Below are positions 1 through 31,267 of a stretch of 31,267 nt of DNA, piece by piece. A program made the position numbers and the translations under genes. The notes beneath the pieces are model-generated. The model saw only the letters and a list, made by a program, of their open reading frames with translations. It searched no databases and had not been told where the DNA came from. The stretch is from positions 1 through 31,267 of the IMG/VR virus record IMGVR_UViG_3300042453_000526; one strand, given 5' to 3'. Positions within the stretch are counted from its first letter, which is position 1, and each line of letters opens with the position of its first letter. This DNA is from a virus (lineage: Duplodnaviria; Caudoviricetes).

Positions 1-706
1 GTCCCTGTGGCCCTTGTATGCCCTGAGGTCCTTGTGGACCCTGTGGCCCTTGTATGCCCTGTGGGCCTTGCGGTCCCTGTGGTCCTTGTATACCCTGAGG
101 TCCCTGTGGTCCCTGTGGCCCTTGTATGCCCTGAGGTCCTTGTGGACCCTGTGGCCCTTGTATGCCCTGTGGGCCTTGCGGTCCCTGTGGTCCTTGTATA
201 CCCTGAGGTCCCTGTGGTCCCTGTGGCCCTTGTATACCCTGAGGTCCCTGTGGTCCCTGTGGCCCTTGTATACCCTGAGGTCCCTGTGGTCCTTGTATGC
301 CCTGAGGTCCTTGTGGACCCTGTGGCCCTTGTATGCCCTGTGGTCCTTGTGGACCCTGTGGTCCTTGTATGCCCTGTGGTCCTTGTATGCCCTGAGGTCC
401 CTGTGGTCCTTGTATACCTTGTGGCCCTTGAGGTCCCTGTGGTCCTTGTATACCTTGTGGCCCTTGAGGTCCCTGTGGTCCTTGTATACCTTGTGGCCCT
501 TGAGGTCCCTGTGGTCCTTGTATACCCTGAGGTCCCTGTGGTCCTTGTATACCTTGTGGCCCTTGAGGTCCCTGTGGTCCTTGTATACCCTGAGGTCCCT
601 GTGGTCCTTGTATACCTTGTGGGCCTTGCGGTCCCTGTGGTCCTTGTATACCCTGAGGTCCCTGTGGTCCCTGTGGCCCTTGTATACCCTGTGGTCCCTG
701 TGGTCC
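1..706 (-). repeat. 9-bp-periodic collagen (Gly-Pro-Gln/Gly-Ile-Gln) coding repeat
   Basis: Tandem ggtccctgt/ggtccttgt/ccttgtatac units; the minus frame reads GPQ/GIQ triplets. Confidence 0.95.
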
Positions 707-3700
707 TACTGCCTGTAATCCGTTAGCGTAAAAAAATTCGCCAGAAGTTATAACATTGCCAGCTATTACATTTCCAGTGACATTTAAACTTGAACCTATA
801 TTGGCGTTATTATTGATAGATAAAGAATTAGCGGTTAATGAATTATTCAATATAATAGAATTTGCTAAGACATTAGTACCTATCAAATTACCACTTAGAC
901 TTAATCCAATTAACGTTCCAACATTTGTTATGTTGGGCTGATCAGATGTAGTAATTAATCCAGATATGCTTGTAGAATTTAACGTGTCTATATAGGCATT
1001 AGCCCAATATGCAGTGGTATTGCCCAAATTTAATATTGCATTACCTAAAGGAGAAAATGCAACGTTAGTTTGCCAACTATTTAGAGATGTACTATATTTT
1101 AAAGTTATTAAACTAGCACCATTAGAATTACCTATCAAAATACCAGCGTCATTAAGATCGGATATATTTGACGTATTATTTGCAAGTAAAATATCTTTAT
1201 CATTAACTGTAAATATCGTACTATCAATGTAAGTTAAATTTCCAGTTACACGTAAATTTCCCTGAATAATTACATTTCCAGTGCTTCCAACATTTGCAGG
1301 TTCAATAGTTATAGTATCACTAGTACTAGATATTGTATTATTTGAAATATTAAATTCGCCGATAGTAAGTGATGATCCAACCGATGTTATATTGGATTGA
1401 CTTGCTGTTACTAAAGTCCCGGTAATTAATGATGTAGAATTACCAATAAACGAGGCGATAATTTCATTCGATGTTATTAAAGTAGCTACGTTTAAATTGT
1501 TTGCACTGATGTTGCCCGTGAACGTGCCAGTTGTACCGCTTATGTTTCCATTTAGAGTGTCCGCTGAGATGTTGCCCGTGAACGTGCCAGTTGTACCACT
1601 TATGTTTCCATTTAACGTATCTGCCGAAATGTTGCCAGTAAATGTACCAGAATTGGCACTTACATTATTTGTTACAAAAACATCAGAGAATGTGGGACTA
1701 TTTTGAGTGCCTACACCTAAATTTACAGAAAAAGTTGTTCCAGCACTTGTAAATACAGATAGATTACTGGTTGTTATATCATATGTAACATTACTCACAC
1801 CAGCAACTGGTGTAGTATTTGCTAATGTAATTCTACCCTTAGTATCAACTGTTATAACTGGAACAGCACTAGCATTCCCATATGTACCAGATTCTACACC
1901 ACTATCTTGAAGTCGTTGAGTAACTACATTGCCATTAGAATCTATCACAGTCTGGCCAGCTACAACAACATTTGCAGAGGTATTGATATTTCCAGAAACG
2001 ACTAATTGATTATTTTGACCTATTTGGCCAATATAAACATTAGACGTTCCATCTGGCTGTAATACAATATTATCATTTGAATTTATGACATAAATCGTAT
2101 TGTCTAAAATAGTTAGATTTGACAAATAGGCTTGACCAGACGCAGTTAAATCACCAAGTATTGTTACACTATTGGACGATTTATCAAAAGTAAACCCAGC
2201 TGTTCCGTTAATTATACTTTCATCATTGAATAAAACTTGTGTGTTAGCACCCGCTGAACTAATATTTCCAGATATATTACCAACAACATTTCCAATAAAA
2301 TTTTGTGCTGTAATATTTGAACTAACATTTAAATTACCAGGAGTGTCTAAATTACCTCCTGTTGTAAACGTCCAAGATTGAGTTCCAGAAACGGTTACTA
2401 CTACATTTCCATCTGTAAAAACTTTTACATTGCTAGTACCATTTTGTATGCTTGTCGTATCTATACCAGTTAAAAATCTACCATTTCCCTGAAAATAATT
2501 TCCCGTGATATTTCCAGAAACATTTGCATCAGACGTTAATATTAAATTGCCAGTTTTAATAGTGCCGTAAGTACCAGAAACAATATTGCCTATTTCACTT
2601 TCTACATTACTATAGTATTCGAAATAGCCCGTAGAGTTTTTTCTACCAAAAAATGAAGATTTATTTTCTGTATCATAGTAATAAGTTCTTACACCACTAT
2701 CAAATCCATCATCATATATTAACGGTGCACCATTTGGTCCAGTATTCAATGTAATGATCGGATCAACAACAGACAAATCACGTATATTAAAGTATGTTAT
2801 GTTGCCTTGTACACTTAAATTTCCTTGTACTAATAAATTACCATTAATATTAGCAGTTAATGCATCTAAATTTGTTAATGTGCCTAGTTGCGTTATGTAT
2901 GGTTGAGATGAAGTTGTTAATATTGCTGATGTGTTGCCAGTATATATTGGCAAATACGATGCTACGTTAACATTACTATAATTACCTACTGGTTCATCAT
3001 CAATAAATAGTTGACCACCCTGTACTGAAACATTTGCACCAGAAATTACAAGACTATTACTTAAATATAAATTAGAAAAGTTGTAATCAACATTACCAAG
3101 TGTATAAATCGCATTAGCAGTAGGGATTAGATTAGTGATAGTTGTAATAGCACCACTACCAATAGGTTCGCCGTTAGGATAAAAAGCTCCAGCTGTTATT
3201 ACATATCCAACAGTTTCAATATTTCCATATGCAAATACGTCATTGGTTCTTACATTACCGCTATTCCAAATGTTGTTGGAAACAATAACATTAGCATTTA
3301 TCTCAGTGATGCCATTGCCTTGAAAAACACTGTATAATTCCGTAAAATTTTGATTTATCTTACTGAATGCAACATATAAATCATCACCTGTTTGAGTATT
3401 TGGACCTTCTCCTAAGTCAATTAAATAATTATTTGATTGTATAGTTAAAACTTCAATACTAGAAATTACGGGCTGTTCTTCGACACTTAACAACATTGGA
3501 AATTCATTTAATGACTCGTCTTGTGATTCTTCCTCTATAATTTCATTAATTTCTAAATTAGGTTGATCTTCCTCTAAAAGTATTAATTCTTCTTCCGGAG
3601 ATTCTGAAGATACTTCAACTATAGGTAAATGAGATAATATGATTGAATTAAAAATATTGAATAATTCTGTAAAATTTTCGTTTATTTTTGTAAACGCAAC

Positions 3701-4069
3701 ATAAAAATCATCACTCTGATTATTACCTAAGTTAACTAATTTTGGATAAAGTTTTGGACTACTAACAACTATATTGTTATAAACATTATAAATCGCATTA
3801 AAATTTTGATTAGTTTTATTAAATGCTGTCGATATATCATCAATAATATTATTTGATGCATCAAGAGACAAATTTATTGTTTTAGGTGTGGTGTTCGCAT
3901 ATCGTAAAGTTGTTACTTTATACGCAGGAACAAAAATTTCCAGAATTCCTGGTTCAAAAACTCTGAATAATTCATTAAAATTTTCATTGATTTTTGTAAA
4001 GGCCGAGTATAGATCATCACCTGTTTGACTATCTGGTCCTGTGCCTAAATCAATTATTCTCTGGGACAT
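1..4069 (-). CDS. Giant collagen-like tail fibre / baseplate-anchored fibre protein (>1356 aa, 3' end outside window)
   Basis: Not in the ORF track because it has no stop inside the window. Hand translation from ATG at 4069 gives [35 protein letters not shown] (T4 gp9/gp10-type N-terminal motif). I read it stop-free to ~1480, and the same frame gives ...[14 protein letters not shown] then (GPQ/GIQ)n from ~706 to the window edge. Late promoter CTAAATA upstream. Confidence 0.9.
1508..1648 (-). repeat. 60-bp (20-aa) tandem repeat, ~2.3 copies, [20 protein letters not shown]
   Basis: gttgcccgtgaacgtgccagttgtacc occurs at 1511 and 1571, with a degenerate copy at 1631. Confidence 0.85.
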
Positions 4070-4095
4070 CGTGTAATCCAATAAATCTATAAGTA

Positions 4096-4102
4096 TATTT
4101 AG
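4096..4102 (-). promoter_or_regulatory. T4-type late promoter (CTAAATA)
   Basis: TAAATA core 26 nt upstream of ATG 4069. The same core precedes most structural operons here. Confidence 0.65.
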
Positions 4103-4127
4103 CAAAAAGAGATTTATCAGTTAATGC

Positions 4128-4156
4128 AAAAAGGACAAATTTAATTTGTCCTTTTT
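4128..4156. terminator. Intrinsic terminator (bidirectional form) after the 2360-aa fibre gene
   Basis: aaaaaggacaaat-tta-atttgtccttttt perfect inverted repeat with A/T tracts. Confidence 0.85.
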
Positions 4157-4177
4157 ATTTCATGTGATACTAATTAA

Positions 4178-7100
4178 TTAGTGTTTTACTACTATTTCTA
4201 TAACTGATGTTAAGTTATCATTATTTGCAGTAAAATCTTCTAACGCTTTTCCTATTACGCTACCCACAACTGGACTACTGCATGCTTGTGCGAATCCATT
4301 TGCAGCAGATACTAATATGTCACCTTTTTTGACAGAACCGATAATTTTAACTGGAACTCTACCCTGTAACGCGACAGCTACTACATGAGTTGATGACAGT
4401 TCGCTATTCATTAAATAAGCTGGATTTGTACTAACTACTCCTGCAACCGAAGTAGACATATTCGTCGTAGTTATAGTTACTTCTTTTGTTCCGCCAAACT
4501 CTAATACTGTGCCTGGACTGTAATTTGCATCAGCTATGTATAATTCAGCAAGGTCGGCATATTGTGCAGACGTAGCAGTTCCAAAAAATTTACCTCCAAT
4601 AATGACATTACCTGCACTAGCTCCGGATATGTTTAAGTTACCCGTTCCTGGATTGTATCTTAAGCCAGGATCATCGGCATATGCAATTTGACTTGATCCA
4701 ACTGCAGGAACTAAAACTGGATAAAAAGTAGAATTTGATGCAGTATCGGTTGCATTTATGATGGTACTAGGACCAGTTGGACCTTGTGGTCCAGTGGGAC
4801 CTTGTGGTCCAGTTGGGCCTTGTGGTCCAGTAGGTCCTTGTATGCCCTGCGGTCCTTGCGGGCCCTGTGATCCTTGTGGTCCAGTAGGTCCTTGTATGCC
4901 CTGAGGTCCTTGCGGGCCCTGTGATCCTTGTGGTCCAGTAGGTCCTTGTATGCCCTGTGGTCCTTGTGGTCCTTGTGGTCCCTGAAGACCTCTTGGTCCT
5001 TGTGGTCCTTGTGGTCCAGCGACAGAACTTGCTGCTCCCTGTGGGCCTTGTGGACCAGTTGGTCCCTGTGGTCCCTGTACTCCTAAATTACCTGTTCTAG
5101 TGAAAGATATTGATAATATTTCATTATTTGTTGGAATTGAACCAGATATATACGTTACAGTTATTTTCCAATAATTAGTAGAATCTACTGAGGCTCCGGT
5201 AATTTTAAATATATTAATTGTTGTTTGAGTTGCCGCTGCCCCACGGATAATTAAATATCCTCTATCAGTTGTTGTTGTAGAGTCATCCCACTCTCCTATG
5301 AAAGCGGACTGATTTATACCATTAAAATAATCAATATCATTAATGTATAATGTTGTGACTGACCCAATTGTACCACTACTGTATTTTATTTTTCCAGTAC
5401 CTGGATCAGAGTCCGTGGTGTTGTTACTCCACTGGTAAAGAACTCCAGTGTTATATGCGTCACTTCCTGGATTTCCTTGTGGTCCTTGTGGTCCTTGTGG
5501 TCCTTGTGGTCCCTGCAAACCACGTGGTCCTTGTGGCCCCTGCGCGCCTTGTGGCCCAGGTACAGAACTTGGTGCTCCCTGTGGGCCTTGTATGCCTTGA
5601 GGTCCTTGTGGGCCTTGTATGCCTTGGGGTCCCTGTGGTCCTTGTATGCCCTGTGGTCCTTGTGGTCCTTGTGGTCCCTGTGCGCCTTGTGGTCCAGGTA
5701 CTGTACTTGCATCACCAGGTAAACCACGGGGTCCTTGTGGTCCTTGTATTCCCTGCGGTCCTTGTGGTCCCTGTATACCCTGTGGTCCTTGTGGTCCTTG
5801 TGGTCCCTGTATACCCTGTGGTCCTTGTGGTCCTTGTGGTCCTTGTATGCCCTGTGGTCCTTGTGGACCTTGTGGTCCTTGTGCGCCTTGTGGTCCAGGT
5901 ACTGTACTTGCATCACCAGGTAAACCACGTGGTCCTTGTGGTCCTTGTGGTCCTTGTATACCCTGTGGTCCTTGTGGTCCTTGTATGCCCTGCGGTCCTT
6001 GTATGCCCTGCGGTCCTTGAAGTCCTTGTGGTCCTTGTATGCCCTGTGGTCCTTGTGGTCCTTGTGATCCTTGTGGTCCAGTAGGTCCTTGTATGCCTTG
6101 TGGCCCTTGTGGTCCTTGTATACCCTGTGGTCCTTGTGGCCCTTGTGGTCCTTGTATACCCTGTGGTCCTTGTGGTCCTTGTGGTCCTTGTATGCCCTGC
6201 GGTCCTTGAGGTCCTTGTGGCCCTTGTATGCCCTGTGGCCCTTGAGGTCCTTGTATGCCCTGTGGTCCCTGTGGCCCTTGAGGTCCTTGTATGCCCTGTG
6301 GTCCTTGCGGTCCCTGTATACCTTGCGGTCCCTGTGGGCCTTGTGGTCCCTGAGGTCCACTCGCACCTACTGCACCATTTAAATTTACTGTCCAAGAACT
6401 AAATGTGGTTTCGACACCTGCTACTATAGTTACATTAACAATTAATGTAGAATCAGAGTATGAGGTCACTGTTCCTATCATGTAATTACTGGAAGAATTT
6501 GCAATAATTACAGCTTGTCCTATCGAATAAGCTAAGCCTGTTCCTATTTGAAGAGTTTTTTCACCAGTAGAATTTAAAAGCGAACTGCTAGATGTTGTTG
6601 AATATGTATCCCCCACTGGACCTCTTGGTCCTTGTATACCCTGTGGTCCCTGTGGTCCCTGTATTCCCTGAGGTCCTTGTGACCCTTGTATACCCTGTGG
6701 GCCTTGTGGTCCTTGTATACCCTGTGGTCCTTGTGATCCTTGTGTTCCAACATCACCGACTGCACTTATAGTCCATGAATCAAAAGTTCCAGATCCAGAG
6801 GTATATACTGAATTAATTGCAAAATTTGTTCCACTATATGTAGTTATTAATCCTTCCATATAAGTTGTTGGAATAATTGTGTAAATAATTCTAACTCGTT
6901 GACCTACTGTAAATGCACTTTGTGTATTTGACTTATTTACTGTAAAAGTTTTAGTTCCATTTCCGATCGAAACGGAAGTTGATGAAGTCAATGTTTCATA
7001 TCCAAGTCCAGTCGGTCCTTGTGATCCCTGCGGCCCTTGTATGCCCTGTGGTCCTTGTGGACCCTGAGGGCCTTGTAAACCTCTTGGTCCTTGTGGTCCT

Positions 7101-10100
7101 TGTATGCCCTGTGGTCCTTGTGGTCCTTGTATGCCCTGTGGTCCTTGTGGACCTTGTGGCCCTTGTATACCCTGTGGACCTTGTGGTCCCTGTATACCCT
7201 GCGGCCCCTGTATGCCTTGTGGTCCTTGTGGTCCCTGTGATCCTTGAGGTCCAGAAGGTCCTTGTGGCCCAGTTGCGCCGACCGCACCCGAAAGTGCAAC
7301 TTGCCAACTATTATATGTTCCTGAACCAACATTTGATACTGAGTCAACTATCATTCTTCCATTACCAGAAGCATACGATGACACTGTACCTATCCAATAA
7401 TTACTTGAGTTATTAGATATTGTAACTGATTGCGCAGTAATATAAGCTAAACCCGTCGCCACGATAAATGTGACTTCTGTAGGATGAGAGATAGGTATTG
7501 CAAAGTTTGTACTACTTGTTGTTGCATATCTATCACCAACGGGTCCTTGTGGTCCTTGCGATCCCTGTGGTCCTTGTGGTCCTTGTGGTCCTTGTATACC
7601 CTGTGGGCCTTGTGGTCCTTGTATACCCTGTGGTCCTTGCGGTCCTTGTGGTCCTTGTATGCCCTGTGGTCCTTGCGATCCCTGAGGTCCCTGTATCCCC
7701 TGAGGTCCTTGTGGTCCTTGTATGCCCTGAGGTCCTTGTGGTCCAGGCACAGAACTTGCTGCTCCCTGTGGTCCTTGTGGACCCTGAGGCCCTTGTGGTC
7801 CTTGTATACCCTGTGGTCCTTGTGGTCCTTGTGGTCCTTGTATGCCCTGTGGACCTTGTGGTCCTTGTGGTCCTTGTATGCCCTGTGGACCTTGTGGCCC
7901 TTGTATGCCCTGTGGTCCTTGTGGTCCTTGTGGTCCTTGTATACCCTGTGGTCCTTGTGGTCCTTGTGGTCCTTGTATACCCTGTGGTCCTTGTGGTCCT
8001 TGTATGCCTTGAGGTCCTTGTGGTCCTTGTATACCCTGTGGTCCTTGTGGTCCTTGAGGTCCAGAAGGTCCTTGTGGCCCAGTTGCGCCGACCGCACCCG
8101 AAAGTGCAACTTGCCAACTATTATATGTTCCTGAACCAACATTTGATACTGAATCAACTATCATTCTTCCATTACCAGAAGCATATGATGACACTGTACC
8201 TATCCAATAATTACTTACATTAAAAGAAACAGTTACTGACTGAGCAGCTATATAGGCTAATCCAACTTCTACAGTAAACGTAACTGTTGTTGGATGAGAA
8301 GAAGGTATCGCAAAGTTTGTGCTACTTGTTGTTGCATATCTATCACCAACGGGTCCTTGTGGTCCTTGCGATCCCTGTGGGCCTTGCGGTCCCTGTGGTC
8401 CCTGTATACCTTGTGGTCCTTGTATGCCCTGTGGCCCTTGTGGCCCCTGTGGGCCCTGTATACCCTGTGATCCTTGCGGTCCCTGTATACCCTGTGGTCC
8501 CTGTATACCCTGTGGTCCTTGTGGGCCCTGAGGGCCTTGTGGTCCAGGCACAGAACTTGCTGCTCCCTGTGGTCCTTGCGGTCCTTGTGGCCCTTGTATA
8601 CCTTGAGGTCCTTGTGGTCCTTGTATGCCCTGTGGGCCTTGCGTTCCTTGTGGACCTTGTATGCCCTGTGGTCCTTGTATGCCTTGAGGTCCTTGTGGTC
8701 CTTGTATGCCCTGTGGGCCTTGCGGTCCCTGAGGTCCCTGTATGCCCTGAGGTCCTTGTGGGCCTTGTATACCCTGTGGGCCTTGTATACCCTGTGGGCC
8801 TTGTATACCCTGTGGTCCTTGTGAACCTTGTGGTCCAGAAAGACCTTGTGGTCCTTGAGGTCCAGAAGGACCTTGTGGACCAGTTGCACCGACCGCGCCC
8901 GAAAGTGCAACTTGCCAACTACTATATGTTCCAGTTCCTATGTTTGACACTGAGTCAACTATCATTCTTCCATTGCCAGAAGTATAAGATGACACTGTGC
9001 CTATCCAATAGTTACTTGAGTCATAAGATATTGTAACTGATTGAGCAGCTATATAAGCTAAACCAGTTTCAACAAAAAATGTTACTTGTGTTGGATGAGA
9101 AGTAGGTATTGCAAAGTTAGTGCTACTTGTCGTGGCATATCTATCACCAACGGGTCCTTGTGGTCCCTGTGTACCCACTGGGCCTTGTGGACCTTGTATA
9201 CCCTGTGGACCCTGTGGGCCCTGTGGTCCAGGCACAGAACTTGCCGCTCCCTGTGGTCCTTGCGGTCCAGTAGGTCCCTGAGGTCCCTGTGCTCCTTGTG
9301 GTCCAGGTACATTACTCACACCACTAGGTCCTTGAGGTCCTTGTGGACCTTGAGAACCTTGCGGCCCTTGTGGACCGCGATCACCTTGAGGTCCTTGTGG
9401 ACCTTGACTACCCTGTGGTCCCTGCGCACCTAAATTACCTATAGGTCCTTGAGGTCCTTGAGGTCCTTGTGTTCCAACGCCACCCGCTACACCTTGTGGT
9501 CCCTGAGGACCTTGTGGTCCCTGAGAACCAGAAGGTCCAGAAGGTCCTTGTGGACCCGGAACAGTGCTTGCTGCACCAGTAGGTCCTTGTGGTCCTGGAG
9601 GACCAGATGGACCAGGTACGGTACTTATAGGACCAGTGGCACCAGTAGGTCCTTGAGGACCAGACGCTCCGGTAGCTCCGCTAGGGCCACGTGGTCCTTG
9701 TGCGCCACTTGGTCCTTGTGGTCCCTGAGGACCTTGCACTCCTCTTGGTCCTTGTGATCCTTGTGGTCCAGAAACTCCCGAAGGACCTTGCGGACCTTGC
9801 GCTCCCTGTGGTCCAGTTGGTCCTTGAGGGCCTACCGCTCTTACACCATTTGCATAAAAATAATCACTTGCTATTACATTGCTTGTAAATGTAGAATTAG
9901 CAGCATTAACAACAAAAACATTTGAAATGCCAGCAATACTTGTTGCTACATTTCCACTTGAATAGACAATAACATTACTAGAACCATTTTCTATTCTTGT
10001 ACCACCTGGTAATCCAGACAAGAAATAACCATTACCTAGAAAGTATTCTGCATCAACATTACCTGCTACTGTTAACAAATTTGCTTGTTTTTCGAATGTA

Positions 10101-11260
10101 AATCCTGTACTTCCTGCTAACACATTAGCATCGTTGAACATTACTTGTGTATTTGCTCCAGCAGCACTAGCCACTACTAGAGTTTGACCAGCACTTAAGA
10201 ATCGTATGTCAACATAAGGATCAGTTACACCTACATTATAAGCAAAAGTTATTGCATTTCCACTTACTGTATAGTCAACATTTGGTTGCAATACAACATT
10301 ACCCTGTATTGCCAAAATACCTTCGGCAGTCGTTACTTGATTTAGTGGATATGTTGCCGAATTATTTCCCTGAATAATTTGTTCTGTAACTAGGCCGGAA
10401 ACTGGAATCCAATCAGTTCCATTATAATATTCTAGTACAGTCGTATCAGTGTTATATCTGATTGCACCCGTTGCCGTAATTGATGATCTGTCTCCAGTAG
10501 ATCCAACTGGTAAAGTCAAAGCCCCAGTTGTGTTTATTGTTACTAATTTGTTAAGACCTGGAACTATTTCTAAGTTCGCCAACACATTCGTAGAACTTAT
10601 GGTATTACCAATTATAGAAATATTTCCTACATTTACAGTAGTAAAGAATGCCGCAGCAGGATTAATATTACCTATTATCGTGCTTTGTAAACCCCCATTG
10701 GCGATCAATGTTGTTCCAAATGTGCCACTATTATTGATAATTAAATGATTGCCATAAATATTACCGCGAACAATTAAATCCTCTAAAATTTCTACATTGC
10801 CGCCGAAGAAACCATCACCATTTACATTTAAATTGCCACCAAAATTGCCATCACCGTTTACGTCTAAATTTCCACCGAAAGAACCATTGCCGTTTACGGC
10901 TAAATTTCCACCGAAAGAACCATTGCCGTTTACGTCTAAATTTCCACCGAAAGAACCATTGCCGTTTGTTTCTAAATTTCCACCGAAAAATCCACTACCG
11001 TTTACTTCTAAATTTCCACCAAATATTGCACCACCATTGAACGATACATTACCTGCACCACCGGATAATAAATCAGCAGCATTAGCCCATGTTCTTGAAC
11101 CATCAACATTACCGATAAGAACATAGCCATTACCCGACGGTAATCCAAGATCGGGTTCAGCGTCACTTAATCCAAGGAAGGTATATCTACCTGGATCAGC
11201 ATTAGCACTTGGAGTTTTCGGTACTCTACCGCTTATGAGATTGTTACTAATTTTAGACAT
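4178..11260 (-). CDS. Giant collagen-like long tail fibre (2360 aa) with C-terminal Peptidase_G2-type intramolecular chaperone/autocleavage domain
   Basis: Seven GPQ/GIQ collagen blocks separated by globular domains, and 12-aa GGNLxVNGxGxF repeats near the N-terminus. The C-terminus [13 protein letters not shown]...[12 protein letters not shown]...[10 protein letters not shown]...KGDILVS...IGKALE resembles the GA-1/phi29 gp12 chaperone domain. Confidence 0.9.
7242..9145 (-). repeat. Three ~0.8-kb tandem duplications of a collagen block plus an ~85-aa globular domain
   Basis: The [14 protein letters not shown]...[10 protein letters not shown] domain starts at 9145, 8344 and 7534 (spacing 801 and 810 bp). 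Segments ~8052-8215 and ~7242-7405 are nearly identical. Confidence 0.9.
10797..11020 (-). repeat. 36-bp (12-aa) tandem repeat GGNL(E/D/A/N)(V/T)NGxG(S/F/N)F, ~6 copies
   Basis: Repeated ctaaatttccaccgaaagaaccattgccgttt units, typical of trimeric beta-helix fibre shafts. Confidence 0.9.
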
Positions 11261-11263
11261 ATT

Positions 11264-11596
11264 TTACTTTGTTTCCAATAAACTTAGAGTAATTTTTAAT
11301 GCACTATTAGTATTAGAACTAGCTTTAAAACTTTGCCCCGCAGTTAATACTAATTTACCAACTAAAATACCAACAGCATCCGCAACTGGTACTGTAAAAT
11401 CTTTTATTAATTCCGTTTCAGTTGAACTTGCATCATCATAGTGACTAGCAGACACTGTTGCCGGAGAAGTATCAATATTAGCAACTTGAGCCATTAATAT
11501 TATTGTAGACGTAATTGCCGGTGTGGTGTACAGTGTTTCGTTAGTTGTTGTTAATGTTGCCGTTACGGTTTTAAACGTATTAATTGGTGTTGCCAT
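11264..11596 (-). CDS. Small beta-rich virion/fibre-associated protein (110 aa)
   Basis: Tightly packed in the fibre operon (3-nt gaps). Similar pattern to 12899..13210. Confidence 0.75.
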   Translation of the reverse strand: MATPINTFKTVTATLTTTNETLYTTPAITSTIILMAQVANIDTSPATVSASHYDDASSTETELIKDFTVPVADAVGILVGKLVLTAGQSFKASSNTNSALKITLSLLETK

Positions 11597-11599
11597 TTT

Positions 11600-12886
11600 T
11601 TATCCTTCTATTGACAATATATAGGGTGTCATTACTGCAAACAAACTTCTATTAAAATCATCACCCTCAATAGTGCCAGTCGCTCGAACTACTGATAATC
11701 CTGGACCTATTCTAAAATCACCTTTATGATCGGTGCTTGTGAAGTTCACACGCCCATAGTTTGTTTCACGAACTTCATTAGCGGGTATTGGTATACCACC
11801 GTATTGTGGTAATGCAGTTGCTGGATTAGTACCAGCTCCGACGTATTCAAAAGTATGAGCACTCGCACTAATTGTACTCACTTGATATCCTGTTGTAGCG
11901 GTTGAATTAGAAATAATATTTCCAGTATTAGTGCTAAATCTTGATGAAATATTTACATTCCATACATTACCATGTGTACCACCGTAATTAGCAGTAATAT
12001 TACTAAATGTAGTTATAAAATACATATTAGTATCACCTGCAAATAATATACCATTATTTGTTCTGGGCGGCGAAGTTACTTGCGCTATATTACAGCTAGT
12101 AGCTCCTACTTGAATATTTCCTAATACATTACCTGTAAATTGTTGATCAATGCCATCAGCCCACAGTCCATAATTACCAATACCATTGTCACTACCATTA
12201 AGTGTTAAGAAACTACCAGATTCAACTTTTATACCAACATCACAGCCAATGGTGTATAAATTAACTGATTGACTATATGCACGATTTTGCATTATTAAGC
12301 CATAACCGCCGCGATTTATACTAGTAATAAAACCTAAAATAAATGCTCTAGTGCTTATAACATTCAATGTTTTATTTGCATCTATTAATACTGTAGTTCC
12401 AGTTGTAGTAAAACTTGTTACATTCTGTATATATGGACTTACTGTAACTGGCTCAGAAATACCACCTGGTGGAAAACTAAAAGCTGCACCTAAATAATTT
12501 TGAACAGTTATGCCCCATATATAAGTTCCACCACGCATATAAAACATATCATTACTTGACGTACTAGGCTGCACAAAAACGCTACGAATAGTGTCTCCAG
12601 TTATTGCTACATTTGCTGGGACTTCAAATGGCATATCTTCGGTATAAACACCACTAGCTACTTTTATTGCGGTTCCTGACGTTGCCGCCTCACAAGCTGC
12701 TTTTATAGTTAATTTGGGTGTAGCTAAACTTTTACCATCATTCGCATCATTGCCATTTTTAGCAACATATAGTGTATTTGAAAACGTACTGTTGGCAACA
12801 GTCAAAACAGGACTATTGTTTGATAGTACCTGTGTTGCACTTAATGTGGCTATTTCTATTTCAGGATTTTTTACAGAACGTCCCAT
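11600..12886 (-). CDS. Pectin-lyase-like right-handed beta-helix protein (tailspike/depolymerase-like, 428 aa)
   Basis: N-terminal cap motif TLYVAKNGNDANDGKSLATPKLTIKAA...IKVASGVYTE...VAITGD, typical of parallel beta-helix proteins. Confidence 0.75.
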   Translation of the reverse strand: MGRSVKNPEIEIATLSATQVLSNNSPVLTVANSTFSNTLYVAKNGNDANDGKSLATPKLTIKAACEAATSGTAIKVASGVYTEDMPFEVPANVAITGDTIRSVFVQPSTSSNDMFYMRGGTYIWGITVQNYLGAAFSFPPGGISEPVTVSPYIQNVTSFTTTGTTVLIDANKTLNVISTRAFILGFITSINRGGYGLIMQNRAYSQSVNLYTIGCDVGIKVESGSFLTLNGSDNGIGNYGLWADGIDQQFTGNVLGNIQVGATSCNIAQVTSPPRTNNGILFAGDTNMYFITTFSNITANYGGTHGNVWNVNISSRFSTNTGNIISNSTATTGYQVSTISASAHTFEYVGAGTNPATALPQYGGIPIPANEVRETNYGRVNFTSTDHKGDFRIGPGLSVVRATGTIEGDDFNRSLFAVMTPYILSIEG

Positions 12887-12898
12887 GTTTAAATCACT

Positions 12899-13210
12899 TT
12901 ACACCGTTGTATATGTTAGAGTACAAGAAATAGTGTTATTTGCATTAGCATAACCGCAAAGTCTATCACCATTTTCTAAAAATATTCTTTCTCGATCCAT
13001 CACATATGTATCTCCAGCTACAACAAGAACATTACTATATAAAACATTTAAATTACCAGGTTGATTGCCACTAGGCACTGCCCACAAACTAAAGGTGGCA
13101 TTACTTGAAGTAGTATAGTTAGAAAAGTAAAAGGTCATTGCGGCGGTGGAATCACTACTAACATAAATGTTAGACGTAGTGGTAGTTAAATTTGCATTTT
13201 GTATTGACAT
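12899..13210 (-). CDS. Small beta-rich virion-associated protein (103 aa)
   Basis: Operon packing. The LTTT..IY...N....AT.S......V..GD......L..GD pattern is shared with the 110-aa ORF. Confidence 0.75.
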   Translation of the reverse strand: MSIQNANLTTTTSNIYVSSDSTAAMTFYFSNYTTSSNATFSLWAVPSGNQPGNLNVLYSNVLVVAGDTYVMDRERIFLENGDRLCGYANANNTISCTLTYTTV

Positions 13211-13215
13211 ATGAT

Positions 13216-13743
13216 TTATCCAAAAATTATTCCGTATTTTCTTATTTTAGTAGTCGTAACTAATTCATCGGAAGTTGAACCAGCATTTACATAAAGACCA
13301 CTACCACCGGCTCCAGCAGTATTGCCAGTAAGTACAACGTAACCTGCTTCACCCGTTGGCTGATTAGTTGTTTGATCAATTTTAATGTTGTAACTTGTAA
13401 GTATTGGTCCTATGTTACCAACTGAGTTATTCGCTACCCATTGACCAGAATACACACCAGATTCATACCAATATAATCCTATATTACTTACGTTTCCACG
13501 ATTGTTTTCAAATCCATTTATTCCAGTTCTTGGAGCATCTCCAGTAGTCAAGTCAGCATTTATTTGAAATATTTGTTTAGTAGTATCAAATGCTTGAACA
13601 TTCGCTGTATTACCAGTAACCTCAAGATTTCCAAAAATCTTTAGGGTATGGGTTAGTACATTGACGTTACCATCAGGATTGCCATCATTCTTAAATGTGT
13701 CAATGGTGTAATCACCCGTATTGATTCTCTTAGTTACACTCAT
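13216..13743 (-). CDS. Putative virion structural/fibre-type protein (175 aa)
   Basis: First gene after a late promoter. IFGNLEVTGNT fibre-like motif; G/N/T-rich. Confidence 0.7.
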   Translation of the reverse strand: MSVTKRINTGDYTIDTFKNDGNPDGNVNVLTHTLKIFGNLEVTGNTANVQAFDTTKQIFQINADLTTGDAPRTGINGFENNRGNVSNIGLYWYESGVYSGQWVANNSVGNIGPILTSYNIKIDQTTNQPTGEAGYVVLTGNTAGAGGSGLYVNAGSTSDELVTTTKIRKYGIIFG

Positions 13744-13762
13744 ACTGTTTCTCTATTTCTAG

Positions 13763-13769
13763 TATTTAG
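13763..13769 (-). promoter_or_regulatory. Late promoter (CTAAATA)
   Basis: TAAATA core 19 nt upstream of ATG 13743, just downstream of a terminator. Confidence 0.65.
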
Positions 13770-13792
13770 TCAAACTGAAATTTATTCTAAAA

Positions 13793-13822
13793 TGAAAAAA
13801 TGGGCATTATGCCCATTTTTCA
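13793..13822. terminator. Intrinsic terminator
   Basis: aaaaatgggca-tta-tgcccattttt inverted repeat. Confidence 0.85.
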
Positions 13823-13844
13823 AATATAAATGAGATTATTCATC

Positions 13845-14777
13845 TCATGCGTTTGCCACCTGCACAAACACATCACTAGGACTACTAAACCAATAACGAT
13901 ATCTGTTAGGATTATTTGCACCAGTGAATCCACCACCAGAGCTTGAGTGTGGTTCGCCATCGCTTAAAAAGTCCCATACGTATTTGTTAGAAATCTTACT
14001 TGCTAAGAACGTTACTGTACCAGCAGAAGCATTGGAAGCAAATGTTTGATCAGTTGATGTAACGATAGTCAAGTTGGTAGTTGTATTGATTTCACCAACT
14101 GTGAATGCACCTGATACGTTTGAATTTGTAAGGTTTACTGTTTGACCTACTTTAAATAAACTACCTGCGCCAGTGGTCCATGTTAGATATGCTGCTGTTC
14201 TATTTGTATAACCAGATATTGTACCAGCTCCTATATTTGCAATTGTGCCATCAGTAAAAGTTGCTGCTGTGCAAAGAATACTCATGGTATTTGCGTCAGT
14301 TGGAGTAGTTAAATTCACTAATGTGCAAGTACTAACATTCTGTACTGTTCCGTTATCAACAGTAGCTGCTGAACCATTAATAGTGGCAGTAAATATGTCG
14401 TTTGTATTCGCATTGGAACCTGCACCAAACTGTGACCAATCTGTGCCACTTACCGAACTAATTCTATATTCTTGCCCAGCGACGATATCTTCATCTTGTA
14501 CAGTATTTTCATCTGATACCAAAAATTTATGTGCACCTTTTTGTGCAAGTATGCTACCAGACGTAGCAGTTTCGCCACGTACCTTAACAGTGGGTTGTAT
14601 TGTTGGTATAGTTTGAGTTGTAAAACCACCTACACCACCTTCGTAATTACCACTACTTGATGCAGTGCCCGCACTATCTAATTTCTGATTATTTGCGTAG
14701 CTGTCCACTACTATAGTTGCGCCCGCTTCGTAACCAGCTCCGCCTGTTCTTGTATGTTGTATTTTTAACTTTGCCAT
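13845..14777 (-). CDS. Putative virion structural protein (310 aa; possibly head decoration)
   Basis: Strong SD (AAGGAAAG), its own late promoter and terminator, G/T/A/S-rich, next to the capsid gene. Confidence 0.7.
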   Translation of the reverse strand: MAKLKIQHTRTGGAGYEAGATIVVDSYANNQKLDSAGTASSSGNYEGGVGGFTTQTIPTIQPTVKVRGETATSGSILAQKGAHKFLVSDENTVQDEDIVAGQEYRISSVSGTDWSQFGAGSNANTNDIFTATINGSAATVDNGTVQNVSTCTLVNLTTPTDANTMSILCTAATFTDGTIANIGAGTISGYTNRTAAYLTWTTGAGSLFKVGQTVNLTNSNVSGAFTVGEINTTTNLTIVTSTDQTFASNASAGTVTFLASKISNKYVWDFLSDGEPHSSSGGGFTGANNPNRYRYWFSSPSDVFVQVANA

Positions 14778-14800
14778 TTTATTACTTTCCTTTAAATTGT

Positions 14801-14850
14801 TAGCGTTCTAGGCTACCCGGAGTGGCGCTCCGAGAGTTCAGTGAACACAT
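14801..14850 (-). promoter_or_regulatory. Structured 5' leader (possible pseudoknotted cis-regulatory RNA)
   Basis: GC-rich island between promoter and SD: CUCGGAG/CUCCGGG stem, UAGC/GCUA stem, and 5' GUGUUC complementary to GAACGC. Confidence 0.45.
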
Positions 14851-14851
14851 G

Positions 14852-14858
14852 TATTTAT
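14852..14858 (-). promoter_or_regulatory. Late promoter (ATAAATA)
   Basis: TAAATA core directly downstream of terminator 14869-14892 and upstream of the 310-aa gene. Confidence 0.65.
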
Positions 14859-14868
14859 CATTAAATGT

Positions 14869-14892
14869 AAAAAGGACACCCGAAGGTGTCCT
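14869..14892 (-). terminator. Intrinsic terminator with UUCG tetraloop
   Basis: Minus strand AGGACACC-UUCG-GGUGUCCU-UUUU. Confidence 0.9.
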
Positions 14893-14928
14893 AGTCTTCC
14901 CATCCCGATTGAAAATTTATACTTTTAT

Positions 14929-15684
14929 TTATCTCATCTTACAATTATCGCCATGCCAACGTGCATATCCATTAACTGCCACAAGTTTCTGACAATGTGG
15001 GCATAATTTCTTTTCTCTTTTTTTGCCTATATTTGCCATACCTCTAGCAATCTTTTCTTCTTCCGTTTGCTTTCTACCACGAATTTTATCGCCAATTTTT
15101 TTGCGAGTTTCCGCACTTATGTTACCATTAAATCCCGGTTGTTTACTTTTGTGATTTTTTGATAAATTTTCTAACCATTCATGACTAAAAGACTCTCGTT
15201 TTTTGCCAATTTTAGATTCTGATATTTTCTTTCGTGTTTCTGGACGTTTAGCAGCATTTTTATCACCAGATATTGCTTCTTTGTGTTTAAGATATCCTTC
15301 CTTGCTACGATAAAACTTATCGCCGTACATGGGATTTTTTTCTCCACTGTATCGTTGACTCTGAAGTTTTGAATATTCTTCTTTTAAATTGGAGTAAACT
15401 CTTGCTGTTATCTTCGTTGTATATCGTTTTTGTCTTGGATTTTCTGCTCGCATCATTCTGAATGCATTAACCATTTTCCAATGTTCTTCACCTTCAGTAT
15501 ATATTTTTGTCAATAGCCAGTGACATATAAAATGTTCTCTAGCCGTTAATCTCGTTAAATTCACGACATCATCTGATCCTCCTAAACTTTTAGGTAAAAT
15601 ATGATGCGTTTCGGTGTATTCGTGTGTGACCCTGTTTTGAGCGGATTCTGTGATATTTTTATACCATTTTTCGTATTTGTTCAT
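14929..15684 (-). CDS. Free-standing HNH homing endonuclease with NUMOD3 repeats and C-terminal zinc finger (Mob-like)
   Basis: HHILPKSLGGSDDVVNLTRLTAREHFICH HNH motif; ETRKKISESKIG and ETRKKIGDKIRG NUMOD3-type helices; CPHC...H...C at the C-terminus. Confidence 0.9.
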   Translation of the reverse strand: MNKYEKWYKNITESAQNRVTHEYTETHHILPKSLGGSDDVVNLTRLTAREHFICHWLLTKIYTEGEEHWKMVNAFRMMRAENPRQKRYTTKITARVYSNLKEEYSKLQSQRYSGEKNPMYGDKFYRSKEGYLKHKEAISGDKNAAKRPETRKKISESKIGKKRESFSHEWLENLSKNHKSKQPGFNGNISAETRKKIGDKIRGRKQTEEEKIARGMANIGKKREKKLCPHCQKLVAVNGYARWHGDNCKMR

Positions 15685-15689
15685 GTAAG

Positions 15690-15697
15690 TATTTATA
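15690..15697 (-). promoter_or_regulatory. Late promoter TATAAATA (exact T4 consensus)
   Basis: Ends 5 nt before the HNH ATG. Confidence 0.75.
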
Positions 15698-15711
15698 TTA
15701 GTAAGGTCTAC

Positions 15712-15740
15712 ATAATATAATACTATTAAGCTAAAGTCAA
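15712..15740 (-). promoter_or_regulatory. sigma70-type promoter TTGACT-N17-TATTAT
   Basis: -35 at 15740-15735 and -10 at 15717-15712, between the capsid terminator and the HNH gene. Confidence 0.55.
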
Positions 15741-15741
15741 T

Positions 15742-15764
15742 AAAAAACCCGCCGAAGCGGGTTT
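15742..15764 (-). terminator. Intrinsic terminator of the capsid operon (UUCG loop)
   Basis: Minus strand AAACCCGC-UUCG-GCGGGUUU-UUU. Confidence 0.9.
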
Positions 15765-15785
15765 ATTTTTACTATTTTGTAAAAA

Positions 15786-16970
15786 TTACTGGAAGCTCAA
15801 GTTAGCAACTGAGATTTCTGATAGATAATCTCCAGCATTGCCTAAAGAACTTGCAGTATTTGTCAATTCGACGTAGCCATACCTTGTCATAAATCCAACT
15901 ACTGGTTCAAAGGTACTTGGATCAAGTACTACTCCAGAACTCATTAGAGGAATGTATGGGCAATAGAATGCAGCAGCATCGGCCTCACTGGATCCCTTGT
16001 AACCAACTAATACAGCTTGTGTATCAGAAGCATAGCTGTCTACATAGATACGCATAGCACCGTTTAGTGTACCAACAAACTTAGTATTTGTTGGAGCTTC
16101 GAATGTACCTTCTGTGGTACGTGCGAATGCACTGGTTGTAGCACTCTGTAGAACAGTTAGTGCAGCAGGTGATACTACTGCCCAGTTACCTGCACCACGA
16201 CGAGTACGCTGAGCGATCAAGTTAGCAGCACGGTTAACTAGAACAGCTAGTGCAGCGTGTTCATCGCCAACGAATGTTGCGGTACCTGATACAGCAGCCT
16301 GATCATAGGCAAAATCTGTAGCTGATAGTGAACGTAGGGAACCAAGAACTTCTTGGTCGATTTCGACTGTGATTTCTTGAGCAAGTGCTGCCATGATTTC
16401 AGCTTCGATGTCAAGACCGTGCATGCTTTGGGCGTCTTGAGCAGCCTCAAATGTCCAACGTGCGCTTAGCTTACGTGTTTTAGCTTCAACAACTTGTTTC
16501 AAAATTTGAACGTTGATTTTACGTCCTGGTACACCTTCTAATGAAGATGTGCTAGCTGCACGACCGGTAGTTAAACTACCAGAATATGCAGTTGCGATCT
16601 TGAATGGGCTTAGTGCTTCGTCACCAGCGGTTGTGCTTGTGTCGAATGGACTTGGAGCGGTTGCGGTTGCTGTTTCAGCATAACGCACACGTAGTGTGTG
16701 AATTTGTGCAACTGGACCAGTCATTGGCTGAACACCAACGATTTCGTTAGCAATAACGGTTGGCATAACACGACGGATAACAGGTAGAATTACACGGTTT
16801 AGTGTTGCTACGTTACCAGCTGCGGTTGCACCAGCGGTTGCATTTTCAAGAAGATTTTTGCGAGTATTTTCTAATACAACGCCCATTGTGGTTCTACGAG
16901 AACCTTGTAGACCTTCTAACAGGGCTTCTTTAGTTTCGCCCCAACGGCCTTCTAGTAATACTTGTGTCAT
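15786..16970 (-). CDS. gp23: Major capsid protein, T4 gp23 family
   Basis: IRRVMP...IVGVQPMTGP, VEAKTRKLSARWTFEAAQD...HGLD, GYKGSSEADAAAFYCPYIP, FEPVVGFMTRYG motifs; strong SD. Confidence 0.97.
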   Translation of the reverse strand: MTQVLLEGRWGETKEALLEGLQGSRRTTMGVVLENTRKNLLENATAGATAAGNVATLNRVILPVIRRVMPTVIANEIVGVQPMTGPVAQIHTLRVRYAETATATAPSPFDTSTTAGDEALSPFKIATAYSGSLTTGRAASTSSLEGVPGRKINVQILKQVVEAKTRKLSARWTFEAAQDAQSMHGLDIEAEIMAALAQEITVEIDQEVLGSLRSLSATDFAYDQAAVSGTATFVGDEHAALAVLVNRAANLIAQRTRRGAGNWAVVSPAALTVLQSATTSAFARTTEGTFEAPTNTKFVGTLNGAMRIYVDSYASDTQAVLVGYKGSSEADAAAFYCPYIPLMSSGVVLDPSTFEPVVGFMTRYGYVELTNTASSLGNAGDYLSEISVANLSFQ

Positions 16971-16993
16971 TTTTCCTTTTTCCTTTTTAGGGT

Positions 16994-18100
16994 TTACTTA
17001 AGCCCTGCTAAACGTTTAATTTCGATGACATTATTATCACCGGTTTCAACGCTGACCTTAGCAGTTTTATCACCAGTTACTTCTGTACAACTTTCAACTA
17101 ACATCGTAGATTTCTCTACAGACTTAGTTGTACTAGAATGGTTGTTCAGAACAGCTGGAAGATACTTATCAAATGCAGACCTTAATTTTTCGGTCTGAAC
17201 ATTCTCTAATAGCTGCATCATAACGCCTTGCTTTTCTTTGTTTAATGGTTTAAGCAATTCGTTAAGAGTTTCTTTGCGCTCTTGTGATTCCTTTAGAATA
17301 CGAATTTCGCGTTCTTTGGATTCAATTAGTGTTGCTTTCTGATGCTCGGCTTTTTTAGCCTCTGCAATAATAGCTTCACGTTGTTTAACTGCTTTTTGCA
17401 ACTTAGCGATTTCTTTGTTCTCATTTAAGTGAGTAACGGCGAATTCAGTAGCAAAAGCTTCGAAAAGTTTACGTCCAAAATTGTTTTCTCTAGCAATTTG
17501 GATGTCTTCTTTCAATTGTGACATCTCAGCGGATAGATTTTTGGTTACAGATTCATTAACAAGACGAGCGGAACGTTGTACAAACTCTTTTTGTATGTTG
17601 GCAAGTTTTGACTTTGCCTCTCTGACGAGTTTAACTTTAGTTTCGACCAAATCTTTTTTGTCTTGATGAAACTCTTGAATTTCTTCAGATAAAGAACTTA
17701 TAACAAAATTTTCTAATTTGTTAATGTTCTGTTTCTGAGCGGCACGATCAGCACGTAGTTCTTTGATTTCTTCGGCTAGTTTTTTAACTAGGAATCTATC
17801 AAATTTTTTAGCGTTTTCAGACATCATTCTTGTAAAACGAACTCTATCTGCTGACAGTTGTGTTTTTTCTTCCACAAATTCACGAATTTCTTCTTGGAGA
17901 CCTTCTGTTACCATTTTGTCTATTGCTTCGACCATTACACTTCTATCGTGGTCATATTTACGAGCAAATTCTTCGCGTATTTCCGCACGAAGTTGTTGTC
18001 TCGCTTCATTCAACTTAGACTCCCAAGCTTCGCTTATTGCTGTCTTGGTTTCTTCGTTAATGATACCACTGTCTATTAATGGCTTGATAGCGTCAAACAT
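16994..18100 (-). CDS. gp22: Prohead core scaffolding protein, T4 gp22-like
   Basis: Long E/K-rich coiled coil between the protease and capsid genes; GRKLFEAF motif. Confidence 0.88.
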   Translation of the reverse strand: MFDAIKPLIDSGIINEETKTAISEAWESKLNEARQQLRAEIREEFARKYDHDRSVMVEAIDKMVTEGLQEEIREFVEEKTQLSADRVRFTRMMSENAKKFDRFLVKKLAEEIKELRADRAAQKQNINKLENFVISSLSEEIQEFHQDKKDLVETKVKLVREAKSKLANIQKEFVQRSARLVNESVTKNLSAEMSQLKEDIQIARENNFGRKLFEAFATEFAVTHLNENKEIAKLQKAVKQREAIIAEAKKAEHQKATLIESKEREIRILKESQERKETLNELLKPLNKEKQGVMMQLLENVQTEKLRSAFDKYLPAVLNNHSSTTKSVEKSTMLVESCTEVTGDKTAKVSVETGDNNVIEIKRLAGLK

Positions 18101-18114
18101 GTATCATTCTCCTG

Positions 18115-18750
18115 TTAAATTTTTAAGTCCGTAATGAGGCGTTTTACTTCCTCTGCCAAATATTTTTGGACTCTTACATTGGCATTTGCATCCTTAACCA
18201 TTTCTAATACTCTATGACCATGTCGCATGTTCATTAAGCCTTCATAAACTGGTTTAGGATATGCATTTGGGGCACTTGGTTGAGCTACTATATCAACCGT
18301 TACAATATCAAAATCACTTACATGACCCGTGCTTTCATTAACATTACCACTGCCTCTGCTGGATACGCCTAATTTAACACCTGATTCAAGCATAGTTGTT
18401 ACTAATTGTCCCATAGGAGTATTAAGTATTTTTAACTTGCCATAACCATTTGGTCCATCCATCCACATGTCAGTAATCATGTGACATACACGATCAAGAT
18501 TGATTTTTAGATCGTCAGGATGATCTAACTCACCAAGAACACTGTAACCGCCTTTAACTTGTTTTATTACACTTTCAACGGCTTTAGAAATTTCATCTAC
18601 GGGATAAACACGTTGATTGGCATTTTTGACACCACCCTGTACAAAAATGCCTTTCATGTATAAATTTTTACCCTTGCCGTCTGGAGCTGATTCAGTCATC
18701 AACTCCATTCTTGCACCGTCAAAGCTTAAATGTTCTTGTAGCAATAACAT
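18115..18750 (-). CDS. gp21: Prohead maturation protease, T4 gp21 family
   Basis: KNANQRVYP, LGELDHP, TPMG, LGVSSRGSG, DIVAQPSAPNAY motifs. Confidence 0.96.
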   Translation of the reverse strand: MLLLQEHLSFDGARMELMTESAPDGKGKNLYMKGIFVQGGVKNANQRVYPVDEISKAVESVIKQVKGGYSVLGELDHPDDLKINLDRVCHMITDMWMDGPNGYGKLKILNTPMGQLVTTMLESGVKLGVSSRGSGNVNESTGHVSDFDIVTVDIVAQPSAPNAYPKPVYEGLMNMRHGHRVLEMVKDANANVRVQKYLAEEVKRLITDLKI

Positions 18751-18761
18751 TGTTTATCTCT

Positions 18762-19814
18762 TTAGTGTCCTAACAAACTCTTTTTGTCTACACTCATAGA
18801 ACCTGCAGTGGTCTGACCTTCTTTGTCATGAGCTTTTGAGTATTCTTTGCCAGCACTAGTTTTGTAACCGGTTTTACCAGCATTGGCACCAGGACTATTT
18901 TGTACTTTACCAATTAGATCACCACCTTTTTTCAATAAACCACCTGGCTTATTACTTGGTGTTCCTTTTGGATCAGATTCTGAACCACCACGTGCGATAT
19001 TTTGTGTAGTACCACCCATGTCATTCTTGCCAGCAACTATACTTTTTGTATTGAGTGACGCAGAACCACCAGCACCTACTTCACCTGTTTCTGAATTTTT
19101 ACCAGGAAATGGCTCACCAATTTTTTCTACATATTCACGAATCCATTCAGCTTCGGTCATTTTCTTTTTAGCCTTGGCTTTCTTATCTTTGAGCATTTCT
19201 TCTTTTTTCATTTTTCTGGCTTCAGCTACACTACCCCTTGAGTCAGGTTGATCATAGTCTGGTACAACTTCTAAATTTTCTGCCATGTCATCTTCCATGT
19301 CCATGCCTGCGTCCATGTCCATGTCTGTATCCATGCTTGCGTCCATGTCGCCACCCATTTCATCGCCTTGACCCATTAATTCTTCAAATTCACGTTTTAG
19401 ATCATCTAATGAATCTTCTAGGTCCATGATACGATTTTCTAGATCCTCGTCACCCATGTCTTCTGAATCTTCTTCGTCGCCCATTTCCATGTCCATGTCT
19501 TCTGAATCTTCTTCGTCGTCCATTTCCATGTCCATGTCTTCTTCGTCTTCGGCATCCCCCATGTCCATGTCATCGTCGTCCATGCCTACACTGTCGTCAT
19601 CATCCTCTGCTTCAAGCATGCCATCTTCGTCAGCAGTGATTTCGTCAACTAAATCTTCTACTTCGTCGCCGCCGATTTCAGCTAAATCTTCTTCATCAAT
19701 TAATGACTCATAAATTTGGCGTGAACGTTCAACAACTAGTTGATGAAATAGTTCACGGGCTTTTTCATCTTGTTCATTAACAATATATTCAATTAACTTT
19801 TCGTATTTTGACAT
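18762..19814 (-). CDS. Acidic prohead core/internal protein (position of T4 gp67/gp68)
   Basis: Very Asp/Glu/Met-rich N-terminal half and Gly/Lys-rich C-terminal half; lies between portal and protease; SD AAGGA. Confidence 0.7.
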   Translation of the reverse strand: MSKYEKLIEYIVNEQDEKARELFHQLVVERSRQIYESLIDEEDLAEIGGDEVEDLVDEITADEDGMLEAEDDDDSVGMDDDDMDMGDAEDEEDMDMEMDDEEDSEDMDMEMGDEEDSEDMGDEDLENRIMDLEDSLDDLKREFEELMGQGDEMGGDMDASMDTDMDMDAGMDMEDDMAENLEVVPDYDQPDSRGSVAEARKMKKEEMLKDKKAKAKKKMTEAEWIREYVEKIGEPFPGKNSETGEVGAGGSASLNTKSIVAGKNDMGGTTQNIARGGSESDPKGTPSNKPGGLLKKGGDLIGKVQNSPGANAGKTGYKTSAGKEYSKAHDKEGQTTAGSMSVDKKSLLGH

Positions 19815-19852
19815 TTTTTATTCCTTTATAAAAATATCCAATTGAGTATAAT

Positions 19853-19859
19853 TATTTAA
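19853..19859 (-). promoter_or_regulatory. Late promoter (TTAAATA)
   Basis: TAAATA core just downstream of a terminator, heading the core-protease-scaffold-capsid operon. Confidence 0.55.
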
Positions 19860-19868
19860 GTTAATAAT

Positions 19869-19897
19869 AAAAAAAGTGCTCATTATGAGCACTTTTT
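19869..19897. terminator. Intrinsic terminator
   Basis: aaaaagtgctca-tta-tgagcacttttt inverted repeat. Confidence 0.85.
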
Positions 19898-19921
19898 GAC
19901 AATTTTATGTGTATATATTAA

Positions 19922-20155
19922 TTATATGCCTGGCAAACCGCCACCAGCTGCGGCGGGTGGTTTATATTGAGTTGATAATTTTTCTAACTTCAACTCATGT
20001 TCAAGTTTTCTAGTATCGTTCATTTTTCTTAACTTACTAATACGATCTAATGTTAATCGTAATTTTCTAGTATCTGACAACTTTATAGAAGTATTGTCTT
20101 CTTTCTCTGAACGATAACCACTTGGTGTGGGCTCTAATAATTCCATTAAATTCAT
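19922..20155 (-). CDS. Small head-module protein downstream of portal (hypothetical)
   Basis: The ORF track starts at GTG 20170. I prefer ATG 20155 because ATAAATA (20167-20161) ends 5 nt upstream of it. DTRKLRLTLDRISKLRKM basic helix. Confidence 0.7.
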   Translation of the reverse strand: MNLMELLEPTPSGYRSEKEDNTSIKLSDTRKLRLTLDRISKLRKMNDTRKLEHELKLEKLSTQYKPPAAAGGGLPGI

Positions 20156-20166
20156 AAATTTATTTA

Positions 20167-21888
20167 TCACAAAGCTGGAGCGCCAGGTGCTCCACCAGCA
20201 ACAGGCGGTGTAGCAGGCACTGCTCCTCCTGCTTCACCAGGTGGCAATTCACCGCCCTCACCGCCTGGAGGTAATGCTGCTGTCTCTGCTGCATCAATAC
20301 CCATATCTAAACCACCTGGGCTAATACCCACGCTACGTAATCCAACAGCATCAGGCTTAGATTTATCTGCATCGCCTTGTTCCTGTTCCCAAAGTTTTTC
20401 GTTTTCAGACATTTCTTCTTCGGTCAAACCAAGGAATCTAGACAATAAAAATCTCTTACTTAAATATGGGAATGGTTCTAGCGATGTGAAACTTGTGATA
20501 CGTGCTCCATCAACTTCAGCTTGGCGATAACTAGCAAAGTTTTGAGGCTCATTGAATTGTAGTTCAAACAAAGAACCATCAATGTTTATACCACGCCACC
20601 GCATGAACATTTTAAATTCTTGATCCAGTTTTTCAGCAACTGATCGCTGTAATCTAATGCAATATTGATTAAAACGCCACTCTTGTATCAATGCTGTTCC
20701 AACACGACCGTCACTGAATGTGTTAGGATTACTTGTACCATCATCTAATCCAGTGGGCAGATAGCTAGCAGGAATTCGCAATCCTCGGAACAATTTATTA
20801 GTAAAGAAGTGCAAGTCTGTAATTTCGCCTAGATTTGAACCGCCAGCAAGAGTGTCCACTTTACTGCCACGACCATCCGCAGTTTGTGGGAAGAAATAAT
20901 CTTCATTGGTACTTAATGGATTGTATGTGGCGTCCATCATGTTTTGACCACCACCAGTTTGAGTAGGTATTCTACGTTGATGTACTTCGTTTTTAACACG
21001 TTCAACGAAAGCCATAGCCATGTGACTAGGCATGTTACCTACATCAATGTAGAAAATTCTACGCTCAGGTGCACGTTGAACACGATAGATAATAATAGCA
21101 TCTTCAAGTAGTTCTTTTTGTTTGAATACTTTGAATACATTTTCCAATACGCTATTACCAAATGGCCAACTAAAATCAAGACCTTCAGTTAAACTCAAAT
21201 GTACAATATGTTCAGCATTTATTGCCTGTTCATTTTGTGCTTTACTAAATCTTGTACCACCACTATAAGGTGTTTTAGGTTGTATATATGCACCGTTTGG
21301 TCCACCAACTTGTGGATGATTCACACTTACATCACTACTGTTTAGTTGTGTAGCCGTTAAATTTTCAAAATTAGGTGCTAGCTCTTTTACTATGTACTGT
21401 TCTGGTTTTTTACCTTCAGCTTCATTAACAATAACTTTAACGACTTTACTCATTTCAACCCAGAATAACTTAAAAGTTTCTGGATCACGAATGAAAACTT
21501 GATCGCCATATTTTATGGTATTGCGAAACATTTTAAAGATTCGCTTGTTAAGTTCATTCAAACTAACCCACTGAGTTAACTGTTCTTTAATGATTTTAAT
21601 TTCGTTATCAGTTGGTTTTTCTTTCCACACAAATTTGAAAGCAGTGCCATTTTCTTCATTAATTTGAGTACTGAACTCACTCAAAATATCTAGCGCGGCA
21701 TTAACTTCACTATCTTGATCCATTTGTTCATATTGATTATAACGTTCAATACGGTTTGGATGTCCTATGTAAACTTCAGGTAAGTTACTTTGATAGTTTC
21801 TGTAAGAGAAATGATTGCCAGTAGAACCATTTATCGGACTAACGGATCCCGATAAGTTAGCAACACGAAAATATTTTTTCCAGGTCAT
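20167..21888 (-). CDS. gp20: Portal vertex protein, T4 gp20 family
   Basis: LEDAIIIYRVQRAPERRIFYIDVGNMP, EDYFFP...GRGSKVDTLAGG and LFRGLRIPASYL motifs. Confidence 0.97.
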   Translation of the reverse strand: MTWKKYFRVANLSGSVSPINGSTGNHFSYRNYQSNLPEVYIGHPNRIERYNQYEQMDQDSEVNAALDILSEFSTQINEENGTAFKFVWKEKPTDNEIKIIKEQLTQWVSLNELNKRIFKMFRNTIKYGDQVFIRDPETFKLFWVEMSKVVKVIVNEAEGKKPEQYIVKELAPNFENLTATQLNSSDVSVNHPQVGGPNGAYIQPKTPYSGGTRFSKAQNEQAINAEHIVHLSLTEGLDFSWPFGNSVLENVFKVFKQKELLEDAIIIYRVQRAPERRIFYIDVGNMPSHMAMAFVERVKNEVHQRRIPTQTGGGQNMMDATYNPLSTNEDYFFPQTADGRGSKVDTLAGGSNLGEITDLHFFTNKLFRGLRIPASYLPTGLDDGTSNPNTFSDGRVGTALIQEWRFNQYCIRLQRSVAEKLDQEFKMFMRWRGINIDGSLFELQFNEPQNFASYRQAEVDGARITSFTSLEPFPYLSKRFLLSRFLGLTEEEMSENEKLWEQEQGDADKSKPDAVGLRSVGISPGGLDMGIDAAETAALPPGGEGGELPPGEAGGAVPATPPVAGGAPGAPAL

Positions 21889-21903
21889 GAATAATCCTCT
21901 ACG

Positions 21904-21910
21904 TATTTAT
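21904..21910 (-). promoter_or_regulatory. Late promoter (ATAAATA) overlapping the upstream stop codon
   Basis: 15 nt before the portal ATG, with SD AGAGGA in between. Confidence 0.6.
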
Positions 21911-24000
21911 GCCATTCTATTAACTGCTCTGTTTATTCCATCGCCTTGATAGGCGAGTGCTATTTTCAAATCATTAATTAATATATTTTGATGATCTATC
22001 ATTGGCTTAAGTGCTGCTGCGATTGATTCAGGATCAATTTGCAACTTAGTTGCACCTGCAGTTTTTACTGAAACTTCTTCAGTGTTTGAAATAGATGAAC
22101 TGGATATAGAGTCATCAGCATTCCCACGACCTTGTTGAGTTTCACGTTTTTCTTTGGCTCTTTCTAAAATTTCTTCGGCTGTTCGTAATTTACTTTCTAT
22201 AGTTTCAATTATATCTCTTTGTATTCGAATTTGATCGTCAATGTACGACAAATCATCTGGATTATTTGCTGCTGTTTTTGCCTTCTCCAGATCATATAAT
22301 GATCTTTGTTGACTGTTAAGTGAAAATTGAAGCCTGTTTACGGTATTTCGCTCAGCAGCTAATCCTTCATCAGTAGTCGATGAAGTTTTTCTTAAAATCC
22401 AATTAATTAATTTATCTAAATTATCTGTTAAATTTTTCACTGCGCCAGTTGCAAAAACAGTAACAGCAGCTAATTCTCTTATTTTGGTTCCTCCAGTTGC
22501 AACATTACCCAAGACTGTTTCATTTAAACGTCGAGCAAGACTAGCTTGCGCATCATAAATAGCCTCAATGGATTGAGTAAAAACGGTTGCATTTGCTGCC
22601 AACGTACTAGTTGCGGCAGCAAGTGTAGCGGATGTTTCTCCTAATGTTTTTAATCTCTCTGAATCAGAATTGATACTAGTTAAAACTGTGTTCAAGCTTT
22701 GTATGACTGATGCTGAAACTCTACCTGCCTGTTGCAGAACCAAAATATCTCCATATGCTTCTGTATATCGTGCTCCTGCGGTAGCAAGATTTTTACCTTC
22801 TCTGGTTAAAACTGCATTAAACTCTTCTGGACCTAATTTTGTGGCTTCAAACATTCTTACCAACGCATTCGCTGCCTCTGGCGCCATTGCTTGTAACTCT
22901 ATAAACGAACGACTAACTGGTTGCATACCTCTTGACATCGATAGAAACACATCTTGCATAGAATCTTTTAAACCTTCTGGCACATTCAACATCAATTTGT
23001 CATATTGATCTTTTTGTTTTCTATCCATTTTACTATATGCCAATTGTGCTGCTGCATTTCTACCCCGAGCTTCTAACTCTGCCTTTAACTGTTTACTACT
23101 CTTACCAGTTAACGCACTAATTTCTTTCAATTGATAAAGATATGCTTTAGTACCTTCGATGTTTTGCTGACTTAGTAAATCTTCCGTGACACCACGACGT
23201 TTTTCCATAGCCAAATATTCAGCTAATTCGTCGCCTAAATTAGCAAAACCACCATACAACGTTACTAGCTGTGGTCCTAAATCATTTCTTGCCGCTTTAG
23301 CAACTCTTTCTAGTGCGCCGGATACACCGCCACCTAACAAAGCTAAATTTTCCGCATTCTGTTGAGCGATCTTAGCTAACATTTCTAGTGGCATATTAGT
23401 ATTTGCAATCATTTTATTCATGTTAGTAATACTGCCACCAAAGGTAACACCAACGGTACTTAAACTGTTAAATGCTTGTATTACCTTTTCACCTTGTTTT
23501 AAATATTGATTGAATATATTAGCTGCCACTGGCAATAAAGTACCAAGTGTTCCTTTAAATATTTTATCTACTAAATTTCCAATCGCTGCTCCTACCGCAG
23601 TACCAGCTCCAGGAGCAATAAACGTTCCAAGAGCAGTGCCGGCTGTAGTAAAGAAATTAGGCAGTGCATCTGCTGCATCTTTTCCCAAAGAACCAATAGT
23701 ACTAATTATTGGACTTATCTGAGTAAATACGGAACCAGATCCAGAAACGCTATCAGCAGTATCCAGTATATTTGTTGCAAATTGTCCTAATGTACTACGA
23801 GCATTTTTTAACCCCTGTGTCATGCGTTCCTGTTCAGTTCGCATTCTGCTAATTTCTTCGGATTGTGCTTGTAGCGCACTAGATGCCATATCAGATGAAC
23901 GACTTAGCATGGATAAATTTCGAGCAGCAGATTCTGCTTGCGGCCCAAGTAAACCCATCGCTTGAAAAACTTGATTTAGTGCGTCTTCGGAAATTGCCAT
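21907..24000 (-). CDS. Tape-measure-like / baseplate hub (gp29-like) helical protein (697 aa)
   Basis: Long Ala/Leu/Gln-rich helical protein with a Gly-rich hydrophobic segment (TAGTALGTFIAPGAGTAVGAAIG); divergent from the gp26-like gene. Confidence 0.65.
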   Translation of the reverse strand: MAISEDALNQVFQAMGLLGPQAESAARNLSMLSRSSDMASSALQAQSEEISRMRTEQERMTQGLKNARSTLGQFATNILDTADSVSGSGSVFTQISPIISTIGSLGKDAADALPNFFTTAGTALGTFIAPGAGTAVGAAIGNLVDKIFKGTLGTLLPVAANIFNQYLKQGEKVIQAFNSLSTVGVTFGGSITNMNKMIANTNMPLEMLAKIAQQNAENLALLGGGVSGALERVAKAARNDLGPQLVTLYGGFANLGDELAEYLAMEKRRGVTEDLLSQQNIEGTKAYLYQLKEISALTGKSSKQLKAELEARGRNAAAQLAYSKMDRKQKDQYDKLMLNVPEGLKDSMQDVFLSMSRGMQPVSRSFIELQAMAPEAANALVRMFEATKLGPEEFNAVLTREGKNLATAGARYTEAYGDILVLQQAGRVSASVIQSLNTVLTSINSDSERLKTLGETSATLAAATSTLAANATVFTQSIEAIYDAQASLARRLNETVLGNVATGGTKIRELAAVTVFATGAVKNLTDNLDKLINWILRKTSSTTDEGLAAERNTVNRLQFSLNSQQRSLYDLEKAKTAANNPDDLSYIDDQIRIQRDIIETIESKLRTAEEILERAKEKRETQQGRGNADDSISSSSISNTEEVSVKTAGATKLQIDPESIAAALKPMIDHQNILINDLKIALAYQGDGINRAVNRMA

Positions 24001-24026
24001 ATTTTAAATTAACTTAAAAATTAATG

Positions 24027-24054
24027 ATAAGTACATATATTTAGCAATATTTAC
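24027..24054. promoter_or_regulatory. Overlapping divergent late promoters
   Basis: Minus strand CTAAATA (24044-24038) and GTAAATA (24054-24048); plus-strand variant ATAAGTA (24027-24033); all in a 55-nt divergent gap. Confidence 0.5.
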
Positions 24055-24055
24055 C

Positions 24056-24898
24056 ATGAGCGAACAAACTGAAAATCCACTAAAAAAATATTATCGTCAA
24101 CCACAACTTTACATAAAATTACCAAGTAAAGGTGAATGGTGGCCAGAAGGAAGTTTATCAAAAACAGTTACCAATGAATACCCAGTATTCGCCATGACTG
24201 CACGTGATGAACTAGCACTTAAAACACCAGATGCACTATTGAACGGACAATCGACGGTAGATGTTATTCAAAGTTGTGTGCCAAGTATAAAAAATGCTTG
24301 GCATACGCCAGTTTGTGATGTTGATCACATTCTAATAGCAATCAGATTAGCTACATATGGCAACGGCATGGATTTTGTTAGTATATGTCCACACTGCAAG
24401 CACAAAAACGAACATACTCTTGATTTACAATCATTGCTAGACAAATATGCTGACATTCCAACATGGAATAAACCAATACACATAAACGATCTAATCGTAG
24501 TTCTAAAACCAGAATCTTACAAAACGTTTAATAACAGAAGCATTAAAACATACGAAGAACAACGTGTACTACAAGTTATTAATCAAGAAGGCCTAGAAGA
24601 AGTAGCTAAATTAGAAAAGTTCAAAGAACTATTTAAAAATCTACTCAAACTAACTGTGGAACAAGTTGCTGGGAATATTAATTACATCAAACTAGATGCC
24701 CACACAGTGGTAGATAATGAATTATTCATAAATGAATTCTTTCAAAATTGTGATCGTGTCGTGTGGAACAAGGTCAATGACACTATCAACGAAATAAAAA
24801 GTAGTATACCAACTAACAATGTAGAGTTGGTATGCGAATCTTGTACTAAAGACTATAAAACTCCACTGGTATTTGAAATGTCCAATTTTTTCGGCTAA
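24056..24898 (+). CDS. gp26: Baseplate hub assembly protein, T4 gp26-like (chaperone-like)
   Basis: IKLPSKG, MTARDE, DVDHILIAIRLATYG, CPHC...CESC zinc pair, ending SNFFG. Confidence 0.8.
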   Translation: MSEQTENPLKKYYRQPQLYIKLPSKGEWWPEGSLSKTVTNEYPVFAMTARDELALKTPDALLNGQSTVDVIQSCVPSIKNAWHTPVCDVDHILIAIRLATYGNGMDFVSICPHCKHKNEHTLDLQSLLDKYADIPTWNKPIHINDLIVVLKPESYKTFNNRSIKTYEEQRVLQVINQEGLEEVAKLEKFKELFKNLLKLTVEQVAGNINYIKLDAHTVVDNELFINEFFQNCDRVVWNKVNDTINEIKSSIPTNNVELVCESCTKDYKTPLVFEMSNFFG

Positions 24899-24903
24899 CG
24901 CTT

Positions 24904-25122
24904 TTGACTCTAACCAATGAGGAAGTAATCAAACTAATTAATGATTACGACCGGGAGTCAAAAGCGTTACGGAAATACATATACAAGTTAGTATGGTATA
25001 TGCGAGGTGGTGTAAATCTTGACCAAGCATTCGAAATTGGATATCAAGACAGAGAGATCATCAATAAAATTATTGAAGAGAACATAGAAAAGACCAACGA
25101 AACCGGTCATCTGTTTATTTGA
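24904..25122 (+). CDS. Small gp51-like baseplate hub assembly protein, probably made as a -1 frameshift extension of the upstream ORF
   Basis: TTG start without SD. The frame stays open back to the T TTT TTC heptamer at 24886-24892. Confidence 0.7.
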   Translation: MTLTNEEVIKLINDYDRESKALRKYIYKLVWYMRGGVNLDQAFEIGYQDREIINKIIEENIEKTNETGHLFI

Positions 25123-25183
25123 TTTCTCTAGACGCCATTAGTCATTTATACAACAACTTTTTATTCTATTTTTATACATTATG

Positions 25184-25260
25184 ATGAAGTGTGCTTCGCA
25201 CACTCATATCGTCATCGTTAATCTTCGTCGTCTATGCTCCTCAGATTAACTTGACGATGA
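25184..25260 (-). other. Paired hairpins with GCGAAGC mini-loop and tandem G.A mismatches (ssDNA-signal/origin-like; may also terminate convergent transcription)
   Basis: Minus strand AGTGTGC-GAA-GCACACT (25204-25188) and ATCGTCA-A-GTTAATCT-GAGGAGCATAGACGACGA-AGATTAAC-GA-TGACGAT (25258-25208), flanked by AT-rich tracts. Confidence 0.55.
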
Positions 25261-25299
25261 TTTATAGGGATTAATATTTTAATAAGTACCACCTATACC

Positions 25300-25765
25300 A
25301 TTCATCTAGATTACTGCCTCACTTTCGCCCACGGAGGGCAAAAAAATCGTAGCTAGGCTACGATGTGGGGTGTTTTCATCTGAGTTGACCACCACACAGC
25401 ATCAGGACTACAACAACATCTGTGCTTTGCAACACAGGAAATGTAACGCAGGCGGTTATCCGGTACCTACTCATCCAGTCTTTCATACAACGGCGGGCTA
25501 TATCGGTGATGCTGTCCTCCAATATAACCGTGCGATATCACTATCGCGTCTTTTTACCCATAATACCTGTTCAAACAATCAAACCGCGGGATTGGCGGTC
25601 TACGTCCTGTCAAGGATAGTGATTGAGTTCTCGTAACAGCGTCGAGGTTCCATTCCCTGTGACCCGGCGGTCCAGTTTTAGGGCATCCGAAATTAGGCCG
25701 ATGCTAGCCATTAACTGTTTAAATGTTTGCCTGAAGATTGCGCAAGTATGCGATGCGTCGCTGTA
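25300..25765 (-). ncRNA. Candidate large structured non-coding RNA (~450 nt), family unassigned
   Basis: GC-richer non-coding island with ~10 stems, GNRA loops (GUGA, GCAA), G.U wobbles that work only on the minus strand, and a 9-bp loop pseudoknot. Boundaries are approximate. Confidence 0.7.
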
Positions 25766-26197
25766 TTAGCCGTGATGAATTAATTGTTTAACCTTACGAA
25801 CTTTAACTGATATCCACTCATTGTACCAATCATCTGATAGCAATACGCCATAATCAAATTGATACTTGGCTTCATAATAGTTAAGTTCGTTTTTTGAATA
25901 ACAATATTTTAATATTTGCCTGTTAAAATTGTGTGAGCCTAAGTTTTTTACTTCTTCTGTTAATACCGTGTTTGAGCCATAATAAGTTTGCCAGTCGCTG
26001 TCTATTTCGTACCTAATTTTTGTTTTTTTCTTGGAGCCGTTTTTGAGCCTTGATGTTTTTAATTTGATTTTTTTAAATTTTGATAATTTTTTACCTATAT
26101 ATTTTCGTCCAGATAACTTGTTAGTGATTAGATATACAAATCCAACTACATTATCTGGTAAATTTTCAATCTGTTTGTCTTCAAATAACCATGTCAC
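25766..26197 (-). CDS. Small GIY-YIG family endonuclease (143 aa)
   Basis: GFVYLITN...KYIGKK motif, SDWQTYYGS, Glu in YYEAKYQ, Asn in WYN; Lys-rich insertion; no C-terminal DNA-binding modules. Confidence 0.88.
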   Translation of the reverse strand: MTWLFEDKQIENLPDNVVGFVYLITNKLSGRKYIGKKLSKFKKIKLKTSRLKNGSKKKTKIRYEIDSDWQTYYGSNTVLTEEVKNLGSHNFNRQILKYCYSKNELNYYEAKYQFDYGVLLSDDWYNEWISVKVRKVKQLIHHG

Positions 26198-26201
26198 TGT
26201 G

Positions 26202-26209
26202 TATTTATA
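26202..26209 (-). promoter_or_regulatory. Late promoter TATAAATA (exact T4 consensus)
   Basis: Ends 4 nt before the GTG start of the GIY-YIG gene. Confidence 0.75.
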
Positions 26210-26225
26210 ACATGCCTACTGTCTA

Positions 26226-28004
26226 TTAATTTTTTACTACCTCAATGTCCGAATCGTATTTAGTGAATCCACTTTCCTTGATTACGTGTAGTATGTTATT
26301 CACTCTGCTTGCTAGTTCATCTTTATGACTTACTAACCACACTGATCTTCCACCATTTCTGGCCATTTGCTTTAGAATTTTTAGTGAGTTTTCAACGCCT
26401 GAACTATCCATGCCAGAATCAACTAGTTCGTCAATAAACAACAAATTAATTGGTTGATATAAACTTTCCCATACATCACGAAATGCCCAACTTAAACTTA
26501 AGATAAGTCTATTGCGTTCACCACGTGATAGATTATCAAAGTCTAACTCACGACCTAATTCTTCAATACTGACAGATAAATCATTGTTAAATTTCACAGT
26601 GTGTGGCAAATCAATGTCACTTAAATAATAAGCTAGACGACCATTTAAGAAAGCCAAGTTCTGATCTATGATTTGTTTTCTAATGAAACTATCTTTGTTT
26701 GTTAGAAGTTTTAATAGAAACTCCTGATGATCACGCATACGTGTTAGTTTATTAATCATATCATAGGAAATTTCTTCTATACCATCTTTTTCCATCTCAA
26801 TTATTTGTTCAGCGTATGGATCAGTTTCTGTTACTTTTTTCTCTAGTTGTGACAGTAGATGTTCTATACTGCTCTTGTGTGTTATAGCCTCGGATTCAGT
26901 TGCATAAAATACAACAGGTTCCTCACCGAGTTCACCTGCATTCGTAATTTTACTATTTACACTCTCAAGATCAATTTTGATTTGATCAATTATTTTTTGA
27001 GTTTTTGCAAGTTCACTAGTTTTTGTTTCCAGTAGCTGAGTATGATTGTCATCATGTAATTCTTGACCGCAGCTATGGCATTTATGATTTTTTAATGAAT
27101 CAATATCGATTTTATATTGATCTAGTGTTTTTTGTTCTCTTATTAAATCCTTGGATAAAGATTTTTTATTTTTATCTAGATCGGACAATAATGTTTTCTT
27201 TGCTTTGAACGCTACAAGATTTTTATGCGCCGCAAGTTCTTCATCTATGTTCAATTTTAACAAATCTTCGTAAGCTGTACTTAGATCAAGTAGATCCCTT
27301 TCATGCTTGTCGAGCCACAGTTTTTGTCTACGTTTAGTTGAGTTGATTTGTTCTTGAATACGGGTGTTTGCATCTTTAACCGCTTTGATCCTAAATTCTT
27401 CTTGTTGAATGCCATCTTTAGTTAATCTAATTTGTTCCTTCAATAGATCAGCTTTTTCACTCAGAAGTGTGATGCCTAGTAATTGTTCAATGATAGTTCT
27501 CTGATCATTAGCCTTAAGACTTAAAAATGGTTCAGTGTATGTATTCAGAGCCACAATATGTTTGAACATATCGTGTTTCATGTTAATCAGTTTTTCTATT
27601 TCTTGTTGTGTTTCTCTACTGTCACCTTGACTGTTGTCATCTGAACTCTCAACTTCACGATCATTTATGAAAAACTTTAGAACATTAGGCTTTCTTCCAC
27701 GTTCTATTCTGTAATTTTTGTTATTACACTCAAAATCAACGGTAACTAACATATTTTTGCCGTTGGTTTTGTTAATCAAATTATCTTTTTTGATGTTTGT
27801 CAAAGCTTGACCATAGAAAGCATAACTTAACGCATTGATAATGGAAGTTTTTCCTGTGCCATTACGACTGCCAGCATCGTCACCGCCTAAGTCTATATTA
27901 CTACCAAGAACTAGTGTTAAATTCTCCCTGTCAAAATTTACAGCTTGTGTTTGATTTCCTATTGAAAGAAAGTTTTTTGCTGTGATTGTTTTGATTTTTA
28001 ACAT
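26226..28004 (-). CDS. gp46: Recombination endonuclease ATPase subunit, gp46 (Rad50/SbcC)
   Basis: KNFLSIGN, Walker A NGTGKT, coiled coil with CHSC zinc hook, LSRGE signature, LFIDE Walker B, VSH. Confidence 0.95.
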   Translation of the reverse strand: MLKIKTITAKNFLSIGNQTQAVNFDRENLTLVLGSNIDLGGDDAGSRNGTGKTSIINALSYAFYGQALTNIKKDNLINKTNGKNMLVTVDFECNNKNYRIERGRKPNVLKFFINDREVESSDDNSQGDSRETQQEIEKLINMKHDMFKHIVALNTYTEPFLSLKANDQRTIIEQLLGITLLSEKADLLKEQIRLTKDGIQQEEFRIKAVKDANTRIQEQINSTKRRQKLWLDKHERDLLDLSTAYEDLLKLNIDEELAAHKNLVAFKAKKTLLSDLDKNKKSLSKDLIREQKTLDQYKIDIDSLKNHKCHSCGQELHDDNHTQLLETKTSELAKTQKIIDQIKIDLESVNSKITNAGELGEEPVVFYATESEAITHKSSIEHLLSQLEKKVTETDPYAEQIIEMEKDGIEEISYDMINKLTRMRDHQEFLLKLLTNKDSFIRKQIIDQNLAFLNGRLAYYLSDIDLPHTVKFNNDLSVSIEELGRELDFDNLSRGERNRLILSLSWAFRDVWESLYQPINLLFIDELVDSGMDSSGVENSLKILKQMARNGGRSVWLVSHKDELASRVNNILHVIKESGFTKYDSDIEVVKN

Positions 28005-28011
28005 AACTTAC

Positions 28012-29028
28012 TTATAGTCCTCTATACAATTCCAACAGAAGACCAGGATCATATTGATCACTATTAATCTGATTAAGTTGATTAGTAACGATTTGATCAA
28101 CGGTTTGGAAATTTATATTACCTTTAATTTCGTATTGATCCATGTCTGAACTTTTGTTTCTCATGATTGAGATTTCACGTAGTCCATGTGATTTGATAAA
28201 GGTTTCTTTGATGAAGTTTGCCTCTTCATATGAGATATCAATATCAATATTTACTCTCACATGCATTTTGTGTTTTAATACTTCATCAGTCTTATTGAGT
28301 AGATCACTAAGTGTAAGAACTCGATAGGTTGGTTGATCAGGCCACGTATGATAAACTGGCTTTTTGCCCCACTCAAGAATCATTGCACCACGTGCATCAT
28401 CACCAGCATCAGCATAATTGTGTGGGAAACAATTACCAATATAGGTAATGTTATTATATGTTTGACGTTTATGAAAATGACCACTGAACACGTGATCAAA
28501 GTGTTCAAAATGTTCACGTTTGATTTCACTGTGATCTGGCATTGCTACCATTGCATTCATCAAGAAATGAGGCAGTTCAAAGTGTCCAAAAATGTATTTG
28601 GCTTTTAGTTTTGGAATTTTTTTGTAATCGTCGCCTAACATCCAAGGAGCAATGATGACATCGCCTTCCTTGTGCCAGTCGTTACAAATAACTACCTTAT
28701 CTAGATGTTTGGCCCATTCGACACTTTGAATATCACGTTTGTCTTTATAGTAAAGATCGTGATTTCCGGGAATGAAAAATACTCTATTAAAATTAGCATT
28801 AAGATGCTCAAGTGCTTTAATACTATAGTTGAGAGTAAGGATGTTTATTGCCGCACGATTATTATTCCAGTCTCCTAGAAATAATGCGGTATCACAGCCT
28901 TGTTCTACTCCTAATTTAGTCGCCCACTTTATAAAAGATAAACAGTCATCATTATGTAGTTGACTGTTTGTCTTTAATCCAAAATGGATATCCGTGCAAA
29001 CTAATGCTTTTTTAAATAAATTGTTCAT
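28012..29028 (-). CDS. gp47: Recombination endonuclease nuclease subunit, gp47 (Mre11/SbcD)
   Basis: Metallophosphoesterase motifs DIHFG, FLGD, GNHD, GHFE, SGHFH. Confidence 0.95.
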   Translation of the reverse strand: MNNLFKKALVCTDIHFGLKTNSQLHNDDCLSFIKWATKLGVEQGCDTALFLGDWNNNRAAINILTLNYSIKALEHLNANFNRVFFIPGNHDLYYKDKRDIQSVEWAKHLDKVVICNDWHKEGDVIIAPWMLGDDYKKIPKLKAKYIFGHFELPHFLMNAMVAMPDHSEIKREHFEHFDHVFSGHFHKRQTYNNITYIGNCFPHNYADAGDDARGAMILEWGKKPVYHTWPDQPTYRVLTLSDLLNKTDEVLKHKMHVRVNIDIDISYEEANFIKETFIKSHGLREISIMRNKSSDMDQYEIKGNINFQTVDQIVTNQLNQINSDQYDPGLLLELYRGL

Positions 29029-29034
29029 CTAGAT

Positions 29035-29064
29035 ATTGTAAACGAATTGAGATGGCTAAGTCAA
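29035..29064 (-). promoter_or_regulatory. sigma70-type promoter TTGACT-N18-TACAAT with overlapping inverted repeat
   Basis: -35 at 29064-29059 and -10 at 29040-29035, 6 nt before the gp47 ATG; ATTGAGAT/ATCTCAAT at 29046-29053 and 29064-29071. Confidence 0.55.
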
Positions 29065-29080
29065 TCTCAATATTACCAAA

Positions 29081-29944
29081 TCATTCTTCGTACATTCCGC
29101 TGCCAGTGGCCATATTTTGTCTGGTATAGCTAGGATTCAAATTGTTTAATTCTAGAATATCATCACGTAGATTTTGATTCCGTTTTTCAATATTTAAAAC
29201 TCTCGTAAAAGCATTTGTTATCGCCGCAGTATAGTAGGCAAATGGATTTAAACTTTTGCTCTCATCAAACTGAAGACCAATTTGACTTAACTGAAGTAGT
29301 GCTTGACTACGCATTTCATCATTGTATGTATAGCCTCGCCAGTTGCTACGGGTAGCATAGCGTTCACATAATTTCATGAACATATGTGCAAGTTTGTTAG
29401 TCATTTTTCCATGATCTTTACTAAAATGTCCATCAGTTAAAGATCCCTTCCAGTGACTTCTACCTACGAGGTAAGGATTGACTTCCGAATCAACTTTATA
29501 GTGTACAAATGGTGGAAAATTAACTTTTATATATTTGGCTGGTTTAACGTCTTCTTCATCGTATTCAGTATGGATGATTTCGTCATCATCGTCATCTTGT
29601 ACAATGTCCTTTGCTTTTGATAATTTTGATGTATCATTTGGCACATGTTCCCATGTCATAACTCTAAAAACTAAATCAGTAACTTTAATATCGCTTTCTT
29701 TAATTTGACAGTCGTCTAGTTTTTTCTTTTCTTGTGAATCAGTAGAACTTCTTTCAAGTTCCAACTTTGACAATCGTTCGGCACGATTTTTAATTGCCTC
29801 TTCTATATTCTTATTGATATCAGACACATTGCTTAGAATAATGTCGTAGTGTTCGCAGGTTGAGTCTAGATAACTGCAATATGAATTTTTGCTTTTATGA
29901 ATTTCTTTAAGAATATCCTTGTTGTTTAAGTAATTGGTTTTAAT
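29081..29944 (-). CDS. gp55: Late-transcription sigma factor, gp55-like (287 aa, probable ATT start)
   Basis: NWRGYTYNDEM...FDESKSLNPFAYYT motifs. The frame extends 39 codons above the track's GTG (29827) to include NYLNNKDILKEIHKSK, with SD AAGGAG 7 nt before ATT 29944. Confidence 0.9.
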   Translation of the reverse strand: MKTNYLNNKDILKEIHKSKNSYCSYLDSTCEHYDIILSNVSDINKNIEEAIKNRAERLSKLELERSSTDSQEKKKLDDCQIKESDIKVTDLVFRVMTWEHVPNDTSKLSKAKDIVQDDDDDEIIHTEYDEEDVKPAKYIKVNFPPFVHYKVDSEVNPYLVGRSHWKGSLTDGHFSKDHGKMTNKLAHMFMKLCERYATRSNWRGYTYNDEMRSQALLQLSQIGLQFDESKSLNPFAYYTAAITNAFTRVLNIEKRNQNLRDDILELNNLNPSYTRQNMATGSGMYEE

Positions 29945-29967
29945 TTTAATTCTCCTTCAAACAAAAC

Positions 29968-29996
29968 ATGGTAACACATAGAAAACTGTTTGTCAA
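29968..29996 (-). promoter_or_regulatory. sigma70-type promoter TTGACA-N17-TACCAT (extended -10 TG) for gp55
   Basis: -35 at 29996-29991 and -10 at 29973-29968. Confidence 0.65.
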
Positions 29997-30021
29997 CATA
30001 ATAAACATATATTATTATGAG

Positions 30022-30028
30022 ATAAATA
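30022..30028 (+). promoter_or_regulatory. Late promoter (ATAAATA)
   Basis: 22 nt upstream of ATG 30051. Confidence 0.6.
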
Positions 30029-30050
30029 TTTTCACTAACTATGGAATATT

Positions 30051-30974
30051 ATGGCATTAAGTGGCGTCAATCCCGGTTTCTATGAATCTGATGGTTCAGC
30101 AAGCACTATAACTTCACCTGGAAATTCAGCATTAGGTAATAGTTTAAGCCCAGCTGATTCTGTCGGTGCTAGATTGGCAACGGCAGGATTAACATCTGGC
30201 GCTAACGGTTTACTAACTGATATAGCCGGTAGTGTATTTAACATAGATTTTCAAAACACTGATGGAACACAAATTTCACCAGAAGATGATTGGCGCGTAA
30301 GAATCAGTATGGGTCAGACAATGGCTGGTATGTTTTATGATAATCCTGCCAATACATTATTGAGACCATTAAACAGCAGAATAGGAACTGCTGGAGTTGT
30401 TTTTCCCTATACGCCCACTATAACATTGTCTCATACCGCACGTTATGGTTCTCAAGTTCTTACACACTCCAATTACAATAGTTACTTCTATGAAGGAAGT
30501 GAAGTTGGAGCTGTTCAGATAAATGGAGAATTTACTGTTCAGAACATCGCAGAAGGTCAATATTTGATGGCAGTTATTCAGTTTTTTAGAATTTGTACCA
30601 AGATGTTTTTTGGCGCTGATCAATACGCAGGATCTCCACCTCCACTGGTATTTTTAGATGGATACGGAGCAGCGTATTTGCCACATATTCCATGTGTTGT
30701 AACACAATTTTCACACACAATGCAAGGTGAAGTTGATTATGTATCAGTTCCTATTGGTGTTGATTTGGGACCTGGGGGGAATTCTGTATTTCCAGGAAAT
30801 ATGACAGGCGATTCATATGGTAAGTCAGTACGTTTACCGACTGATAGTACTATAACAGTAACACTACAGCCAGTTTACAGTAGAAAAAATATTGCTGATA
30901 ACTTTACACTTGAGAAATACGCACGTGGGCTAACTATTAAAGATGGTAATAGTAATAGAGGAGGATTTATATAA
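30051..30974 (+). CDS. Baseplate/tail-tube junction protein (gp48/gp54-like fold)
   Basis: VFPYTPTI, HSNY, GSPPPLVFLDGYG...PCVVTQFS motifs of tube-initiator proteins; sits upstream of a gp53-like gene. Confidence 0.7.
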   Translation: MALSGVNPGFYESDGSASTITSPGNSALGNSLSPADSVGARLATAGLTSGANGLLTDIAGSVFNIDFQNTDGTQISPEDDWRVRISMGQTMAGMFYDNPANTLLRPLNSRIGTAGVVFPYTPTITLSHTARYGSQVLTHSNYNSYFYEGSEVGAVQINGEFTVQNIAEGQYLMAVIQFFRICTKMFFGADQYAGSPPPLVFLDGYGAAYLPHIPCVVTQFSHTMQGEVDYVSVPIGVDLGPGGNSVFPGNMTGDSYGKSVRLPTDSTITVTLQPVYSRKNIADNFTLEKYARGLTIKDGNSNRGGFI

Positions 30975-31267
30975 TGGCCGAAGTTACTTACACTAAAAAT
31001 AGTTTATATGCTCGCACCAAATTTTATGGAAATTACCTAGATGTAGCAGAATTTCCGAATATGCCAAAAAATGTAGATGATGTTTTATTTGAAATAAACA
31101 AAACATATCAAAATCGTCCAGACTTATTAGCTTTTGACTTGTATGGTGATTCTAGCTTGTGGTGGGTATTTGCTCTTAGAAATCCCAACACAATCAAAGA
31201 TCCAGTTTTTGATATGAAGGCCGGTAGAAAAATTTATTTACCTAAAAAATCCACGCTTGATACTCTA
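30974..31267 (+). CDS. gp53: Baseplate wedge protein gp53-like (LysM-type), truncated by window end
   Basis: ATG overlaps the upstream stop (TAATG). Translation MAEVTYTKNSLY...YQNRPDLLAFDLYGDSSLWWVFALRNPN...IYLPKK. Confidence 0.82.
   Translation, partial: MAEVTYTKNSLYARTKFYGNYLDVAEFPNMPKNVDDVLFEINKTYQNRPDLLAFDLYGDSSLWWVFALRNPNTIKDPVFDMKAGRKIYLPKKSTLDTL

Follow-up and report, generated by a model that had tools for sequence, protein, structure and literature searches.

Downstream of a stand-alone GIY-YIG nuclease gene, the window (the whole 31,267-nt stretch of phage DNA analysed here, IMG/VR record IMGVR_UViG_3300042453_000526) carries on its minus strand a conserved element of about 420 bases (25719-25300) with a knotted structure, followed by a DNA-type tail that runs to about 25190. 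By analogy with known systems, the element may be an R-loop primer origin of replication of the ColE1/T4 kind, a reading to which we give a probability of about 0.5 and in which the GIY-YIG nuclease would be the phage's likely junction resolvase and not a partner of the RNA. The observations behind this reading are the conservation and covariation of the element, its strand, the identity of two short repeats, the single copy, the fixed locus and the exchangeable nuclease.

Profile matches to the ORFs of the window identified it as a fragment of a T4-like phage with head, portal, baseplate, gp46, gp47 and gp55 genes, and the genome appears to be of the giant-phage (jumbo phage) type. The closest cultured matches of its gp46 in a tblastn search were PA5oct-like, Phosso and RaK2/121Q-group jumbo phages including GAP32 (50% for Pseudomonas jumbo phages). 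One relative in which the element is also found, a contig of 345 kb, has a completeness rating of 99%, and in five of five long contigs the element is present as a single copy at a fixed locus. The convergent pair of a baseplate-hub gene and a 72-aa gene also borders the element in many relatives and in cultured jumbo phages. A scan of genome contigs for a host call retrieved five short MAG contigs (Bacteroidetes, Flavobacteriales and Polynucleobacter), too short for host assignment. The features of the locus are as follows.

29081..29827, minus strand: gp55-like late sigma factor (phrog_12791, E 1e-62; phrog_234), opening the gp55-gp47-gp46-nuclease block
28012..29028, minus strand: gp47-like (SbcD/Mre11) nuclease subunit (Metallophos), placed before gp46
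26226..28004, minus strand: gp46-like (SbcC/Rad50) ATPase (AAA_23/SMC_N)
26202..26209, minus strand: TATAAATA, possible late promoter (exact motif, unconserved among relatives)
25766..26197, minus strand: stand-alone Seg-like GIY-YIG nuclease, 143 aa (PF19835, E 8e-29; phrog_447)
25573..25719, minus strand: 5′ domain of the RNA, Polynucleobacter-1 plus a 5′ pseudoknot arm (Rfam match, covariation)
25396..25547, minus strand: middle domain of the RNA, with hairpins, two pseudoknots, a helix and the core (covariation)
25375..25381, minus strand: direct repeat copy 1, AGATGAA, preceded by ACTC (alignment of relatives)
25323..25364, minus strand: inter-repeat segment with the lineage-specific hairpin, a U tract and the conserved hairpin UUUGCCC/GGGCAAA (alignment)
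25301..25307, minus strand: direct repeat copy 2, AGATGAA, preceded by ATCT (alignment of relatives)
25261..25290, no strand assigned: AT-rich tract, candidate unwinding element (sequence, similar tracts in relatives; putative function)
25209..25260, no strand assigned: stem around a GA-rich loop, the window variant of a stem-GAGCGnnAGCGAA-stem element (primosome-site-like by sequence)
25189..25203, no strand assigned: terminal hairpin with a C-GAA-G triloop, DNA-type (C-GNA-G hairpins in relatives)
24904-25122, plus strand: 72-aa gene, convergent, the last gene before the gap (profile matches)
24056-24898, plus strand: baseplate-hub gene, convergent with the element (profile matches)

The region 25123-25765 is gene-free and GC-richer (0.47-0.49 versus about 0.33), as an earlier note made from the sequence alone had stated, and its minus strand folds better than shuffled sequences (z -2.3; 0 of 100 shuffles were as good). 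For comparison, 38 loci were collected by protein and 120 by a 19-nt motif (about 1100 stretches estimated); L091, L099 and L104 were removed as chance matches, dereplication yielded 93 loci, and 88 were aligned piecewise. Most of the stems that had been named from the sequence are paired and covary across these 88 dereplicated relatives: GCAUC/GAUGC is paired in 99% of them, CUG/CAG in 92%, GACC/GGUC in 79%, CUCG/CGAG in 94%, CAAUCA/UGAUUG in 90%, GCGAUA/UAUCGC in 71%, the 11-bp stem in 82% and the UUUGCCC/GGGCAAA hairpin (25343-25323) in 95-100%. Among 39 covarying pairs, G.U exceeds A.C by 161 to 49, which fixes the RNA on the minus strand, in agreement with the earlier assignment. Two of the proposed hairpins, 25437-25420 and 25364-25346, are not conserved stems but lineage-specific insertions, present in 9-11 and 3 of the 88 rows, respectively. 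The CGG/CCG pairing of the GUAGG-CGG hairpin is invariant, partly because CGG/CCG served as a search motif, and the loop of this hairpin takes part in a longer-range interaction described below.

Three pseudoknots are supported by covariation, and the large pseudoknotted structure that had been suspected is thus borne out. The 5′ pseudoknot joins 25719-25715 with 25639-25635 (84% paired, double changes in three of five pairs). In the middle domain, 25515-25507 pairs with 25404-25396, GUUGU at 25491-25487 pairs with the GUAGG-CGG hairpin loop at 25459-25455, and a helix is formed by 25476-25473 and 25408-25405; the domain also has the conserved core AGGUACCGG..ACCGCCU. Many unpaired bases of the RNA are invariant, and its 3′ domain is pseudo-symmetric. 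Watson-Crick covariation, as seen by mutual information over the 88 loci, spans from 25718 to the terminal hairpins; the GACCGC stem is likewise based on mutual-information analysis. When 45 loci were aligned independently, the six helices tested beyond the Rfam model had 95% of cells paired and two-sided changes in 23 of 34 pairs; none of 500 shuffles scored as high, and slid controls gave 37-50%, the slid control being lenient because the tested structure was derived from the same sequences. The structure is real, but the extent first given for it was too short (it runs from 25719 to about 25190), and the repeats and terminal hairpins had been missed in the inventory. Nothing terminator-like lies between the GIY-YIG stop codon and the start of the RNA, as had been observed.

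An Rfam scan of the window returned RF01718 (Polynucleobacter-1) as the sole match, at 25709-25573, with 111 bits against a gathering threshold of 37 and over model positions 1-141, i.e., the whole model. The earlier note had named a match to a known Rfam family as evidence against its own view; the 5′ 137 nt are RF01718. It was right not to recognise a tRNA, tmRNA, RNase P or intron: no intron, RNase P, GOLLD, ROOL or HEARO RNA was matched in the window, ARAGORN gave 0 tRNA/tmRNA, the flanking ORFs are intact and no gene is interrupted. A group I intron was considered separately and rejected, its P7-like strings being at odds with the covariation. Polynucleobacter-1 was published by Weinberg et al. 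2010, with Burkholderiales and fresh water/estuary given as its source, as a likely RNA, possibly cis-regulatory (PMC2864571). In the accessible part of that publication, the supplementary alignment has 16 rows, 11 of them of ~290 nt, and already contains one pseudoknot and the GGUACCGG core; absent from it are the 5′ pseudoknot, the GUUGU/loop pseudoknot, the exchangeable nuclease, and the twin repeats and DNA-type tail, which lie outside its bounds (PMC2864571). Prior publication thus covers the 5′ two-thirds of the RNA, and origins primed by RNA are familiar as a class; the open papers searched contained neither the identical-repeat rule nor the DNA-type tail, the interchangeable RNAs or the three-fold exchange of nucleases, and the Minerva preprint has no passage on the Polynucleobacter-1 motif.

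The two 7-nt direct repeats are identical to each other within each locus, in 92 cases out of 92 (88/88 parsed and 4 read by eye; L106, from which the 3′ domain is absent, is outside this count). Nine variants exist among the loci, and on a tree inferred from just the 5′ part of the RNA, with the repeats excluded, the type switches about 36 times; five positions vary, and they are perfectly matched between the copies through these ~36 changes. The copies are spaced 47-79 nt apart, around the conserved GC hairpin. The same identity is seen in 11 of 11 distinct loci that carry a PDDEXK nuclease and the motif, and in a different RNA type, L240. The two copies have kept distinct flanks (CTC versus TCT), not what simple gene conversion would be expected to leave. 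Five nt ahead of the repeat, the base matches too in 77% of loci, and the length of the repeat unit is no multiple of three. No complement to the repeat turned up within 300 nt of the core motif (2 matches to the reverse complement versus 3.9 for other repeat types), and none of the GIY-YIG alignment columns predicted the repeat type much beyond the shuffled maximum (normalised mutual information 0.36-0.77 against a null 95% of 0.30-0.76). One complement is always at hand, namely the opposite DNA strand, and we therefore infer that the repeat identity is most simply explained if one copy or the other, as RNA, pairs with the strand opposite its twin in the DNA. Antiparallel pairing of the two copies was discarded because it leaves their identity unexplained. 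Translational bypass was also set aside: the repeat reads as a codon followed by UAA/UGA, but the repeats of cultured phages contain no stop.

Past the second repeat, the hairpins switch sharply from RNA type to DNA type (G.U:A.C of 161:49 versus 20:12). C-GNA-G triloop hairpins occur downstream of repeat 2 in 47 of 87 loci and upstream of it in 0 of 87, and C-TNC-G, the same loop on the other strand, was found in 41 of 87; GNA triloops are especially stable in DNA. As DNA, the stem at 25209..25260 folds on both strands (z -4.7 and -4.8). The GAGCG..AGCGA motif is present in 68 of 87 relatives, and G001 and G002 each have a single stem-flanked copy, where the RNA ends; the variant of G005 escaped the pattern. 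When the tail pattern, which was derived from the Polynucleobacter-1 element family itself, was used alone for a scan, all 23 matches (many of them near-duplicates) were at the end of a long non-coding stretch of this kind; three or more types of large RNA, all closing with a common AT tract and set of hairpins, stand in front of them, and 16 of the 23 are of the L200 kind, behind an RNase H gene. A plasmid blastn search with the hairpin tail gave one chance match only. In the ColE1 record, G6 runs, which anchor RNA II, are found at 928 and 1175, and the sole GAGCG..AGCGA match follows them at 1332. By our estimate, about 0.4 such matches are expected by chance, so that the match is not rare by itself; the weight of the likeness comes from its position and from the 16 of 17 nt that are identical, as read by eye, between locus L013 and the ColE1 segment, not from the match count. 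The phiX174 genome has GCGAAGC at 2358, in the F-G gap, and we take both this hairpin and the ColE1 1332 segment to be primosome sites. Such sites are described, in the accessible text, as hairpins read by PriA (PMC5778457).

The earlier note had as its headline a nuclease-RNA system. The GIY-YIG gene does lie upstream of the RNA on the same strand in 66 of the 74 motif loci with informative upstream context (46 of the 120 motif loci had too little upstream DNA), and the first RNA stem begins 1-69 nt past its stop in 40 of 45 loci. However, the RNA is also found behind an unrelated nuclease, and GIY-YIG is found without the RNA. In 3 of the 74 motif loci the slot is filled by a PD-(D/E)xK nuclease (PF24608/phrog_244, PDDEXK_15), a family labelled Holliday-junction resolvase; a search from this protein gave 28 loci, 15 of which have the core motif, with the same repeat types, and RF01718 was present in 6 of 20 PD-(D/E)xK sources scanned. 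Unrelated genes of 250-340 aa stand between GIY-YIG and the RNA in 5 of 66 loci, and at L077 there is no such nuclease within 2 kb. Ten of the 38 GIY-YIG loci have neither RNA nor gp46 upstream, and gp46 is upstream in 25 of the 28 that carry the RNA (some of these 38 rows trained the HMM). GIY-YIG, PD-(D/E)xK and EndoVII were never found together: among 25 mostly partial records, 21 have PF19835 and 3 others PF24608; PF19835 is absent from four cultured genomes searched; and EndoVII is absent from G001-G004 when sought with the 121Q protein and phrog_423 (used because PF02945 failed to detect even EndoVII genes annotated as such), with 121Q as the positive control.

Because of the nuclease swaps, the insertions and the RNA-less GIY-YIG loci, the RNA follows the locus and not the nuclease. 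Independent distribution of gene and RNA was what the earlier note itself had counted against the partnership, which is not supported. The guide-like segment that it had suggested looking for was not seen either, the alignments containing no long variable one. OMEGA, HEARO and TIGR-Tas are RNA-nuclease systems, and the likeness to them lies in a structured RNA that abuts or overlaps the stop codon of a nuclease gene; here, in contrast, no mobility was seen, the element is single-copy at a fixed locus, the nuclease is exchangeable, and there is neither an array nor a long variable guide.

The GIY-YIG protein has the fold and the catalytic Tyr/Tyr/Glu/Asn of its superfamily, with Y22, Y33, G35, E109 and N126 invariant in the alignment. 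Its predicted model (pLDDT 89) matches the I-TevI catalytic domain with Z 8.2 (rmsd 2.8, 82 residues) and Slx1 with Z 3.0; since the model is nearest to I-TevI and far from Slx1, the fold alone does not show a resolvase. No PDB sequence match was found for this protein or for the PD-(D/E)xK nuclease, and Foldseek gave no match at E<0.001. We take the protein to be of the Seg type, with Lys where I-TevI-type enzymes have Arg. The DNA-binding tail of Seg/I-TevI enzymes is absent, as claimed earlier, from this protein, and the best 120 matches of a length-limited search are likewise ~140 aa long. A Seg homing endonuclease was rejected on the grounds of no C-terminal tail, a single copy at a fixed locus and no sporadic insertion. 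The Lys-rich insertion pointed out in the earlier note is present, basic and predicted to form a beta-hairpin; RNA-less homologues keep a shorter Lys-rich version. Homologues of the protein are carried by 75 cultured phages; phrog_447 bears the label 'NAD synthetase'. Because the slot is exchanged with EndoVII and PDDEXK_15, the window GIY-YIG is likely the junction resolvase of its lineage. With phage Holliday-junction resolvases (EndoVII, phrog_423; phrog_244/PF24608) it shares the gp46-adjacent slot in relatives, and it differs from them as a Seg/I-TevI-like GIY-YIG protein whose resolvase activity is putative.

In five cultured jumbo phages the nuclease gene is followed by a gap of 0.8-1.5 kb. 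Next to or near gp46 there is EndoVII in 121Q, GAP32 and XaC1 (phrog_423, E about 1e-33) and PF24608 in MIJ3 and Phosso. The gaps of 121Q (element at 326509-327344), GAP32 and XaC1 have a structured core of another kind, a CCCC/GGGG hairpin flanked by 7-nt repeats, an AT tract and hairpins of the GNA type, with a sigma70-like -10 (TATAAT-type, read by eye) upstream of the element. Singly, their repeats have P 0.10-0.16, and the HMM of the element family detected no homology in the three phages; because of this, the cultured-phage elements appear alike in layout only. An Rfam e-value scan of the cultured gaps and of the other RNA types gave nothing credible. In L049, the L200 group and Phosso, the element has an RNase H gene as its neighbour. 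The accessible part of the PA5oct RNA-seq study reports four ncRNAs, none of them at the corresponding gap, whose annotation consists of four tiny ORFs (PMC7318152); its supplement has no rows for the gap, and neither an origin nor skew is discussed in the MIJ3 paper. In the open papers searched, no origin or structured RNA was found described at this locus of RaK2/121Q/PA5oct-group jumbo phages.

A late promoter had been proposed upstream of the nuclease gene. An exact TATAAATA is present there (26209-26202), yet the window contains just 2 copies where 3.75 are expected, and 0 of 58 relatives have the motif upstream of the gene; TAAATA precedes 7 of the 23 window ORFs checked. A late promoter upstream of GIY-YIG is plausible here, though unconserved. 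No sigma70-type promoter was found on the RNA strand in the window, and the plus strand has one weak sigma70-like match, 25251-25280, below chance. Expression was represented by eight runs in two studies, all as contigs. Four polyA metatranscriptome runs of one study contain near-identical contigs over the GIY-YIG ORF and head genes, and over the RNA just a 67-nt piece of a relative; runs X5-X7, in which a relative's contig matches 25208-25720, are probably DNA. The runs were selected by this stretch, and therefore transcription is neither shown nor excluded by them.

GC skew follows the gene strand in five of five genomes (G001, G002, G005, 121Q and MIJ3), and no change independent of gene strand was detected at the element; this null result is weak, recombination being the main mode of replication in T4-type phages. 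By size, the element ranks 12/41, 6/39 and 19/22 among ORF-free gaps and is thus not the largest. Three of five long contigs encode their own Pol B and four of five a DnaB-like helicase, so a host primosome site is not obviously needed. No PF00075 RNase H was found in G002. RVT_1 (PF00078) was found in none of the five long contigs, including the 99% complete G002, by a search that was positive in 3 of 14 controls and that a very divergent reverse transcriptase could escape.

The origin reading is drawn from the folded RNA, the self-matching repeats, the AT tract, the two-strand hairpins, the single copy and the RNase H neighbours; a replication RNA, a side option in the earlier note, is thereby taken as the best reading. 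The ~420 nt (25719-25300) would be transcribed, here probably as the tail of a gp55-47-46-nuclease transcript, and the folded RNA would offer one of its repeat copies for pairing with the DNA strand that is complementary to the second. Because the RNA copy would pair with DNA of the other copy, the copies would have to match, with no complement in the RNA itself. Held by this repeat anchor, the R-loop would stay open across the AT tract, a primer end would be left by RNase H or a similar nuclease, and the displaced strands would fold into GNA-triloop hairpins on both strands, onto which a primosome or the phage's own helicase would be loaded. Against this reading stand the weakness of a 7-bp AU-rich hybrid, a GC skew that follows gene strand only, the PA5oct ncRNAs that map elsewhere, the lack of a sigma70-type promoter on the RNA strand of the window, the polymerase and helicase that these phages encode, and the missing PF00075 RNase H in G002.

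RNA-primed origins are documented, as far as the accessible portions of two sources go (PMC5043065, PMC3016281). ColE1 RNA II is described there as a ~550-nt non-coding primer RNA whose fold is required for R-loop formation, the step from fold to persistent R-loop being called speculative even for ColE1 (PMC5043065). At T4 oriF/oriG, a transcript-primed start takes place over an AT-rich unwinding element, and T4 origins, of ~100 bp, are said to need a middle promoter and no specific RNA sequence (PMC3016281). Our element resembles ColE1 in its long structured non-coding RNA (a predicted RNA, with covariation over ~420 nt), ColE1 having two G6 runs and the downstream GAGCGTAGCGAG segment; in contrast to ColE1, the repeats here are of mixed sequence and variable between phages, no sequence homology between the RNAs is evident, and the jumbo phages have their own polymerase and helicase. 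To T4 oriF/oriG the AT tract, as a candidate unwinding element, offers a looser likeness, whereas the element here is 420-530 nt long, highly structured and conserved. The use of middle promoters by T4 R-loop origins, as given in the accessible text, counts against the origin reading, the window having a late-type motif.

A minor but serious possibility is an RNA that acts freely, as a structural molecule, a catalyst or a protein sponge (GOLLD/ROOL-like or a ribozyme), and whose repeats would bind a homodimeric protein encoded elsewhere, with the DNA hairpins as a separate neighbouring signal. It would account for three pseudoknots and many invariant unpaired bases, more than T4 origins that are independent of RNA sequence would need according to their accessible description (PMC3016281), and it fits both the pseudo-symmetric 3′ domain and the partly accessible Weinberg 2010 listing (PMC2864571). 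However, identity at five variable positions over ~36 changes seems stricter than is usual for protein sites, and unrelated RNA types remain fused to the same DNA-type tail. The late-type motif of the window, the GIY-YIG ORF contigs that accompany head-gene contigs in four RNA runs (one study, selected by this stretch) and the resolvase-type nuclease that adjoins the element in most loci and in 5/5 cultured phages examined, would suit a late cis-acting R-loop or cruciform site for recombination or packaging initiation, cut by the neighbouring junction nuclease. We find this rather unlikely, as the nuclease and the element can be separated by inserted genes, no such nuclease lies near the element in L077, the cultured phages have a sigma70-like promoter ahead of the element, and RNase H adjacency and primosome-like hairpins better suit priming.

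The upstream position of GIY-YIG on the same strand (66/74), the short distance to the first stem (40/45), the missing DNA-binding tail and the basic hairpin are what an RNP with RNA-supplied specificity (OMEGA/HEARO/TIGR-like) would lead one to expect. That such an RNP exists here is nonetheless improbable, given the same RNA beside an unrelated nuclease fold, RNA-less stand-alone homologues in 10 of 38 loci, the single copy at a fixed locus with no sign of mobility, no protein column that tracks the repeat and no guide-length variable segment. Identical short repeats around a hairpin, together with the matching base 5 nt before them (77%), could also serve template jumping by a DRT2- or telomerase-like reverse transcriptase that makes concatemeric DNA from the 47-79 nt unit; the lack of RVT_1 in 5/5 long contigs, the 99% complete G002 among them, and a unit length that is no multiple of three make this a very remote prospect.

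The origin reading can be extended, though here we would sooner doubt than assert, to a clade-wide, single-locus jumbo-phage origin specified by large and interchangeable RNAs, each with several pseudoknots, which would find their own DNA through a co-evolving short repeat. Such a self-addressed R-loop anchor might drift freely so long as its copies match, and would be joined to bidirectional primosome-type hairpins and possibly processed by the neighbouring GIY-YIG, PD-(D/E)xK or EndoVII nuclease. If the origin reading is true, a 15-year-old orphan Rfam motif would gain a function, and the identical-repeat rule would offer a direct genetic means of studying how RNA folding sets off a persistent R-loop. 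If the putative resolvase role is true, phrog_447, a widespread stand-alone GIY-YIG family, would represent a third phage resolvase fold. The phages of the RaK2/121Q/PA5oct group would, in turn, gain an origin that is testable in E. coli with 121Q.

At the locus occupied by the conserved pseudoknotted RNA, several relatives (L200, L222, L224, L240, L242, L216, L223 and L030) carry other large structured RNAs, for none of which a match was found in Rfam. Two of these alternatives were delimited as follows:

L200:3600-4170, alternative large structured RNA at the same locus as the element
L222:3060-3560, alternative large structured RNA at the same locus as the element

L030, L216, L223 and L240 keep the 3′ domain and have a different 5′ part, and twin repeats of their own (GGCAATG, GGCAAAT) were read by eye in L222 and L224. 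A divergent structured region, L106:1600-2130, contains the core motif and lacks the 3′ repeats; a QueD-like gene lies near it, and neither gp46 nor a short GIY-YIG gene is found nearby.

In many relatives (L228, L230 and many loci collected with the motif), the terminal hairpin is directly followed by a variable gene whose product starts with MK[IV]xE[IV], and this gene is preceded by an ATAAATA motif. Upstream of the RNA, the nuclease belongs to GIY-YIG family phrog_447, to which PHROGs and many phage records give the label “NAD synthetase”, apparently a mis-annotation. In L109, the GIY-YIG gene upstream of the motif is frameshifted near its C-terminus and the RNA is intact; either this is an assembly error or the C-terminus is dispensable.

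Elsewhere in the window, the following genes were noted:

14929-15684, minus strand, homing endonuclease of the HNH/NUMOD3 type, immediately following the major head gene
2-4105 and 4178-11260, minus strand, two probable tail-fibre proteins, both very large and carrying long GPQ repeats that resemble collagen

The possible late-promoter motif TATAAATA, present upstream of the GIY-YIG gene, has its sole other copy in the window at 15697-15690, ahead of the HNH/NUMOD3 gene.

The cultured jumbo phages 121Q, GAP32 and XaC1 share a conserved, unannotated structured element of ~500 nt, flanked by endonuclease VII on one side and the baseplate hub on the other and provided with a σ70-like promoter:

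L254:3510-4345, element of 121Q
L255:3398-4201, element of GAP32
L256:3423-4214, element of XaC1

In PA5oct, positions 75667-77180 (L257:1668-3180) are annotated as four “hypothetical” ORFs of 38-50 aa, and the stretch beneath them looks like the equivalent non-coding element.
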